Part shown: piece by piece, positions 1 to 64,000 of the stretch
How positions within the stretch are numbered: position 1 is the first letter of the stretch
Layout of the letters: every line of letters begins with the position of its first letter
Notes under the pieces: generated by a model
What the model saw: only the letters and a program-made list of their open reading frames with translations
The model's database searches: none
What the model was told of the DNA's origin: nothing
Translations under genes and position numbers: made by a program
Virus record (IMG/VR): IMGVR_UViG_3300035696_000029
Location: 1-64,000 of that record
Source of the DNA: a virus
Taxonomy: Duplodnaviria > Caudoviricetes
DNA length: 64,000 bases
Reading direction: 5' to 3' (one strand)

Positions 1-17
1 GAACAGAGGAATAAGAA

Positions 18-242
18 ATGGCTCACACCTATGTCATCAGTTCAGTTTCGTCTGTTGGGGATTACTTGACTGTAGTGGGCACTGTAGACGGCGTGTCTGT
101 CACGGTGAATACCTGGGTTTCGGCTGCGCCTTCATTGGCATCAGCTATTGCTTTTAGAAATTTTATTACCCCAATGATGCTTGCTGCCGTACCACAAACA
201 CCAACAACTTATGCAATTTTGCAGGGAACATTTAGTCAATAG
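18..242 (+). CDS. hypothetical protein (74 aa), possibly virion-associated
   Basis: ORF with AGGA RBS; beta-rich S/T/V composition like the downstream gene. Confidence 0.6.
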   Translation: MAHTYVISSVSSVGDYLTVVGTVDGVSVTVNTWVSAAPSLASAIAFRNFITPMMLAAVPQTPTTYAILQGTFSQ

Positions 243-257
243 TACAAGGAATAAGAA

Positions 258-1271
258 ATGGCTTACGATTCAAGAATTGCAGATCCTCAAACTGGAAGAT
301 ACCAACGTCTCACTCCTCGTGGTGCTGCGCTTTCGGCAGAACTTGTGCGTCTTACTGGTCCTGATTGGGGTCCCGGTACAACAATAGATTCGAACTTCTG
401 GACGATTTTCAATAATGGAGCTGGATCAGGAGTAGCTTTGTCGGGAGGAGTTGTAACCTTAACTAGTGGTACGGCGAATAATGGGGAAGGCAATTTCACC
501 TCTGTTCGTAAGGCTCGTTACGTTACCACTCTTACAAATTACTACCATGCTTGTGCAAATTTAAGTGCCACTGGCGGAGCAAATACTACTCGCATTTTCG
601 GTCCGTTTACTTATGCTGCAGCACCAGCAGTTCAGGATGGATTCTATTTTTCGTACAATGGTACAACTTCAACTTTAAGTGTGAATGCTGTAAATGCAGG
701 TGGAGCGGCGACAAGTGTGGCTTCAGGCAGTTTTAATGGTGAAGTAACTTCTTACACCTTAGATGCTAATATGCATGTTTTTGACATTATGTATAACATG
801 AGTGCCGTCTATTTCATAATTGATAACGTACTTATACATAAAATGGCTCCTACCACTGCTCCATTGTCGTCAACAATGACGTTGCAGTGCAGTGCGGCTT
901 GTTTCAATTCTGCTAGTGGAACTGTATCAGCAGGTTTAGTGATTTGGGAAAACACAATTATGCGTTGTGGTTCAACAACATGCCGTCCACAATCTGCTTA
1001 CATTTTTAGTGGTGGCAATGGAAACGTGCTTTTGAAGCGTGGAGCAGGAACATTACAGCGCCTTGTATTGAACAATCCGGGCACGAACACAAACACGCTT
1101 TCCATTTATGATGGATTAGATGCGACGGGTACTCTGAAAGCAGTTATTACAAACGTAAGCACAAGTGGAGCAGTTGGTGCTTTCACAGAGTTTAACATGG
1201 ATTTCTATACCGGGCTTTTCATGGTTGCGGCGACTGGCACGGCGAGTGTCTGGACCGTAATTTACGATTAA
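258..1271 (+). CDS. beta-rich virion structural/tail-associated protein (337 aa)
   Basis: Long ORF, AGGA RBS, G/S/T/A/N-rich lectin-like composition typical of phage decoration/tail proteins. Confidence 0.55.
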   Translation: MAYDSRIADPQTGRYQRLTPRGAALSAELVRLTGPDWGPGTTIDSNFWTIFNNGAGSGVALSGGVVTLTSGTANNGEGNFTSVRKARYVTTLTNYYHACANLSATGGANTTRIFGPFTYAAAPAVQDGFYFSYNGTTSTLSVNAVNAGGAATSVASGSFNGEVTSYTLDANMHVFDIMYNMSAVYFIIDNVLIHKMAPTTAPLSSTMTLQCSAACFNSASGTVSAGLVIWENTIMRCGSTTCRPQSAYIFSGGNGNVLLKRGAGTLQRLVLNNPGTNTNTLSIYDGLDATGTLKAVITNVSTSGAVGAFTEFNMDFYTGLFMVAATGTASVWTVIYD

Positions 1272-1311
1272 CAGATCCAACTAATCCTTTCATAATCATT
1301 AACTTCCTCAC

Positions 1312-1344
1312 TACCCGTTTTGTGTTCCTTCCACGTAGATTATA
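1312..1344 (+). promoter_or_regulatory. putative phage promoter TACCCGTTT-N13-CGTAGATTATA
   Basis: Same 9-mer, same 13-nt spacer and CGTAG recur at 56128-56159 and 56955-56986; followed by AGGAGG RBS. Confidence 0.7.
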
Positions 1345-1358
1345 ACAGGAGGAAGACA

Positions 1359-2117
1359 ATGATTCAGGACGGCAGGTACACATTGGTCTACAGCAATGGT
1401 GAGTACCGTACCGTATCCATTGAGACCGTCAAGGATGGCGATCTTAAAGGCAAGACCATTTTGAATCTGAAGCAAGGCAGCCGTTATAGCGGTTGCGCTT
1501 TCCTTGCTCAGGACAACCGCGTGATGTTCTGGCGGCGATTTTCAAGTTCCAACCCTTCGGAGCGGATGGTTGCTATACAGGCCGCTGTTAACCGCATTGC
1601 ACGAAATCCTCGCGAAGCTGGCATGGCGTATGCGATGAATGAAGGTCGCTGCTGCCGTTGCGGACGTGAACTTACCGTCCCGGCTTCTATCCACGCTGGC
1701 ATGGGACCGGATTGTGCCGAGAAGTATGCTTGGGCAAAAGAAGATCAAGTTGCCGTTCATGACGAACTGGCAGAGACCCGTAAGGCCGGAGCAGTTTTTG
1801 CTGACACCAGTAATCAACCCGAAGTTCCCATTCAGACTTCTCTCAAGCTTGATGCCCCATCGGTTCCCGACGCAGCGGTGGCTTCGATAAATGTTCTTCC
1901 CGAGCGAATTCAGAGAAAAGCGGCTGTTGCAATGTACACTAACGACCGGATGCAAGCCATGATTGAATACCAGCGGAAGAACAATCCAAATCTTTTCTAC
2001 GATCCATTTGACATCGGCGAGAAATTAAACGAAAAGGCCGCTGTCGCATTTTGGACCAAGCGTTTTCTGGCATCGCCGTTAACCGAAGAGACAATGCAGC
2101 AACCTGTAGTTGCATAA
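1359..2117 (+). CDS. DUF6011-like zinc-binding domain protein
   Basis: CCRCGRELTVPASIHAGMGPDC matches the CxxCGxxL...S...GxGPxC pattern recalled for DUF6011; start reassigned to ATG 1359 behind AGGAGG. Confidence 0.65.
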   Translation: MIQDGRYTLVYSNGEYRTVSIETVKDGDLKGKTILNLKQGSRYSGCAFLAQDNRVMFWRRFSSSNPSERMVAIQAAVNRIARNPREAGMAYAMNEGRCCRCGRELTVPASIHAGMGPDCAEKYAWAKEDQVAVHDELAETRKAGAVFADTSNQPEVPIQTSLKLDAPSVPDAAVASINVLPERIQRKAAVAMYTNDRMQAMIEYQRKNNPNLFYDPFDIGEKLNEKAAVAFWTKRFLASPLTEETMQQPVVA

Positions 2118-2126
2118 GGAGAAAGT

Positions 2127-2330
2127 ATGATTCTCAAGTTCAAGAATCCTGATGTTGCTCGAGCAGCACTAACCTACTTGACTGAGGAATACATTAACTC
2201 TAATGTCGATTTCGGCTTTAGAGATAATGACATCTTCGTCGAAGGCACTATTGGAGTTACCGGATTGACACTTCTTCAAATCCGAGCCATGGCTTTTGCT
2301 GATGGCTACATGGCCGCCAAAGGAGCATGA
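2127..2330 (+). CDS. hypothetical protein (67 aa)
   Basis: AAGGAG RBS; ATGA-coupled to next gene. Confidence 0.7.
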   Translation: MILKFKNPDVARAALTYLTEEYINSNVDFGFRDNDIFVEGTIGVTGLTLLQIRAMAFADGYMAAKGA

Positions 2331-2722
2331 GAATGTCACTAAGAATTGGTCAATTTCCAAAAGTCGGTCAGGTTTGGGAAGTTCTCTCGAGCGGCTACAA
2401 AGTGGAAATAAAGAAGGTTGGACGTCGGTGGGTGCATATTCATTACTTTGAGACTCCCCAAAATTGCCCCGGCGCTTATCTTCCTCCAAATGGATTGGAC
2501 GAGAAGAAAAAGATCGAGGAATTCGTAAAGAAATTCTGCTTGCTCAGAGAAACTCGTGAAGATGCAGTCGAAGTTTACAACCATTTTGACGAATTCTGCG
2601 AGTTTGTAAAACAACAGACTTGGATGTCAGAGGAATTTCAAGATAGATTTATCGGCAAACTGAGTAACGCAATGGCCGATGCTTTCAATCGTGGCAAGGT
2701 CGAAGGCAGAAAGAAACTATAA
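2327..2722 (+). CDS. hypothetical protein (131 aa)
   Basis: Coupled overlap in a + strand operon. Confidence 0.65.
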   Translation: MRMSLRIGQFPKVGQVWEVLSSGYKVEIKKVGRRWVHIHYFETPQNCPGAYLPPNGLDEKKKIEEFVKKFCLLRETREDAVEVYNHFDEFCEFVKQQTWMSEEFQDRFIGKLSNAMADAFNRGKVEGRKKL

Positions 2723-3072
2723 TGGAAATCAAATCGATTGAAATCAAGATTCATAAATATGCACCAATCTGGTGGGGTCTAGCTGTTGTCTTCGTTTTCT
2801 TTGGTCATGTGTTCACAGCCACTTTCCTCGCAGCTTTGAGTGCTGTGCGAGTTTCTCGTAATCAGGCTGTGCTGCGAGAGTTGGAAAAGGAACGGGAAGA
2901 TGCAATTTGCTCTCTGCTCTGTGCAAGTAAAAGAGTAATTCAGGAACTTGACCGACCAATTCCTGCACGAGACCTTAATGTGATTCGAGCCTATTGCGAC
3001 ACTTACAATCTGCATTATGAATTATTGAGTAATGTTAACGAAAAAATTCAACTCGTAAAGAGGATGCGATGA
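2722..3072 (+). CDS. hypothetical membrane protein (116 aa)
   Basis: Hydrophobic stretch IWWGLAVVFVFFGHVFTATFLAALSAV; TAATG coupling. Confidence 0.6.
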   Translation: MEIKSIEIKIHKYAPIWWGLAVVFVFFGHVFTATFLAALSAVRVSRNQAVLRELEKEREDAICSLLCASKRVIQELDRPIPARDLNVIRAYCDTYNLHYELLSNVNEKIQLVKRMR

Positions 3073-3311
3073 GATACCTAGTCACGAAAATCGGTGTTCA
3101 AGTTTCGACAGTTTACGCTCAACGTCAAACTAACGGAGACATTTTCTGGGTTGCCAGCCGTAACAAAGCCACAGAGTTCAACTTGACCGAGGCTCGCAAG
3201 ATTGCTCGAGAGGAAGATGGTGTTGTGCAATCTCTTTCGAAACCTTATGATGTCAAACTCAAGGAAAGTGACCGAGTTGCTTTGTTGAAGTACGTCTTTG
3301 ATAAGAAGTAA
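3069..3311 (+). CDS. hypothetical protein (80 aa)
   Basis: ATGA coupling. Confidence 0.6.
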   Translation: MRYLVTKIGVQVSTVYAQRQTNGDIFWVASRNKATEFNLTEARKIAREEDGVVQSLSKPYDVKLKESDRVALLKYVFDKK

Positions 3312-3313
3312 CT

Positions 3314-3508
3314 ATGAACGGGCAATTGCGAGTATTGGAATTGTTCGACGCTCAGGCGACTCTTCATGAGATTGAAACGGTGCTTTGGTTAGAACTGAAC
3401 AAAATGTTTGTGCTGGCAGAAAAGACACGAGAACGGTTGATTAGCAGAGGAGACAGAAATGTCAAGACGAATCCCCGGTGTTCTAACAGTCCGTTACGCG
3501 CAAGTTAG
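3314..3508 (+). CDS. hypothetical protein (64 aa)
   Basis: Fills operon gap; overlaps next ORF by 50 nt. Confidence 0.4.
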   Translation: MNGQLRVLELFDAQATLHEIETVLWLELNKMFVLAEKTRERLISRGDRNVKTNPRCSNSPLRAS

Positions 3509-3881
3509 AAAACAACCTGTTACTACCAACACTGACATTGAAGAAGCGTTGGGACTCACTCCTTTGATTGTGGATTGTTGCGAGAAGGGTTTCCGGGTTC
3601 GGAAAGATTCGAAAGCGGCTCTCAAAGCATTGATGATTACGATCGATTGGGCACGTGTTAAGGAAGTGGACAAAAAGTTCGTAGTCAAGGATGGAGCAGA
3701 TGAGATGATTATCTCTGAGACTCCTCTGCTTTGGATTTCACAAGAGCGGTTTGACAGATTAATGCGAAATTGTTTCAAAGTCGTACTACCCGAAATCTTT
3801 AAGAAGGAGATGCGACTGGCACGACGGTCCGCTCGTCGTCGCATGTCTCGCTTTCAATCTCTTCGGAATGGAGTTGCTTAA
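3459..3881 (+). CDS. hypothetical protein (140 aa)
   Basis: GGAG RBS, TAATG coupling. Confidence 0.65.
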   Translation: MSRRIPGVLTVRYAQVRKQPVTTNTDIEEALGLTPLIVDCCEKGFRVRKDSKAALKALMITIDWARVKEVDKKFVVKDGADEMIISETPLLWISQERFDRLMRNCFKVVLPEIFKKEMRLARRSARRRMSRFQSLRNGVA

Positions 3882-4150
3882 TGTTTAAGTGGCTGAGCCG
3901 TCTATTCCCTCCACGTCTACCTGTTCTTCACCCGGTGGAACTGAAGAAATCCATGGGTTACTATAATCGGTTAGAACGTAGCAAAGGCGAGCAGCCTAGC
4001 CATGATAAAGGAAGAGCCGAGGGTGTTCGCATTGAACGCAAACTTGAAGGCGAGTATATCCCAGCAGAACCCACAGAATTGCATTATCCTGAAAAGCAAC
4101 AGGTTCGGAAATCCATCTTTCGGCAATTTACTTTAATCCTACAAAAGTAA
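3881..4150 (+). CDS. hypothetical protein (89 aa)
   Basis: Coupled ORF in operon. Confidence 0.55.
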   Translation: MFKWLSRLFPPRLPVLHPVELKKSMGYYNRLERSKGEQPSHDKGRAEGVRIERKLEGEYIPAEPTELHYPEKQQVRKSIFRQFTLILQK

Positions 4151-4162
4151 AGGAGTATAGCA

Positions 4163-4408
4163 ATGGCACAATGGTCACCAGCACGTGAAAAAGAACGGGA
4201 ACAGAAAAAGATTCAAGAGCGTGTTGACCTTATCGATCACATACGAAAGGGCGGTTGGACTGTACAAGTTTTCAATGAATCCAACACAGAAGTTGAGGCA
4301 GCTTCAACCGATGCTCCCTTGCACTATGTAATCAAGATGCCCGGTGCTTTCCCAGCCATTATCCGAGATATCGGAGCACTGCGACGGATCGCAAGCGGTA
4401 TAAAGTAA
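4163..4408 (+). CDS. hypothetical protein (81 aa)
   Basis: AAGGAG RBS. Confidence 0.65.
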   Translation: MAQWSPAREKEREQKKIQERVDLIDHIRKGGWTVQVFNESNTEVEAASTDAPLHYVIKMPGAFPAIIRDIGALRRIASGIK

Positions 4409-4430
4409 ACCAGCTTTCTGTCCCTTAAGC

Positions 4431-4727
4431 ATGGTGATTTTGACAAATCCTTTTCTCACGTGGGGACATCTTATTTGGGCTGCATTGGTAGCTCTCCTAC
4501 TTTGGCCACTCAATAAACTTTGGGATTGGTTCGGTTATTGGGTTTGGCACAGTTTTGATCTCAATATGGAAGCATCAAGACGATTAGGTCGTCGATTAAC
4601 TAAGGAAGAAAGATTAGAGATCAAAGCGAAAATCATGGCAGAAATTCAAGAAAAAGCAAAGGCTATGGAAAAAGAAGAGTACAAAGCAATCGAAGAATTT
4701 AAACCCTCAGACCCGCCAAAACCTTAA
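4431..4727 (+). CDS. hypothetical membrane protein (98 aa)
   Basis: N-terminal hydrophobic segment, charged helical tail. Confidence 0.55.
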   Translation: MVILTNPFLTWGHLIWAALVALLLWPLNKLWDWFGYWVWHSFDLNMEASRRLGRRLTKEERLEIKAKIMAEIQEKAKAMEKEEYKAIEEFKPSDPPKP

Positions 4728-5365
4728 CCTCTAGAATGATCAGTTTCGTCCGCAGCGCCTAGAATTACATCTAATGGAGTAATTGGTTCATCTCCCACTT
4801 CTGCTGCTTCAGCAATAACTTCTTGGATTTGACCTTTCGTTGTTCCTGAAGGAAGAATTCTCGCACCTGTTTTTGGTTCAGGCGCACGAGCGAGTTCAGC
4901 ATCAATAGACGCTGCGCTTCCTGCTGCGCGTGACACTGCTACAGCAGATGAAACCGCAGGAAGACCGCCATCACCTGCACGACGAACCATAGTGCGAGCC
5001 GCCGCACCAGGTTTCTTAACAATTGGAGTACGAGTCATAGCCCCAGCTGGACCTGTAACAATTCCCGAATCAGCTTCTGAATTAGCAGCAACCGATTGAA
5101 CAGAGCGCAAATTAGCAGCGGGAACTTCGGGAGCCGGGATGCTATTGTGAGTTACATCCTGCACTTCCTTATCTAGAAGTTCGCTGAGGATTAATTCTAT
5201 TGTCTCGGAGGATTCTTTCTTTCCCTTATGCTTAGGGCAAGGAATAAAAGATGTATCACTCAGAGGCTTCTGGCATTGAGGATCCTCATAGTCACGTCGT
5301 ACTTTACAGCCACAGCGTTCCAGGAGAACTTGGACGCCGTGTGTTCGGGTAATTTTCATAGCCAT
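4724..5365 (-). CDS. hypothetical protein with N-terminal Cys/His cluster and A/P-rich low-complexity region
   Basis: CGC...C...CPKH cluster; AGGAAG RBS. Confidence 0.6.
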   Translation of the reverse strand: MAMKITRTHGVQVLLERCGCKVRRDYEDPQCQKPLSDTSFIPCPKHKGKKESSETIELILSELLDKEVQDVTHNSIPAPEVPAANLRSVQSVAANSEADSGIVTGPAGAMTRTPIVKKPGAAARTMVRRAGDGGLPAVSSAVAVSRAAGSAASIDAELARAPEPKTGARILPSGTTKGQIQEVIAEAAEVGDEPITPLDVILGAADETDHSRG

Positions 5366-5377
5366 AGATTTATCTTC

Positions 5378-5677
5378 CTAAGCGGTAGCCTTGGGTTTTG
5401 GTCCCCTCTTCCTTGGTGCCGGAGGAACAGGTTGTGCTGGCGGTGCCGAAGCATCGGGAGCAGGTGGTGGAACAGGCCGTGCTGCATTTCGCAGACTAAC
5501 AGCGAATGAAAGTAACGAAATGGATCGTTCAGCGTCTAAGGGATAAGACAGAACGGTTACTCCTTCGCTTATCTCTCGAAGTTGAAGCTTTATGGGATCA
5601 ATTTCCAATGCTCGAACATTGGGTTCAAGAATGTTTCCCTTTTCATCTACACTGTCCAAAAAGAAAATTACTTTCAT
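5378..5677 (-). CDS. small protein with Pro-rich linker and basic AT-hook-like tail
   Basis: PRKRGPKPK C-terminus; AAGGAG RBS. Confidence 0.6.
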   Translation of the reverse strand: MKVIFFLDSVDEKGNILEPNVRALEIDPIKLQLREISEGVTVLSYPLDAERSISLLSFAVSLRNAARPVPPPAPDASAPPAQPVPPAPRKRGPKPKATA

Positions 5678-5716
5678 GTGTCTATGCTCCTTAAAAGTTG
5701 CTTTCGCTTTTAATAC

Positions 5717-6628
5717 TTAAATCTTGTGACCTATGTAAATTCCACCAACAAATAATAGGACCTTTTCAGCACCATTTAGCATTTTGCGCCACTTGCCTGC
5801 ACCTGCTGCTTTTTTATAATCAGCAATGGTCTTGTTCTTTTCATCAATAGTCGCATTCTTCTGTTTCACTGTATCTTCACACTGGGATTCTGTACGAGTA
5901 AGAGCACCCAAAGCAGCTTGAGCATTTCCCAGATCATTTGTGAGAGTAACATTAGTGTGCTTGGCAGCATCTAGCTCAGAATTAGTGGCTGCTAAATCAG
6001 CCTTTGATGTGTTCGCTTCAATTTTGGCTGCTGTAAATTGTTGAACATCAGGCGTAAGAAAACTTATTCTATCATTTCCGGCTTTATCTTTTTCTGGTGT
6101 AAAAGGAGTGGTTAATTTGAATTGTCCTGCCAGATCATTGTAGGCATCTTGAGCCGATTTTCCCGGTGCCAAGACATTTGTTTCCTGCTGATGAGCCGCT
6201 GCATCACGATTCTGAATCTGTTGTTGAAGACTTGCAATTGTCTGTGCATCACGAACACGATCAGCTTTATCGGCTTCTAACTGTTGAGTGTACTGTTCAG
6301 TTTTTGCATCACTCTCAGTTTTATATTGCACCATCAATTGTTGCGCAGCAGCAGCTTGTTGCTGTAATATGTTGCTTTGTTTTTCGGCTGCTTCGGCACG
6401 TGCTATTTCTTTATCATAGATCTTGCTAGCGATGTAAGCACCACCACAACCCAGGAGCAGCACAAAAACAATCACTCCTATCAATACATAGCTAACTGTT
6501 ACATGTTTGTGTGCTAAAGCAGCTAAAGATGCTTGAAGTTCCTTATCAATTAGAGCATGATTAGAGTCAGGAGCCATTGCCACTTGTAATGTTGACGATG
6601 TTCCCGGTGTTCCTGTTTCTTGCGCCAT
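5717..6628 (-). CDS. membrane-anchored coiled-coil protein (spanin-like candidate)
   Basis: TM segment near residues 44-68, long Q/A/E heptad region, hydrophobic C-terminus. Confidence 0.5.
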   Translation of the reverse strand: MAQETGTPGTSSTLQVAMAPDSNHALIDKELQASLAALAHKHVTVSYVLIGVIVFVLLLGCGGAYIASKIYDKEIARAEAAEKQSNILQQQAAAAQQLMVQYKTESDAKTEQYTQQLEADKADRVRDAQTIASLQQQIQNRDAAAHQQETNVLAPGKSAQDAYNDLAGQFKLTTPFTPEKDKAGNDRISFLTPDVQQFTAAKIEANTSKADLAATNSELDAAKHTNVTLTNDLGNAQAALGALTRTESQCEDTVKQKNATIDEKNKTIADYKKAAGAGKWRKMLNGAEKVLLFVGGIYIGHKI

Positions 6629-6630
6629 TT

Positions 6631-7743
6631 TTACTTCCTTTTAGCCGCAAGAGTAGTCTTCTTCTCTTTTGCAGCCTTTTGTTTTAGACGTGCTTCACGA
6701 GATCTGCCGTCCTTACACACCTCTACACTTACTACTGGTATTCCTAAATTCGCATCAATTTTGAAGATATCGTTAGCACTGAACTTGTATCGTCGTCCGT
6801 ATTTGTGTATGACTTCACGATAATTTGTAATGCTGGGATCGATCTTTTTGAAATACAGCTTTGACAAATTGTCTTTGATAATACAATAAACTATGAATAG
6901 ATTCTTAGGTGCCTTGATGTCTTTAGCCTTAAGAGCAGCTACAACTTTCTTAGCAATCTCCATTGGCTCATGCATGTTGTCGATTAGTATCAATTTCTTG
7001 ACCAAAGCGGTTACTGTACGCTGCCGTGTATGACGTTTTGGACCGGGTACTTCGGGCACATCTAAGACATCGGGCAAAGTGGGACTAGCTTCTTCATTTG
7101 TTAGATCTTCAGCAATCAGCGTAAGACCTTCTCCCTCTTCTATTGCTAGCTGTTCTACCAGTGGTCCATAGTAATAGACTCGTTGATTTTCGGGCACATG
7201 CGAGAGATTCAACAAATTATTGACGGGAGTCTCTATTAAACAGGATTTGGTCTTAAGCACAACACGAACAATTACTCGACCATTGCCCATTATCTCTACC
7301 GTACCGCAGAAATCCCTAGTCTCCCCATTCAGAATACGAACAAAACTTCCCACTTTGATGCCATCGGCGCGAGCATAGTGTTCTCTTTCCGCTTCAGTAA
7401 TAAGACCTTGAACATAATCATCGGCAACCTTGATGGCTTTGTTGGGACGATTGGTTTCGCCTTCTGTCACTAATTGAACAACTCCTGTAACAGATTTTAA
7501 ACGTAGGAGAGCGGAAAAATTTGTAGAACGAACAAAGATTAGATTCACAGTCTTCATTTCGAAGACGTCTAAATCTCGTTTGAACACAGGAATGAAAATC
7601 TCTATGGGATCTTCTCGGAAGATACCTTTGATAGCATTACCGACGCGACGCATGGTAGATTCGATGGTCTTCTCGCTGCGAAGTTCCAGCAAGTACCACT
7701 CTTTACCTGCTAATTTTTCTATTGGACCCCACTGTAGGATCAT
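6631..7743 (-). CDS. nusG: NusG-family transcription antitermination factor with C-terminal extension
   Basis: NGN features (WYLL..., IFIP, LIFVRS, VTGVVQLV) plus KOW (VGSFVRILNGETRDFCGTVE); about 190 extra C-terminal residues. Confidence 0.8.
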   Translation of the reverse strand: MILQWGPIEKLAGKEWYLLELRSEKTIESTMRRVGNAIKGIFREDPIEIFIPVFKRDLDVFEMKTVNLIFVRSTNFSALLRLKSVTGVVQLVTEGETNRPNKAIKVADDYVQGLITEAEREHYARADGIKVGSFVRILNGETRDFCGTVEIMGNGRVIVRVVLKTKSCLIETPVNNLLNLSHVPENQRVYYYGPLVEQLAIEEGEGLTLIAEDLTNEEASPTLPDVLDVPEVPGPKRHTRQRTVTALVKKLILIDNMHEPMEIAKKVVAALKAKDIKAPKNLFIVYCIIKDNLSKLYFKKIDPSITNYREVIHKYGRRYKFSANDIFKIDANLGIPVVSVEVCKDGRSREARLKQKAAKEKKTTLAAKRK

Positions 7744-7781
7744 TCGCGACTTTCCCTCTCAATTTAATACCGATTTAGGAG

Positions 7782-8057
7782 CTATATATTTGATTCTCTG
7801 ACACTGAATCTAAATTCTTCGGACCAGACTAGACGACGTTTCCACTCTGGCCACGCAGCTACATCTTGAGTAGCTTCGTGACAAGTTGCGAGCAATGAAC
7901 TGGAACCTAAATAAGGCTTACTTGCATCTTCTTGCAATCTTGCATTCCATACAGCAAAAGGAACAAACACTTTGCATTTGTGTTTTTCATACTCGTAGTA
8001 TACAGCACCACATTTGTTGCAACCGATTTGTATAGACGGACCGTAAACTTGGCACAT
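7782..8057 (-). CDS. hypothetical protein with CxxC
   Basis: CNKCG...HKC; GGA RBS. Confidence 0.5.
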   Translation of the reverse strand: MCQVYGPSIQIGCNKCGAVYYEYEKHKCKVFVPFAVWNARLQEDASKPYLGSSSLLATCHEATQDVAAWPEWKRRLVWSEEFRFSVRESNI

Positions 8058-8073
8058 TTAATTTCCTTTGTGA

Positions 8074-8304
8074 CTATTTTTGTTCTTTACCGGGAATAGT
8101 TCCCAATCTTCCAAAGGGTCCTGTAATATCGGCTGCCAATTTTCTCAGTGCTTGGTCAAGTTCATCACAATAGATGCACTTTTCAAAACGTTTTCTGAAA
8201 TTGGCAAGTAGATCTTCGGCAGAAACAGGAGACCATCTACTGTATCTCCAGTAAACAGCTGTTGCTTCAATAGCGATTTGAGGATACTGTTCTTCGTCAC
8301 TCAT
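8074..8304 (-). CDS. hypothetical protein (76 aa)
   Basis: AGGAG RBS. Confidence 0.6.
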   Translation of the reverse strand: MSDEEQYPQIAIEATAVYWRYSRWSPVSAEDLLANFRKRFEKCIYCDELDQALRKLAADITGPFGRLGTIPGKEQK

Positions 8305-8315
8305 TTTATTATCTC

Positions 8316-9452
8316 CTAACTTCTTTGCAGTTTGGCTCCTGTTAATTCAGCAAATTCACTAACTCCCACCACACTAGCATCCCGCTCAACAGGTGATTGA
8401 TAACTTCCTGCGGAGTAGCTTTGGACTTGAATCTCTCCTAGATTCCTCAACTCAACAATTAGAAGCGGAATTACATCGGCAGACAAAGTAGACACAGCAG
8501 TCCACTTTAGAAAGATCCGTGTCATTACAGCTACATCAGGAAAATGATTTCGGATAGCAATTTGTTCTTGAGTCTCAGGTCGATAGACACACTTGGCATA
8601 GGTGGCGAACATCGCTTCGATCAATTGCGTAGGAGCTTCGGTTGAAAGAATTTCATCGGCAAATTTTATAGCAGTTTCTTGATCCTTTGCTGCTGTAGAG
8701 GAAAGAATTTTTAAGGCTGCATCTTCCAAGTCGGTATCTAATACATTTAAGACTAGTTCCTTGGTCACGGTTCCTATGGCAGCACAAGTATCCAGAGCCT
8801 TGACCGCTTCCCTCATAATGCCCTTCGATGCCTTTGCAATGACCTTTAGAGCCTCCAATTCGTATTGTATGTGGTTAGCTGTAGCAACATTAGCCAGATA
8901 GCCCAAGATCACATCTGCTGATATACGTCCAAACTTCAATCGGCAGCAACGACTTCGGATTTCCTCAGGGATATTATACCCTTTGTTACTGATAAACATA
9001 AAGATAGCATCGGTATTGGGCTGCTCTAGAGGTTTTAGATAAACCTTCCAAGCTTCGGGCGATAAACAATGAGCTTCGTCTATCATGATAATGCGCCGTT
9101 TCCCTAAAACAGGAAGAGATTCAGTTGTAACTAGAATTTCACGAGCCTCTGCAACTCCAGCTTTACTGGCTCCATCTACCTCTAGAAAATCCGGATGAGC
9201 ATCAATTTTATTCTCAATAATGGTCTTGCAGGAAGGACATTTATCGCAACCTTCAAAATCGTTGCCCTTACACATCAATGCTCGAGCGGCTAAGTACGCT
9301 GTAGTGGTTTTACCGACACCCCGAATACCCTCAAAAATAAATCCGCGCAGGAGGAATTCATCACTGTTTAGGATTGCTTTAAGGACTCTAACGGCGCGAT
9401 CTTGTCCTACAACGGAATTCCAGTGTTGAGGACGTTGAGTAATAAGGGACAT
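8316..9452 (-). CDS. dnaX: DnaX (gamma/tau)-like clamp loader AAA+ subunit
   Basis: RPQxWxxVVGQ, Walker A GIRGVGKTT, C4 zinc module, Walker B MIDEAH, SRC arginine finger; start moved to ATG 9452. Confidence 0.9.
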   Translation of the reverse strand: MSLITQRPQHWNSVVGQDRAVRVLKAILNSDEFLLRGFIFEGIRGVGKTTTAYLAARALMCKGNDFEGCDKCPSCKTIIENKIDAHPDFLEVDGASKAGVAEAREILVTTESLPVLGKRRIIMIDEAHCLSPEAWKVYLKPLEQPNTDAIFMFISNKGYNIPEEIRSRCCRLKFGRISADVILGYLANVATANHIQYELEALKVIAKASKGIMREAVKALDTCAAIGTVTKELVLNVLDTDLEDAALKILSSTAAKDQETAIKFADEILSTEAPTQLIEAMFATYAKCVYRPETQEQIAIRNHFPDVAVMTRIFLKWTAVSTLSADVIPLLIVELRNLGEIQVQSYSAGSYQSPVERDASVVGVSEFAELTGAKLQRS

Positions 9453-9469
9453 GGTTATCAATACTGATT

Positions 9470-9679
9470 CTACACAGAATCTTCGTGAGAACAATCAACT
9501 GTTGCAAATATGTGCGGTGCAAACTGACCCACAAAACCTCTAAGTTCGACCATTCCTTCGGCAGTAACATGCACTACAAGGCAACTAGGACCTTCCGGCA
9601 GATGCCAAAATCGTACATACTTTCCTAACAATGAGCGACCCAGAGCTATCTGTTCTTGCAATTCTTGTTCTCGATTCAT
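9470..9679 (-). CDS. hypothetical protein (69 aa)
   Basis: TAATG coupling to upstream gene. Confidence 0.55.
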   Translation of the reverse strand: MNREQELQEQIALGRSLLGKYVRFWHLPEGPSCLVVHVTAEGMVELRGFVGQFAPHIFATVDCSHEDSV

Positions 9680-10155
9680 TACACAACTCTGATAAGAACA
9701 TTATTTGGTCCAAGCATATACTTCTCTCCGCTCTCAGTTGTGTAGACACCATCGTTTTTCATTGTGAGAAAAGTCTTTAGACCACCCCGAAGAATAGGGT
9801 AATTGGTAGAGGAAATTCCAGCAATCTCTTCCATGTCCGTAGGTTCGCCGTAAACTTGCAGTGCTGTAACGAATAAAGAAGCTGCTTTCAACAATCTGAT
9901 ACGAACGGCTCGTTGATCGGGAGTGAAATTGGCATAACACTCTTTAGCTTCGTCGATGTACTTTTGAGCAAATACAATCCAATCCATAAGACTAAATGGA
10001 TTACCTGTGGTACGACTGACCGTGTGATCAGGAAAATCAGGATTGGTGGCCTCTTTATCCTTAGACCATTGTGCAGCATAGTTATCTTCTCGAGTAAGCA
10101 TCTCATAAATCGATGTGCGAGAGAGGAACCTACTGCTATCTTTTGTGTACGACAT
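9679..10155 (-). CDS. possible MazG-like all-alpha NTP pyrophosphatase
   Basis: Helical pattern RExxY..W...DW..Y.DEA...RLLKAASL resembles that superfamily; no search run. Confidence 0.4.
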   Translation of the reverse strand: MSYTKDSSRFLSRTSIYEMLTREDNYAAQWSKDKEATNPDFPDHTVSRTTGNPFSLMDWIVFAQKYIDEAKECYANFTPDQRAVRIRLLKAASLFVTALQVYGEPTDMEEIAGISSTNYPILRGGLKTFLTMKNDGVYTTESGEKYMLGPNNVLIRVV

Positions 10156-10170
10156 ATTATTACTCCTTAA

Positions 10171-10524
10171 TTACAATGCAGTTTTCCGTTCATTCTTATT
10201 TCCTTGAACTGCAACTGCTTCTGCTATCCAGCCGTAGGCTTGTAATCTTAATAACTGTTTAGCTGTCTCGGTAGGCGTGAAAATCGCCGCTTGCGATTTT
10301 GCTTTATCGTCGTCTCCAACGATTTTTATTGCTTTGATGTCGTTACTCAAAGGCTTTAATTCGCGTAAGAACATCTTTACTTTTTCACTTGGACTAGTCA
10401 AAAGAATAACAAATTGTTCTCCAGGAGGTAAAGTCTTTTTGATTTCTTCTATCTCATCCCGCCGTGCTACATCTAAGGGAAGACGCAAGCTTACTTGAAC
10501 CATGTTGTCTTCAATCAATGGCAT
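10171..10524 (-). CDS. hypothetical protein (117 aa)
   Basis: AAGGAG RBS. Confidence 0.65.
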   Translation of the reverse strand: MPLIEDNMVQVSLRLPLDVARRDEIEEIKKTLPPGEQFVILLTSPSEKVKMFLRELKPLSNDIKAIKIVGDDDKAKSQAAIFTPTETAKQLLRLQAYGWIAEAVAVQGNKNERKTAL

Positions 10525-10533
10525 GAATACTCC

Positions 10534-10995
10534 TTAATGAATCGCTTCGGGACCAAACATTGAGCGTTGCATAGCACGAGCCTTGAGCACCATGCTAAAC
10601 TTATGCAAAGCATCTACTGTCATATCACTCAAGGTATCTTGCATCTCTCCCAGTTGACGAACATCTTGCCAGATTACATCTGCCAAATCATCTCCCGCAT
10701 GCAAGTTACCGTCAACAAATTCAGCATCCACATAAATCACAATGTGATGATGATCGGGCGGTTGAACTAGTTCGCTAACAAACAACACAGCACCCGGCTT
10801 CACAGTAACCCCGGTCTCCTCTTTGAGTTCGCGAATAACTGTATCACTGATACTCTCAAAGGGCTGTACTCCGCCACCGGGCAGTACCCACTTGTTTTCA
10901 ATAGGAGATTTTTTGCTGCGACCTAATAGAATCTGTGAGCCACGCATTACAATAGCGGCTACGCCAACACGAGGGAAAACTTTCTCGCTACTCAT
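10534..10995 (-). CDS. Nudix hydrolase
   Basis: Nudix box GGGVQPFESISDTVIRELKEETG (Gx5Ex7REUxEExG). Confidence 0.92.
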   Translation of the reverse strand: MSSEKVFPRVGVAAIVMRGSQILLGRSKKSPIENKWVLPGGGVQPFESISDTVIRELKEETGVTVKPGAVLFVSELVQPPDHHHIVIYVDAEFVDGNLHAGDDLADVIWQDVRQLGEMQDTLSDMTVDALHKFSMVLKARAMQRSMFGPEAIH

Positions 10996-12349
10996 TAGTC
11001 TTTTGTCCTTGTCCTGGATCTACTGTGACTTCTGTAGTCTCCGTTTCAAATCCATATTGTTTGAGACCGTACTTGCCTGTAGCAGCGCCATTTACATAGA
11101 GTGTGTCAGCCACATTGCTACTGAAAGATTCAACCGCCGCACGCATGCCCAGTAGCCACTGGTACCAATAATCTTGAATAGAGAATTCTCCAGAGCGTGC
11201 TTTTAGTAGCTGTTTGATTTCCTTTTTGTATTGAGGTAGATCAAAGCCACGGAGCATTGCTGCCCCGGCATCGACTAGGTTGATATTATCGTTGATGTCC
11301 AAGGTGAACAAATCGGTGCGAACGAAGAGTTCTTCACCCTTCCGATTAAATCGACTGGTCAATTCTTGGAAGGTAACAGCAGCAGCTGTAATCTCATAGG
11401 TATCAGGTGCCATGCCTAAAAGGGCAGTCATAATGGTGGGTTCTGATACAGCAACAGCATCACCATGTTTATACAACTTAAGTCGCGCAGGAGTAGTCAA
11501 CCCGGCCCATTGTGCAGTTTCCAATTCAGTCATAGCAAAATAATTGGAAACGATATCTTCCAACATTTTGTCTGCTAATTTTTCAACTTCCTTATCTTCA
11601 AAGCGACAACGTTCTTCCATGCGCTTTATGAATTCTGCAGCGTAACGGGTTTCTTTACACACTTTGTTTAAGAAATCTCGAGGCCAAGTAGGAGGACCGA
11701 AATCCCACATAAGACTGAGCACTACAGCACCCATGTCTTCCAGCAAACTCGTTACCAGACCGATTTCTTCTACATTGCTAGAGGCAATAAAGATTCTGCC
11801 CGATTGGAAATCAACAATAACTGGAAATTGTTTACGAACAGGAACGGTCGTGGCTAGAACAGTTGCCTCAACCATTTGTTTCTCTTCTTTCTTTGCAAAA
11901 CGGAACGGACAAGTCAATTGGTCATAAGAGACCTGTTCCTTTTTGCTAGCAACATCGGTTACATCATCGAAATCGTTCAATACTACCCAAAAGCCATAGA
12001 CATTCCCTGCAGGATTTTCATTCAGAAGATACAGATTTTCTGTTGAACCGTAGTGAACAGCATAATCTTCCGGTTGAATTTCCGCATCTGCTTGAAGTGA
12101 TGGTTCTAATTCTAGAAAGTCATGAATACTTTCACGTTCCAAGGAATCTTCAGGCAATGTTTCGTCCATGCGTGGATGAGCGAAAGGATTAATACCCAGG
12201 GAGAGTTTCTTTTCATATCGTGTTCGTACACCAGCGACTAGCTGAGATAGATAGAAAAGTTGTTTTGGATCTCGTATAATTTGTTGGAACGCTTCTTGAA
12301 ACTTGGGTTCTATACCCATGATAGCCCATTGTCCACGACCAAATAGCAT
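10988..12349 (-). CDS. conserved-looking hypothetical protein (453 aa), weakly RdgC-like
   Basis: Segment VIVDFQSGRIFIASSNVEEIGLVTSLLEDMG recalls RdgC; GAGG RBS. Confidence 0.35.
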   Translation of the reverse strand: MLFGRGQWAIMGIEPKFQEAFQQIIRDPKQLFYLSQLVAGVRTRYEKKLSLGINPFAHPRMDETLPEDSLERESIHDFLELEPSLQADAEIQPEDYAVHYGSTENLYLLNENPAGNVYGFWVVLNDFDDVTDVASKKEQVSYDQLTCPFRFAKKEEKQMVEATVLATTVPVRKQFPVIVDFQSGRIFIASSNVEEIGLVTSLLEDMGAVVLSLMWDFGPPTWPRDFLNKVCKETRYAAEFIKRMEERCRFEDKEVEKLADKMLEDIVSNYFAMTELETAQWAGLTTPARLKLYKHGDAVAVSEPTIMTALLGMAPDTYEITAAAVTFQELTSRFNRKGEELFVRTDLFTLDINDNINLVDAGAAMLRGFDLPQYKKEIKQLLKARSGEFSIQDYWYQWLLGMRAAVESFSSNVADTLYVNGAATGKYGLKQYGFETETTEVTVDPGQGQKTNE

Positions 12350-12383
12350 ATGTTTTCCTCACTGAACTGCGTTGTCTAATACC

Positions 12384-13559
12384 TTATCGGCTTGATCTTT
12401 CAAGATAAGCATTACTTACAATTTTCAGTATCACACGTCCCACTCGACGATGATAACGCTCTTTGATAGGACGAATCACAATACCTTCTCGTGCATTACT
12501 AGCGCCGGGTATTAGAGATGGTCCCTCAGCTAGTTTAACCAATTCAGCAAAATTGTAAGGCATAATACCCAAGCAGGGCACACGTTGCTCAGGAGAAAGA
12601 AAAGTCATAAATGCTTCAGCATCTAGCCAACTGGAACCTTTTAGAATGTCAAATGCACGATAGAAAAGTGTACCGGGAATCTTTGCTCCATAACGATCCT
12701 TCTGTACCCATCCAAAAATTTCACCATAGAGCAACGCATCCTGATTATTGTAACACCACTCGGAAATCCAAGGATTCTGTTCCAATACACGCCACCAATT
12801 AGAGCCGCCCTCTTTTAATTTCCATTCTTCATGTGAACCAGCGTACAGAGTAACATCAATGCAACTCCTAACCAACCCTGCCGGACTTGTCTCTGTGTAA
12901 GGAGAATTTCCGTTATCCGTAGCTACATGACGAGAATTCTGACCATTGATTTTCTCAGTTACATAAACTAATTCACCCGGCTCAAAACACTCAGCAGCAT
13001 AACGATAGGCGGATTTCACATCATACGTTGGAGCCATTAGGACCGGAGGAGCAGGTCCTACGTCAGAACCTTTATGACGATTAGAAATCGTTGGTTCGGG
13101 TTCCGGTGGTGGCTCGTAATGAGTAATACCCATTTGCTCGGCAACATCGTCACCAATTTCTGCACCCGCAGGAGCAGGGAGCAACATACCCATAGACCAA
13201 ATACCTCGCAAACGACGAGCCGTTACACGCAAGTATTTTGTATTACCATCGACTTTCTTTTCAACCTCAGCCAACATCGCATTGTACTGATCTTGAGTAA
13301 TGCTTCCAGCATTGAATTGAGTTAACAGATCTTCACGCTCTTTGCGGCAGCCTTGAGTATCCTTGAGGAATCGGTATCCGGGCAGATCAGGCATTATGCT
13401 ATCAGGTTGAACATAAACAGCCTTGTCAATTCCGATCCAATCTTCTGTACGAACGACACAAGTGAAGTTCCAAACATTGACTACGGACAAAGAATCTGCA
13501 TCAGGATGTTTTTCTAGAACAATCGGGACGACTTCAGCGCGATGTGTGTCTGTTGCCAT
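12384..13559 (-). CDS. RNA ligase (Rnl2/DRB0094-like) with N-terminal OB-like domain
   Basis: Motif I TEKINGQN, GEIFG, REGIVIRP, KIVSNAYL; N-terminal EKHPDADSL. Confidence 0.88.
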   Translation of the reverse strand: MATDTHRAEVVPIVLEKHPDADSLSVVNVWNFTCVVRTEDWIGIDKAVYVQPDSIMPDLPGYRFLKDTQGCRKEREDLLTQFNAGSITQDQYNAMLAEVEKKVDGNTKYLRVTARRLRGIWSMGMLLPAPAGAEIGDDVAEQMGITHYEPPPEPEPTISNRHKGSDVGPAPPVLMAPTYDVKSAYRYAAECFEPGELVYVTEKINGQNSRHVATDNGNSPYTETSPAGLVRSCIDVTLYAGSHEEWKLKEGGSNWWRVLEQNPWISEWCYNNQDALLYGEIFGWVQKDRYGAKIPGTLFYRAFDILKGSSWLDAEAFMTFLSPEQRVPCLGIMPYNFAELVKLAEGPSLIPGASNAREGIVIRPIKERYHRRVGRVILKIVSNAYLERSSR

Positions 13560-13561
13560 AG

Positions 13562-13717
13562 TTACACGTCAAAATGATTGATGTCTATTAAAATGCCATC
13601 TTTGATGGAAGCCAAGAGTGGCTTAAGTTGTTTTGGTGTCAGCAATGTAATACCAATGATCAAACAAATTGCTGCGAAGCAACGAAAAGGTATTCCGATA
13701 GCTTGTAATACTGTCAT
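13562..13717 (-). CDS. small membrane protein (51 aa)
   Basis: ATG 13717 just after the Ada-domain stop; hydrophobic core. Confidence 0.45.
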   Translation of the reverse strand: MTVLQAIGIPFRCFAAICLIIGITLLTPKQLKPLLASIKDGILIDINHFDV

Positions 13718-13727
13718 AATCACTCTA

Positions 13728-13979
13728 TTACTGGGATTTCCAGATCTTGTATTTTTCTGGTAGACATCGAGCACAAGGACGATATCCAGCTGCCAGGGCA
13801 TGTTCCTCGTTCAAGAAGAAGACTCTATTTTGCGCGTATTTACCTTGAGCAATAAAACGAAGAGCACTAGGACAATCTAATCTCCCATAGATCTTCAGTT
13901 TCTTATGTCCACCCAAGGTTCCTTTCACTGAGGAAGAATAAGATTTTCCATCCGGTCCGATTAATGTGTAGGTTTCCAA
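13728..13979 (-). CDS. stand-alone Ada-type metal-binding domain protein
   Basis: IYGRLDCPS...NRVFF...ALAAGYRPCARCLP. Confidence 0.85.
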   Translation of the reverse strand: METYTLIGPDGKSYSSSVKGTLGGHKKLKIYGRLDCPSALRFIAQGKYAQNRVFFLNEEHALAAGYRPCARCLPEKYKIWKSQ

Positions 13980-14227
13980 TTCTTTACACTCAAAATTTTC
14001 TGAATATGCAATTCGTACAATTGACCTCGAACAACTTTGTTAATCAGAACAATAGCTTCGGGAGCCTTTAAACTCATTCCATTGATCAAACGAAGCTCAA
14101 AAGGAACCGGAATTCCTTCTAACCGCTTAGTCCAATAAGGTTTGATTTCTCTGTATTCAACATGTTTCTTTAGAGTAACAATCTGATCCAACCAACAGCG
14201 TTTAATGGTTGTAGTTATGCGTTTCAC
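13961..14227 (-). CDS. ASCH-domain protein
   Basis: IKxxWLDQIVxxKKxVEYRxxKPYWxKRL is the ASCH signature. Confidence 0.8.
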   Translation of the reverse strand: MKRITTTIKRCWLDQIVTLKKHVEYREIKPYWTKRLEGIPVPFELRLINGMSLKAPEAIVLINKVVRGQLYELHIQKILSVKNWKPTH

Positions 14228-14985
14228 AGATCGTCACCCTTGAGTAACTCTCTCAACCGCTTGGCACCTTGCGTGCTCTGTAATGCAGATGCGGGATCGT
14301 TTCCGCCTTCTAACAATTGAATAAACACTTGCATAGACTTGATTTTGTTCTTCAATATGCGCATGCTCAGATTCCCGCCACCAATGTCATACTGCTCTTT
14401 ATTAGGGCGCTCATTGTCGAACATGAGAATCAATGTTTCAACCCCAAGGATTCGCAAGTAAGCCTCGTGCTTGTCCGAAAGACTTTTACTGAGCGGACTC
14501 ATTATCGGCATGTCGGGCGCAACTAAACGACAAGCTAACAAATCAAACGGACCTTCTACTAGGATTACCATTCGTTGCTCAAGGATGCGCCGCAGAGTTG
14601 CAACATCGTTACCTAACCAGTTTGGCTCAAAGAGCTTCTCGCCTATCCAATGATATTTCCCTTGCCCAAACAGTACGGAACCTTCACAAGGACGAGTCTG
14701 TGCTCGCATATAATTGCCGTCTAGATCCTGAATAGGGAAGACAAACAGCGGTCCTGGCTCGTAAGTTTTAGGTACATAGAAAATGTTTAAGTCGGAGAGA
14801 ACAGAAGAGAAATTCTTTTGAATGAAAGGTAACGCAGGTTTCCAATTACGAGAGTCTACAATTTTTTGAGTGGTAACAGAGAGTTTATCAGCGTTGGGAT
14901 TTTTGACAACATTCTTGGCATAAAATTCATCGGTCTTACGAATTAGCTCGGGAACAGAGTTCCACCATTGATCGGCAAAGTACAT
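14224..14985 (-). CDS. DnaG-type primase catalytic (TOPRIM) domain lacking the zinc-binding domain
   Basis: ILVEGPFDLL and LMFDN motifs; upstream FPIQDLDG...QTR core; no N-terminal CHC2. Confidence 0.8.
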   Translation of the reverse strand: MYFADQWWNSVPELIRKTDEFYAKNVVKNPNADKLSVTTQKIVDSRNWKPALPFIQKNFSSVLSDLNIFYVPKTYEPGPLFVFPIQDLDGNYMRAQTRPCEGSVLFGQGKYHWIGEKLFEPNWLGNDVATLRRILEQRMVILVEGPFDLLACRLVAPDMPIMSPLSKSLSDKHEAYLRILGVETLILMFDNERPNKEQYDIGGGNLSMRILKNKIKSMQVFIQLLEGGNDPASALQSTQGAKRLRELLKGDDL

Positions 14986-15171
14986 TTATTTCCAACTGTA
15001 ATTCCGAGGAATTGCTCCTTGACTTTTCAGTATAGAAACCAGGTTAACTCGGAGACCTTTAGGAGCGTAGGGAAGAACAACGCCCAATGTTGTATAAAGC
15101 AATTCTACTTGAAGTTTCAAGGTGCACTTTTTATTTGTAAAGCTATTGCGATATCGTTTTACCTTACTCAT
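14986..15171 (-). CDS. hypothetical protein (61 aa)
   Basis: Coupled both sides. Confidence 0.5.
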   Translation of the reverse strand: MSKVKRYRNSFTNKKCTLKLQVELLYTTLGVVLPYAPKGLRVNLVSILKSQGAIPRNYSWK

Positions 15172-15638
15172 GATTTTTCTTCTTTAGATGGAATACTGGT
15201 CTTTGGCACTTCAAGAGGCAAATCGGGAGAACTGTGAATAACCCGATGAGGAAGTTCAACTTTTATTTCTCGTTTTTCAACCTTCTCTAAAACTTTTTCA
15301 TCCACCTTCTCATCAACTGGAACACCTAGAACCCACATGAAGAAAACCACATCACGATAGTCGCGCAGTAGGATTTGCGGATTTCGTAATTCTTCACGAA
15401 ACTGAGCGAAGACTTCTTCTTTGGTATAGATGGGAACAAACTTCCGTGTATCAATGCAACGATCAGGATTCGTAGAGCCGCATCCTTCGCATCCTAAAAC
15501 CTTATGACCAGCGCCAATTTCGGCCATTTTGCAATTGTAAGGACACGGACGCAAGTTACGTTGCAAATAACGTCGTCTATGACGATGAATAACTTCTCTG
15601 AATTTTACCAGAATCTCTTCAAGCGATCTCAACTTCAT
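15168..15638 (-). CDS. hypothetical Cys-rich protein (156 aa)
   Basis: CPYNC, CEGC, C. Confidence 0.6.
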   Translation of the reverse strand: MKLRSLEEILVKFREVIHRHRRRYLQRNLRPCPYNCKMAEIGAGHKVLGCEGCGSTNPDRCIDTRKFVPIYTKEEVFAQFREELRNPQILLRDYRDVVFFMWVLGVPVDEKVDEKVLEKVEKREIKVELPHRVIHSSPDLPLEVPKTSIPSKEEKS

Positions 15639-16305
15639 GGGTTGCTTTTAGATCCTCAAGTTCTTGTCCTTCTAATCTACGAAGAACGGGAGGTTGCCCC
15701 TTAACGGCTGATACTCGATAAACAGCATCGGCTTGCCGTATCAAACGAGGTTGATGGGTTATAGCAAAAATGGTGAATTTGAATTTTTGGCACATTTCGT
15801 GCAGCAACTCACTCACACGCGGCTGATAATCAGGTGACACATTATTGAAGCTCTCGTCAAGAACAATGAATTGAGCTAACTTGAAGCGTTTTATGAGGAT
15901 AACACGGAGCAGGAAAGCAACAATGTTAACCACTCCCCCACCCCGAGTGCTCATCGGCTCTCCTGTAATCTCTCCTTGACGAACTAAGAGACGATAGGTG
16001 TTACCGCGAGCACCTTCTTTTTTCTCTACTAGAAGACCCATTTGCGGATCTTTGAAGACCAGCTGAAGACCAGCTGTTACAATGGATTCTATTTTTCCTA
16101 TGCCGTTGGCACTGATGATTTGTATCGCGCGATCAATAAGTCCAACGGCCTTAACCAATTGTATCTTATCAGCTTCAAGCTGGGAAATTTTAGCTTTAAG
16201 ACGAGTGATACCTGTAGCTTCAGCATCAAGTTGGTGATCAAGCCGCCCAACAAAATGAGTGTAACTACCAACACGCTGGGTGAGTGAGTCATCCATACCT
16301 ACCAA
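15619..16305 (-). CDS. C-terminal half of an SbcC/Rad50-like ABC ATPase
   Basis: Signature-like RGGG, Walker B IVLDESF, D-loop, H-loop ITHQ; coiled coil N-terminally; no Walker A. Confidence 0.85.
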   Translation of the reverse strand: MVGMDDSLTQRVGSYTHFVGRLDHQLDAEATGITRLKAKISQLEADKIQLVKAVGLIDRAIQIISANGIGKIESIVTAGLQLVFKDPQMGLLVEKKEGARGNTYRLLVRQGEITGEPMSTRGGGVVNIVAFLLRVILIKRFKLAQFIVLDESFNNVSPDYQPRVSELLHEMCQKFKFTIFAITHQPRLIRQADAVYRVSAVKGQPPVLRRLEGQELEDLKATHEVEIA

Positions 16306-16323
16306 TTCTCCAATGATCAGAGT

Positions 16324-16674
16324 TTAGTAGTAAAAGATGTCGTAAGCGTTCTGTGTGCTAACCGAAGGAACGATCGCAAAAATTGTGCGACCTGCATTCT
16401 CAAGAGCTTGCAACTGTTCTTGAGCCTTGTAACGCTCAATAGTTGCATAGCCCCAAGTCTTCCTGGAAATAGGAGCCTGAACAGCAGGAACTGCTGCCTT
16501 TGGCTTTGGACCCGGCTTCACACCAGGCGTCTTCTTTGCCTTGGCAGCTACGGCAGCAACCTTAGCGGCTACAGGAGCCGAAAGTTTAGCAGTCACTTCT
16601 GAGGTTCCAGCACCCGGACCTGCATCATCAAATTGAATTCCAGCGGGATTGGTTTCATCTACAACTGTGGCCAT
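16324..16674 (-). CDS. small protein with A/K/P-rich region
   Basis: KKTPGVKPGPKPK; AGGAGG RBS. Confidence 0.65.
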   Translation of the reverse strand: MATVVDETNPAGIQFDDAGPGAGTSEVTAKLSAPVAAKVAAVAAKAKKTPGVKPGPKPKAAVPAVQAPISRKTWGYATIERYKAQEQLQALENAGRTIFAIVPSVSTQNAYDIFYY

Positions 16675-16685
16675 GAGGCCTCCTT

Positions 16686-17702
16686 TTACACCGTTCTAAA
16701 ACTAATCTCAAACTGACCACGACGGAATCGTTTGGTCGGGTTAGAGAAACTTGGTACATCGAATAATACTACCTCTTCGTCGTCTTTCACTTGAATTAAT
16801 GCGTCGGCAATAGTTTTTACTGTTCTACCAAATGTAGCAAATCGCGACCATCCTTCTACACCGCCCAATGAGAATTTGCTCACACTACCGAATCGGTCAT
16901 GAGTAACAATGCCTTCTTTGGGTACGATTTCAATCCTATCTTGTTCTTCACATAATCCTGCGGCTGCTCCCAATGCATAGACAAGTCGTTGAGCAGGGAA
17001 TCGAGCCAATTCTACACCAGGAACATTGTAAACATTAAACAATTCTCGACCAATAAGATGGCCGTGACTCATTATGTTCATGCCTTGAATTCGCACTCCC
17101 CAATAGCCTTTATCAGTTAAGATTAAATCATCCACTTGGGGATTGCCCGAGACTAGTTTCATGAATGATTCTCGAGGCCAGAAAGGAACTTTCTTCAAGG
17201 TCTCAGGACCATCCCACATAATCGCTCCATATTTAGTGATAATGAGTAGACGTCCTTCGGACAATATAGGTGGAGCGGCTGCAACAAATGGACTAGTGTC
17301 GCAGCCTAAAAATGTTGTGGAATCCAACCGGGTTGTAACTATTCCCAGATCGTGGGATTTCAAACCTGCTTGAGTAACGGGTACTGTGTGGACACGAATT
17401 TCGCTATCAAATGAGTTGTCTGTAGAAGTGATCTTCAAGATTCCGTTAGGATCAAGGCTCAGTTCCACTTTTTCTTCAGCTAAAACTCTTAGACAATCTT
17501 GAAAGTGAGACAAAGATACATATGTGTTGCCCGATTTTTGCAAATTGAAATCTGAGGATTGAATTTGACCAAAACTGCTAGAACGATAGAAACGAGGAAA
17601 GTCGTCTTCTACCAGTTGTACAGCTATATAAGGCGAAGCGTTGGTGTCGAAGTTTACCAAACTGCGCAGAAGTTTTAGCAAATCATTTTTATCCAGCAAC
17701 AT
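16686..17702 (-). CDS. probable DNA sliding clamp (beta-clamp-like)
   Basis: 338 aa; N-terminal pattern (KNDLLKLL...GNTYVSLSHFQDCLRVLAEEKVELSL...GILKI) mirrors DnaN domain 1; DnaX-like loader in same block. Confidence 0.55.
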   Translation of the reverse strand: MLLDKNDLLKLLRSLVNFDTNASPYIAVQLVEDDFPRFYRSSSFGQIQSSDFNLQKSGNTYVSLSHFQDCLRVLAEEKVELSLDPNGILKITSTDNSFDSEIRVHTVPVTQAGLKSHDLGIVTTRLDSTTFLGCDTSPFVAAAPPILSEGRLLIITKYGAIMWDGPETLKKVPFWPRESFMKLVSGNPQVDDLILTDKGYWGVRIQGMNIMSHGHLIGRELFNVYNVPGVELARFPAQRLVYALGAAAGLCEEQDRIEIVPKEGIVTHDRFGSVSKFSLGGVEGWSRFATFGRTVKTIADALIQVKDDEEVVLFDVPSFSNPTKRFRRGQFEISFRTV

Positions 17703-17721
17703 ATTGAATCAATACTACAAT

Positions 17722-20700
17722 TTAAGTCACAGTACAGGATTGAACATTAGAGAACGGTGAAATTCCATCCTGATTTTGAGCTTGAACACGGAACAGATAA
17801 GCACTAGGATTCAACGAGAGTTGCGTGAAGGTTAGTGCTCCTGAACCAATAGAAACTGGGATCCACGAAGATCCGCCATTGTTCGAATATTGCAGGTTAT
17901 AGTTAGAAATCAAATTGGGATATTCTTGTGTCCAACTTAGCGAAACTGTATGCCCATCAACTACTGGAGCAGCCAGAACAGGAGCCGTTGGTAGACCCGA
18001 ATAGGTAGACTCGGTTTCAAAAAGAATTTCACCCGTATTTACTGTTTGATTAATTAATTGACTCTTATTCCAAGTACCTAGAATAGCTCCGTGAGAGAGG
18101 TCAATCAGCGTTTCGTAAGTGTCTCCATTTGTATCTACTGTGCCCAAAAGAACTTTACCTGTGCGTAAGTTTTCTACATTAGAAGTACGAATCCATAGCA
18201 CATTGTCTGCACCAGAGAGCAAATTGGATTCAACCGTGAGTTCCAAGAAACCTTCTACACTCATTGTGCTCGAACGAACCTGCAGCAATAAACAACCATC
18301 CGGTCCTGACAGCGCGATAATGCGAACGTCGTCGTACGAAATTGTGCAAGTGATTTTGTTGAATCTCATGCTAGCAGTAATGCTAGTCAACGGAATTGTC
18401 GTATCCGGATTGTCTGTATTGATCAAAGGTGCTGTGCTGTAACGATACAAAGTATTCGGACCGCCTAACAAGTTGCTCGCATCAAGAACTAAAGTGTAAT
18501 CTTGCTCAGTATGGACAGCATCCAAAATAGGAGTACTACCTGGTGTAAACAATTTACGAAGCAAGAGTATTGCGGGACTTACACCCCCAAAGACGGAGAC
18601 AGAACCTTGAGCAATTAAGAGATAGCGATCTCCTCCACTTAGAGCAGAATTGCGTTTCACGCTGAAGAAATTTGAATAGAGAGTAGAGACATCCAAAGAA
18701 CTCCAAGCCAAAGGAGGACTACTCTGATTGCGTTCTGAGATTGGTGCCGGATTTGAACCATCCATAAAGATGGAACGAGATACCCGCAGTGTATCGGGAT
18801 AAGCATCGACATAAGCCGCTACTATTACATTAACGTTTGAAGAAACAGCAGGATTTACTCCATCGTTTACAGTAAGATTGAAAGTCAGAGTTTCCCCTTC
18901 AACCAATACACCATTGGTAAGTATAGTGAGTGAAGGACTAGTAAATCCACCAACACTAGCTACAGTTGTTCCCGCCGTTTGTTCCCAAATGTACGTTGTT
19001 GAATCATCTGGGTCTGTTACGCCTGTGTAAATGGGCACAATATTGACAACGGAATTCCGAGCAGCGTTAATTGGATTAGTTGGGAATGTAATTGTGGGAG
19101 CATTGTTTACAGGTACAGTTACCGAAGCAGTAGCAAACTGAGTAGCACGGATGGCAAAGCCTGTTTCGGCTGCTGGTCCATAGGTTCCAACATAAGTATA
19201 ACTAGCTGTAAATTGAGTTCCACTAGCAGTCGCTACCGTAAGCACTTGATCGTTTAAGAATGTAGCTGTCTGAAGCTGATAGAGCAGAACAACATCTCCT
19301 GAACTAAGAGTATTCACGCAAGTTATTGTAGCCACATTGCTAGCAATGCTGACATTTGTTACATTGAACGGAGGGTGGCGCAACAGGGCCACTTCACCTG
19401 TATCAGGTGTAGGTCCGTAATTAGTGTAAGTAAAATTAGCTGTAAATTGTGTAGGAGAAGCAGTCACAATGGTTAAAATCTGACCATTCAAAAAACGAGC
19501 ATTCTGAAGATTGAAGAGACCTATCTCTTGCCCAGAACTAAAACTGTTAGGAACAGTAACTGTCAATAAATTACCTGCAACTTGGATTTGAGTTACGGTA
19601 TCAGAAGGATAAGTATCAACATCGACTACAGCTACTGTAAAGGCACGTGCGGTTCCGCCTACGCTTTGTGGAACTGTAAGAGTAGCATGCTGACTATCCT
19701 GTGTAGGTATCAATGTAATAAGAGAACTGGGATCGTTTTCTGACCAAGTAAATACAACATTATCTCCATCACTCTCTGTATAATGACTAGCATCGAAAAC
19801 AAATGGATGTCCCCGTAGTACAACTTGAGATGAAGGAATTAGCGAAGCAACAGGAGGAACATTCATTCCCGATACATACGCGGGAGTGTTAACCGTTGGT
19901 CCAGTAGTTTCTTGCTCAGCAACGATAGCCCAATCGGTCGTATCATCAATGGGAGTCTTGCTACCGCGTAGCCAAGTGAAGTTTAACTCGTTGTAAAAAC
20001 CCGGTATGTTCGTTAATCCTAAGTTGCCTAAGTTAACCGAAGCCAATTGCAATGGATAAGCCGGACCACCCACTTGTCCCGTAAGTAGATCCTCTAACAA
20101 ATAGGCAACCTTGACACCCTGCGTTTGAGCTAAAGAAAGAGTGCTCTGTACAATCGAGCCGCCCAAAACAGATCCCGGTGTGATATGAAAGAACCATGGA
20201 TTAGGCGGATTCAAATAGCCTAGCACTAAATTGCCAATGATACCTTCAGGATGATTCAATTGTGTATAGAATGTCTGGCAAACATAGCGATTACCCGCAG
20301 CATCAGGCAACACGGTTAAACGATCGTCTGAATAACGACCCGTAAAAGCATAGATCTCTGTAGGCGAGACGTCCCAAATGGAGCTGCCATTTCTGTTAGT
20401 GAGGTAAATTGTAAACAGTTGATCCTGAAATGTAATAACTCGTGGATGCTGTTCAAAGTAAAGTTCTACCAGTATACCATCAGGAGAAACGAGAGAAACA
20501 GAATTGAATGTAACCAGTGATGATGGATTTGTAGCCGAACGATCAGGAGAATTAAACAACTGTGTTGTAGACAGAATGGCATCATTGTTACTGTCAACAT
20601 CTAGCTCAAAGACTACCAGACTATGCCCCGGTAGAGACAGAACAGGAGTAACAGGGTCGGTCAGCACAACGGCTACGATCTTGTGCCCATTGCCTAGAAC

Positions 20701-21090
20701 AATAATGTCATAAGCCGAACGAATGCGCTCTGCTGTAGCTAAAACAACAGGAGCATGCAAAGTGTTAGTTGTGGTATCGAAACGGAATTTAATCAAGTCA
20801 AACAAAAGAGGATTAGTTGCGTTGTTCCGTAATCCTATAATGTGAATGACTTGTCCTGTAGGATCGTAGGCTATAACCGGAGCGAATTCTTGATTAGGAG
20901 TAGAAAATGTGTAAGTTGCTTTGGTTGTAAAACTAGCGCCGATGTAGAAGGAAGTGGACTTTAGAATTACAAAAGTGTTGTCTTGACGAACATTGCTAAC
21001 AACGTACAGAGCACCACCCACTTCTATGAACTGAGCGTTTCCTTCCAGGTCAGCTTGTGCCCACGGTTGTGTATCTAAGGTCGTTAACAC
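17722..21090 (-). CDS. large modular virion protein (1122 aa; Ig/PKD-like repeats, C-terminal FN3-like domain)
   Basis: T/S/V/N-rich; duplicated ~70-aa module; terminal PxAP...LSW...Y.LQY...YLFRVQAQN...S..SN. Confidence 0.65.
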   Translation of the reverse strand: MLTTLDTQPWAQADLEGNAQFIEVGGALYVVSNVRQDNTFVILKSTSFYIGASFTTKATYTFSTPNQEFAPVIAYDPTGQVIHIIGLRNNATNPLLFDLIKFRFDTTTNTLHAPVVLATAERIRSAYDIIVLGNGHKIVAVVLTDPVTPVLSLPGHSLVVFELDVDSNNDAILSTTQLFNSPDRSATNPSSLVTFNSVSLVSPDGILVELYFEQHPRVITFQDQLFTIYLTNRNGSSIWDVSPTEIYAFTGRYSDDRLTVLPDAAGNRYVCQTFYTQLNHPEGIIGNLVLGYLNPPNPWFFHITPGSVLGGSIVQSTLSLAQTQGVKVAYLLEDLLTGQVGGPAYPLQLASVNLGNLGLTNIPGFYNELNFTWLRGSKTPIDDTTDWAIVAEQETTGPTVNTPAYVSGMNVPPVASLIPSSQVVLRGHPFVFDASHYTESDGDNVVFTWSENDPSSLITLIPTQDSQHATLTVPQSVGGTARAFTVAVVDVDTYPSDTVTQIQVAGNLLTVTVPNSFSSGQEIGLFNLQNARFLNGQILTIVTASPTQFTANFTYTNYGPTPDTGEVALLRHPPFNVTNVSIASNVATITCVNTLSSGDVVLLYQLQTATFLNDQVLTVATASGTQFTASYTYVGTYGPAAETGFAIRATQFATASVTVPVNNAPTITFPTNPINAARNSVVNIVPIYTGVTDPDDSTTYIWEQTAGTTVASVGGFTSPSLTILTNGVLVEGETLTFNLTVNDGVNPAVSSNVNVIVAAYVDAYPDTLRVSRSIFMDGSNPAPISERNQSSPPLAWSSLDVSTLYSNFFSVKRNSALSGGDRYLLIAQGSVSVFGGVSPAILLLRKLFTPGSTPILDAVHTEQDYTLVLDASNLLGGPNTLYRYSTAPLINTDNPDTTIPLTSITASMRFNKITCTISYDDVRIIALSGPDGCLLLQVRSSTMSVEGFLELTVESNLLSGADNVLWIRTSNVENLRTGKVLLGTVDTNGDTYETLIDLSHGAILGTWNKSQLINQTVNTGEILFETESTYSGLPTAPVLAAPVVDGHTVSLSWTQEYPNLISNYNLQYSNNGGSSWIPVSIGSGALTFTQLSLNPSAYLFRVQAQNQDGISPFSNVQSCTVT

Positions 21091-21095
21091 GAGGA

Positions 21096-23579
21096 CTACA
21101 TACCTTCTCCGGTACCTTCCGGACCTTCATCATTGTTGTCAACTTCATTCAGTTGTAGACCTTCAATCACACGCTTGAGCAAATCAGACTTACTTAGAAT
21201 CAACTCAGACATGCTCTGATACAACGAAGAGAGCAATTCGTTAAACTTGGAGTCATTAACCGTGAACAAACTGTCTTCCAATTTGCGCTTGCAATCTTCA
21301 GGGTCAATGTTCAGGAATTCATAGATAATCTCTACTGGTAAACTACCCTTAGCATAGAGGTTAAACAGCATGTCGTACAAGTCACCCGAATCGCGCAAAG
21401 CCATACGGCTAAAGGAAATCTTCGGATAGATCCAGCGAGGACGACCCCACTTATCTGTTTCGTAGAAACCCTTCTTCATAGCGATGGGCTTGAAGATCAT
21501 TTCTTCGACAAGATCGGTAATCAAATCGCGGAATTGCAAATACGCTGTGTTAAGGATTTCTAATTGAATGCGGTTGCCACTGTAAAGTCCTTCACCAATT
21601 AGGATTTCAGGCGAAAGACCTAGACCAATGGCAAGGTCAGAGTTTGTGTGTTGATACTCACCGTCTAGCGCCAGCAAGCGAGCTTCAGAACCAATCTCAT
21701 TCCACTGTGCCTCATAGTTCACAACGATTGTGAAATCGGGATCGGCCTTAGCTTCATCAATTAATGCGCGCAGGGCAAACACTTCGGACATTGGTACGCC
21801 AGGAGCAACAACCATTGTCTTAGGCGTCATATTGCGAGAAGCAATAGTACTCTGCACCTGACGCAGCTTTTCACGATAGATGCAAGACCGAATTACAGGT
21901 TGGATAATCGAACGACCGTGCAATTCGTAATTTGCTTTCTTACGAGCAAAGTGAACTACATAAGAGCCTTTGAATGGATCCTGATTCAGAGGAATCTTAC
22001 CTTCCTGCTGAATCTTGTCCTTAACTTCGTTAGGAACATTCTCAGCTTGCAAGTATTGTTCCTTCTGAGCTTCGGGTGGTTTGTAGTAGATGGTAGGACC
22101 GTCGGTTAACGTTCCCTCGTTACTCATCTCCATTTGTTCAGGTGGAAGAATCTGGATACGGAAGAATCCTCGATACTTCGGATTTGTAATGTGCGAGAAG
22201 AGTTCTAGCTCTTCTTTACGTTTTTCACGCAACTCCTTCAATTTTTCGAGCAATTGCTTCTTGCGTTCTAAGAGCTTTATGTAATGACGCATCTGCATGA
22301 GTTCACGTTGCGTCTGCATACTGACACCTAATGCTACAGCATCCTTAGCGGCTCCGCCTAAATCAGCTGGAGTAACAGGCATTCCGCCACCACCACCCCC
22401 GCCCATAGGTACAGCCCCTGCTGCACCACCTTCAGGAACCGTGACATCCGCCATACCCTCCGGTCCTAATGGTGCTCCCTCGCCGCCAGCAGCCGGGTCT
22501 GCGCCAGGATCTGCGCCGGGTTCCCCAGGTGCTCCGCCAGGTGCAGCAGGATCCACAGCAGGAGCAGCGCCAGGGACTGGATCTCCTGGGGCAGCTGTAA
22601 CCTGAATGGGATACTCATCTGCATGATTCACACGACCAACAACCTTAGCAACTTTGCGCTGTTTCTTAAGAAGTTCAGCCTTCTTAGCTTTGATTAGACT
22701 GATAACTGAATCTAAAGACTCTTCTGGGTCAAACTTGATACCAGCAGTTTTTAATGTGTTAAGAGTATTGGCAGCTTTGGCAATAAGAGATGCTTTGCGA
22801 GTAGGCTCAATCCAATCCATGATTTGGTCGGCAGTTCCACCCATTGGAGGATTGAATGCAGCTTCGCTTCCAGTTTCGCTATTCTCGCCTGGATCACCCT
22901 CTTCCAATTGTTTCTTAGCAGCGGGACAAGGTTCAACTTTTTCTTTTTCCTCAATGTAATAAAAAGCCTCACCCATCATCCAGTATTCACGAGCACCATC
23001 AATCAAAACAGAGAACAACTTCTTTTCTCGGCATAATCCTTGATAGAAGTCATAGATGTAGTCTTTGTACTCTTCGCTGGAACACTTAGGTTTATCCAAA
23101 GTAACTTTGGACAGAGGAAGTTCCGTGTGCATGTTGATAGCACGGGAAACAATAGGATCCCGGTCGTAAGCTAGACGATAGAAACGAAGTTCTTCAGCAC
23201 GAGATTGAGGCAATTCTAATGCATCAACAGGAAACTCATAGGAGTAATAACCGATGTTTTGGGAGTCAACAATATCGGCTCCGCCCAGCATACCCTCGCC
23301 AAATAGAGCAGCGGTTTTACTTTCTCCACCAAATACTAGCGCATTAGCTGCACCACGGATGTTCCGCATCTTGTTGCGATATGCGGTATCATCTACGATT
23401 TCACCCTTGGTATTGAGTGAAGAATAACGACCTGCCGAGGCATACTCGCGTGTTATTCCTGTATTAGGATCAGGACCTGTTGCAACTTTACGAGGCTTAC
23501 TGTGTCCACCGCCCACACGTGTGTTAGTTCCACGTTCGCGAGTACCGACTCTTTTACCTGTTTCTGGAGTTTCTGCCAT
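21096..23579 (-). CDS. portal protein with large low-complexity insertion
   Basis: YDRDPIVSRAINMHTELP, HFARK...HGRSII portal-like motifs; size 827 aa. Confidence 0.8.
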   Translation of the reverse strand: MAETPETGKRVGTRERGTNTRVGGGHSKPRKVATGPDPNTGITREYASAGRYSSLNTKGEIVDDTAYRNKMRNIRGAANALVFGGESKTAALFGEGMLGGADIVDSQNIGYYSYEFPVDALELPQSRAEELRFYRLAYDRDPIVSRAINMHTELPLSKVTLDKPKCSSEEYKDYIYDFYQGLCREKKLFSVLIDGAREYWMMGEAFYYIEEKEKVEPCPAAKKQLEEGDPGENSETGSEAAFNPPMGGTADQIMDWIEPTRKASLIAKAANTLNTLKTAGIKFDPEESLDSVISLIKAKKAELLKKQRKVAKVVGRVNHADEYPIQVTAAPGDPVPGAAPAVDPAAPGGAPGEPGADPGADPAAGGEGAPLGPEGMADVTVPEGGAAGAVPMGGGGGGGMPVTPADLGGAAKDAVALGVSMQTQRELMQMRHYIKLLERKKQLLEKLKELREKRKEELELFSHITNPKYRGFFRIQILPPEQMEMSNEGTLTDGPTIYYKPPEAQKEQYLQAENVPNEVKDKIQQEGKIPLNQDPFKGSYVVHFARKKANYELHGRSIIQPVIRSCIYREKLRQVQSTIASRNMTPKTMVVAPGVPMSEVFALRALIDEAKADPDFTIVVNYEAQWNEIGSEARLLALDGEYQHTNSDLAIGLGLSPEILIGEGLYSGNRIQLEILNTAYLQFRDLITDLVEEMIFKPIAMKKGFYETDKWGRPRWIYPKISFSRMALRDSGDLYDMLFNLYAKGSLPVEIIYEFLNIDPEDCKRKLEDSLFTVNDSKFNELLSSLYQSMSELILSKSDLLKRVIEGLQLNEVDNNDEGPEGTGEGM

Positions 23580-23614
23580 GCGTTCCCTCTAAAACTACTT
23601 TCGGAATTGACCTT

Positions 23615-24406
23615 TTATTCTTCCGGTAGCTCGGAGCCATGCTCTTCTCGGGCAATTTTTTCTTGCCTTGCGACGCTACGGAGCTTGTCCCGATTTCTGA
23701 TCTCTTCAACTGCTTGTTCCATCAATTGCTTAGGATCAAGGGCAACCGATGGTGCTACAACACTGTTCACCGGATAAGGTTGATGCTCTTGCTTAACCGG
23801 ACGAGTCTTATTGCTCTTCTTTTGCGTTGCAGCACGCTTTTCATTCCAATACTGTAACCGCGACTTACTGAATCGTTCTTCCATAGCTAATGCGGCTGCG
23901 ACTTTAGTTTGACGAACTTCACTTAGTCCCTTAACAACAGTTTTCAATTGATCAAAAAGAGGAGTTAGAGCCACTTGATCTTCTGTTGTATGAGCTTCTA
24001 ACATCTTTCGGTACCAGCCCATTGAAGACTGAATCTCAGCAAATGCCCGCGAGAGAATAGCTGTTAGCTCGCGTTGCTTAACTTGTTCAAATTTCTGAAT
24101 CATCAATTCAAGTTCATTAAGTTGATTGAGAAATTCCTGAATCTTATCACCTAAAGATTCAGCTTGTCTTCGACGAGATACGGCTACATCATCTAAAATA
24201 ACGGCAACACGATGCAACGAGCGACGAGCATCTAAACTAGCTTGTGCTGCCGAACCCATTTGAATGTAACAATGAGTAGAGTCGTAGGGAAGCACTTTTT
24301 CTGTAGTACGGATGCCTTTGACACCTGTTCGGCGTGGCTTAGGTTCAGGCTTAGGAAGTGTGCCAGTATCTTCTACTGGTACTTCTAGTTTGGGATCATC
24401 TGGCAT
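23615..24406 (-). CDS. coiled-coil hypothetical protein (263 aa)
   Basis: Long helical heptad segment. Confidence 0.6.
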   Translation of the reverse strand: MPDDPKLEVPVEDTGTLPKPEPKPRRTGVKGIRTTEKVLPYDSTHCYIQMGSAAQASLDARRSLHRVAVILDDVAVSRRRQAESLGDKIQEFLNQLNELELMIQKFEQVKQRELTAILSRAFAEIQSSMGWYRKMLEAHTTEDQVALTPLFDQLKTVVKGLSEVRQTKVAAALAMEERFSKSRLQYWNEKRAATQKKSNKTRPVKQEHQPYPVNSVVAPSVALDPKQLMEQAVEEIRNRDKLRSVARQEKIAREEHGSELPEE

Positions 24407-24478
24407 TTAATAATTAACCTAACAGCTTGTTAGCAAAATGTCGTTCGAATTCAAATCCTGTACCAAACACTTAGGCTC

Positions 24479-27400
24479 CTAACTTTGCTTCAGGTATTCG
24501 TTTGGCACGGAATTAACGCCGACATCGTTGATATCTAACACTTTACCTTGGTAGCGAACAGTAATTTTATTGCGACCAATTCCTAAAGCTGCTCGAAATC
24601 GTTTAATAGTGGTCGGATCCATATCGATCAGTTCAGGAACAGCGTTTTTAGGAGCAATCGGAGCAGTTTTCTTTGGTTTCTTGGGTAACGGCACTTCTCC
24701 AATCACTTCATCTTCAGATTCTGTGGTGGTTATGGGTGTTTCAGGAGTAGAGGACGTCTCTTCGTTGCTCTCTGCCGTAGAGACAGTGGTCTGAGGATCC
24801 TCAGGAGGTTCTTCCTTGCCTAAAATCATTAGAACAGGTCTCTTGACATTGGCAGTCAAAGGTATTGCTCCCAAGAAACCAAATTCAGGAGCGATACCAC
24901 GATCTTTTACTGTCAATTCTTGACGAGCTTCATACTGTTCCAGGGTTTCCATCTTATCTTCATCAGCATCGGGAATTTCATCGGTACGCCAGAATTCGTC
25001 AAGTTGTAAAGCGGCCAATAGAGTACTCTTAATTTCTTTTCGACCGCTTACACTTTCGTGCGCTCCCAACAATCTACTCTTAAAGATAAGATCTGCTGCC
25101 GACCATGCTCGTGGATGTAGATTTTCCTTCAACCAATTGCCTGCTCTATCGACGCGACGAGTGTCTTCGCTAGTTAAAGCTTTGAACAAGTTCTTAACCG
25201 TGTCTACGTCAAAATTGGAAGGTACATAATTCTCCATGCCTGCAATCTTTGTCCAAGCTGCAGGTCTGTGCCCATCATCACCCGTCAAGTGATGCTCAAC
25301 ATCCCAACTCAAGCCGTATTCGCAGTCGCACTCAATAGGCACTCGCCAATTCATCTTCTCATGATATTTGCGCAATTTCATCATACGCATAATGCGGGGG
25401 ATAACAAACGGAACATACTCATTCTTTACAGCAAAGTCAATTTCATCGTGAACCGATAGATACAATCGGAAGATGGTTTGAATGGCAGGATCCTTTAAGG
25501 TCCAAGCACGGATGCGATTCAAACTAATGCGCATGAAATCCCCGGCTAATCCTTGAATCGGGATGTTAACTGCCACACGCTGAATCTTACCCATAAAGCT
25601 GTTGTAATCTTTATAATTGCGAACACCTGAAGTCTGATCCTTCCACAAACGATCGTAAGCAGCTTTACACTTAGCGGCTAACTCTTCGTTGCCATTCTTC
25701 TTAGCTTCTTCTTCCTTCTTGATCAAATTACGATAATCCCAATAAGTATCGGTCTCTTCCTGAGTAGGTTTATGTAGACCCAAGGATTCCATAGCAGATT
25801 TGAAATTTATCACCCGGCCTGTTGCCGTTTGGCAAGTCATGTGCTCTTTAGCTATGGCTTGTTTCTTCTGGCACCAATCGGCAAAGACTGGCACACCTTC
25901 CCAGTATTTTGCCACCATTCCTTCGCATTCTTCCCAGGTAACATTGGGATCGACTTTCTTCATGCTCTCATAGATGGTGTAAACGGTTCCGCCATACAGC
26001 AGAGCGAAATTCATAATCTTAGCACGATGACGTAAGGCTTTCTTGGTAGCCGCGTCAGTGTTAGGATCATTAAAAGCAGGGAAGACTTTGCTAGCTGTTA
26101 GAGCATGAAAGTCACCTTTACCCTCCAGGAATTCCTTAACGAATTCAGGTTCCCCCGAACAGTTAGCTGCGGCTCGCATTTCAATGTTGGAATAGTCTAT
26201 GACGAAGAATGTCCAACCCGGAGGAGCAACCATCAAAGTACGAATGTTGATGACCTGATTAGCATCCATGCGAGTGTTGGGAATCAGAATTTTGAATTTC
26301 TCAGCACAAGAAGTACACTTAGGAACTAGGCAGATAGCATAGCCCATGTAATTAGCAATGTGGTTATTGACTATGCCCGGAGCCTTTTTGCGAACCTTGT
26401 GCTTCTCGATTACAGGTAGACGGAGAGGAGTGTGCTCGTTTCTTGTAGACTCATCTATGCCGTCTGGGAATTGGTTAGGATAGATAGTTTCGGATTCAAC
26501 TTCCAATCTATCACTGAGGCTACCTTCTCTATAATGGGTTTCTTTCCAACCAACTGTGACCTCTTCTTCAACTTCCTTAAAGCAAGACGGATGAAGATCG
26601 GCTTCATCGTAGGGAGTAATCTCCTCAACAGGAATAAAATCCGGTTCTAAGATATTACCACGGACCCACCAGTTGCCCTCAACTCGTTTAATGCCTTGCG
26701 GGTTCAAGCCAAAACCACCATCAACATCAAAATCACCACCAGCTGCCGACAGACGACCTCCGGCTACAACATTTTGCTTTAGGTAGATACGAGCACTGTT
26801 ATCACGCAAGTCGTACCGTAGTTTCTCAGGGTGAAGAGCAACGTAATCCTTGTACTTTGCAAACAGCTTCAAGAATTCGTCATCCGGATACAGTTTCTTA
26901 AGTTCTTCTACCACTTCGGCATCGCAAGAAGGATTCTTAGCTTCGGTCATGCGAATGATTTTGAACTTCTTTATCTTGAAGAAAAGATTAGCCAGCTGCG
27001 GATTGCTATTAGGATTAAAGCGGTCTTCTTCCTGTACCGTACCGTCTTCTTGTTTCTCTTCCTGGAATCCAGCTTCAAGTGCTAACCGACGCAACTCAGC
27101 TTCCATCTCGGCTAAGGTGTCCTCATGCCACTTGACCGTTCGCTTATGCTTGGGCACATCTACCAAAAAGCGTTGGCGCTCGAGGAAAGTAAGCGACTCA
27201 ACCATTTCCTGATCGATGCGATGAATCAAAGCACGACTCTGAGCCTTTTCCCGCATCAATTGCCACAGGAGCCAAGTACAAATAGCGTCACCCGCAGCGT
27301 ACCAGAGAGCAATCTCCGTAGGTACCCAAGTGAAAGGTACATATTGAACACGTTGAGTGACTTTCTGTGTCAAAGAATTAAAGAAGTCAGCACGAACCTT

Positions 27401-28138
27401 CATCAATTCGTCACTCTTAATTTGTTCAATGCCTAAAAGTTCTTCGCTTAGAGCCTTTAAGCCTCCGCTGTCTCCTGTGTATTGACCACGTGCTTCATCA
27501 CCAAAGTCATGCTTAGGATCGTTGATGTACTGTAGCACTTGAACATCTTCAAAATACGGATAGCCTCTCAACGTAATGCCCAAGCAGATACGGATAACTT
27601 CCCGGTCATACTTAGCGTGATAAAATACAAGATGACTACGATCAAACAACCATTGTAGAACTTCGGCTACATCTTCACGACTAATGTTATGGCCATCTTC
27701 GTGATGGATAGGAACATAAAGACCTTCAACTCCATCGGCAGACAAACAGATACCCGCTATTTCCATGTTTACTTCGTAACCCAGGGAGAGAGTACCGTCG
27801 GGATTTTCTTTTATGATAGTAAAAATGCGAGTGTCAAGGCCGATGTTCTCAGTGTCAACCGCTATAACAGGCATCTTCTCTTTGGTAAGAAAATGCTCAA
27901 CATGACGGCTCTCATCCTCAACAACCCGACGTGCCCAATCCCACAAGGTTGTCTTGTCTGTTACAAGACGGAAAGCTTTCGTAGCCATCCAAGGCTTCTT
28001 CAATTTCTCAATGTCAAGCGTAGCTAAATGCTTACGAAAGACAGTACGAATGTCCCGTTTTTCACGAGGTTTCTTACCAGCAACCTTTTTGGTTTTCTTG
28101 AGTTCTTCAGGCTGGATATTCTCTTGTTGGACCTTCAT
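24479..28138 (-). CDS. polA: family A DNA polymerase with 3'-5' exonuclease
   Basis: Exo I DTE, Exo II HAKYD, Exo III YAAGD; motif A IDYSNIEMR, motif B RxxAKIMNFALLYG, motif C VHDEI. Confidence 0.95.
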   Translation of the reverse strand: MKVQQENIQPEELKKTKKVAGKKPREKRDIRTVFRKHLATLDIEKLKKPWMATKAFRLVTDKTTLWDWARRVVEDESRHVEHFLTKEKMPVIAVDTENIGLDTRIFTIIKENPDGTLSLGYEVNMEIAGICLSADGVEGLYVPIHHEDGHNISREDVAEVLQWLFDRSHLVFYHAKYDREVIRICLGITLRGYPYFEDVQVLQYINDPKHDFGDEARGQYTGDSGGLKALSEELLGIEQIKSDELMKVRADFFNSLTQKVTQRVQYVPFTWVPTEIALWYAAGDAICTWLLWQLMREKAQSRALIHRIDQEMVESLTFLERQRFLVDVPKHKRTVKWHEDTLAEMEAELRRLALEAGFQEEKQEDGTVQEEDRFNPNSNPQLANLFFKIKKFKIIRMTEAKNPSCDAEVVEELKKLYPDDEFLKLFAKYKDYVALHPEKLRYDLRDNSARIYLKQNVVAGGRLSAAGGDFDVDGGFGLNPQGIKRVEGNWWVRGNILEPDFIPVEEITPYDEADLHPSCFKEVEEEVTVGWKETHYREGSLSDRLEVESETIYPNQFPDGIDESTRNEHTPLRLPVIEKHKVRKKAPGIVNNHIANYMGYAICLVPKCTSCAEKFKILIPNTRMDANQVINIRTLMVAPPGWTFFVIDYSNIEMRAAANCSGEPEFVKEFLEGKGDFHALTASKVFPAFNDPNTDAATKKALRHRAKIMNFALLYGGTVYTIYESMKKVDPNVTWEECEGMVAKYWEGVPVFADWCQKKQAIAKEHMTCQTATGRVINFKSAMESLGLHKPTQEETDTYWDYRNLIKKEEEAKKNGNEELAAKCKAAYDRLWKDQTSGVRNYKDYNSFMGKIQRVAVNIPIQGLAGDFMRISLNRIRAWTLKDPAIQTIFRLYLSVHDEIDFAVKNEYVPFVIPRIMRMMKLRKYHEKMNWRVPIECDCEYGLSWDVEHHLTGDDGHRPAAWTKIAGMENYVPSNFDVDTVKNLFKALTSEDTRRVDRAGNWLKENLHPRAWSAADLIFKSRLLGAHESVSGRKEIKSTLLAALQLDEFWRTDEIPDADEDKMETLEQYEARQELTVKDRGIAPEFGFLGAIPLTANVKRPVLMILGKEEPPEDPQTTVSTAESNEETSSTPETPITTTESEDEVIGEVPLPKKPKKTAPIAPKNAVPELIDMDPTTIKRFRAALGIGRNKITVRYQGKVLDINDVGVNSVPNEYLKQS

Positions 28139-28149
28139 GCTTGTTTTCT

Positions 28150-28638
28150 CTAAGATGATGACAGGGAAGTTGCAATCTTTTCTACGGAAATAGAGTTAAT
28201 CTTTTGGAGCAACTCAGTAAATAATTCATACTCAAAAACACTTCCTGTCCATTCACCTTTTTTAATCATTTCTGTTCGACCACTAGGAATGTCATTGAAA
28301 GTTTCATCCTTTTCTGCACGATGAACATTCATTTTCTTTTCAACAATGGTAGCTGCTTCTGTCTTAACTGCATCCATGATTCTGATCAACAAAGATTCAG
28401 GAATTGCATCCTCATTCGGAAAACAAACATTGCAACGGAATCGTCCCTTGGAATGTTTGGCCATTGCTTTTTCCATTTCTTTTTGATGCTTTCGAATTTC
28501 TCCCATAAGAGACCAAACTATTTGACGTTGCTCAGGATACATATGAGGAGTAGGCATCACAGAATGAAGAATCCATTCAGACGCAGCAAGAGAGAATTCT
28601 TCTAAATCAAAATCATGAGAAGGCTTTTTGGTTTTCAT
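28150..28638 (-). CDS. hypothetical protein (162 aa)
   Basis: ORF with CNVC motif between primase ZBD and polymerase. Confidence 0.65.
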   Translation of the reverse strand: MKTKKPSHDFDLEEFSLAASEWILHSVMPTPHMYPEQRQIVWSLMGEIRKHQKEMEKAMAKHSKGRFRCNVCFPNEDAIPESLLIRIMDAVKTEAATIVEKKMNVHRAEKDETFNDIPSGRTEMIKKGEWTGSVFEYELFTELLQKINSISVEKIATSLSSS

Positions 28639-28649
28639 TTTTATTCCAC

Positions 28650-28700
28650 TGATACCTTAAAAGGTATCATACGCTTGTTTTGATACCTTAAAGGGTATCT
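28650..28700. repeat. two tandem 20-bp palindromic operator-like sites
   Basis: TGATACCTT-AA-AAGGTATCA (28650-28669) and TGATACCTT-AA-AGGGTATCT (28681-28700). Confidence 0.85.
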
Positions 28701-29388
28701 ATTTGGCTCTCGCGACTTCATCCACTATTTCTTTTCCCAATACTCGGGCTAGTTTTAAAGCAGCTTTTATCTTCAACCGGGCAGATTCTCGATACCGCTC
28801 TTCAGCATCATCTATCTCTTGACTTTTCAGTACAGCTGTAGATTCGCTGTTAAGATGTTCCGCCTGGAAGTAAATACGCAAGAATTCAGTAGCTTGCTCA
28901 ATATCTCGGTTGGTTTGTATCTCTCGGCGAGCCTTTAGGATGTACGGCTCAGCAAGGTCAGCAAATTCTACAGTGACCGTAACTTCTTGGTCAGGATCTT
29001 CTTCTACAATGTTGGGAATGTAAGCTAGATGGTATTGCGTCTCAATCCATTTGACAGCTTTGGGGAAAGAATAACCAAGGAGTTCCCGCACAAAACGGAC
29101 ATGATCCCAATATTGTTGACCGGGAGGACATCCATAACACCATCCATTGTTGCCCCGCGCCGGAGGATAGATGTTGAAACTGGGAGTAGAATCTGTGCCG
29201 TGAAAGGGACAACGGATTTCACTTCCAGTTTTACCTGTTAGGTCGGCGACTAGATCGGAGAAAAGTACTTCTCGCTCGATTTGTTCTAAACGTTCCGGAT
29301 TTATTCGGGATTTGGAATATAAGGAATCCAGACTGGATCGTTCAAAATTGACATCTTCAGCATCGGGATAAAAGAGTTCGTCTGGCAC
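28699..29388 (-). CDS. stand-alone CHC2 zinc-finger (primase zinc-binding domain) protein
   Basis: CPFH...TPSF...WCYGC...D...FV...GYSFPKAVKWI; GTG start. Confidence 0.88.
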   Translation of the reverse strand: MPDELFYPDAEDVNFERSSLDSLYSKSRINPERLEQIEREVLFSDLVADLTGKTGSEIRCPFHGTDSTPSFNIYPPARGNNGWCYGCPPGQQYWDHVRFVRELLGYSFPKAVKWIETQYHLAYIPNIVEEDPDQEVTVTVEFADLAEPYILKARREIQTNRDIEQATEFLRIYFQAEHLNSESTAVLKSQEIDDAEERYRESARLKIKAALKLARVLGKEIVDEVARAK

Positions 29389-29409
29389 ATGTATCTAATA
29401 CTGTTTTAG

Positions 29410-29477
29410 ACAATAAAGGGGTGCTAACGTTAGCACCCCTTTATTTCAAAAGGAGAACACAAATGAATGAAGTGTTC
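29410..29477 (-). ncRNA. candidate ~68-nt small RNA
   Basis: sigma70-like promoter places +1 at G29477, the first base of a GAACAC/GUGUUC hairpin; UCCUUUUGA linker; terminator hairpin; no ORF on this strand. Confidence 0.6.
29412..29445. terminator. 34-bp perfect palindrome, bidirectional intrinsic-terminator-like
   Basis: AATAAAGGGGTGCTAAC/GTTAGCACCCCTTTATT, exact reverse complements. Confidence 0.8.
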
Positions 29478-29483
29478 GACTGT

Positions 29484-29512
29484 ATGATACTAGTAAATTC
29501 CAATTGTATCAA
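29484..29512 (-). promoter_or_regulatory. sigma70-like promoter TTGATA-17-TATCAT
   Basis: 5/6 and 5/6 match to consensus with exact 17-nt spacer. Confidence 0.7.
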
Positions 29513-29514
29513 GA

Positions 29515-30099
29515 TTAATCAACGATATTATTTCGCCAATTTAGAAGTTGATCTTGGTCAATTTTAATACGCTTCCGGCCAGGTGTAAGATCTGTTAGTT
29601 CTTCATTACTTACAGCTTTATAAATCCGGTGCCTTGAGACACCAGCAATTTGAGCGGCTCTAGGAACACCAATAGGCCGTTTCTTCCGAACAATAGGAGA
29701 AGGGACAGACTCAATCGATTTCAATTCTGGAACGAGTTCAGAAGGAGGAGCAGGTTCGGAAGAAGAAGATTCCAACCGACGGAACTCATCATATTTGGCA
29801 TAATAGCCTAAAATTCGGTTGGATTCTCCGTTGCCATAAGTTGACTTGTGCCATCTGTCATAAAGTTTGTGGTCTGTCAGTTCAATTCCTTGAAGTTTAG
29901 CAGCCGCATTGGCATTTGGACGTGTAGCTCTTGGATCTAGAAAACAAGCCAATTTTTCAATACGGGGATAAACATCTAATTTCCAATCTTTTCGTTGGGG
30001 TTCAAGAATTCCTATCATAGCTGCCGCAACATTAAAAACCTTCAATGCTGGATCGGCACTGTAATTCAGACATTTGCGTGGTTGGTTATAGCGTGACAT
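29515..30099 (-). CDS. DNA-binding protein with C-terminal excisionase-like HTH
   Basis: IGVPRAAQIAGVSRHRIYKAVSNEEL...RIKID...LLNW. Confidence 0.75.
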   Translation of the reverse strand: MSRYNQPRKCLNYSADPALKVFNVAAAMIGILEPQRKDWKLDVYPRIEKLACFLDPRATRPNANAAAKLQGIELTDHKLYDRWHKSTYGNGESNRILGYYAKYDEFRRLESSSSEPAPPSELVPELKSIESVPSPIVRKKRPIGVPRAAQIAGVSRHRIYKAVSNEELTDLTPGRKRIKIDQDQLLNWRNNIVD

Positions 30100-30145
30100 A
30101 CCAATTGATACCTCAAAATTTCACAAAATCAAATTAAAGAAATTT

Positions 30146-30946
30146 TTAGTTGCACCAGCTATTCGACAATCGTCCATCTGGAAACAGTGTCAATTTCTGT
30201 CCTGTCTTATAAACTGCTCTATCTTCACCATACAACAAACGAATCTTAAAAGACAGGTCTAATTTGTTCATCGATTTGCACAACTTCACAATCTTCTTCA
30301 TCTCCTCTTCAGGAGGAGCTAACTCTTTATCAATCTCATCTTGCATATCCCGTACAGGCCAAACCGAAACGCTATCGGCACCGTAGAACTTAAGCACGTT
30401 TATGGTTTCTTCCAGATCCCAACAGGTAGCAATCGTATTCTTGCAAAGAACTATGTTAGCTCTTATGGCGAGATCAACAGCATGAATTCTACTGAACATC
30501 ATCAAGAATGAAGGATAGCTGTCTACTCCATAAGCTACAGCATTATGTCTCTCGCTAGCATTGTGAACAGTTATGTAGATTGTGGTCAAACCTAGTGCTC
30601 TCCACCGAGGCAGCCAAGTGTTACAGAATTCTTCGTTTCCCAAAAGGATGCCATTCGTATACAAATTCACAGGATTGAATTCCATGCCTCGTTGTTTAAA
30701 CTCTTGAATGATTTCCAAAGTTGCTGTCACTGAGAGAGGAGACAATGTAGGTTCACCGCTACTGGTCAAAGAGAGATACCGTGCTCCTTTGTCGTAGCAG
30801 TATTCTAGAGTCTTGCTAATCAGGTTACGATCGATTACACCGTCTTCTTTAGCTGCAAACTTCCTAATCGGCACACCAGCACAATGAGCGCAACGGGCAT
30901 TACACTGCCCTGTTCCTACAAACAATCCTAGACTATTGAGTTTCAT
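30146..30946 (-). CDS. radical SAM protein (266 aa)
   Basis: CNARCAHC; LTSSGEPT; YTNGILL. Confidence 0.92.
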   Translation of the reverse strand: MKLNSLGLFVGTGQCNARCAHCAGVPIRKFAAKEDGVIDRNLISKTLEYCYDKGARYLSLTSSGEPTLSPLSVTATLEIIQEFKQRGMEFNPVNLYTNGILLGNEEFCNTWLPRWRALGLTTIYITVHNASERHNAVAYGVDSYPSFLMMFSRIHAVDLAIRANIVLCKNTIATCWDLEETINVLKFYGADSVSVWPVRDMQDEIDKELAPPEEEMKKIVKLCKSMNKLDLSFKIRLLYGEDRAVYKTGQKLTLFPDGRLSNSWCN

Positions 30947-30947
30947 T

Positions 30948-31409
30948 TTACAATTTTAATCGTGCAGCTTCTTGAAGAAGCTTATCTTTCACTTGAGCAC
31001 GTTCGAATTCTCTTTCTGCACGAGCCTGTTGATGCTTCTTTTGTCGAGCTAATCGAGTTGCAATTCGTTGTTTGTTTGCTATCAAATGTCGCAATTTCTT
31101 CTGCCATTCGGGAGAAAAGTCGGAATATCTTACATTACACTCTTTGATGTCCCACCATTCAACATCAAATACTAAAGAACCTTTGTACCAAATCTTAATG
31201 TTATCACCACCAAACATGGTGTAACCGCTCTCCCTGTAGAAAGTAAAATCGAAGAAATCGCTTAGTTCAGCTTTAGTATGAGTATAGCACGATTCTACCT
31301 TTTCATACAGGATAACTCCACGTTCTCGCACAATTGTGTCGACATAATTTATGATTTTTTCAACTTGTTTCTGTCGCTCCACAATTCGTTTTGCAGTTAC
31401 TTCATACAT
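30948..31409 (-). CDS. hypothetical protein (153 aa)
   Basis: ATG 31409 behind GAAGG; helical charged tail. Confidence 0.6.
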   Translation of the reverse strand: MYEVTAKRIVERQKQVEKIINYVDTIVRERGVILYEKVESCYTHTKAELSDFFDFTFYRESGYTMFGGDNIKIWYKGSLVFDVEWWDIKECNVRYSDFSPEWQKKLRHLIANKQRIATRLARQKKHQQARAEREFERAQVKDKLLQEAARLKL

Positions 31410-32299
31410 AGAGCACCTTCTCGAATCCAACTATAAGCAACCGTACCATCTTGAAATACTACCAACTGCCTTACGAAATCTTTCTTAGGATCATGGCGAG
31501 TGACATAATCAGTTATCCGTAGGATGCTTCCATGATAATCATATACTCCGCCACCCCAAACATGCCCATGACAAAGCACGGCATTCTTAGCGAGCCAGCG
31601 TCTAATGGACCACAGTCCCATTCTTGAAGGAGTATATTCATTCCGAGAACCATCTGGGTTTCCAATAGGCCAAGAAGTGATATTATCTAAACCTAGAATC
31701 TGTAAGCAGCGTACAGCATGATGATAGCTCTCAGCATCATCCACCCCGCCTTTGCGTAGCAATAAAGTACAGCGAACACCTACGCCATGCTTACGAATGT
31801 GGTCGGCTATCAATTGAAACGGTGGAAAGGACTTTAATCCGTAAGCTTTGGCTTGCTCATCCAAATCAATAGCATGAACCGAGAAAGCAACATTTGTTAA
31901 TCCAAGTTTTCTCCAGAGAGGTAGCCACTTATCGGAATATTCAGCAGAAGCAAATAGGATACCGTTGGTGAACAGATTAACATTAGGAAAGTAGGCTCCT
32001 TCTTTTGCACACTTGTCGTAAACTTGAAGAGCCTTAGTAATGGAGTCAGGTGAGCAAGTGGGTTCTCCGCTGCTCGTTAAAGACAGAGACCAACCGCCGT
32101 AACGTGCCGATAACTTGATGGCTGATTCGTAGTTCTTCCAAAAAATAGGACTGTCGGGATTGGCTTCAGGTCGAAGATATCTTCCAGCGCAAAATGCACA
32201 ATTACCATTACAAGCAGCAGAACCAATTACTGCCGATACACTATAGATTTTTTCGATACAAGCCACTAATACACTCCTAATCCGGTAGTCTTTTGACAA
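31397..32299 (-). CDS. radical SAM protein (300 aa), paralogue of 30146-30946
   Basis: CNGNCAFC; LSLTSSGEPT; FTNGILF; WLPLWRKLGLT. Confidence 0.92.
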   Translation of the reverse strand: MSKDYRIRSVLVACIEKIYSVSAVIGSAACNGNCAFCAGRYLRPEANPDSPIFWKNYESAIKLSARYGGWSLSLTSSGEPTCSPDSITKALQVYDKCAKEGAYFPNVNLFTNGILFASAEYSDKWLPLWRKLGLTNVAFSVHAIDLDEQAKAYGLKSFPPFQLIADHIRKHGVGVRCTLLLRKGGVDDAESYHHAVRCLQILGLDNITSWPIGNPDGSRNEYTPSRMGLWSIRRWLAKNAVLCHGHVWGGGVYDYHGSILRITDYVTRHDPKKDFVRQLVVFQDGTVAYSWIREGALCMK

Positions 32300-32609
32300 C
32301 TAAAAATGTATCGTGATCGAAGTCGCAATCCTGAGTATGCCCAGTGGTGTACTGGACTATACAATGCATTCCTACCCAGACAGGCGGAGCACCTTGTAGC
32401 CGCATTGGAATTGAAAATACTTCGCCACTTTCTTTTTCAAAGACGACGGTATATTCGCATCCCGCATTGCAACAAGATCCTCCGCCCCAAACGGATCTTA
32501 CCCATCCTGTTGCTTGATTATTGGACGAACTTCTAGTTTCATCCACGTTATCGCAAGAGCAAAAGGTGCCGATTAACACCATAACTGCCAGAATCAGAAA
32601 TCTACGCAT
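32277..32609 (-). CDS. putative lipoprotein (110 aa)
   Basis: MRR + hydrophobic core + FCSC lipobox-like end, S/N-rich linker. Confidence 0.6.
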   Translation of the reverse strand: MRRFLILAVMVLIGTFCSCDNVDETRSSSNNQATGWVRSVWGGGSCCNAGCEYTVVFEKESGEVFSIPMRLQGAPPVWVGMHCIVQYTTGHTQDCDFDHDTFLVVKRLPD

Positions 32610-32633
32610 TTCGATTTTCTCCCTTTCCTATTG

Positions 32634-33455
32634 TTACAACCACTGTTCCTGAATCCTTCCTCCTGGGAAATAGCTCTGTTCGTGTACTTCACCCTTATCG
32701 TCGTGTCCTTTGGTAATAGGGTAAATTAAGCTGATTCTCCCATTAGCATATAGGTTAATACTCTCAACTTCCACATAATGGACATCCCAATAGGTCACCT
32801 GCAGCCCCTTCCAACGATACGTGGGCATCCCTAGTGTATGATGATCAAACTTCTCAGCTGGCATCGGGTTGCCTATGTGTGGTTGACCATAAGGCTCACG
32901 GATATTTACTCGTATAATATCCATGCCGGACAGAATGTCTAAGGTTTTAAAGATGTCCCCGTTATCGACATTTTCCGGTCCCATCACAATGTTGACTTTG
33001 ATGGGCATCTTAGGATGATTTTTCAGAATACGAGTTATATTTGGAGGCTCGCCCGAACCCATCATCTTACGATAGATTTCCTTATCAAATGAGCAGACAG
33101 TAATGCTGGCTTTGTCGTAATCGCCAAAGATAGCTCGATTGTACAGAATCCCATTGGTACGGATAGCAATAGGTACTACGATTTGGAAACGAATCTCGGA
33201 CAAAAGTTCAAATGTCTTAGTGTAAAGTAGGGGATCTGTATTGGTGCCCGTAACACAGATTTCTTTGACTTTGCGCTTGATGCATTCTTCTAGGAATTGG
33301 GACAAATTGTCGGGCAATTTGTTCAGATTATTCAAGGAATCCAGAGCCATCATGTGCTGTCCTATGCAAAAATAGCATGAACGATTACAAGGTCCGGAGA
33401 GATGGATGTTACCGAACCAATGCTTAAATTGGCCCTCGTCGTTCAAACAGCCCAT
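32634..33455 (-). CDS. radical SAM protein (273 aa), divergent from the other two
   Basis: CNRSCYFC; VTGTNTDP in place of GGEP; RTNG. Confidence 0.9.
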   Translation of the reverse strand: MGCLNDEGQFKHWFGNIHLSGPCNRSCYFCIGQHMMALDSLNNLNKLPDNLSQFLEECIKRKVKEICVTGTNTDPLLYTKTFELLSEIRFQIVVPIAIRTNGILYNRAIFGDYDKASITVCSFDKEIYRKMMGSGEPPNITRILKNHPKMPIKVNIVMGPENVDNGDIFKTLDILSGMDIIRVNIREPYGQPHIGNPMPAEKFDHHTLGMPTYRWKGLQVTYWDVHYVEVESINLYANGRISLIYPITKGHDDKGEVHEQSYFPGGRIQEQWL

Positions 33456-33464
33456 GATTCCCTT

Positions 33465-33641
33465 TTATTGATCCCTTGGTATAAGTTTGACGATATCTGT
33501 TAATTCGTTATAAAGTTGTAACGCTGTTTCTTTGATTGCTTTCAACATTTCAGGACTATTATCCTTCTCAGGATCTATCATAGCAAAAGCTGAAGCTATG
33601 CCGCAAGCTTTGAGAAGTCGTTCTCTAACTGGATTAGACAT
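33465..33641 (-). CDS. small protein (58 aa) below the ORF-track cutoff
   Basis: MSNPVRERLLKACG...PRDQ*, GAGAGG RBS, promoter motif upstream. Confidence 0.65.
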   Translation of the reverse strand: MSNPVRERLLKACGIASAFAMIDPEKDNSPEMLKAIKETALQLYNELTDIVKLIPRDQ

Positions 33642-33656
33642 TGTTTTCCTCTCAAA

Positions 33657-33689
33657 ATTATACTACGGATGCAGTTGTTCAAATAGCTA
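33657..33689 (-). promoter_or_regulatory. degenerate copy of the phage promoter motif
   Basis: TAGCTATTT-N13-CGTAGTATAAT. Confidence 0.5.
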
Positions 33690-34137
33690 CTAACGGCTTC
33701 CTGTTGATTGTGCCACGGCACCTTTTCGATCCGCAATTGCAAGGGACTACAGGAATCTTTTTATTGGGAAGATCATATTTGTAATCGATGGTTAGCTCTT
33801 CACCTTTTCGAATTGAACGCAAGCTGTAATAGAAAACGCGCTTCCCAAGAAAGCGAACTTCCAAATTTGGATTGCAAGAATGGTTTATAAATTCCGCACC
33901 ACTTCCACCTGTTGAACCATCTAAATTCCAGTAGTCATTAATCTTCCAAGTATAACGAGGAGACCAACCTTGTTTTAATTTCTCTGCATATTGATGACGA
34001 TTTAGTAATTGCCCTGTATGTTCGATTATGGGTTTACCTGCTTTTACATATTGTTGAGCAGTAATACCCCAACGATGTATGGGTGATCTGAAGATCTTCA
34101 TCTTCACAAAGGTATAATCAGGATTGATATTAGGCAT
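33679..34137 (-). CDS. SET-domain lysine methyltransferase with post-SET motif
   Basis: SPIHRWG, FINHSCNPN, ELTIDY, CNCGSKRCRG. Confidence 0.93.
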   Translation of the reverse strand: MPNINPDYTFVKMKIFRSPIHRWGITAQQYVKAGKPIIEHTGQLLNRHQYAEKLKQGWSPRYTWKINDYWNLDGSTGGSGAEFINHSCNPNLEVRFLGKRVFYYSLRSIRKGEELTIDYKYDLPNKKIPVVPCNCGSKRCRGTINRKPLVAI

Positions 34138-34158
34138 CGATTGTTTAACCTATGCTAT

Positions 34159-34281
34159 CTATAATTTTACCCCGTGAAAAATAAGCCATCCCTTGAATAC
34201 AAGAACTGCTGCACCTAAGAGCGCAATGATAATCATGACGATAAAAGAGCCGTCAATTCCTTTTGGACTAAAGTATTTCAC
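34159..34281 (-). CDS. small membrane peptide (40 aa)
   Basis: GTG start after AGGA; MKYFSPKGIDGSFIVMIIIALLGAAVLVFKGWLIFHGVKL. Confidence 0.55.
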   Translation of the reverse strand: MKYFSPKGIDGSFIVMIIIALLGAAVLVFKGWLIFHGVKL

Positions 34282-34290
34282 GATCTTATC

Positions 34291-34459
34291 CTACTCAGAA
34301 CTATGAAACCTGCAACCGTCAGGAACAGAATCTTTCGCAAGATCTGCGCATCCCTGGCAATGTTCTCCCGACTCATGAGTATGATCGTCAAGCGGAACAT
34401 TGGGAGCTACAGGTTCAACGGCTGCTTCTGGCGTAAGGTATCCAGAATCTGCTACTCAT
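34291..34459 (-). pseudogene. small Cys/His-rich ORF with one extra base after the start codon
   Basis: GAGGG RBS and ATG at 34459; span 169 nt = 56 codons + 1; the +1 frame is open for 54 sense codons. Confidence 0.4.
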
Positions 34460-34486
34460 TTTGCCCTCTTTTACTAAGAATACTGC

Positions 34487-35824
34487 TTACCCCGCTATGG
34501 CTGCCCGTTTCTTATACGGCTTCCGCTGCTTAGGCACAATTGCACGATTCAAGAAGCAATCTTTCAATTGCTTCAAACGATTTCGCGCTCGATTAAAGTC
34601 CTGTTCGGTCATGCCTAATTCTCGTTGTGCTTCACCAAAGGTTCCTGTGCTAGCTATGGCTTCGATAACAGCCAACATAGAAGGATCTTCAGACTCGACA
34701 AATCGTCTGTATTCGGACAAGAACAATTTCTGTTCATGCTGACGACGATCGCGCATAGTAATGTGCATAAGATGTTCGGAATTTGTATGCACATATTCAT
34801 CATCCACAACTTCGTAGTTCTCAGGATCCATCTGTGACGAAAGGATGCAATTGCCCGGTCGACAGATAGGATTCTTATTTTGCTTACTCACAATGGTGTT
34901 AAAGCGATTGCTCAAACACATGTTGATGTAATTGCGGAACCGCTTCTCACTGGCTCCGTATTGAAGGATAGGATTAAAGGTCTCGACAACATCAGTACAA
35001 CCTGCCACACGACCGTTGTAACCTACGGTACGAGACTTGGATCGTTCGGGAAGATACTTCATGTGCTGATACAATTCCATTTCCCAATCTTCAACGTCAG
35101 CGTCTACAATATTCTTATGGAGCCGCTTTTTGACCCAGTTGCGAATGTAATGAGGATACCGCTCCCAAAACTCCTCAAAATTGAGAGGTACACGGAAGCC
35201 ATCGTCACCAATGAAGTGCCCGGTAATGGGGTCTCGAGTAAACTTGTCACCTGTATAAGTAGGACTGGTTTCTACGTTTACAGGAGTAGTTTTGACTGCT
35301 AAAGTTTCTAAGATACGATTGTCTATATCTTCTGCATTGGTGAGAATGGAGACTTCGGGTCGTTCATCATTAAGAAGACGATCTTTATCTTGGCCAGGGA
35401 AGATACTGTCAACTTCGTAAACACCTTGATCAACAGTGCCAGTGAGAGTGCCGACTATGGACAAACCCCATGGCGGTAGTCCAGTAATCCGTAGACCGCC
35501 TGTCCATTTGACTACCAAGGCATCTTTGTAGGTGAACTTACCTTCTTTGACTTCTTCAACCCAAACAGCATATTTGGGTATTGTCCGATTAGCCCAATAC
35601 TTCTTACTACGACTAATGGGTAACTCCTGCCAATAGTTAATCTTACGAGCAGGTTCCAACGTATCCGGATGGTCAAGGCGAGAACCAAAGGTTCCTTCGG
35701 CTAGCGGATTGTATGCAAATTTTAAGAGTACAGCTTCTTCGATAAGAAAATTGTGTAACTTGAGCCTTATATTATACTTGGGGTTTACTACTCTAAAGAC
35801 GGACGTTGCCAATACGGCTTTCAT
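34487..35824 (-). CDS. sigma70-like factor with an N-terminal extra domain (445 aa)
   Basis: Region-2-like (FEEFWERYPHYIRNWV...EDWEMELY...FRNYINMCLSNRF) and region-4 HTH (TFGEAQRELGMTEQDFNRARNRLKQL); GGGAGG RBS. Confidence 0.6.
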   Translation of the reverse strand: MKAVLATSVFRVVNPKYNIRLKLHNFLIEEAVLLKFAYNPLAEGTFGSRLDHPDTLEPARKINYWQELPISRSKKYWANRTIPKYAVWVEEVKEGKFTYKDALVVKWTGGLRITGLPPWGLSIVGTLTGTVDQGVYEVDSIFPGQDKDRLLNDERPEVSILTNAEDIDNRILETLAVKTTPVNVETSPTYTGDKFTRDPITGHFIGDDGFRVPLNFEEFWERYPHYIRNWVKKRLHKNIVDADVEDWEMELYQHMKYLPERSKSRTVGYNGRVAGCTDVVETFNPILQYGASEKRFRNYINMCLSNRFNTIVSKQNKNPICRPGNCILSSQMDPENYEVVDDEYVHTNSEHLMHITMRDRRQHEQKLFLSEYRRFVESEDPSMLAVIEAIASTGTFGEAQRELGMTEQDFNRARNRLKQLKDCFLNRAIVPKQRKPYKKRAAIAG

Positions 35825-35930
35825 AAGCCTCCCAAAAAGTACAACGAGTATGATTTAGTACCGCATTACAGAGAAGTTCTCACTTATACGCCTAAAAACT
35901 TTGAAAGTAAAGGGAAATAAGGAAATTCCC

Positions 35931-36158
35931 TCAGTTATTCTTTAGATTCTCTCTTACTGCTGCCATGAAAGTAAGCGCCAACAGGTCTTTTTCGCAGCAG
36001 CCATAGCGCCACTTACCTGTTTCAGGAATGTACTCTTTGATTGGCGCTGCATCTTTCTTCAAGATCCAAACAGTGTGACCACGCATATAAAACAGAGCAG
36101 TACTAAGAAAGATTTTCGCTTTCTTAAATTCTGCTCTGATTATTTCCACGATCACCAT
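35931..36158 (-). CDS. hypothetical protein (75 aa)
   Basis: Follows previous stop closely. Confidence 0.5.
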   Translation of the reverse strand: MVIVEIIRAEFKKAKIFLSTALFYMRGHTVWILKKDAAPIKEYIPETGKWRYGCCEKDLLALTFMAAVRENLKNN

Positions 36159-36161
36159 TTC

Positions 36162-36683
36162 TCAGTTTCCCGTACCTTCATTGAAGAACTTGTTCAGTGC
36201 TTCGGCAAGTCGCCATGGGCTGCCCTCGTCATACGGGAATGAATATGGGTATGTCCAGGGAGGTTCAACTTTAGCAGGTCCATAACACGCGGCCATGATG
36301 TCGTAAAGTTGCTTTTCAGTGATGCTCCGTTTTACTTCTTTTTGCATCGTCTCCGCAGAGTGGACAGACTTCTCTGCTGGCTTCCAAGATCTTCGTAGAA
36401 AATTCTTGGTATCATGTTTCCAGAAATTGTACCAGCGACTGAATGGGCAGAAGAAAATGTCTTCATGCATTTGTGAAGGCGGTCGTCCCCAAGGGTAAAC
36501 TTTGGGTGTTAGAAGTCCTCCACACTGGCAGCGAAAACATTCACATTGCCAGAAACGAACGGTAGTTTCATCTATAGGCTGATTTTTACAATCGGGGCAC
36601 CAATGACTGTAGGTTCCCTCAAGTATTTTCCCATAAAGTTCCGTGCATTCGGTAAACCATTCTTTAGACCAAGGTGCGCTCAT
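36162..36683 (-). CDS. hypothetical Cys-rich protein (173 aa)
   Basis: HWCPDC...CECF.CQC; AAGGA RBS. Confidence 0.65.
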   Translation of the reverse strand: MSAPWSKEWFTECTELYGKILEGTYSHWCPDCKNQPIDETTVRFWQCECFRCQCGGLLTPKVYPWGRPPSQMHEDIFFCPFSRWYNFWKHDTKNFLRRSWKPAEKSVHSAETMQKEVKRSITEKQLYDIMAACYGPAKVEPPWTYPYSFPYDEGSPWRLAEALNKFFNEGTGN

Positions 36684-36694
36684 GCATTTATCCT

Positions 36695-36905
36695 TTAGTT
36701 GACATAAATTACTTCATCTACGCAATCAACCTGAAAGACATTTCCATCTTTATCTTGATACTTCTTTCCAGCCCTATAGGAACCAGGCAGTTCCTTGCAA
36801 GTTGCATAGATGCGTTTTGCTTCACTCCAAAAATTAGCAGGACAATAGACTTGAGATGGAAGTAATTCAGACACAGAACCCCCGAAAATGAACTTCTACC
36901 TTCAT
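36695..36905 (-). pseudogene. small gene requiring a +1 shift (or GTG-started 59-aa ORF)
   Basis: ATG 36905 frame stops after 12 codons; +1 frame open to TAA 36695; span 211 nt = 70 codons + 1. Confidence 0.45.
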
Positions 36906-36907
36906 TT

Positions 36908-36939
36908 TGATACTACGGAGGAGGAAAACGAAAGGGTTA
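36908..36939 (-). promoter_or_regulatory. copy of the phage promoter motif
   Basis: TAACCCTTT-N13-CGTAGTATCA. Confidence 0.55.
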
Positions 36940-37380
36940 GGATTCTTGCGATTTACCAGTACGATCGACTAAAATAGCTAAACTGGTCTTCATGTCGGCT
37001 GCAATTTCTAGGTGTTTGCCTTGCATTTCAATTAGACGATCCAACTTAACATTTTGCTGCCCGACTCCAGCTTCGATGTGAGAGAGATGATTTGTATCTA
37101 AGACGCCGACTTCCCTTAAAATTTGTTGCGCTTTTTCATCGCCTTCTTTTTTAGCAGTTTCTACTGCTGATAAAGCCAACTTTTTGGCATCTTCAATAGT
37201 TTTAAGAGTTGTCTGTGCCAGTTGACGATCGCTATTTTGATTCGTTAAGAAGTTGTCAAATGCTCCTCTAGCTTTCCAAGCGAGAGCAGAGCAATAAACA
37301 GCGCAAGCGCATAAAACGCTCCAACCAACTGTAGGCATTCGGGCATCTATAGCATTCCACACTGACGGGGCATCTAGCAT
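36937..37380 (-). CDS. holin-like single-TM coiled-coil membrane protein
   Basis: N-terminal TM then heptad tail; directly downstream of terminase. Confidence 0.45.
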   Translation of the reverse strand: MLDAPSVWNAIDARMPTVGWSVLCACAVYCSALAWKARGAFDNFLTNQNSDRQLAQTTLKTIEDAKKLALSAVETAKKEGDEKAQQILREVGVLDTNHLSHIEAGVGQQNVKLDRLIEMQGKHLEIAADMKTSLAILVDRTGKSQES

Positions 37381-37464
37381 ATGTTTGTCTTAGCTTTCTA
37401 AGTTATTGGAAGTGAATACACCTTAAACAAAATCTCCCTGTATATAGTGTAGAAAATCAAAAAT

Positions 37465-39447
37465 TTAACGTCTTTTTCTATGGTAGAACGGACTAACCAC
37501 TGGAGTACCACCTCCCAGTCCCTGTTGGGTCATAATCCTACGTTGACGATCCAGGATTTTTAGCTCTTGCAAGCTGACTCCATCTAGCCCTAGAATAGGT
37601 GCGGCGGGTTTATTCATTTGCTCTTGCACAACTAGACTCAAACCTGTGGGATCTAGCATCATGCGTCCTTCTTCCTGTAACCAGTTAAGTGCCAAGAATG
37701 CATTACCTTGCGTAGCATCGGACATATCGTCATGAGCATCTTTTTCTAGTGGAGCTTCGACCTTGACCATGTACTTGGTTGTGTACTGCGCTTCAACCAT
37801 TTTCATTTCATGAATGTACTTAGGAACATAAGGAAAACTCACCGATCCCTTATCAATATAGCCCTTTAAAGCAAAGGCCATTCGGGAGTTCATAGCAGGT
37901 GTAAGGTTTATCAACTCTATATTATGAATTTGGTTAATTTCCAGCAATTGAACCAGCATTTGTCCACCAAATTGATCCGTGCCTCCTCGGAAGCAAGGCA
38001 TTATCTGATTTAGCAATTTGAGCCAGTGAACTACATCCTCCAACGGGAGTGTTTTATAATTTATATACTTCTTAGTTTCAACATATTCATTCTGAGGCCA
38101 ACCAGGCCACTCAAAAGCTTCTTTTACCATCATGCGATCAATGTAGTCAAAGATCAATCTGATGCCCGTTGCACCACCCGATTCCAAGTGAGAAATAGCA
38201 ACGGCGGTAGCATCATGATCAAAAGCCAAATCTATCCACCAGAAGTATTGACGACCAATGTTGAGAGGAGTAAAATGTGTGCAATTTAAACGGGCTGTAC
38301 TAGGAATAACTTCTCCCTTTTCATCCCATTTACAATCGACACAAGCTTTCAATTGAGATTCTTTAATGTACGATTCGGACGATTCTAGGAATTCACCACC
38401 AAATTCGGCTTTCCATGTTAAAGAGTTCTTAGAATATTGATCGCGCAATTCCTCTTCAGGAATGCGAGGATTCATCTCTGCGGTAGAAACCCGCATAGTA
38501 AAGGTTTTGCTGTCGGCACCTTCTTCGATAGCCATTTTGTGCAAATCATACATCTTACCAATCTTTTTCCACGGACTGCTGATGGATAAGATAAGACGAT
38601 CGATAACAGTAAAGGGATCATTTGTCTCAGGATCTATCTCAGTGTGAGAGAAGTTTGTAGTGGCGGGAGTAGCCGCGCTGTAAACTTCATCCGAAGACGA
38701 ACCTTTAGCCGAACGGAAATGAGCAAATTCATCAAATGCTAAGAAGACTGATGAAGGTCCACGAACCGCCGTAGTGGTACAAGGATAGGAGGCCACCTTG
38801 ATGGTTGGAGTAATGTCACGCTTATGACGATCTGCTTCGGATACAAACTTCATTTCCGAGTTGGAATTGACTCGGATATAGGGATTGAAGAAAGGACTAC
38901 GGTTAACGTCTTCTTGCAATTTAGAGAATAAGCGGTTAGCTCCATCGTCATCCTGTGCCAAGAAAGTAAAATCAATAGGTGAGCCGGGAATCAATTTCCA
39001 GAATTCCTGTGGCGAACGGATATTCAACAGACGATAGAGAGCATAACCTCCAGCAGCCGATACACACTGACTTTTCCCACCTCGGCGTCCAGCAAATACA
39101 CAAGCTTCATGGTATCCACCTTCAGGTATATCTCGCCAATCATTAACATTACAGCGACCTTGATCGTTTAGAATATGGATAAATTCGGCTTCAGAAACTT
39201 CTCGTTCTAGGACTGTGTGGAATGGGTCCCACATCTGGACCTTTACAGGCTTGTAATCAAAGGGGACACCATAGATAGCTTTAACGATAACTCTCTGAAC
39301 AGGATAAAGCGTAATTCCGAGACCTAGAGGAGACTCAATGAAATCGATAGCATTGAGAATCTCATGGGAATCCTGAATGGTGCTGTGGACAATTTTTCCG
39401 AAAACACTACCAGCAGTTTTTCGGCTAAAACGTTCTTGACGTGGCAT
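37465..39447 (-). CDS. terL: terminase large subunit
   Basis: Walker A GRRGGKS, Walker B FLAFDEFAHF, SISSP coupling motif, RNase H-like IDLAFDHD...HDDMSDA. Confidence 0.95.
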   Translation of the reverse strand: MPRQERFSRKTAGSVFGKIVHSTIQDSHEILNAIDFIESPLGLGITLYPVQRVIVKAIYGVPFDYKPVKVQMWDPFHTVLEREVSEAEFIHILNDQGRCNVNDWRDIPEGGYHEACVFAGRRGGKSQCVSAAGGYALYRLLNIRSPQEFWKLIPGSPIDFTFLAQDDDGANRLFSKLQEDVNRSPFFNPYIRVNSNSEMKFVSEADRHKRDITPTIKVASYPCTTTAVRGPSSVFLAFDEFAHFRSAKGSSSDEVYSAATPATTNFSHTEIDPETNDPFTVIDRLILSISSPWKKIGKMYDLHKMAIEEGADSKTFTMRVSTAEMNPRIPEEELRDQYSKNSLTWKAEFGGEFLESSESYIKESQLKACVDCKWDEKGEVIPSTARLNCTHFTPLNIGRQYFWWIDLAFDHDATAVAISHLESGGATGIRLIFDYIDRMMVKEAFEWPGWPQNEYVETKKYINYKTLPLEDVVHWLKLLNQIMPCFRGGTDQFGGQMLVQLLEINQIHNIELINLTPAMNSRMAFALKGYIDKGSVSFPYVPKYIHEMKMVEAQYTTKYMVKVEAPLEKDAHDDMSDATQGNAFLALNWLQEEGRMMLDPTGLSLVVQEQMNKPAAPILGLDGVSLQELKILDRQRRIMTQQGLGGGTPVVSPFYHRKRR

Positions 39448-39491
39448 TCAAACCCTTCTAAGTGACTGCTGTTAAATGGGTTTGATATTGA

Positions 39492-40019
39492 TCAGAAGAT
39501 AACAAAGACTCGGAGACGATATTCTTCGCACATGGGAGAATACATGTAGTAGACGCCTTCAGCATCATCCCATACAACATAGTAGCTATACTCATCGGCC
39601 CAGCATGCTGGCCAAGGATCGTAAAATCCCCACCAGAATCCACCAATATAAAAGTGAGATCCGCGCTCTCGCGGCCACCCGTGCCAATGAAAGTCCCGTC
39701 CACGATATTCATGTTCACGGCCAAAAGAACGGCCATAATGATCATTACGCAAACGTCCATCGCGAATATCTACATGAGGAGTACGATAGGCATTTTGATG
39801 TTGAACAGGTTGACTAAATCTCGAGGAATTTGAAGATCTTGTAGTGGACCGATAAGTTGATGAAGTATTGGATCTAGGAGCAGAAGCATGTGTGCTGCCC
39901 ATACTACCACGACTTGCACCACCTCCACCTGAATGACTACCTCCACCATTATGCTGTGACAGAGCAACCGGGCTAAGTAGCAACATTGCTGCTACTAGAA
40001 AAAGAATCTTCTTTATCAT
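39492..40019 (-). CDS. secreted Gly/Ser/Arg-rich protein with aromatic C-terminal domain
   Basis: Signal peptide MIKKILFLVAAMLLLSPVALS; GGGSHSGGGG linker; W/Y-rich tail. Confidence 0.7.
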   Translation of the reverse strand: MIKKILFLVAAMLLLSPVALSQHNGGGSHSGGGGASRGSMGSTHASAPRSNTSSTYRSTTRSSNSSRFSQPVQHQNAYRTPHVDIRDGRLRNDHYGRSFGREHEYRGRDFHWHGWPRERGSHFYIGGFWWGFYDPWPACWADEYSYYVVWDDAEGVYYMYSPMCEEYRLRVFVIF

Positions 40020-40034
40020 ATAGCCTCCATAAAC

Positions 40035-41888
40035 TTAAGTACTGTACATCTTGTAAGCTGGCCAAGTTTCGAAACGAGTCAAAAAACTGTTGTCAGCGTT
40101 TCGATCTGCCATTGCCCAAGTAAATTGAGCCGAACTCTTATAAGGATCTAAAGCAGGGAATGCTTCTTTGGCAGCTGCAAAATTAGGGAATGATTGAACT
40201 CCCCAACCATCCGGGGTTATTTGACCATTTTTTACACCTACAACTTGAACAGGATAATCAGGTGAAAATCCTACCCATGCTGCTGTTTTACTAGAAGAAC
40301 CAAATCGCGGATCTCGCTTTTTAGGAATATAATCTGAACCTGGTATCGAGCGAGGCACCCAATCTGTAACTGGACGACCCTTAGCTTCATCCCATTTTAA
40401 ACCGTATTGAGCTAAAATTTGTTTAGATTCTTCTACACTGGGACCGCCCATCACACCCAGCATAGGTGCGGGCATCTTTAGATTTTGTATCGCAATCTTT
40501 AATTGAGCATACTCAGGAGTGCCCTTTTCTGGCATTGGCTTTGTAATCTTAGTTGAAGGTGTCCGTCCATGACGACGATCGTATTCTTCTTTACCTTGTT
40601 GAACAGCGTTCTGCATTTCTGGATCAACAGGAGGAGTCAAAGCAGCTTTACTTGTTCGTTTTCCTACAGCATGACTAGCTTTGGTTTGCTGCATCATACG
40701 GAAAACAGGTGAGTCTTTGGGTTCGTTTTCAAAATAAGTCTCCCAATCGCGACGTTTGTTGGGATCGTTCTCGTAGTTACTTTCCCACAATTTGTAGAAT
40801 TCATCTTCAAATGGAGCAAATTGCTCTTGAATAGCGTCATAAGCTTGATTGTAAGCTTCTTCACTCATGTTGCCCCAATTTCCAGAACGCTGATCTTGAA
40901 TATCGCTAACATCGACCCGAGCAGCTTGTGAGAAGATCTTAGCAATATCTTCTCGGCCCTTATCCTTGAAGAATTTTGCTGTACGATGAATCATGCTAGG
41001 CACATTATATTCTTCGCGGTTACGACCCGAATAATTATCCCACAATTGCATAAAACCACCGTTCAGAACTTGAGCAACAACGATTTCCGCATCTTCTTGA
41101 TAAGGATGAACTGCTGCTGCTTTTAGACTTGCTTTCTTAGGAAGAGGATTTTTCTCAGATGCACGTACTTCTTGTACAAGTTCACTGCAATTTATACGGA
41201 GGCCACTCTTTACCAATTCACCAATGATTTGAGGATAGTTTACCGTAACAACATGACCCTTTGATAATCCAATAGGTTCTGCTGATGGACGACCGCCATG
41301 AGTTCCCATAGGCTCAATAGGAAAAGGAACAGGCATACCTTCTTGATAAACAAAGACTAAAGTCCACTCGCGACCAAACATGTTACCATATTGTTTTACG
41401 CAAGAATCAGGCAGTTGTTCTCCACCTGTCCAATTGGCATATTCTTGCTCAGCTTGTTCTAAGTATTGTGATCCTTTGTATTTAAGGACTAGTCTGTAAC
41501 CTTGACCTTGTAAAGCGGAAGCAAATTGTGCCATATCTCCGCTTATTTCAGGAACAACAACAGATTTGGTACTCTTGAGTTTATCTCTAGAAATACTGAA
41601 CGCTGCGTCAGGATCGCCAAGAGGACAAACTCTCCAAAGATTTCCTGTGCTTTCCAAAACTTCTACTGGTTCGCCTTTCCACATGTAAGTCTCGGGAGCT
41701 ACACCTGGTGCAGCAGCGCCATCGGCGGTTTGTAAGAAAGCAGCAAAACGAGAAGGGAGACCAGTACGATCAAATGCTTTTCCTAATTCTAGGCTAGCTT
41801 GATCGCCAGCATTCTTTTGCACGCTTTCAATAGCATCACTGAAATCATCTGCTGTAATATGAAAATCTTCAAGTCGATTCTGGCTCAC
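40035..41888 (-). CDS. modular head-associated protein (617 aa) with KxA-bounded cassettes, one DMP19-like
   Basis: KNA, KKASLKAAA, KAA, KTAA boundaries; VLNGGFMQLWDN...FEDEFY module. Confidence 0.6.
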   Translation of the reverse strand: MSQNRLEDFHITADDFSDAIESVQKNAGDQASLELGKAFDRTGLPSRFAAFLQTADGAAAPGVAPETYMWKGEPVEVLESTGNLWRVCPLGDPDAAFSISRDKLKSTKSVVVPEISGDMAQFASALQGQGYRLVLKYKGSQYLEQAEQEYANWTGGEQLPDSCVKQYGNMFGREWTLVFVYQEGMPVPFPIEPMGTHGGRPSAEPIGLSKGHVVTVNYPQIIGELVKSGLRINCSELVQEVRASEKNPLPKKASLKAAAVHPYQEDAEIVVAQVLNGGFMQLWDNYSGRNREEYNVPSMIHRTAKFFKDKGREDIAKIFSQAARVDVSDIQDQRSGNWGNMSEEAYNQAYDAIQEQFAPFEDEFYKLWESNYENDPNKRRDWETYFENEPKDSPVFRMMQQTKASHAVGKRTSKAALTPPVDPEMQNAVQQGKEEYDRRHGRTPSTKITKPMPEKGTPEYAQLKIAIQNLKMPAPMLGVMGGPSVEESKQILAQYGLKWDEAKGRPVTDWVPRSIPGSDYIPKKRDPRFGSSSKTAAWVGFSPDYPVQVVGVKNGQITPDGWGVQSFPNFAAAKEAFPALDPYKSSAQFTWAMADRNADNSFLTRFETWPAYKMYST

Positions 41889-41890
41889 TG

Positions 41891-44800
41891 TTATGCTCCT
41901 TGAGCTTCACGAGTTCCTACAACGAACTTATACTTCATCACCATAGTGTCCGTATCGATGCTCTCAGCACGGACAAAAACTTCGTACACGAAGCCACCAT
42001 CTTGTTCTTTATTCCAAACAGCCGATTGTGCCCAAGCATCATTAATGGCATTCTGGATTTCTCCATCGTTCAATTTGTCTAACAAATACTTTACACGAGA
42101 AGCCGGATCAACAACCGTGGCATCTACAGGCATAAATCCTGGCTGTGCCTTTTCTACTTGAGCCAGTTGAACTTCACCCATACCGGGAACCTTATCCATC
42201 AATGGGCGAGAAGTAACCTTGAATGCTGAGACTAGAGCGGCTGCAATTTCACCGCAGACTTTCTTTAAGAATTTGGAGAATTGCTTAGGTTCGTCTGATG
42301 CTGCTACTTTCTTACTTACAATAGCTAGAGCCGAACCATCTGGACCCGGAGTATACTGCTGATGAAATTCATCCGTAAACATCATACCACGGATGTCGTT
42401 TTCTTTACGAAGCGGAGCACCCTCTAACACTTCGGGCTTACCATCACGACCTATGCCCGCACCAGCTGCAGGAGAAGTACTCACATAACTAAGTTTGGTG
42501 GTATCAAGAGATTCATCGGCTGCCTCGGCGATGTCGCTATCGTAACCCTGAGAAATGTCGATATCCTCAATCATAGGACTGTTGGTGTCGTTTGGATAGT
42601 CTACGAGTTCATGCTGAAGTTCAGGATAGAATTCGCGCAGAGCTTGTCCTGGGAAGAAGAAATTGAATCCTGCTTTCTTTTCAGCTGGGACTTTGTAGTA
42701 TCCTTTTCCGTTGCACTTTACACAGTTAGGATTATCTTTTCCATTGCAGTAGGAACACTTTTCCCAAGTTTGACCTTTTTCGTCTTTCCACTGATTGCTT
42801 GATTTCTTTTCTTTCTTGAAAAATGGTTCCATATTACGTTCCTTCCGATCCTTTGCAGTTTTAGCTTCTTTCTTTGCAAATTCAACATCGGCTACTGCTT
42901 GAGCATCACTCGTGGTCATGCCCTCGGCTTCAAGTTCGCGCACACGCTTGGCATAACCCGGTGGATCGTTTGGAGCATCTTGCTTCTTATCCCAACATTC
43001 TTGACAATATCCAAAATAAGGAACAGGTCTTTCTCTCCTGCATTCCTTACAGTTTCCTATTGTTGTTTGATGCTCGTAACCGTCAGCTTCTTTTTCTTGA
43101 ATTGCACTAATCATCGGCGTATGTCCATCTATGTCCGTTCCACCATCAGCTCCAGTAGAACCATCATTTGTAATTGGTATCTTTGATGCTGAAGCAATAT
43201 TGATAATCACCTGAGTTCCGGCATTACCTTCAGCTTTCGGGACAGTCACTTCTTCCACTTTACCTACACCAGGAACATGAACATCCGTTTCTACTCCATG
43301 ATCTTTAGCCGCATTTTGAACTTGCTCTAATTCGTTTTCCTTTTCACCAATGCTCTTGCCAACTTCCATCTCCTGTTGAGTCTCAAGAGCCTCGCGCATA
43401 GCATTTACATTTCCGCTTTCGGGTGATTCAAGATTGCCCGGCAGAACTAAAGTTCCTGTTGCTGTCTTTTTAGGAATTGTTCCCAACGTGGAACAAGTAG
43501 TACACTGTTTCTCATTACCACGAATTGCATGCTTAGTTTCACGACGACACTTTGAACAATATGAAGTCTGGAAACCGGAATTCTCATGCTCCTCAGCTGT
43601 CTTAGGATGAGTAGAAGCCCGAGGACATCCGCCATCCTTTGTCAACTCACACTTGCACACAGGGCAGTTGCCACTATCTTTTGCAGTCTTCTTGGAACCC
43701 TTCCGTTCGTACCATTCTGGATTTGTACTCATTAACTTTAGATATTCTACCGCACACTTTCGGCAAGCTGCTCTTAATTGAGCTTTACCGGATTCGGATT
43801 CTATATCAATTGGAACTCGAAGATCCCAAGCGACCGTTCTACCACACAGGGCAGGTGTATCGGCTCCGCCGCCTAACATAACTCCTTTCGGTCCCTTTTC
43901 ACGAATATGCCAAGGAGAAGCACCACCAGCTGTTACCGTTTCACAATAGAAGAATTTCGCATTTGCTAATTTATCTTCTGGTAGTTCGGGAGACTTCTTG
44001 TTCCAAAAGGCTGCTGTCTTTGTTGATCCCGAATGAGCATGCATGTCTTGCAAATGTTTCTTAGCTTTATCCTCTGTTGTATGAGAAGAAAGAATCTTAC
44101 CCGTTTCATGGGAATAGACACACCATTCCGCCAGATTACCATCGGAGTTCCGATGTCCAGGACAATGCTTAACGTAAGCAACTTTTTGCATAGAACCAAA
44201 TTTATCCACTAAACCCACATTTCCGCAATTATTGCACTTTGCTGCTCTTCCACCTTTAGAATTTATCCAAACAGTATTTCTACTCCCACAAACAGGACAA
44301 TTTCCAGGTCCCCCTCCCTTCTTATCGCCAGCAACTTTTTCGTCTTCTAATTGTAATTCTTTCACGCATCCATCGCAAAGAGACGTTATCCGCTCAACAG
44401 GTACTTTTAATTTATGGCAACGAGTGCAGCCCTTTAAAAGTGCCGTTTTAATGGATGCTGTTTGTTTAGATTGAGGAACATGCTCAATTTTAAGATTAGA
44501 AGAGCTAACTGCTCCGCAATTTAAACACTTAACTCCTTCTGGACATGTAGTAAGATCTTGGGCATTACACTCCCGTGCCACTTTTCCTATCTTTTTAGAT
44601 TCATGACCTGTTCCATCACAAGCACGGCAAACTCTACCATTTTGCATTCCTGAACCACCGCAAGCTTCGCAAACTACCCATGCTTTCTTTTCTATTTCAG
44701 AACTTGATTTCTCTTGCAATTCTTTTTCTTTCAGCCAACCAGGAATGTTCGGCTCGCCTTTCCCAACTTCAGCGGGTTTCTTATAAGGCCGCAATTTATC

Positions 44801-47800
44801 CATGTATTTCTCAACCAAAGCATTTACCGCTCCTGCTGGCTTCTGGATGTTAGCGTAGTCTTTTTGAAACTGCTCGGCATCTGGACCACGTAGGACGTAT
44901 TCACGTCCGTTCATAATGACGAGCATGTGGAAACCCTCTCCATCTTCTCCTTCCTCAACGGTAATTGAGGCATTCTTGATGTAAGAAGCTACTTTTTCAC
45001 GAGCAGACGATTCTTTGCGATGATAATGACCACACTTCGGGCAACGTTCTCCGCCAACTCCTTTGTTGCAACCGCATTGGTAACAATCAGCGGTCTTTAC
45101 TGTTGCCTCTTCTTTCTTATCGTCTTCAATTTTCTGCCAGCACTGATGGCAGAGTCCCTCATCATCTAAGCTACGATCCTTACCGCACTCTTTGCACTTT
45201 CCCATCTTGCGGGCAGTCTTTGAAGAAGCATTTTTAGCTAGATCTTCAAAACCAGACATATTAACAAAAGCTTTTTCTGTGAGATAACCATTTTGATCTA
45301 AATAATTTTTCTTCTGAAGTTCATTCAATACGAGAGGATCGGCATTTCCGCCTTCCATTGAATAATCAAAATTACGCCAATCTGTAATTCCATAATCATC
45401 AAGATTTATAGCTATATCGCCAATAAATTGCAATAAATCAGCAGCTTTTGCTGAAAGATCCAGTGCGGATGCAGTCTTAGATTCTTCCTTCTTTCCTTCT
45501 CGTTCTTTCTTTTGTTTTTCCCATTCCTCTTCATTAAAACCTTCTGGTGATCCTCGAGGAGAGCAGAATTTGCATTCACAACCATCTCTGTGGCCGCCAG
45601 CAGCTTTAGACTTTTCTTTTTTGCCTTTTGGGCATGACTTGTTGGCACCCTGAACAGACCATTTTTCTCCACAGTACTCACACTTGCCATCAACAAAAGA
45701 GTGAGGAGTAAACTTAGCAGCGGTCTTAGGTTCTTCCGATTCAGATTTTGATTCTTCAGATTTTGATTCTTCAACTTTCGATTCTTCAGGCTTCGGTTCT
45801 TGGGATTCCTGTTGCTTTGATTCCTGTTGCTTTGGTTCCTCATGCTTGGTAGCCGAATTCTCAAGAGCAGCGGGAACAGCCTGAGCCTGACTATCACTTA
45901 TGGATCTTTCCTTCTCAGGAGTATCCGATTTCGCTGATTCAGGCAAAGCGCCAATCCCACCTCCTGGCTTAGGTTGTTTGTTGTTCTCATCATTAGGCAC
46001 CTCAACCAGAGGTGCTTGACCCATGTCCTGTAAGACTTCATTCAAGATGTCATCATTGCTAGGAACATCGTCAGCAAACTTACGACGATCCCCATACTTC
46101 TTCTGTAACATTGCTTCATGCTTGGCTCGTTTATCCTGACTATGCTGCGAAGCAGCCACAAAACGCTCAATAGTCTCACCTTTCCAAGCAGATGAAGCTT
46201 GAATTTGGTACTCTGCATTGTCATCAACATCGGCAGTAACTTCTTTGTTGATGATGTCGTTCAGAAGACCTATAGAATCGACATACTGAACAGTTGATTC
46301 AGCCATGTTGCGTGGATCGATAAAACCGTCTTCAATTAGACCAGCAGCATCTTCATCCCAAACATCAAGGACTTCTTTATCACAACATTCGTCCATCAAA
46401 CGTATATTGAAACGGTCCCGCTCTTCCCACGTGGTCAAATGAAATTGATGACCTTTGTAGTCGTAGAATTCATTACGATCTTTGGCTTGCTTTATCAAAC
46501 TGCCCTTGACACTTCTGTAACCACCGTTGATTACATTTTCTATAGCACGCAAGTCACGCATGAGATCTTGCTTACCATAAGGAGCCGCTTGAAGCTTTTG
46601 AACAATTGTAGCACGATCATCGCCTGTTGCTTGTTCCAACTTTTGAATTTCTGCTTCTTGCCAACTGGTAAATTGATTTTCTATGGCTTTAAAAGTTGCA
46701 CCAGGTTTTTCCAGTAGACCATCGGTTAAATACTCGGCAGCAGAACTCAAAGTTTGGGATGGAGTTAATTCAGGATATGCTTTACTGAGTTTACCTGTAA
46801 CAAGCATACGATCCCCAACATATTCTACTAGACGGCGGAAACCGTAGCTGCGACGTGGATAGATATTTGTTAAACCCGGTTCTCCTACAATTACATCGGC
46901 ACCGCAAACTTCCTGCCAATGATCTCGTGGACCGCTATTTTCCCACATACCGTCAGAAATCTGACCCTCTAGTTCACAAGTCCACAGCCAAACTTGAGTC
47001 TTATTGGCAAAACGGATCTGCCCATCAGAAACACCAGCAGTCTTAACAGAAATGTCCGACAGATTACTGCTCTCGTGTATGCCGTAACCACCCGGAGCTT
47101 TAGGATCAAAGAAAGACTTTCTTGGACTATCTTTGGTTGCGGTCATTTGATACTCAATGGCTTGTTTCATGCCTTCAACACTATTGAAGCCACTAGGATA
47201 AGTATCCTGGATCCAACCATAATCAACAGGGTTGCCACCACGTTGTTTAATAGCATCCACCATTGCTGGATTATTTTTGAAGAATTTTGGTCCAGTTGTG
47301 TGCCAATGGCAAACTCGCCCACCCTGAAGATGTCCTTCTATTTGCACATCAATACGACGATCTCCTCCAACTTCTTTTTCATAAGTAAAGGGAGCACTGC
47401 GGCTCGTGCGCTTAAAACCCAAGGCACGAAGCTCTCTAAAATAATCTGAATCAGCAGTCTTAACAGCAGCACGCTTTGGAGTTCCGTCGGAATTCAATTC
47501 AATACCGATTGGTTCTTGTTCGCTTTCATGAGCTTTGGCTGCTTCTTCATTGAATTTGACTTCACTAACTTCTTTATTCTTCTTAGCATCGGCAGCTTCG
47601 GTACCTGGTCCAACGTTGGTTGTTCCTGCGGGTACACCATGTGGTGCTTCGCAAGCTTCTTTAGAAGATTTCTTTGTCTTTTGGCATTCAGCACAAAGTT
47701 TTTCTTTTGTTATTTGATGGCATTCATTAGATCCACGATGAGCGGGGCAAGCATGATCAGAGCATTCACAAAAATGATCTTTTTTAGCAGCTAAACGAGG

Positions 47801-48640
47801 AACTTTCTGACTGCCTTCCTCGTGATGTTCTTCTCCGGCTTCTTGAGGAGTCTTAACTCCCAAAGCTTTTTCAACCGCCATACCTAAAGCATCAAAGACA
47901 CTGATTTCCTCAGGAGCTAGAGTTTCCTTAGTAACAGCATCGGCAGTTTTAACAGACAAGAAAATCTTCGGCTTATCCGCGCTACCCAATTTATTAAGAA
48001 CAGGATAAGCTCTCAACGGATTCTGGGACAATTCAGGGAAAGGCAGCTTAGGAGTAATGTCCGTTACATCCAGTTTATCTGTACTGACGTCGGTCATTAG
48101 CGCATCAAATGCACTAGACAACCGTGGATCGTAGTAAGCACCAAACACTAGATGACGCAGCTTGGTACGAAGCTTTTCGTCATCCTTGTCAAATTTAAAT
48201 ACAACATATTCCCGCTTGTTGAACCAGTGAGGAGCAAACAATACAATGGATTCAAACTTGCCATCAGGAGTCTTGAATAGTTTGTCCTTAATGGTTGACA
48301 TATCGGCTTGACTGTACTCATCGAATTCATTGTCGCCAATGCGATGAGTAATCAAATCGGATACTTCCTCACCACCAAATTCCTTTACCAGGCAGCCATA
48401 CAGCAAGGCAATGGGAAATCCTTCGAGTTTATCGGCAATCTTGGCAGGGATAATATAGAGACGACCAATAGCAATGTTTTGACGGAATCCCTTGTAAAAA
48501 ACTTCAAAGGATTGAACATCGCCCGTGCTGCGAGCTTCTTTCTCTCCCGCTTTAGTTGCTTCGACCACTTTTGTCAACAAGCCTTCATTGACTTGAAAGC
48601 TCTGGAATGATTTGAGTGCTACTGTTCCGCTTTGACCCAT
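41891..48640 (-). CDS. giant modular protein (2249 aa), putative protease-processed polyprotein
   Basis: 13 KTA plus further KVA/KKA/KNA/KQA/KFA motifs separating short modules, many with paired CxxC. Confidence 0.75.
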   Translation of the reverse strand: MGQSGTVALKSFQSFQVNEGLLTKVVEATKAGEKEARSTGDVQSFEVFYKGFRQNIAIGRLYIIPAKIADKLEGFPIALLYGCLVKEFGGEEVSDLITHRIGDNEFDEYSQADMSTIKDKLFKTPDGKFESIVLFAPHWFNKREYVVFKFDKDDEKLRTKLRHLVFGAYYDPRLSSAFDALMTDVSTDKLDVTDITPKLPFPELSQNPLRAYPVLNKLGSADKPKIFLSVKTADAVTKETLAPEEISVFDALGMAVEKALGVKTPQEAGEEHHEEGSQKVPRLAAKKDHFCECSDHACPAHRGSNECHQITKEKLCAECQKTKKSSKEACEAPHGVPAGTTNVGPGTEAADAKKNKEVSEVKFNEEAAKAHESEQEPIGIELNSDGTPKRAAVKTADSDYFRELRALGFKRTSRSAPFTYEKEVGGDRRIDVQIEGHLQGGRVCHWHTTGPKFFKNNPAMVDAIKQRGGNPVDYGWIQDTYPSGFNSVEGMKQAIEYQMTATKDSPRKSFFDPKAPGGYGIHESSNLSDISVKTAGVSDGQIRFANKTQVWLWTCELEGQISDGMWENSGPRDHWQEVCGADVIVGEPGLTNIYPRRSYGFRRLVEYVGDRMLVTGKLSKAYPELTPSQTLSSAAEYLTDGLLEKPGATFKAIENQFTSWQEAEIQKLEQATGDDRATIVQKLQAAPYGKQDLMRDLRAIENVINGGYRSVKGSLIKQAKDRNEFYDYKGHQFHLTTWEERDRFNIRLMDECCDKEVLDVWDEDAAGLIEDGFIDPRNMAESTVQYVDSIGLLNDIINKEVTADVDDNAEYQIQASSAWKGETIERFVAASQHSQDKRAKHEAMLQKKYGDRRKFADDVPSNDDILNEVLQDMGQAPLVEVPNDENNKQPKPGGGIGALPESAKSDTPEKERSISDSQAQAVPAALENSATKHEEPKQQESKQQESQEPKPEESKVEESKSEESKSESEEPKTAAKFTPHSFVDGKCEYCGEKWSVQGANKSCPKGKKEKSKAAGGHRDGCECKFCSPRGSPEGFNEEEWEKQKKEREGKKEESKTASALDLSAKAADLLQFIGDIAINLDDYGITDWRNFDYSMEGGNADPLVLNELQKKNYLDQNGYLTEKAFVNMSGFEDLAKNASSKTARKMGKCKECGKDRSLDDEGLCHQCWQKIEDDKKEEATVKTADCYQCGCNKGVGGERCPKCGHYHRKESSAREKVASYIKNASITVEEGEDGEGFHMLVIMNGREYVLRGPDAEQFQKDYANIQKPAGAVNALVEKYMDKLRPYKKPAEVGKGEPNIPGWLKEKELQEKSSSEIEKKAWVVCEACGGSGMQNGRVCRACDGTGHESKKIGKVARECNAQDLTTCPEGVKCLNCGAVSSSNLKIEHVPQSKQTASIKTALLKGCTRCHKLKVPVERITSLCDGCVKELQLEDEKVAGDKKGGGPGNCPVCGSRNTVWINSKGGRAAKCNNCGNVGLVDKFGSMQKVAYVKHCPGHRNSDGNLAEWCVYSHETGKILSSHTTEDKAKKHLQDMHAHSGSTKTAAFWNKKSPELPEDKLANAKFFYCETVTAGGASPWHIREKGPKGVMLGGGADTPALCGRTVAWDLRVPIDIESESGKAQLRAACRKCAVEYLKLMSTNPEWYERKGSKKTAKDSGNCPVCKCELTKDGGCPRASTHPKTAEEHENSGFQTSYCSKCRRETKHAIRGNEKQCTTCSTLGTIPKKTATGTLVLPGNLESPESGNVNAMREALETQQEMEVGKSIGEKENELEQVQNAAKDHGVETDVHVPGVGKVEEVTVPKAEGNAGTQVIINIASASKIPITNDGSTGADGGTDIDGHTPMISAIQEKEADGYEHQTTIGNCKECRRERPVPYFGYCQECWDKKQDAPNDPPGYAKRVRELEAEGMTTSDAQAVADVEFAKKEAKTAKDRKERNMEPFFKKEKKSSNQWKDEKGQTWEKCSYCNGKDNPNCVKCNGKGYYKVPAEKKAGFNFFFPGQALREFYPELQHELVDYPNDTNSPMIEDIDISQGYDSDIAEAADESLDTTKLSYVSTSPAAGAGIGRDGKPEVLEGAPLRKENDIRGMMFTDEFHQQYTPGPDGSALAIVSKKVAASDEPKQFSKFLKKVCGEIAAALVSAFKVTSRPLMDKVPGMGEVQLAQVEKAQPGFMPVDATVVDPASRVKYLLDKLNDGEIQNAINDAWAQSAVWNKEQDGGFVYEVFVRAESIDTDTMVMKYKFVVGTREAQGA

Positions 48641-48652
48641 GAGATTCCTCTC

Positions 48653-49159
48653 TTATTTAATCCTAATATCGATCTTCTCCGATTCACGTCGGATACTCGG
48701 TTCAGCCATCGCCATTGCATCGGCAAATTGCAACATGATATTCTTGACCATGGTTCCGTCTAATTCTGCTTCTTCCAGTGTCTTCTTAAACAAGTTGCAA
48801 ATTTCCGTCAATACAAACTTGAAACGCGGTCCATCAAAATTGAGCGCATCTTTCTTGCTCAAGATGTCCGTATCGTTACACTGCTTAGCAAGTGCCGTAA
48901 GAACTTTAACTTGCGTCTCCCAGGCTTTTTGCTTCCAAGCATCACCCGGATCCTTACCCTGTCGCACTGCATCTTTAGCAATCTTCCCTAACTCGATTGT
49001 AATCAGACGACTCACTTCTACAATCGGAGTGTTGGGATCCTCTAACTTCTTAAGGATCTCATCAAACTTGTCGATATTTCCCGTCTCAGCAGGTTTTGGC
49101 TGCGCTACACCTTCTAAGACTTGAAAATCTACCGTCTCAGTTCGATTTATCGAATCCAT
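48653..49159 (-). CDS. hypothetical helical protein (168 aa)
   Basis: GGAG RBS; coupled to upstream gene. Confidence 0.65.
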   Translation of the reverse strand: MDSINRTETVDFQVLEGVAQPKPAETGNIDKFDEILKKLEDPNTPIVEVSRLITIELGKIAKDAVRQGKDPGDAWKQKAWETQVKVLTALAKQCNDTDILSKKDALNFDGPRFKFVLTEICNLFKKTLEEAELDGTMVKNIMLQFADAMAMAEPSIRRESEKIDIRIK

Positions 49160-50652
49160 TACTCCACGTCTCCCAGGCTAAAAGAACTCTTCACCTGGAC
49201 ATCAAGACGTGCTGGTTCTTTGATATCGATATCTCCCGCATCAATCGGGAAATTTCCTACCAAGTCATATTCAGCCAGTATTGAGCGTCCATCCGTGGGA
49301 GCGCCTTCAGCTATCTTGTGATTGTTGCTTTGCTTTTCCATACCAGGGAAGCTGAGCAACGTACCACCAGTCAATCCACAATGCATTCCTTGACGATACA
49401 CGCAAGAAGCGCATTTCTCAGCACCAACAATTGCATTCTGTACGCCTAACTTCTGTTTCAAGAATGTGCAATCTATCTGAGATAGAGCAATCTTAGTTCC
49501 ATTCCGCTTTAATCCAGCAATGAATGCTTTTACAGCTGCCCCGGCTTGAACCGATCCAATCTTACGAGCAGCCGCAGTATAGATCTTCTCAATTGAATGA
49601 CCTTTCTTGTGTAGAGCTTCAACCGTGTTAGCATCAAATTGGAAAGAAGATGCTTTCTTTTGATGACCCAAACGAGCGATTTCAGGACTGCGTTCGGTTA
49701 CTTGTTCACTGACGCGAACAATCATGTCACTCTTAGTTGCTTCTCTAAAATGATTGTGTTCCTTGTTTGCAATCTTAACCAAGGTAGCTTTCTTATGACC
49801 GTCGGGAACTCCTGCTGTAAGTTTGTTCACAATGGCTTTGGCTTCGGCTGCTGTAGTGATAATAGGCAGGTGATACAGATTACAAGTCTTTTGACCTGAC
49901 TGCTTATTAAAATACTGGCATCCTGCACAAGCTTTGATCTGCTTTACCGATTTAGCTTGTACTTTACCCATGCGAACCTTAACCCGTTCATAACTCTTGG
50001 GGCAAGAATCCATGTAATGATTTGGTTCTAGATAAGCTAGACCCAAAAGTCCAGCATTCTGATTCAGATACTCTTCGGACATTTGACGATTAAAGAAAGG
50101 TTGATTTTCGGCTAGTTTCTGCAAACGAGCAGCAATCTTAGAAGGTGATTCCCCTTGATTGAGTAGATCTCTAACATACTTCTTGATTTCTGCATCACTA
50201 ACGGTCTTGCCTTCCAGTTCAGCATTAGCAGGTGCCTTCTTAATGTTGTAAGTCTTCTCCAACATTACACTGGCATCATCTGCCATCTCGTTTACAAAAT
50301 CTTCTGCTCCAGCATAACGACTACCTGTTACAGGACCCTCGCTAGCACGCTCACGAGCTTCTTTGGCTTGTTGTTTTTCAGCGGCTGCGGCGCGAGCTTG
50401 TGCTAAACGAGCTTCCCGATTTTGTTTCTCCCGTGCAGGAGCATTTGCGCTATGAGGACCCCAAATAGGTGTGTGATGAGACTCTGCGCTTTCGGCAATT
50501 TCGTCTTCAAATTCTGTGTCCACAAACTTGTGAGTACGGTCCTGTTGCACTTCACCGGAGTCCTTCTCGGCTTCGAGATCTAGTTCTTCCCAATTAGGTT
50601 CACGATCGTCAAGGAAAGCATCTATGATTGATGAGTACGCTTTTTCTGCCAT
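49159..50652 (-). CDS. probable head-module protein with two Cys clusters (497 aa)
   Basis: Acidic N-terminus; CAGC...C and CASC...C; several KxA motifs. Confidence 0.55.
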   Translation of the reverse strand: MAEKAYSSIIDAFLDDREPNWEELDLEAEKDSGEVQQDRTHKFVDTEFEDEIAESAESHHTPIWGPHSANAPAREKQNREARLAQARAAAAEKQQAKEARERASEGPVTGSRYAGAEDFVNEMADDASVMLEKTYNIKKAPANAELEGKTVSDAEIKKYVRDLLNQGESPSKIAARLQKLAENQPFFNRQMSEEYLNQNAGLLGLAYLEPNHYMDSCPKSYERVKVRMGKVQAKSVKQIKACAGCQYFNKQSGQKTCNLYHLPIITTAAEAKAIVNKLTAGVPDGHKKATLVKIANKEHNHFREATKSDMIVRVSEQVTERSPEIARLGHQKKASSFQFDANTVEALHKKGHSIEKIYTAAARKIGSVQAGAAVKAFIAGLKRNGTKIALSQIDCTFLKQKLGVQNAIVGAEKCASCVYRQGMHCGLTGGTLLSFPGMEKQSNNHKIAEGAPTDGRSILAEYDLVGNFPIDAGDIDIKEPARLDVQVKSSFSLGDVE

Positions 50653-50663
50653 AATTAGTATCC

Positions 50664-51275
50664 TTAGAGAGTCAGATCATCAAGTACCGATGTCAAGAAC
50701 TCCATTGGTCGATTCTTTGGTGCTGCTGGAATTGAACTGCCATCGTCAACTGCTTCATCCGCAACTAGCTTGACGATTTTATTGCCTCGTACTGCCCAAA
50801 AATCACGAGTCGATGGGCATTCGTAAACATTTCCTGCCACACGATTTAGACCCATGCTAGCAACTTTCTTCTGCGCTTCGGGAGAAATGGAAGCAAAATG
50901 ATTACCGTTCTTGTACTTCTCTTCCATTAAACCGTTGGGATAATAGTACATGCCCTCGTTGTCTTCGTAGATCCCAGCTTCGCCTAGTGTGATGGGAGCA
51001 CTGAATAATTTCATGTCCGGAAGGCTCATCAGTTGAACCATGCGGTTATCTAGAACCTTGAATCCCATCTTTTTTCCAGCTACACGCATGTGCATACAAA
51101 CTTCAGAATAAGGCATTACAGCTTCGCCAACATCTCCGACATTGACACGAACCATTTTTTGTGCACTAATAACACGATTTTCCAGACGAGGCTCTACAAC
51201 AGCATGAGCAGTGTAATTTGCAAACTTTCGCATTAGAGGCACCTCACTTGAGGTTGCGAAATTCGGTTTTCCCAT
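50664..51275 (-). CDS. probable head-module protein (203 aa)
   Basis: KFA/KVA/RVA motifs; start moved to ATG 51275. Confidence 0.55.
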   Translation of the reverse strand: MGKPNFATSSEVPLMRKFANYTAHAVVEPRLENRVISAQKMVRVNVGDVGEAVMPYSEVCMHMRVAGKKMGFKVLDNRMVQLMSLPDMKLFSAPITLGEAGIYEDNEGMYYYPNGLMEEKYKNGNHFASISPEAQKKVASMGLNRVAGNVYECPSTRDFWAVRGNKIVKLVADEAVDDGSSIPAAPKNRPMEFLTSVLDDLTL

Positions 51276-51348
51276 AAACAACCGTTTTTTCAACCCTCTA
51301 TAAGAAGCGCAAAGTTATCGAACTTCCGACTGCTTTATTGAGGAACAT

Positions 51349-52158
51349 ATGCAAATAGTCAATAATCTAATCTTCAGTTCCACCAATGCTGCCGATGGCG
51401 CATGGCAAGATGTAAGCAACATGGTGATGTTTTCAATTTATGTCAAAGGAATTGAAGCAAAAGTTTGGGTAGAAGTTTCAAACGATCCCAACGTGAAATA
51501 TGATGGGCCTAATGGACAATTACTGGCTCCCGGAGCACCCGTTCTTTCTCAATTTACTTATGGTTCTCTACCTGCTCAATCGGTCAACGTAGAACTTACT
51601 TATACAACTCGCAATCAGCCTATCGTAACACCTACTCCGCTTTATAGCATGGCAGTAGGGGAGACTCTACCGGGTGCTTCGGCTTCCTTGGCGGTACTAG
51701 CTGGAAATACGCTGCAAATTGCTTCTCCTCCTGCTGATGCCGCAGGAATAGCCACTGGATACAATGTCTACATCCAGAATACTGCTGGAGTTTATGTTCT
51801 ACAAAATACACGCGGCGGTCCCAATGCTTCAAACGATTCTTCGGTTTATGATGGACCAATTCCACTAGGAACACCCTTTATTATGCGAATGGGTTATTTT
51901 GATTCTAGCATTCCTGCTCCCGTTACGGATACAAGTGGTGGACCAGCAGTTGGAATCAACATTCAAGGAACAGGTGGAACACTTTCTTCTGTTGTAGCAC
52001 TAACAAATGAATATCCAGTTGCGCTCATCGGAGACACCAACGCAGATGCAGTAACAGTGGCTCCTTCATCTATGACATGGAAGTGGGTTCGAGTTCGTAA
52101 AGATAGCACGACACAAGGTAAAGCAACAAAGGCTTGGATCTGTGGTGGCATGGGTTAA
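51349..52158 (+). CDS. beta-rich virion protein (269 aa)
   Basis: GAGG RBS; T/S/P/G-rich; terminal W.WVRV. Confidence 0.55.
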   Translation: MQIVNNLIFSSTNAADGAWQDVSNMVMFSIYVKGIEAKVWVEVSNDPNVKYDGPNGQLLAPGAPVLSQFTYGSLPAQSVNVELTYTTRNQPIVTPTPLYSMAVGETLPGASASLAVLAGNTLQIASPPADAAGIATGYNVYIQNTAGVYVLQNTRGGPNASNDSSVYDGPIPLGTPFIMRMGYFDSSIPAPVTDTSGGPAVGINIQGTGGTLSSVVALTNEYPVALIGDTNADAVTVAPSSMTWKWVRVRKDSTTQGKATKAWICGGMG

Positions 52159-52216
52159 TTGCGTATTCACAGAAAAACACAAACTTCGGAAGTTATTTTA
52201 GAGGAGCTATAAACAT

Positions 52217-53212
52217 ATGGCAACACCAACTTTAGTGCAGGTAACACATAATCAGATCAATTCCCTTGCAGCAACAGGACTCAGTGTCACTCTCCCGGCT
52301 GCAACTACTCTTGGGAATGCATTGGTCGCTGTTGTTTTCGGTCAAAAAGGCATAGATCCATTTGGCCAGCGCACAGATACAAATCCCTATCAAAGTACAC
52401 AGAACGCAACCCCGGCTCCTGTCCTTAATGATAACGAAAACAATACTTGGGCTTCGTTAGTCAGCATTACAAATGTGGATATGATTTCTGCTACCCCAGT
52501 GTATCCTTCCACTTCGGAATCAGACCCAGATCTTTTTGCTCAGTATCCCAGTGTTTATGTCTTTGATGCTTTAAACGTGGCAGTCTCGACTCAAACCGTT
52601 AATGTACGTGCCAGCTACTTGGGTCAAAACGTTCCTTGGAATTCTAAAGTTAGCTATCTAATTGGTGACGCAGTTAATGTTAGCGGAGTTGTCTACGTTG
52701 CTACGGCTCCTAGCCTTAACGTAACACCTCCAAACGGTGGTTATTGGGCAGTTGTTGCCACTCCTTCTTCAGATTCACGTTTTGCAGGTGGCCCAGGCAA
52801 ACCTGTATACGGTGGAATTGATGTAGTCTTGCTGGATTTTTCCGGTATTGCTACTTCTAGCGCAACAGACGGAACACCAGTTGCTGGTACTTCTGTTGCC
52901 AACCCGGCCACTGCTGGTTCTCCGGGTACAATCACAACCACGTCAAGTGGCGATCTAATTCTTGCTGTTGGTCTACAAAAGGACAGCAATGAATTTTCGG
53001 CTCCTACTGGTTGGACAGTTGCTTGGTCTGGAAAGTTGATTGGTTCCGAAGAACATTATGTTATCATGTATCAGATACAGGCAGCGTCAGGTGCAATTAC
53101 TCCGGGCTTTACGAACCCAGTCGGTCGTACAGCTGCAGGATCTGATATTGGTCCTACTACATCAGCTGGATACGAGACAATCGTTCTTGCAGCAGCTTTA
53201 AAACATAGTTAA
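52217..53212 (+). CDS. beta-rich virion/tail-associated protein (331 aa)
   Basis: PTLVQ start, ITTTSSGDLILAV, APTGWT motifs; short carbohydrate-binding-like insert (WNSKVSYLIGDAVNVSGVVYVA). Confidence 0.6.
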   Translation: MATPTLVQVTHNQINSLAATGLSVTLPAATTLGNALVAVVFGQKGIDPFGQRTDTNPYQSTQNATPAPVLNDNENNTWASLVSITNVDMISATPVYPSTSESDPDLFAQYPSVYVFDALNVAVSTQTVNVRASYLGQNVPWNSKVSYLIGDAVNVSGVVYVATAPSLNVTPPNGGYWAVVATPSSDSRFAGGPGKPVYGGIDVVLLDFSGIATSSATDGTPVAGTSVANPATAGSPGTITTTSSGDLILAVGLQKDSNEFSAPTGWTVAWSGKLIGSEEHYVIMYQIQAASGAITPGFTNPVGRTAAGSDIGPTTSAGYETIVLAAALKHS

Positions 53213-53259
53213 TCGAAGAATGACTCAAAGTTTCTCTTAGAAGCTGGATATGCCATTCG

Positions 53260-53291
53260 ATCCGGAGGCCTAAAACCTCCGGATTTTTATT
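53260..53291 (+). terminator. intrinsic terminator
   Basis: ATCCGGAGG-loop7-CCTCCGGAT followed by TTTTATT. Confidence 0.85.
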
Positions 53292-53318
53292 GTCCAAAAT
53301 GCGGAACTTCTCTAAAAT
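53290..53318 (+). promoter_or_regulatory. sigma70-like promoter TTGTCC-17-TAAAAT overlapped by an inverted repeat
   Basis: Exact 17-nt spacer; CTCTAAAA-N13-TTTTAGAG at 53310-53338. Confidence 0.5.
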
Positions 53319-53440
53319 GAGTATTATAGCTTTTAGAGGATGGAAATTAGACAACACTCCTCCTAATACAATCTACTGTAAAAATTCGAGAAACAGGTAT
53401 TTTCTCAATTTTTCAGGAAAAATTCTGATGGGAAGGTAAC

Positions 53441-54178
53441 ATGGCTGAAAATTCTGCTTATTTTGAATCGGTAGTCGCAAACCGTTCAATGCTTTTGACT
53501 GATGAAGAATCGCTAGAAGGACAGATAACAATATCGCAGGAAACCTGTGGAGATCTGCAAGAAGAAAATATCCTCACTTACATTCAAGACAACTTCAGCA
53601 CTTTCCTCAAGACACTTCGTTTCCTAAAGAAAGAAGATCAAGAAATGCTGCTCAGCTATTATCTGTTGAGCAAGACTCAAAACACACTAGCTCTAATTCA
53701 CAAGTCTACCCAGACAGTTTGTTCATTCCGTATACGCATGGCGGTAAAAACTCTAGGAACATTCTTGATGATGGGGGAACCAACGGTTGAGAAAATGCAT
53801 GAAGTTCTAACCACTGCTGGATTAGAAAACTCGATTCCGAAAGTTGAACTAAGCAAGATTGTAGACCTGTATGTGAAGACACGAAACTTTCAGAAAATTT
53901 CAGACATCTACAAATTGCATCGTCCTGATATTCGGCGAGCTATGAGTCGTGCCAGTAAGCAAATGATGGAGTCAAAAGATCCGCAAGAACATGCTCTGGG
54001 AGCATACATTCATAGTTTAATCGATAAGGCTAACCCGGCTGGACAAGGATTCAGCAAACGCAAGATTGCAAAACAGTGCCACGTATTTCGTTCAGATCCA
54101 GAGATCCTTGGAGCATTTCGTATACGAGTGGACGATCCAGACTTTGACCAAATGTTCGTATCCCGCGCAAATCGATAG
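53441..54178 (+). CDS. sigma-region-4-like HTH protein (two HTH-like segments)
   Basis: LKKEDQEMLLSYYLLSKTQNTLA...SFRIRMAVKTL and LYVKTRNFQKIS...DIRRAMSRA; GAAGG RBS. Confidence 0.6.
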   Translation: MAENSAYFESVVANRSMLLTDEESLEGQITISQETCGDLQEENILTYIQDNFSTFLKTLRFLKKEDQEMLLSYYLLSKTQNTLALIHKSTQTVCSFRIRMAVKTLGTFLMMGEPTVEKMHEVLTTAGLENSIPKVELSKIVDLYVKTRNFQKISDIYKLHRPDIRRAMSRASKQMMESKDPQEHALGAYIHSLIDKANPAGQGFSKRKIAKQCHVFRSDPEILGAFRIRVDDPDFDQMFVSRANR

Positions 54179-54662
54179 CAACTTTATTGCCTTTGTTTTC
54201 GTTGCAAGTGGAGCACATGGTTTGAAGATTGCTTAGTGTATCTTCGCCGTTCTTCGATTTGGGAATGATATGGTCTTTGGTCATTAAGACTTCTTTATAG
54301 GTCCCATTATCCCTTCTACGGAGAGCGTACAGATTTAAGTGCCAATGGCTTCCATTCATAAGGCGAAATTCATAACGATGTTTCCCAGTCCCCTTAATTT
54401 GAATAGCTATTCGCTTGGCACTGCGTTCTTTTGCAAAATACAATCCTTCAATTCCACAATTTACACAGAACACTGAGCGTTGGAACACGAGATATCGTTT
54501 TGAAACTAGATTGATACCATCCCCATTGAAATTTACACCAAAGCGGCCCAGATTGTTGAAGACATACTCACGACTGAAGACACCACGACGTTGGTAGCCA
54601 GAATGGTATCCATAGAAGAGCACTACTTGGTCACCACCAAGCGTAGATTGGAAGGTGCCCAA
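54051..54662 (-). CDS. HNH endonuclease
   Basis: TKDHIIPKSKNG...NLQTMCSTCNENKG; upstream CVNCG. Confidence 0.88.
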   Translation of the reverse strand: MGTFQSTLGGDQVVLFYGYHSGYQRRGVFSREYVFNNLGRFGVNFNGDGINLVSKRYLVFQRSVFCVNCGIEGLYFAKERSAKRIAIQIKGTGKHRYEFRLMNGSHWHLNLYALRRRDNGTYKEVLMTKDHIIPKSKNGEDTLSNLQTMCSTCNENKGNKVAIDLRGIRTFGQSLDRPLVYEMLQGSLDLNEIRGTVLQSCVC

Positions 54663-54850
54663 CTGGAGCGTTCACTTTTGGATGATTTCGAAGCTGATAA
54701 TTTTTCCGAAGCTGGCATTGACGATACTTCGCTGCACATATTGGTGAGGCGCAAAGTACTCAGGCTCACGGACAAATTACCTATCAGCGTTAATGCTTCC
54801 ACTTCACTCATTGAAACGATAACAACATTTGGTTCTTTTTGAATTATCAC
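54623..54850 (-). CDS. hypothetical protein (75 aa)
   Basis: AGGAG RBS. Confidence 0.5.
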   Translation of the reverse strand: MIIQKEPNVVIVSMSEVEALTLIGNLSVSLSTLRLTNMCSEVSSMPASEKLSASKSSKSERSSWAPSNLRLVVTK

Positions 54851-54864
54851 CTAAAAACTCCTTC

Positions 54865-55275
54865 TTATGCTGATTTGTCCACAAAATACTTAGGAGCCAG
54901 CAACTTAACCAACTCCACGGAGAAAACATACTCTTTCCCATTCTCAGTACGGCACAGAACAGGATTCTTACTGCGACGAGGAAGAAGTCCAACAATCTTG
55001 AAAACTCGGCTTTCAGAAGAAAAGGTTTGGTCAAGCCATTCTGGCTTCAAACCGTATGTATCAGCATACGCGATGTAATTTTGGCGTTCTTGTGTAATCG
55101 CTTCTCCACTGGAAGTTTTCAGGCAAACTTGCAGTTTGAAAGTCGCAGTTGTCTCGGAGAAAGCGGCATTGCCCGCCTTTAAACTAAGGCCATGCTTTGC
55201 ACCCAGTGGAGCTAGAGCGGCGTCGATGTCGTCACGAAGTTCCTTGAGAAATTGTTTATCCAGTTTAGCAATCAT
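54865..55275 (-). CDS. hypothetical phage protein (136 aa)
   Basis: ATGA coupling at 55272-55275. Confidence 0.65.
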   Translation of the reverse strand: MIAKLDKQFLKELRDDIDAALAPLGAKHGLSLKAGNAAFSETTATFKLQVCLKTSSGEAITQERQNYIAYADTYGLKPEWLDQTFSSESRVFKIVGLLPRRSKNPVLCRTENGKEYVFSVELVKLLAPKYFVDKSA

Positions 55276-55697
55276 GCTCGTCTCCAATCTCGCATGTTGA
55301 GAATTTTCTTGACCCGGTGCACGAATTCGTCTACATCGTCCTGATGAATTTTGATGTTGTAATCATTGCGCTCGCCCACAATGCGGAGACCCGAACCAAC
55401 GTATCGGGTAGAGGCTTTGCAAGCAAAGTATGAAACTTCTGCCGGAGGTAATCCTAAACGATCGCGGCAAATTCGACTCAAGCGAACAAAGTGACCATCG
55501 TCCTCGTTGTCATCTTGAAAAGTACCCATTGGAATCATATGAGTACGGACAGTCTCAACAAAATCCTTCACTTTATCGGTTGGGATGCTGCCATTTTGGA
55601 TTTGAAACAAAATCTTTTGTTCTTGAACAACCGCTGCAGCTACCTTTGGATCGAGTTCTTGTTTCTTTACGATGTAGTCTATTGTGAGATACATCAA
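55272..55697 (-). CDS. hypothetical protein (141 aa)
   Basis: AAGGAG RBS. Confidence 0.65.
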   Translation of the reverse strand: MMYLTIDYIVKKQELDPKVAAAVVQEQKILFQIQNGSIPTDKVKDFVETVRTHMIPMGTFQDDNEDDGHFVRLSRICRDRLGLPPAEVSYFACKASTRYVGSGLRIVGERNDYNIKIHQDDVDEFVHRVKKILNMRDWRRA

Positions 55698-55712
55698 TCG
55701 AACTCCTTTGAA

Positions 55713-56114
55713 TTAGTTACAGAGATAATTGCCATAATGCCGTTTGTTCATGTACACAGGTTGGTCCCAAGGATACAGATTGAAATCGACGTTGCCCAAT
55801 TCGACTTTAAGAGATCGTTCGGAATTCCAACCGTCTTTACCTGCGCCCCAAACGCTTCCCCAATAGACGGCAGGAGTATAAGGTTCCAACTCATTTAGAA
55901 GTGCGGCTCCAGCAACGGTGATAATCCAAGGGGCAGTTTGTTTCTGTCCAGCTTTGGCGATGAGATCCTTGCGGCGCATGTAGGTCAATGTGGAGTTACC
56001 TTCCAGGCTGGGAAAAACATTCGTAATTTCAGAGGTACGAGCACCATTAATGCTACAAAGTGCCAGCATCTTCAAAATTCCGTGGGTAAGACCACCGTTC
56101 AACCGTTTACTCAT
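55713..56114 (-). CDS. possible winged-HTH protein (133 aa)
   Basis: ILKML...TSEI...LTYMRRKDLI...WIITVAGAALL; GGAGG RBS. Confidence 0.5.
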   Translation of the reverse strand: MSKRLNGGLTHGILKMLALCSINGARTSEITNVFPSLEGNSTLTYMRRKDLIAKAGQKQTAPWIITVAGAALLNELEPYTPAVYWGSVWGAGKDGWNSERSLKVELGNVDFNLYPWDQPVYMNKRHYGNYLCN

Positions 56115-56127
56115 ATCGCCTCCACTT

Positions 56128-56159
56128 GTATACTACGAGGGGTGTAGATGAAACGGGTA
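56128..56159 (-). promoter_or_regulatory. phage promoter motif
   Basis: TACCCGTTT-N13-CGTAGTATAC. Confidence 0.75.
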
Positions 56160-56169
56160 AGCAGGTACA

Positions 56170-56679
56170 CTATAGCCCTTTTATGGAAGTGGTTGGTTTC
56201 TGATGTACTTGCCAAACTCGACTCACACGACTACGGCGTCGAGGCGACTTAGACAGGAAAACAGGAACCTTAGTATGACTGTCGCAAAAACGACGACCAT
56301 AGAGTGCTACATAGTGACCCGTAACATTTACAATTACAGCATGCTCGGCGAATTCCTTTTGATGTTTACGGGCATATTGAGCCAGAGTAGGCTTGCTATC
56401 CGACGTGTAGTAACCATAAACTGTGTACTGTCCAATTTTGCGGCTTTGATGAATGTACTCTTTGTAATAGGTGTGAATGGTGTATAGTCGATAGCCTAAT
56501 GCGTCGGCAACTCGTTCCATAAGCCAATTGGACATACCAGAAATTTGTTCCCGGCCACTGAGTTGTTTAGCTACCTCTATAATCTTTGAAACAGGAACTC
56601 CTGTGGTAGCCGATAATGCAGCCGGACCGCACCAGAGTGTGGATTTGATATCATTCTTCACAGGCAAAAGCTTGTCCAT
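56170..56679 (-). CDS. papain-like (C39-like) cysteine peptidase-fold protein (169 aa)
   Basis: WCGPAAL...GHYVAL...CD gives Cys-His-Asp order; start at ATG 56679 behind GAGGAG. Confidence 0.6.
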   Translation of the reverse strand: MDKLLPVKNDIKSTLWCGPAALSATTGVPVSKIIEVAKQLSGREQISGMSNWLMERVADALGYRLYTIHTYYKEYIHQSRKIGQYTVYGYYTSDSKPTLAQYARKHQKEFAEHAVIVNVTGHYVALYGRRFCDSHTKVPVFLSKSPRRRSRVSRVWQVHQKPTTSIKGL

Positions 56680-56693
56680 GAATTTGATTCTCC

Positions 56694-56936
56694 TCAAATG
56701 TTGCGACAGACTATTTGAAATGACACAGAATAGGAAGGCCGATACTCTGCATCTTCTACCGAACTGCTCAACTGAACACCTGTTTCTTTTTGAAAATGTT
56801 CTGCAAATTTTGCCAAACGAGACGCTCGTTCTTCGTCTGTTGTTCCTTGCCAATCGCCCAGGCCGCATCCAATTGCATACAGCTTGCACAATTTATCTAA
56901 AAGATGCATCTCTTTGTCAGATAGAGATTCGCTCAC
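56694..56936 (-). CDS. hypothetical protein (80 aa)
   Basis: GAGGAGG RBS; first gene after promoter motif. Confidence 0.7.
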   Translation of the reverse strand: MSESLSDKEMHLLDKLCKLYAIGCGLGDWQGTTDEERASRLAKFAEHFQKETGVQLSSSVEDAEYRPSYSVSFQIVCRNI

Positions 56937-56954
56937 GCTAAATTTCCTCCTCTC

Positions 56955-56986
56955 TTATACTACGGAAGACATTGATAAAACGGGTA
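56955..56986 (-). promoter_or_regulatory. phage promoter motif
   Basis: TACCCGTTT-N13-CGTAGTATAA. Confidence 0.75.
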
Positions 56987-56994
56987 GTTAGGTG

Positions 56995-57036
56995 TAAAAC
57001 AAAACGGATCTGCACTGGTTAAATGCAGACCCGTTT
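56995..57036 (-). terminator. intrinsic terminator after the 1136-aa gene
   Basis: Stem AAACGG.TCTGCA / TGCAGA.CCGTTT with 9-nt loop, T-rich tail on - strand. Confidence 0.75.
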
Positions 57037-57050
57037 AGTGGGAAAATGAT

Positions 57051-60000
57051 TTATGCAGCAGTTGGAGGTTCAGTACCTTGCGCCACAGGAATAGTAGCCT
57101 TGGTTGGCATCTTGGGCTTACCGCTTTCATCGCGGTCGTTTACCCAACCTTGACCACCGGGGCCAGCATTGGCTTCCTTGGGTTCTTCTTCGACTTCTGT
57201 TTCGTCGACCTTGGGTTCTTCTTCGACTTCTGTTTCGTCGACCTTGGGTTCTTCCTTTTCAACTTCAGGAATATTACCTTCTAATTCTTCTTTGCCTTCA
57301 TCAATGAAAGCTTCTTCCGCTGGAGTTGTAGTCAATTCAATGCCCATATTCTCAGCAAAAGCTTCTAGACCAGCAGCAACGTCATCCAAATTGTGGAATA
57401 GATCATTCACTGCTTCGGCCAATAGCTCGGGATTCTCTGTTGCGATTTGACGGAACTTTGGTCCTAGAGCACGACGTGCAGCAATACGAGTCTTCAAGGA
57501 AGCTGTCCGAGGAGCGTCGACCAAATCCAGATTCTCACGGAAAGCATTTATACGATCAGCCATTTCACCAAAGGCTTGCGTTAATTGATCAAGAGCTTCG
57601 GCTGCTTCAGGAGCTTGCTTCTCAGCAACAAAACGTAGCCGCGCAAACTTTGTGCTCGATGCCTTGCGAGCCTTGATTTTCTCCACTATAGATGCACGCT
57701 TGCTCGCGACGGTGTCTGGGGTCTTTGCTTCTGACATAACTTCCTCCTGTTGAGTGGGTTCCGTAGCGGCGGGAGCTTCCGTGGTAGCGGGAGCAGCCTC
57801 AGCAGGAACCTTGAATCGAACTTCAAACCATGAATCTTTTGGCCATGGATGATAGTTGTCATCAGATCTTGTAATTATAGCATTAGGAACAAGCTTCTTT
57901 ATGGCAGCCGCTAATCTTTCAGCTGTCATACCATGACGATAAAAATACCCACGTTTTACAATATACTCTTGATATTTACCCGACCAACCGATGCTATCAG
58001 CAAGAGCAGCATCTTCAAGCTTTTTGATAATCTCACGGTTCGCACCAGCGAGATGTAATGAAGCACTCTTTAAACTTTGAATGTGCAAACGCTGAAATGG
58101 CAAATCAGGCGGAACAGTCTTCTTCATTGAAAAATCCTCTTTTCCAGAACTAGGTACGTTTTCCTCTCCCGTACCGGGTATAATAGGACCTACTCCCTTT
58201 TCTGGTTCGTTTTCTTCGGCTTGATCTGAAGGCACTCCACGATTGTTAACATTTATTTGAGGATTCTGTTGATCCTGCAAACCTTGTGTACCGCCCAAAC
58301 CTGGTGTAGCAGCTTCTTGCTCAAACCCGCGTTCCTTATCGGAAGTTGGAGTATTTTCATGTGGAAGCCGTCCTGTGTCATTCTCGGAAGTTTGTGGACG
58401 AATGCCGTCATAGAATTCATGACCTATTCCAGCAGTTTTCTGATCTGAACTGACATGGCTAGGAGAGTCGCTATAAGAGCAACCTCGTGCGTGACCTTCT
58501 TCACAAGCAGAACAGATTGATTGACCGCATTCAGGACAATTAAATTGAGGCGCATTACAGCAAGATGAATTAGGGAGCGAAGCAGTTTTCTTTTCTTTCA
58601 TTTCAGGATCGCATTTTTCACAGTAACCTGTGGGACCAACCATAGTTTCTTTACCACATTTAACACACTTACCTGTATGACGGCGGTCCCAAATAGCAAC
58701 TTTGTTCAATAATTCAGCTTCCATACGACATTGAATAACAGAAGCAAATTTAGATGCTTCTTTCCCATAAAATTCTTCAGCAATTACATCTGCATTGCAA
58801 CAATTCGATCCGCCGTATGAATATTCACCTTCAGTCACTGTACGGCCACAATTGCTGCATACTGCGCCAGGATGTTTCTTCATTTCTTCTTCATGTGTGC
58901 CAGGTTTTGCAGTTGTTATTGCTTTTTTCTTTACAGGATGAAACTTAACATCTGATTTAGCTTTACTTACTGCGCCAGTTCCACCACAATGATGACAGTT
59001 TGCAGCTTCTTCATCAGACCAATCTTCGCAAACAGGGCAGGGATATTCATCTTTAGCTTGCTTTTCTATAGGTTCGGTTGGTTGTTGAATATTTTTGTCA
59101 ACAGTGTCGGGAGATACAACTTCAGCTTTAGCTTGAGAAATATCTTCACTGATATCATCAGCTGTTTTGGAAAGTTGCTTCTCTAATTCTTTAATCTTAC
59201 GTTCTGCTTTTTCTCGTTGACTAGGACGCTTGGCTGTATCACGTTCTTTCTTCCAAGAATCCAATTGACGCTGAATATCTTCATTTGCAATTTTAGAAAT
59301 TGCCAAATTTTTTCCCTCATCCGTTTTAGCTACTTTTAATGAAGATGCTTTTGCTGGCGCAGCTTTAGCCGGGGTTGCAGCGTCGGGCAGGTTATCTACA
59401 ACAGCCGCTAGTGGGCTGCCCTCAAGCTTATCTGCATTTTCTTCTACATATTGCTTCACGAGCGGAGCAAATTTCTGATAGTAGGACTTCATTGAGTCAA
59501 AACCAAGACCTTTAGGATGCTTATCATCTTTAGTCTGTTTTGCCCAATCGGGATAGATGTCTGAAATTTTAGGAATCGAATGATCGTTTACAATCCAATC
59601 CACAATAATATCCCAAATCTTCAAGAAATTTTGAGCAGTCTCAGAACGCTGACTCTTATCTAGCCACTCAGCAAATCCTCTACGAAATGCCTCCATATCG
59701 GCTTTAAATTCGGCTAGTTCCTGACCAGTTGGAGCTACAGCATGTTCTTCTGTATCAAGAACATTGTACTCTTCATGCTCTTTATCTCCTACGTTCGGGC
59801 CACCTTCTGCAGGTTGATACATAGGATCTGTTAAGGGATCTTGCATCTTATCGATGAATTGATTAGCTTCCTGTTTGCGACCCAAGAAAGTAGACAGCAA
59901 GAATTGTGTGACTTGTTTTTCTAAAGGCAATTGTTGCACAGCAGGAGGGAATCGTTTGATTGCTTCAGCAAAGCCGCCCTTACCTTTATTGGGATCTAAG

Positions 60001-60461
60001 ACGCGACGATCACCTAGATTAGTGATAATAATTTGATGAATGGCTTCGTCTTTGATTTCGTCGTCACCCTTCAAACTAGGATAGAATTTCTTCTGGAACC
60101 ACTTTGCCCAGTTCCAACTTTCATCCACAGGAAGACCTGCTGCCCGGATGTAGGATTTGACATATTCATCCCAATCCTCATTGTAAGCCAACACGTTGCG
60201 TAACCATGCGGCTATCTTTGCAGCATAGCGATTCACGGGATAAAAGTTAGCGGGAGTCTGAACGGGCTTCCCCTGAAGATCTGCCAACTTAAAGACATAT
60301 CCGTCAGGATCGACGACCTTGGCCCGAACACGGAATTGTGTACCGTCAACATTGGTAACAATGGATCCGGTCTCGAGCAAGTGAGCAACCCGGCTGAGAT
60401 CCGCTGTATGCTTTTGAGGCTCTGTTTTTACAGTGCCCAAAAGTGAGGCGGTCAACTTCAT
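57051..60461 (-). CDS. large modular protein (1136 aa), second putative KxA polyprotein
   Basis: KTA x3, KVA x2, KIA x2, KQA, KEA, KRA boundaries; four Cys-rich modules; AAGGAG RBS. Confidence 0.7.
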   Translation of the reverse strand: MKLTASLLGTVKTEPQKHTADLSRVAHLLETGSIVTNVDGTQFRVRAKVVDPDGYVFKLADLQGKPVQTPANFYPVNRYAAKIAAWLRNVLAYNEDWDEYVKSYIRAAGLPVDESWNWAKWFQKKFYPSLKGDDEIKDEAIHQIIITNLGDRRVLDPNKGKGGFAEAIKRFPPAVQQLPLEKQVTQFLLSTFLGRKQEANQFIDKMQDPLTDPMYQPAEGGPNVGDKEHEEYNVLDTEEHAVAPTGQELAEFKADMEAFRRGFAEWLDKSQRSETAQNFLKIWDIIVDWIVNDHSIPKISDIYPDWAKQTKDDKHPKGLGFDSMKSYYQKFAPLVKQYVEENADKLEGSPLAAVVDNLPDAATPAKAAPAKASSLKVAKTDEGKNLAISKIANEDIQRQLDSWKKERDTAKRPSQREKAERKIKELEKQLSKTADDISEDISQAKAEVVSPDTVDKNIQQPTEPIEKQAKDEYPCPVCEDWSDEEAANCHHCGGTGAVSKAKSDVKFHPVKKKAITTAKPGTHEEEMKKHPGAVCSNCGRTVTEGEYSYGGSNCCNADVIAEEFYGKEASKFASVIQCRMEAELLNKVAIWDRRHTGKCVKCGKETMVGPTGYCEKCDPEMKEKKTASLPNSSCCNAPQFNCPECGQSICSACEEGHARGCSYSDSPSHVSSDQKTAGIGHEFYDGIRPQTSENDTGRLPHENTPTSDKERGFEQEAATPGLGGTQGLQDQQNPQINVNNRGVPSDQAEENEPEKGVGPIIPGTGEENVPSSGKEDFSMKKTVPPDLPFQRLHIQSLKSASLHLAGANREIIKKLEDAALADSIGWSGKYQEYIVKRGYFYRHGMTAERLAAAIKKLVPNAIITRSDDNYHPWPKDSWFEVRFKVPAEAAPATTEAPAATEPTQQEEVMSEAKTPDTVASKRASIVEKIKARKASSTKFARLRFVAEKQAPEAAEALDQLTQAFGEMADRINAFRENLDLVDAPRTASLKTRIAARRALGPKFRQIATENPELLAEAVNDLFHNLDDVAAGLEAFAENMGIELTTTPAEEAFIDEGKEELEGNIPEVEKEEPKVDETEVEEEPKVDETEVEEEPKEANAGPGGQGWVNDRDESGKPKMPTKATIPVAQGTEPPTAA
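57176..57254. repeat. 33-bp in-frame tandem repeat, 2.4 copies
   Basis: Exact copies encoding PKVDETEVEEE. Confidence 0.9.
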
Positions 60462-60470
60462 AGTTACTCC

Positions 60471-60713
60471 TTAGTCGAGCACTTCGTCGTTCGGGTTCCA
60501 ATCTTGCTTCTTGTCATCCTTGAGTACATTTTCAAGTAAATCGATATACTCAGAATGATCTTTGAAGGCTTGCGCATCTGCCGGAGTGGGTCCTTCGGTC
60601 TTTGTATCGACCTCTCCTGCAACTTTAGCAGTCATACGCTTTACTTCCGATGCATACAGTTCGTTCATCGAACCAGCATCTACTGATGCAATTTTCTTTC
60701 CCTCATTGGCCAT
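60471..60713 (-). CDS. small acidic protein (80 aa) with KIA and KVA motifs
   Basis: AGGAG RBS. Confidence 0.65.
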   Translation of the reverse strand: MANEGKKIASVDAGSMNELYASEVKRMTAKVAGEVDTKTEGPTPADAQAFKDHSEYIDLLENVLKDDKKQDWNPNDEVLD

Positions 60714-60808
60714 GATGGTAAGCTCCTAAATGAACACAGAAAAACCGTGCTCTATGAAATAGCTACATAGTTGGGATTTTGGTATTTCACCGGGTAATTC
60801 CTACTCTC

Positions 60809-62758
60809 TTAAGTGATTGTCAAAATTGTTTGCGCTTTCAAAGGCACAGCACTGACAATAATCGGATTGAACAGAGCATCGTAAGCTCCAATTGTAAGCG
60901 TGGTGGTTGATGTAAAACCGCTAGGTACAACATAGACTCCATTTCCTACTGTGCTCAAGAATCCCGAATTCAATCCACCTAAAGAATCATTCAAGATTAA
61001 ATCAACCGGAGAAACATAAGTGCCGTTGTTTAGACCTACATTGGCCTGAATTTCATATGCTGCAAAGTATTGACTGCTCTGTCCACTCACTCCTCCAATT
61101 GTGACATTCAGGGAACCTCCAGGGATTCCTTGCGTAATGAAGATGTCAAGTTGCGGCTCAGTAGGACCAGCTGTAACGTGCACAATATGCTGATAGATGT
61201 TAAATTGAGTATCACTAACAGAGACAGATGGACTTCCAACTGTTGGTGCAATTAAAACTGCTACCAAAAGTGTATTTCCTGGCGCGGTTGGAGCTAATCC
61301 AAAAGGACCACCACCAGAACCTCCTGATTGTTGCACGATAGTAACAGAGTTCCCAGTCAATCTAAAAGTGAAAAGAGAAGCAGCCCAATCGGCGCTTATG
61401 CTTCCTGTTGCAGAACCAGAAATAGGAGTTACTGAATTCAAAATCTTATAGTAGGCTGCTCCAATACCTCCGCCTGGAGGTTGATTTCCAAAATGAGACC
61501 AACCAACATCTGGTGTAAAGAAATCTCCATAGGCAGAAACCATAAAAAATAGCGCGACTTCAGGACTGACAGCAGGTGTTAGAAGCGGAGTAGTTACTGC
61601 TGTGCCTGTGCCTGTTGAAGGTTCTTCTGTATCGAAAGTTGTAATTCCATTTATCATTTCGGCATCAAAAGCCGTGGTTCCTGTTACTTCGGTTAAATGC
61701 CAAAAAGAAGTAGGACTATCAGCAGCAACCGCTGTTTCGTAAGCAGCTTGACCAGTGTTAATGAAAGCATTGTAATGAGTAGTAATCTGCAACGCGGTTA
61801 AAACAACTGTATCCCAGACAGAAACATGAGAAATAAAAGAATGCATATAGGAAGAAATTGCAGGCCAGCCACCACCAACTGCACCAGGACCATTTGCAAT
61901 TCGCCACCAGCCATTTTGGGAACCTACATTAGAAGTCACAGGTGTGGAAAGTATAAGTGCCCCATCGATATAAATATCCAGGTAAGCACCATTTACTGTT
62001 ACAGCACAATGATGCAACGATCCATCATTATAAGCGAGAGGAGTTAGAGTAGAAAGTTGATTGCTAACGCCATTGTAGAATCCGGCTCCAATCTTACCTG
62101 CCGTGTTCATGAAAACACCAAACAGGAGTGAGGCATCTGGCGGAAGTTGATTTGGACATGCAGTTACAAAAAATCCGCCAGCAGTAGTTGTTGTTTGAAA
62201 CCAGAACTCTGCGCTAACATTAGGATTGTAATTCCATGTAAAATAGTTGGCCGTATGGGTATAACCAGTACTTCCACCAAATTCCACTCCAATTAATCCG
62301 GGTGAAGTGATCTTTACATTTTGTACATTTACACTAGCCCATAAAAGATCGACCGATGTATCATGAACTGCCGGATTAGGAACAGCTGCAAGACTAATGG
62401 CAGGAGTTATACTTTGATCTCCCGAAGACGAATAAGTTCCCATTAAAGCCAATCCCGGTATAGTAGCTGGACTTCCTGCGGAATCTTTAAAAGGAGGATT
62501 CGGCATGTGGCAAGCAACTTGAATCACACCCTGAAGATCAAATTGATCCTGTATGTACATTAGGTAACGATTACCATTTGTATCAAAAGACCAAGTCTTA
62601 ACCGGGGTAAGCACGCCGTCGATGTAAATCTCTAAATCTCTAATAGGATTGAACGCGCCCAATGGACCAGCTGAAGAAAAAGGACCAGTAAAGGGACCAC
62701 AATTGAGCACAATTCGATTCGGAAAGGGACCGTTAGTTTGTATGCTGATAACCGACAT
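60809..62758 (-). CDS. virion protein with LamG/concanavalin-A-like domain (649 aa)
   Basis: SAEFWFQTT...YNDGSLHHCAVT...LDIYIDG...ISHVSVW...LTALQI; PTSFWHLTE. Confidence 0.75.
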   Translation of the reverse strand: MSVISIQTNGPFPNRIVLNCGPFTGPFSSAGPLGAFNPIRDLEIYIDGVLTPVKTWSFDTNGNRYLMYIQDQFDLQGVIQVACHMPNPPFKDSAGSPATIPGLALMGTYSSSGDQSITPAISLAAVPNPAVHDTSVDLLWASVNVQNVKITSPGLIGVEFGGSTGYTHTANYFTWNYNPNVSAEFWFQTTTTAGGFFVTACPNQLPPDASLLFGVFMNTAGKIGAGFYNGVSNQLSTLTPLAYNDGSLHHCAVTVNGAYLDIYIDGALILSTPVTSNVGSQNGWWRIANGPGAVGGGWPAISSYMHSFISHVSVWDTVVLTALQITTHYNAFINTGQAAYETAVAADSPTSFWHLTEVTGTTAFDAEMINGITTFDTEEPSTGTGTAVTTPLLTPAVSPEVALFFMVSAYGDFFTPDVGWSHFGNQPPGGGIGAAYYKILNSVTPISGSATGSISADWAASLFTFRLTGNSVTIVQQSGGSGGGPFGLAPTAPGNTLLVAVLIAPTVGSPSVSVSDTQFNIYQHIVHVTAGPTEPQLDIFITQGIPGGSLNVTIGGVSGQSSQYFAAYEIQANVGLNNGTYVSPVDLILNDSLGGLNSGFLSTVGNGVYVVPSGFTSTTTLTIGAYDALFNPIIVSAVPLKAQTILTIT

Positions 62759-63735
62759 TACTTTTCCTCATACTTACGGTATTTATTCAGTTCTTCTTCC
62801 ATCAGATCTTCAAATGCCTTTTCTTCCTCTGGTGTTCGCTTTTGATATTCCAACGGAGGCGGCATCTTTTCCGGTTTGCGCCACTTCTGCATTCTCTCAC
62901 GGATTTTATCCATGAGTTTCTTGCGCCAATCAAGTGGTCGTTGTATCCAAGCTGGCAACTTAGCAGGTGCCTTTTGTTCTTCTAAGGTTGCAGGTTGCTC
63001 GCGCTCTACCTCATGAGGTTCGGATTTTTGAGCTTCCTCTTCGAGATCCTTAAGATGCTGTAAATTCTCTTCTTCCTTCTTACTCAATTCATCAAGCATC
63101 CTCTTCTGAGTTTTCTCGTCTCTAATTGTACGAATCTTATCGACTAACTTCTTCCGCTTATCCAAATCTTGATCCTGATGCTTCTGCTCTTCTTGTTGTT
63201 TCAACAATTCCTTGTTACGCTGTACTCGTACCTTGCGCAAAATGTTAGAAATGTTGTGCTGAACTGAAGGCAGAATACGATCCATTACAGCTTTACAATG
63301 CTTACAGATAACAAAATGAGTACGAAGATCTAATCGCTCGGTAGGAGCCGTTAGCAAAGGACGAGGTTCCCCTTCTAACCCATCCCGTTGATGCAGGTTC
63401 CACTGTGCTCCCCAATACAAAAATGCAGGACAGGAACACGATACCCGTACATCTAAGTCTTGTGCACGAGTAGTCTCTTGAATCTTGCTAACATCAAAAT
63501 GTACACGAACATCGTGTCCTGCTGGATCACTATCGGGCAAATTACAAGTAACTTTATATCGTAGATAAAGATCAGGAGGATTACTATCTTGTAAAACTGG
63601 AACGCAACCGGGTCGATTTTTAACAGAGAAAGCATTAGTCTGTTGAACTAGTTCGGGAAGGGAAATGGCAACCTTATGAGTCTTGGGGTTCAGCAATTGA
63701 CCAAGTTTGACTTTGATGTACACCCGTTCGTCCAT
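62758..63735 (-). CDS. SWIM zinc-finger protein with charged helical tail
   Basis: VSCSCPAF...ICKH. Confidence 0.75.
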   Translation of the reverse strand: MDERVYIKVKLGQLLNPKTHKVAISLPELVQQTNAFSVKNRPGCVPVLQDSNPPDLYLRYKVTCNLPDSDPAGHDVRVHFDVSKIQETTRAQDLDVRVSCSCPAFLYWGAQWNLHQRDGLEGEPRPLLTAPTERLDLRTHFVICKHCKAVMDRILPSVQHNISNILRKVRVQRNKELLKQQEEQKHQDQDLDKRKKLVDKIRTIRDEKTQKRMLDELSKKEEENLQHLKDLEEEAQKSEPHEVEREQPATLEEQKAPAKLPAWIQRPLDWRKKLMDKIRERMQKWRKPEKMPPPLEYQKRTPEEEKAFEDLMEEELNKYRKYEEK

Positions 63736-63769
63736 TTGAGAAACCTACCCTCAAATTGGTAACGGGTAG

Positions 63770-63982
63770 TTAAATTGTTGGTTCTGAGGTTACTGGAGTC
63801 GGGGTTGTTTCTTCTTCTGTAATGACTGTTTTGGGCTTTTTTGTTGATCTATTGGATTTGCTAGGGGCAGAAGTTTCGTTTGCCGTAGCAGGAGCTGGAG
63901 GAGCAGGAACCACCACAGGGGATTTGGCAGGAGTCTGATTTGTAGTCTCTTCGAAAATACCAGCTTTTACCATTCCAGCCAT
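63770..63982 (-). CDS. P/T-rich low-complexity ORF, possibly extending beyond the window edge
   Basis: Frame stays open to position 64000. Confidence 0.4.
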   Translation of the reverse strand: MAGMVKAGIFEETTNQTPAKSPVVVPAPPAPATANETSAPSKSNRSTKKPKTVITEEETTPTPVTSEPTI

Positions 63983-64000
63983 ACTTAATGGTGTCTGATG

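Follow-up and report, generated by a model that had tools for sequence, protein, structure and literature searches.

The maturation proteases of phiKZ, 201phi2-1 and SPN3US cut at S/A/G-X-E sites in a range of substrates that includes the capsid protein, the portal, internal or ejected proteins and the protease itself; the propeptides are either 20-24 aa or 111-254 aa long, and some of the proteins contain several sites (PMC10052503). In T4, the internal proteins IPI, IPII and IPIII and Alt are packed into the head by means of a short, cleavable N-terminal targeting sequence, cut by gp21 at L/I-x-E, and injected together with the DNA, IPI being an anti-restriction factor (PMC5512222). The polyvalent proteins (Iyer et al. 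2017) are very large, multi-domain products of genes that lie beside those for portal and terminase; their domain content is highly variable, packaging and injection are predicted for them, and processing into parts has been proposed (PMC5512222).

The window analyzed here is a 64,000-nucleotide stretch of a metagenomic contig, a fragment about 26% complete, from a soil relative of the Tunturiibacter jumbo phage Tunturi_5. It contains a very long reading frame (Table 1) whose product consists of about 20 small modules joined by a short K-x-A motif. The end domains and the gene order (gp348-349-350-TerL) identify this protein as the orthologue of Tunturi_5 gp350. The gene for the terminase large subunit is found two genes downstream, in an order identical to that of Tunturi_5, and this neighborhood indicates that the polyprotein belongs to the packaging and head module. 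Our reading, to which we assign a probability of roughly 0.65 on the basis of sequence analysis, is that it is an internal head polyprotein of a Tunturi_5-like jumbo phage, cut at K-x-A by the prohead protease, and that a single gene probably supplies the capsid with many small proteins. To our knowledge, a polyprotein of this layout has not been described before for phages. We considered whether the frame might be an artefact, created by chimeric assembly or by running several small genes together, as the fragmentary state of the contig and the presence of two genes at this locus in some relatives could suggest. This is extremely unlikely, given that the frame is unbroken, that the cultured isolate Tunturi_5 carries a fused N...C gene, that both end domains occur in one protein in 33 family members, and that three complete genomes of relatives each contain one long N-domain gene (1483-1548 aa).

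Table 1. Positions of the polyprotein, its parts and related genes. Positions are those of the window except where the contig is named; KTA positions are those of the codons.
Feature	Position	Strand	Remarks
Whole polyprotein ORF (P0001)	41891..48640	-	open for 2249 aa, unbroken over 6.75 kb
Conserved N-terminal domain, residues 1-233	47942..48640	-	ends in family-wide KTA|D (47942-47950)
Conserved second unit, residues 234-396	47453..47941	-	46 family subjects; ends in KTA (47453-47461)
Variable array I	46166..47452	-	units 397-535, 536-719, 720-825; just 2-14 family subjects; delimited by KTA 533 (47036-47044) and KQA 717
Conserved mid segment, residues 826-974	45719..46165	-	48 family subjects; ends in KTA 972 (45719-45727)
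Variable array II, residues 975-1990	42671..45718	-	15 units, 29-202 aa; KTA at 45470-45478, 45212-45220, 45089-45097, 44441-44449, 44012-44020, 43682-43690, 43595-43603, 43460-43468, 42854-42862
Conserved C-terminal domain, residues 1991-2249	41894..42670	-	KKA|G directly before
Adjacent 617-aa protein	40035..41888	-	starts 3 nt past the polyprotein stop; KTA at residue 534
DMP19-like (DNA-mimic family) cassette, within the 617-aa protein	40680..41108	-	PF14300
Second K-x-A multi-cassette protein, 1136 aa	57051..60461	-	KTA at 432, 625, 675; KQA sites; Cys modules
Terminase large subunit	37465..39447	-	phrog_17415, E 3.7e-9
Portal protein	21096..23579	-	phrog_16240, E 1e-17; KTA at 23310-23318 and 22743-22751
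Prohead protease	contig 71512-72468	-	phrog_18299 'head maturation protease', E 1.8e-13
Capsid gene	contig 64273-65232		same contig, just beyond the window

The exact tripeptide KTA, the commonest of the polyprotein, occurs 13 times (residues 231, 394, 533, 972, 1055, 1141, 1182, 1398, 1541, 1651, 1680, 1725 and 1927) against an expectation of 0.95 from composition, and none of 20,000 shuffled sequences reached this number, the highest count being 6. All K-x-A tripeptides together number 39, compared with 18.7 +/- 3.9 in shuffles, none of which (0/5000) gets to 39. The initial annotation had counted correctly when it reported 13 KTA, five KVA, and further KKA, KNA, KQA, KFA, KEA and KAA. The 13 KTA sites are written in nine different 9-mers, with synonymous codons differing between sites, which indicates that selection acts on the protein motif and not on the DNA; no internal duplications were found within the polyprotein. 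The enrichment is confined to head-module proteins, which contain 29 KTA where about 3.6 are expected, as opposed to 3 in the roughly 19,000 remaining residues of the contig. Across the family, KTA is found in 307 independent sequence contexts and other orders of the same three residues in 48-95, with KQA and KKA likewise enriched.

The family-wide context of the sites is asymmetric, with small polar residues before the motif, K at -5, and aromatic residues and Cys after it, a pattern that fits a linker running into a folded domain. The motif had been proposed to fall at unit boundaries, and two observations agree with this. Between residues 1144 and 1990, the units bounded by K-x-A mostly have exactly four Cys (4, 5, 0, 4, 4, 4, 4, 2, 4, 4, 4, 4 and 4 in order), and the starts and ends of homology blocks coincide with the motif 1.7-2 times as often as random positions do, a modest enrichment.

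Comparison with more than 200 relatives supports the earlier suggestion that the ends of the protein are conserved and the cassettes are not: the only conserved parts are the N domain, two mid segments and the C domain, and the array between them varies in content, number and order. Family match depth exceeds 100 relatives at the ends but is 0-20 over the greater part of the array, and it drops stepwise at KTA 394, KTA 533 and KQA 717. Alignment with Tunturi_5 gp350 is limited to residues 1-253 and 1985-2244 (47% identity), apart from a weak alignment of the mid segment 826-974 with gp350 residues 726-775. The N domain is common to 99 proteins at 49-72% identity (family BLAST subjects, 143), and the C domain is held by 126 representative clusters, in which it is nearly always C-terminal. 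Of the two inner conserved segments, the second unit has the family consensus motifs VPR, TNVGPGT and PIGI..D..G.PRR, and the mid segment reads K-F-A-D...D-D-I...G-x-A-P-x-V followed by an acidic E/S/K-rich linker. AF2 models place a fairly confident core at residues 17-165 of the N domain and a core with pLDDT ~90 at about residues 2115-2249 in the C domain. Fold searches with these models gave no convincing match for the former and nothing above Z 4.3 for the latter.

Within array II, where KVA and KKA sites also bound units, at least four Cys are present in 11 of the 15 units, eight of which are minimal four-Cys, zinc-ribbon-like units of 29-61 aa. Each unit of this array has 0-22 family subjects, in which it occupies other positions and stands in a different order. 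Relatives with capsid proteins 88-90% identical have different arrays and carry the gene in two parts, A and B; by this comparison, cassette turnover is fast.

The genes for the protease and the major capsid protein, which the initial annotation had placed outside the window, are both on the same contig just past its end. The protease is 62% identical to Tunturi_5 gp331. As in Tunturi_5, its gene is followed directly by a scaffold-like gene and, farther downstream, by the capsid gene. Sequence comparison produced no link to solved proteases and no match to Pfam protease models. K-x-A|S sites lie on both sides of the protease core; an alignment of 12 relatives shows no variation at K27, A29 or A31 and conservation of 90% or more at A57, A289 and S290. 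This arrangement agrees with the self-cleavage known for T4 gp21 and SPN3US gp245 (PMC10052503). The conserved core of the portal begins at KTA|A (residues 88-90), and another KTA occupies residues 277-279. Among relatives anchored on the core motif, the portal K-x-A falls in one column in 17/17, with differing flanks, and the site reads KTG in three near-identical loci of these 17. The capsid protein has LLKTA|GG, with KTA at residues 19-21, the conservation of which is uninformative because the entire capsid N terminus is conserved, and the scaffold-like proteins contain K-x-A at about twofold over expectation. Overall, the position of K-x-A plus a small residue in the protease, portal, capsid and scaffold-like proteins is kept in 12-25 relatives, as would be expected of the predicted maturation-protease site.

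These positions bear on two other ways of reading the motif. The polyprotein might be a giant virion protein that is never cut, with KTA as a linker or docking motif and with a whole-protein role in the core, in ejection, or in organizing DNA through beads-on-a-string zinc ribbons. Packaging without processing is known for some giant proteins, for example the N4 virion RNA polymerase (PMC5512222), and the small units, mostly basic with pI 8-9.6, could bind DNA. We nevertheless regard this as quite unlikely, in that the motif is found where self-cleavage or propeptide removal is expected in the protease, portal and capsid proteins, and precedes domain starts in a substrate-like context. It is very unlikely that a different enzyme cuts K-x-A, whether a protease of the host or a further peptidase of the phage, or that cutting occurs only once the protein has been injected. 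The literature on polyvalent proteins does propose processing at that late stage (PMC5512222), but Pfam shows no peptidase domain in the polyprotein, and the motif is present both in the prohead protease and in the head proteins expected to be its substrates, which favors that enzyme.

The same grammar had been noticed in other head proteins, and KTA is indeed found in the portal and in the 617-aa and 1136-aa proteins, the latter two sharing units with the family. The 617-aa protein is an array of cassettes that occur elsewhere within family polyproteins, its units 94-271, 261-403 and 526-616 matching, at 40-55% identity, internal parts of proteins from other phages that have the N or the C domain; unit 432-470 of the 1136-aa protein recurs in many family polyproteins. 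One cassette of the 617-aa protein passes the Pfam model for DMP19 (E 1.6e-7, 32.3 bits against a cut-off of 25) and is assigned to that family by this profile match, DNA mimicry being putative. In the polyprotein itself, unit 397-535 has a free-standing homologue in a 167-aa gene (P0224; 72% identity) that sits among small genes, and unit 536-719 matches phage G gp666 and phrog_24869, so that the stand-alone homologues foreseen for the cassettes exist for at least two of them.

Pfam gave no match whatsoever in the polyprotein at E <= 0.1, and no cassette inside it has a recognized function by Pfam or PHROGs. Searches of 30 family members returned only DUF7249, Xre_MbcA_ParS_C (present as a cassette in one relative), a DnaJ zinc domain and Anti-TRAP. 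The recognizable cassettes of the pool, DMP19 and Xre_MbcA_ParS_C, fit host interference. Thus, the motif, the fixed ends with changing cassettes, the free-standing homologues and the shared grammar of the initial interpretation all stand, but its "dozens of effectors" was too strong for about 20 delimited units, none of recognized function.

In the mechanism that we propose, the precursor would enter the prohead, probably by way of its conserved N-terminal and/or C-terminal domains. The N domain is a candidate prohead-targeting propeptide; as neither end domain has a recognizable fold, a targeting role is an analogy only. The phage's own protease would then cut at exposed linkers of the predicted form K-x-[A/S]-[S/A]-[S/A]-K-[T>Q,K,V]-A followed by S/A/G/D, probably behind the Ala, and would yield about 15-20 separate small proteins, comprising the zinc-ribbon-like units and other small domains. 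A further proposal, whose chances we place a little below even, is that these pieces are retained in the capsid and reach the host along with the DNA, as cargo that acts early and in part against defense.

An alternative fate for the pieces is that of debris. If the polyprotein were a sacrificial internal scaffold or giant propeptide, cutting at K-x-A would be followed by exit from the capsid, clearing space for the DNA, much as the multiple motifs inside long propeptides of SPN3US serve for breakdown, with most fragments lost from the head (PMC10052503). The scaffold-like protein here is likewise rich in K-x-A, and the polyprotein has acidic low-complexity linkers. On the other hand, the units are 29-202 aa long, often have four Cys, and look like folded domains and not like short peptides, and their fast turnover and exchange with free-standing genes and with the DMP19- and antitoxin-like pool would be unexpected for mere filler. 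We consider the scaffold explanation unlikely.

If cleavage of a cargo precursor by the prohead protease is the correct reading, it has several implications. K-x-A plus a small residue would be a specificity new to phage maturation proteases, none of this kind having been found in the literature searched, and the motif would predict mature virion proteins across a large, nearly unannotated clade of soil jumbo phages, including phages of Acidobacteriota. Many different small proteins would be loaded from one gene with one targeting domain, and the variable cassettes would form a catalogue of candidate early-acting or anti-defense proteins, most of them without a known family. More tentatively, K-x-A polyproteins may act as an evolvable cargo magazine, in which a small gene recombined between two sites gains capsid loading and delivery as a finished protein at infection, and the clade may keep a shared, fast-shuffling pool of counter-defense and takeover proteins (zinc ribbons, a DNA mimic, antitoxin-like units) over several head genes. 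Such a system would be the protein-level counterpart of integron and polymorphic-toxin cassette systems. The idea is directly testable, since Tunturi_5, a relative, has been cultured and its host is known.

Among the known systems, the proteases of phiKZ, 201phi2-1 and SPN3US (gp175 / gp245) resemble the one proposed here in using a three-residue motif and in having many head substrates, including the protease itself. In contrast to their A-x-E, the motif is K-x-A plus a small residue, and whereas their substrates mostly lose one N-terminal propeptide, the polyprotein has at least 13 sites and about 20 unrelated small domains. It has no similarity to the head proteins of these phages, PHROGs matching one cassette only. 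The T4 internal proteins differ in their motif, show no detected homology, and have one protein and one site per gene instead of many units per precursor. Assignment to the T4 type fails on the layout, as the first conserved site, KTA 231, follows a 233-aa domain and many domains come after it.

The polyvalent proteins are comparable in scale and setting, at 2249 aa, about 20 units and a gene two upstream of that for TerL. However, most of the units here are very small and zinc-ribbon-like, and processing is proposed to occur through a repeated prohead-protease site and not an embedded peptidase; the polyvalent hallmarks (MuF, zincin-like peptidase, ART, DarB-type methylase/helicase, ArdC, primase) were absent in Pfam searches of the polyprotein and 30 family members. 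Phold labels Tunturi_5 gp350 as phage P1 DarB, with which the polyprotein shares a size above 2000 aa and presumed head packaging. The label is unsupported: Pfam finds no methyltransferase or helicase at E <= 0.1, and the end-domain models match no such fold, an absence that would carry little weight on its own.

The herpesvirus assemblin sites are V/L/I-x-A|S. The near-invariant A289-S290 of the protease tail suggests a similar preference here, with Ala at P1 and Ser or another small residue at P1'; sequence comparison found no kinship between the two proteases, and a cut after Ala, as in assemblin, is only an analogy. Polyproteins are not, as far as we know, an established capsid-loading route in tailed phages. 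With viral polyproteins, the locus would share the principle that one translation product gives rise to many functional proteins.

The initial annotation described a 2249-aa string carrying 13 copies of KTA, and the count stands: composition predicts 0.95, none of 20,000 shuffles gets to 13, and no other tripeptide of the polyprotein (P0001) is as common. Sites of the general form K-x-A number 39, against 18.7 +/- 3.9 in shuffles. We considered whether such repetition might have originated in the DNA. The 13 sites are coded by nine different 9-mers with synonymous codon changes, which rules out an origin of KTA in a repeat or recombination site of the DNA; recent internal duplication is ruled out as well, as a self-comparison of P0001 yields no self-matches at E < 1e-3. 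Because the codons vary from site to site in a protein without internal self-similarity, KTA is kept at the protein level.

The same preference extends across the family, which we collected with the two conserved ends of P0001, the N domain (residues 1-233; 99 proteins of 416-1971 aa, many from 200-460 kb contigs) and the C domain (residues 1991-2249; 126 representative clusters). KTA occurs in 307 independent sequence contexts, whereas the five other permutations of K, T and A reach 48-95, and KQA (151 versus 21-67) and KKA (275 versus 67-123) are enriched too, with no enrichment of KSA across the N-domain and C-domain proteins. Upstream of independent sites the residues are small and polar (A or S from -3 to -1, plus K at -5); S, A, G or D follows at +1, and the next ten residues are rich in W, Y and C. 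This asymmetric context fits a linker running into a folded domain. Pairwise homology blocks have their boundaries on the motif 1.7-2 times as often as on random positions, and the peaks place block starts exactly at the K and block ends exactly at the A.

The window belongs to an 83.8-kb IMG/VR fragment with an estimated completeness of 26%. Among named phages, Tunturiibacter phage Tunturi_5 is the closest to it: a 309-kb myovirus whose host, Tunturiibacter psychrotolerans X4BP1, belongs to the Acidobacteriota. The fragment and Tunturi_5 share a gene order of two small genes, the polyprotein and then the large terminase; megablast of the polyprotein gene against 50,697 phage records gave no match. 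As had been proposed from the window alone, the protease and major capsid genes fall outside it, and both are found just past its end on the same contig. The search for a prohead protease that the initial annotation recommended thus has a candidate (see table), 62% identical to Tunturi_5 gp331. No Pfam protease model matches it, nor did PDB sequences when queried with the single sequence or a 12-sequence profile. The core contains invariant Cys/His clusters (C194, C197, C208/H210, C233/H235), which resemble an inserted zinc site, and H73, H127 and S184 are also invariant.

The protease itself has two KTA sites followed by S, at residues 55-57 and 287-289, between which the matched core lies. 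Across 12 aligned relatives, K27, A29 and A31 never vary and conservation of A57, A289 and S290 is 90% or more; T, Q, V, A, I, F and M all occur as the middle residue of the sites. The capsid protein has LLKTA followed by GG at residues 19-21, where Tunturi_5 has KSA; the Pfam capsid models Gp23 and Phage_capsid match nothing in the contig or in Tunturi_5. At the portal site, all 17 anchorable relatives (17/17) have KTA, KIA, KVA, KSA, KKA or KTG in the same column amid differing flanking residues. The scaffold-like protein downstream of the protease, together with its relatives, contains K-x-A at about twice the expected frequency. Altogether, nine head-module proteins hold 29 KTA, with ~3.6 expected, and the other ~19,000 residues of the contig hold 3; the motif grammar attributed earlier to the 1136-aa, 617-aa, portal and small head proteins is supported. 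One of those three exceptions lies near the start of the large terminase, where it may be a chance occurrence or mark a short N-terminal propeptide.

Features of the polyprotein locus and head module (L006, this contig beyond the window)
Feature	Position	Strand	Basis or detail
Polyprotein ORF (P0001)	window 41891-48640	-	open, 2249 codons
Protease	contig 71512-72468 (L006:7515-8468)	-	PHROG family 'head maturation protease', E 1.8e-13
Capsid protein, 319 aa	contig 64273-65232		Tunturi_5 annotation and gene order
Portal	window 21096-23579		KTA followed by A at residue 88, start of conserved core
DMP19-like unit (DNA-mimic family)	window 40680-41108	-	617-aa protein residues 261-403, above Pfam threshold
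1294-aa protein, third K-x-A multi-cassette protein	contig 72435-76319 (L006:8435-12319)	-	KTA at 139, 586, 891, 1275
Scaffold-like protein	contig 69474-71546
Large terminase	window 37465-39447	-	KTA at residue 10
Glycosyltransferase genes	contig 65990-69356 (L006:1990-5356)	-	Pfam Glycos_transf_2, Galactosyl_T

The scaffold-like proteins (relatives at loci L011-L028) share a short conserved C-terminal sequence, A-L-F/L-G-x-D-E-F, with K-x-A sites ahead of it; this tail may be a capsid- or portal-binding peptide that is released or exposed by cleavage. Between the scaffold-like and capsid genes, which are just ~0.8 kb apart in Tunturi_5, the present contig has glycosyltransferase genes and encodes a protein with a phosphoheptose-isomerase-like stretch.

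T4 gp21 and SPN3US gp245 each use one three-residue motif to cleave themselves as well as the capsid protein, the portal and the internal or ejected proteins (PMC10052503). The placement of K-x-A in the protease, capsid, portal and scaffold-like proteins is alike, and we infer that the contig's prohead protease cuts at K-x-A followed by a small residue. By analogy with the A-x-E sites, cut after the E, and the assemblin sites, cut between A and S, the cut would fall after the Ala. We assign a probability of roughly 0.65 to the combined reading, in which K-x-A is the protease site and P0001 a multiply cut head polyprotein, and hold its first half, the identity of the site, with greater confidence. 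Several independent kinds of sequence evidence support this combined reading well.

The polyprotein differs sharply in constancy along its length. Family match depth exceeds 100 in the N and C domains, is 34-134 in unit 234-396 and 30-68 in segment 826-974, and elsewhere is 0-22, with steps at KTA 394, KTA 533 and KQA 717. In residues 1144-1990, K-x-A sites (KVA and KKA included) delimit units of 29-202 aa, most of them with exactly four Cys, in a zinc-ribbon-like manner, and the small ones mostly basic. The Tunturi_5 orthologue, gp350 (1080 aa), aligns with P0001 at 47% identity only over residues 1-253 and 1985-2244. Cassettes are reordered in other family proteins: P0053 and P0018 carry homologues of units 9-10 ahead of homologues of units 4-6, P0007 has units 17-18 ahead of unit 4, and P0056 has unit 15 ahead of unit 9, and in several of these the homologous units are again bounded by K-x-A. 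The suggestion of conserved ends enclosing cassettes that vary in number and order is therefore supported. In relatives whose capsid proteins are 88-90% identical to the one here, the N-domain genes (~1480-1550 aa) encode different cassettes and end in the acidic sequence G-D-L-A-D-x-V; in the one such case examined, a second gene with further cassettes and the C domain comes next. Arrays change around a stable set of core genes.

The fused form, with both end domains in one chain, is found in 33 family members, including the cultured Tunturi_5. In many relatives (L004:10001-17582; family proteins P0005-P0103) the locus consists of two genes with an 11-nt overlap, gene A encoding the N domain, an array and a conserved acidic C-terminal tail, and gene B an array and the C domain. 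The G-D-L-A-D-x-V tail ends 37 of the 99 N-domain proteins and might serve as a second signal for targeting or docking. In AlphaFold models built on small alignments, N-domain residues 17-165 form an alpha/beta core (fairly confident) and the last ~135 residues a helix-plus-sheet core (confident). Foldseek of the two domains against the PDB returned no match at E <= 0.001, the best VIA-align Z scores (N domain 7.8, to YkuJ over 78 residues; C domain 4.3) lie inside the tool's stated noise range, and the ESM Atlas offered no usable lead. The end domains would direct the polyprotein to the prohead, in analogy to the capsid-targeting sequence of T4 and the long propeptides of SPN3US.

Units are also shared with genes outside the polyprotein. 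The suggestion that several of them are small stand-alone phage proteins is supported for unit 397-535, whose free-standing homologue (72% identity, 167 aa) is encoded among other small genes and separated from both neighbours by intergenic gaps, and for unit 536-719, which matches Bacillus phage G gp666 (123 aa) and phrog_24869; for the widely shared unit 1489-1543 no free-standing candidate of similar length emerged from a search that needs shared words, so absence is not implied. Units of the 617-aa gene, which lies next to the polyprotein gene and follows it, and of the 1136-aa and 1294-aa genes recur at 37-62% identity in other phages, within polyproteins that have the N domain or the C domain. 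The 1294-aa protein, encoded immediately upstream of the protease and beyond the window, has a ParB-like stretch (phrog_3264, E 5e-4). Its unit after KTA 891 recurs at 54% identity in another phage's C-domain polyprotein; an ART/Tpt1-like reading of that unit has Tox-ART-HYD1 as its sole hit, below cut-off (E 0.12, 13.4 bits).

What the pieces do is a separate question. That they are retained in the head, ejected and act as effectors is plausible, and we advance it tentatively; the main competing reading makes the array a sacrificial scaffold. The few recognisable units fit interference with host defence: the DMP19-like unit, which also sits inside the C-domain polyprotein P0125 of another phage, and an Xre/MbcA/ParS antitoxin toxin-binding domain in one relative's polyprotein. 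No unit of P0001 has a recognised function, Pfam on the whole protein being blank at E <= 0.1 and Pfam and PHROGs on seven single cassettes giving only phrog_24869 and sub-threshold noise. The label 'DarB-like antirestriction protein', given to gp350 by an automatic structure-based annotator, is unsupported by that Pfam result.

It is already established that prohead proteases process many head proteins and that internal proteins are injected, and the concept of large injected 'polyvalent' proteins is established too (PMC10052503; PMC5512222). In the literature searched (full text, including a 2026 jumbo phage review) no capsid-cargo polyprotein was described for tailed phages. P0001 is filed neither under polyvalent proteins nor under DarB, because it lacks the hallmark domains of both. 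It differs from prohead-protease, internal-protein and polyvalent systems in its motif (K at P3, A at P1), in the number of sites within one chain, and in an array of ~20 unrelated mini-domains with fast turnover.
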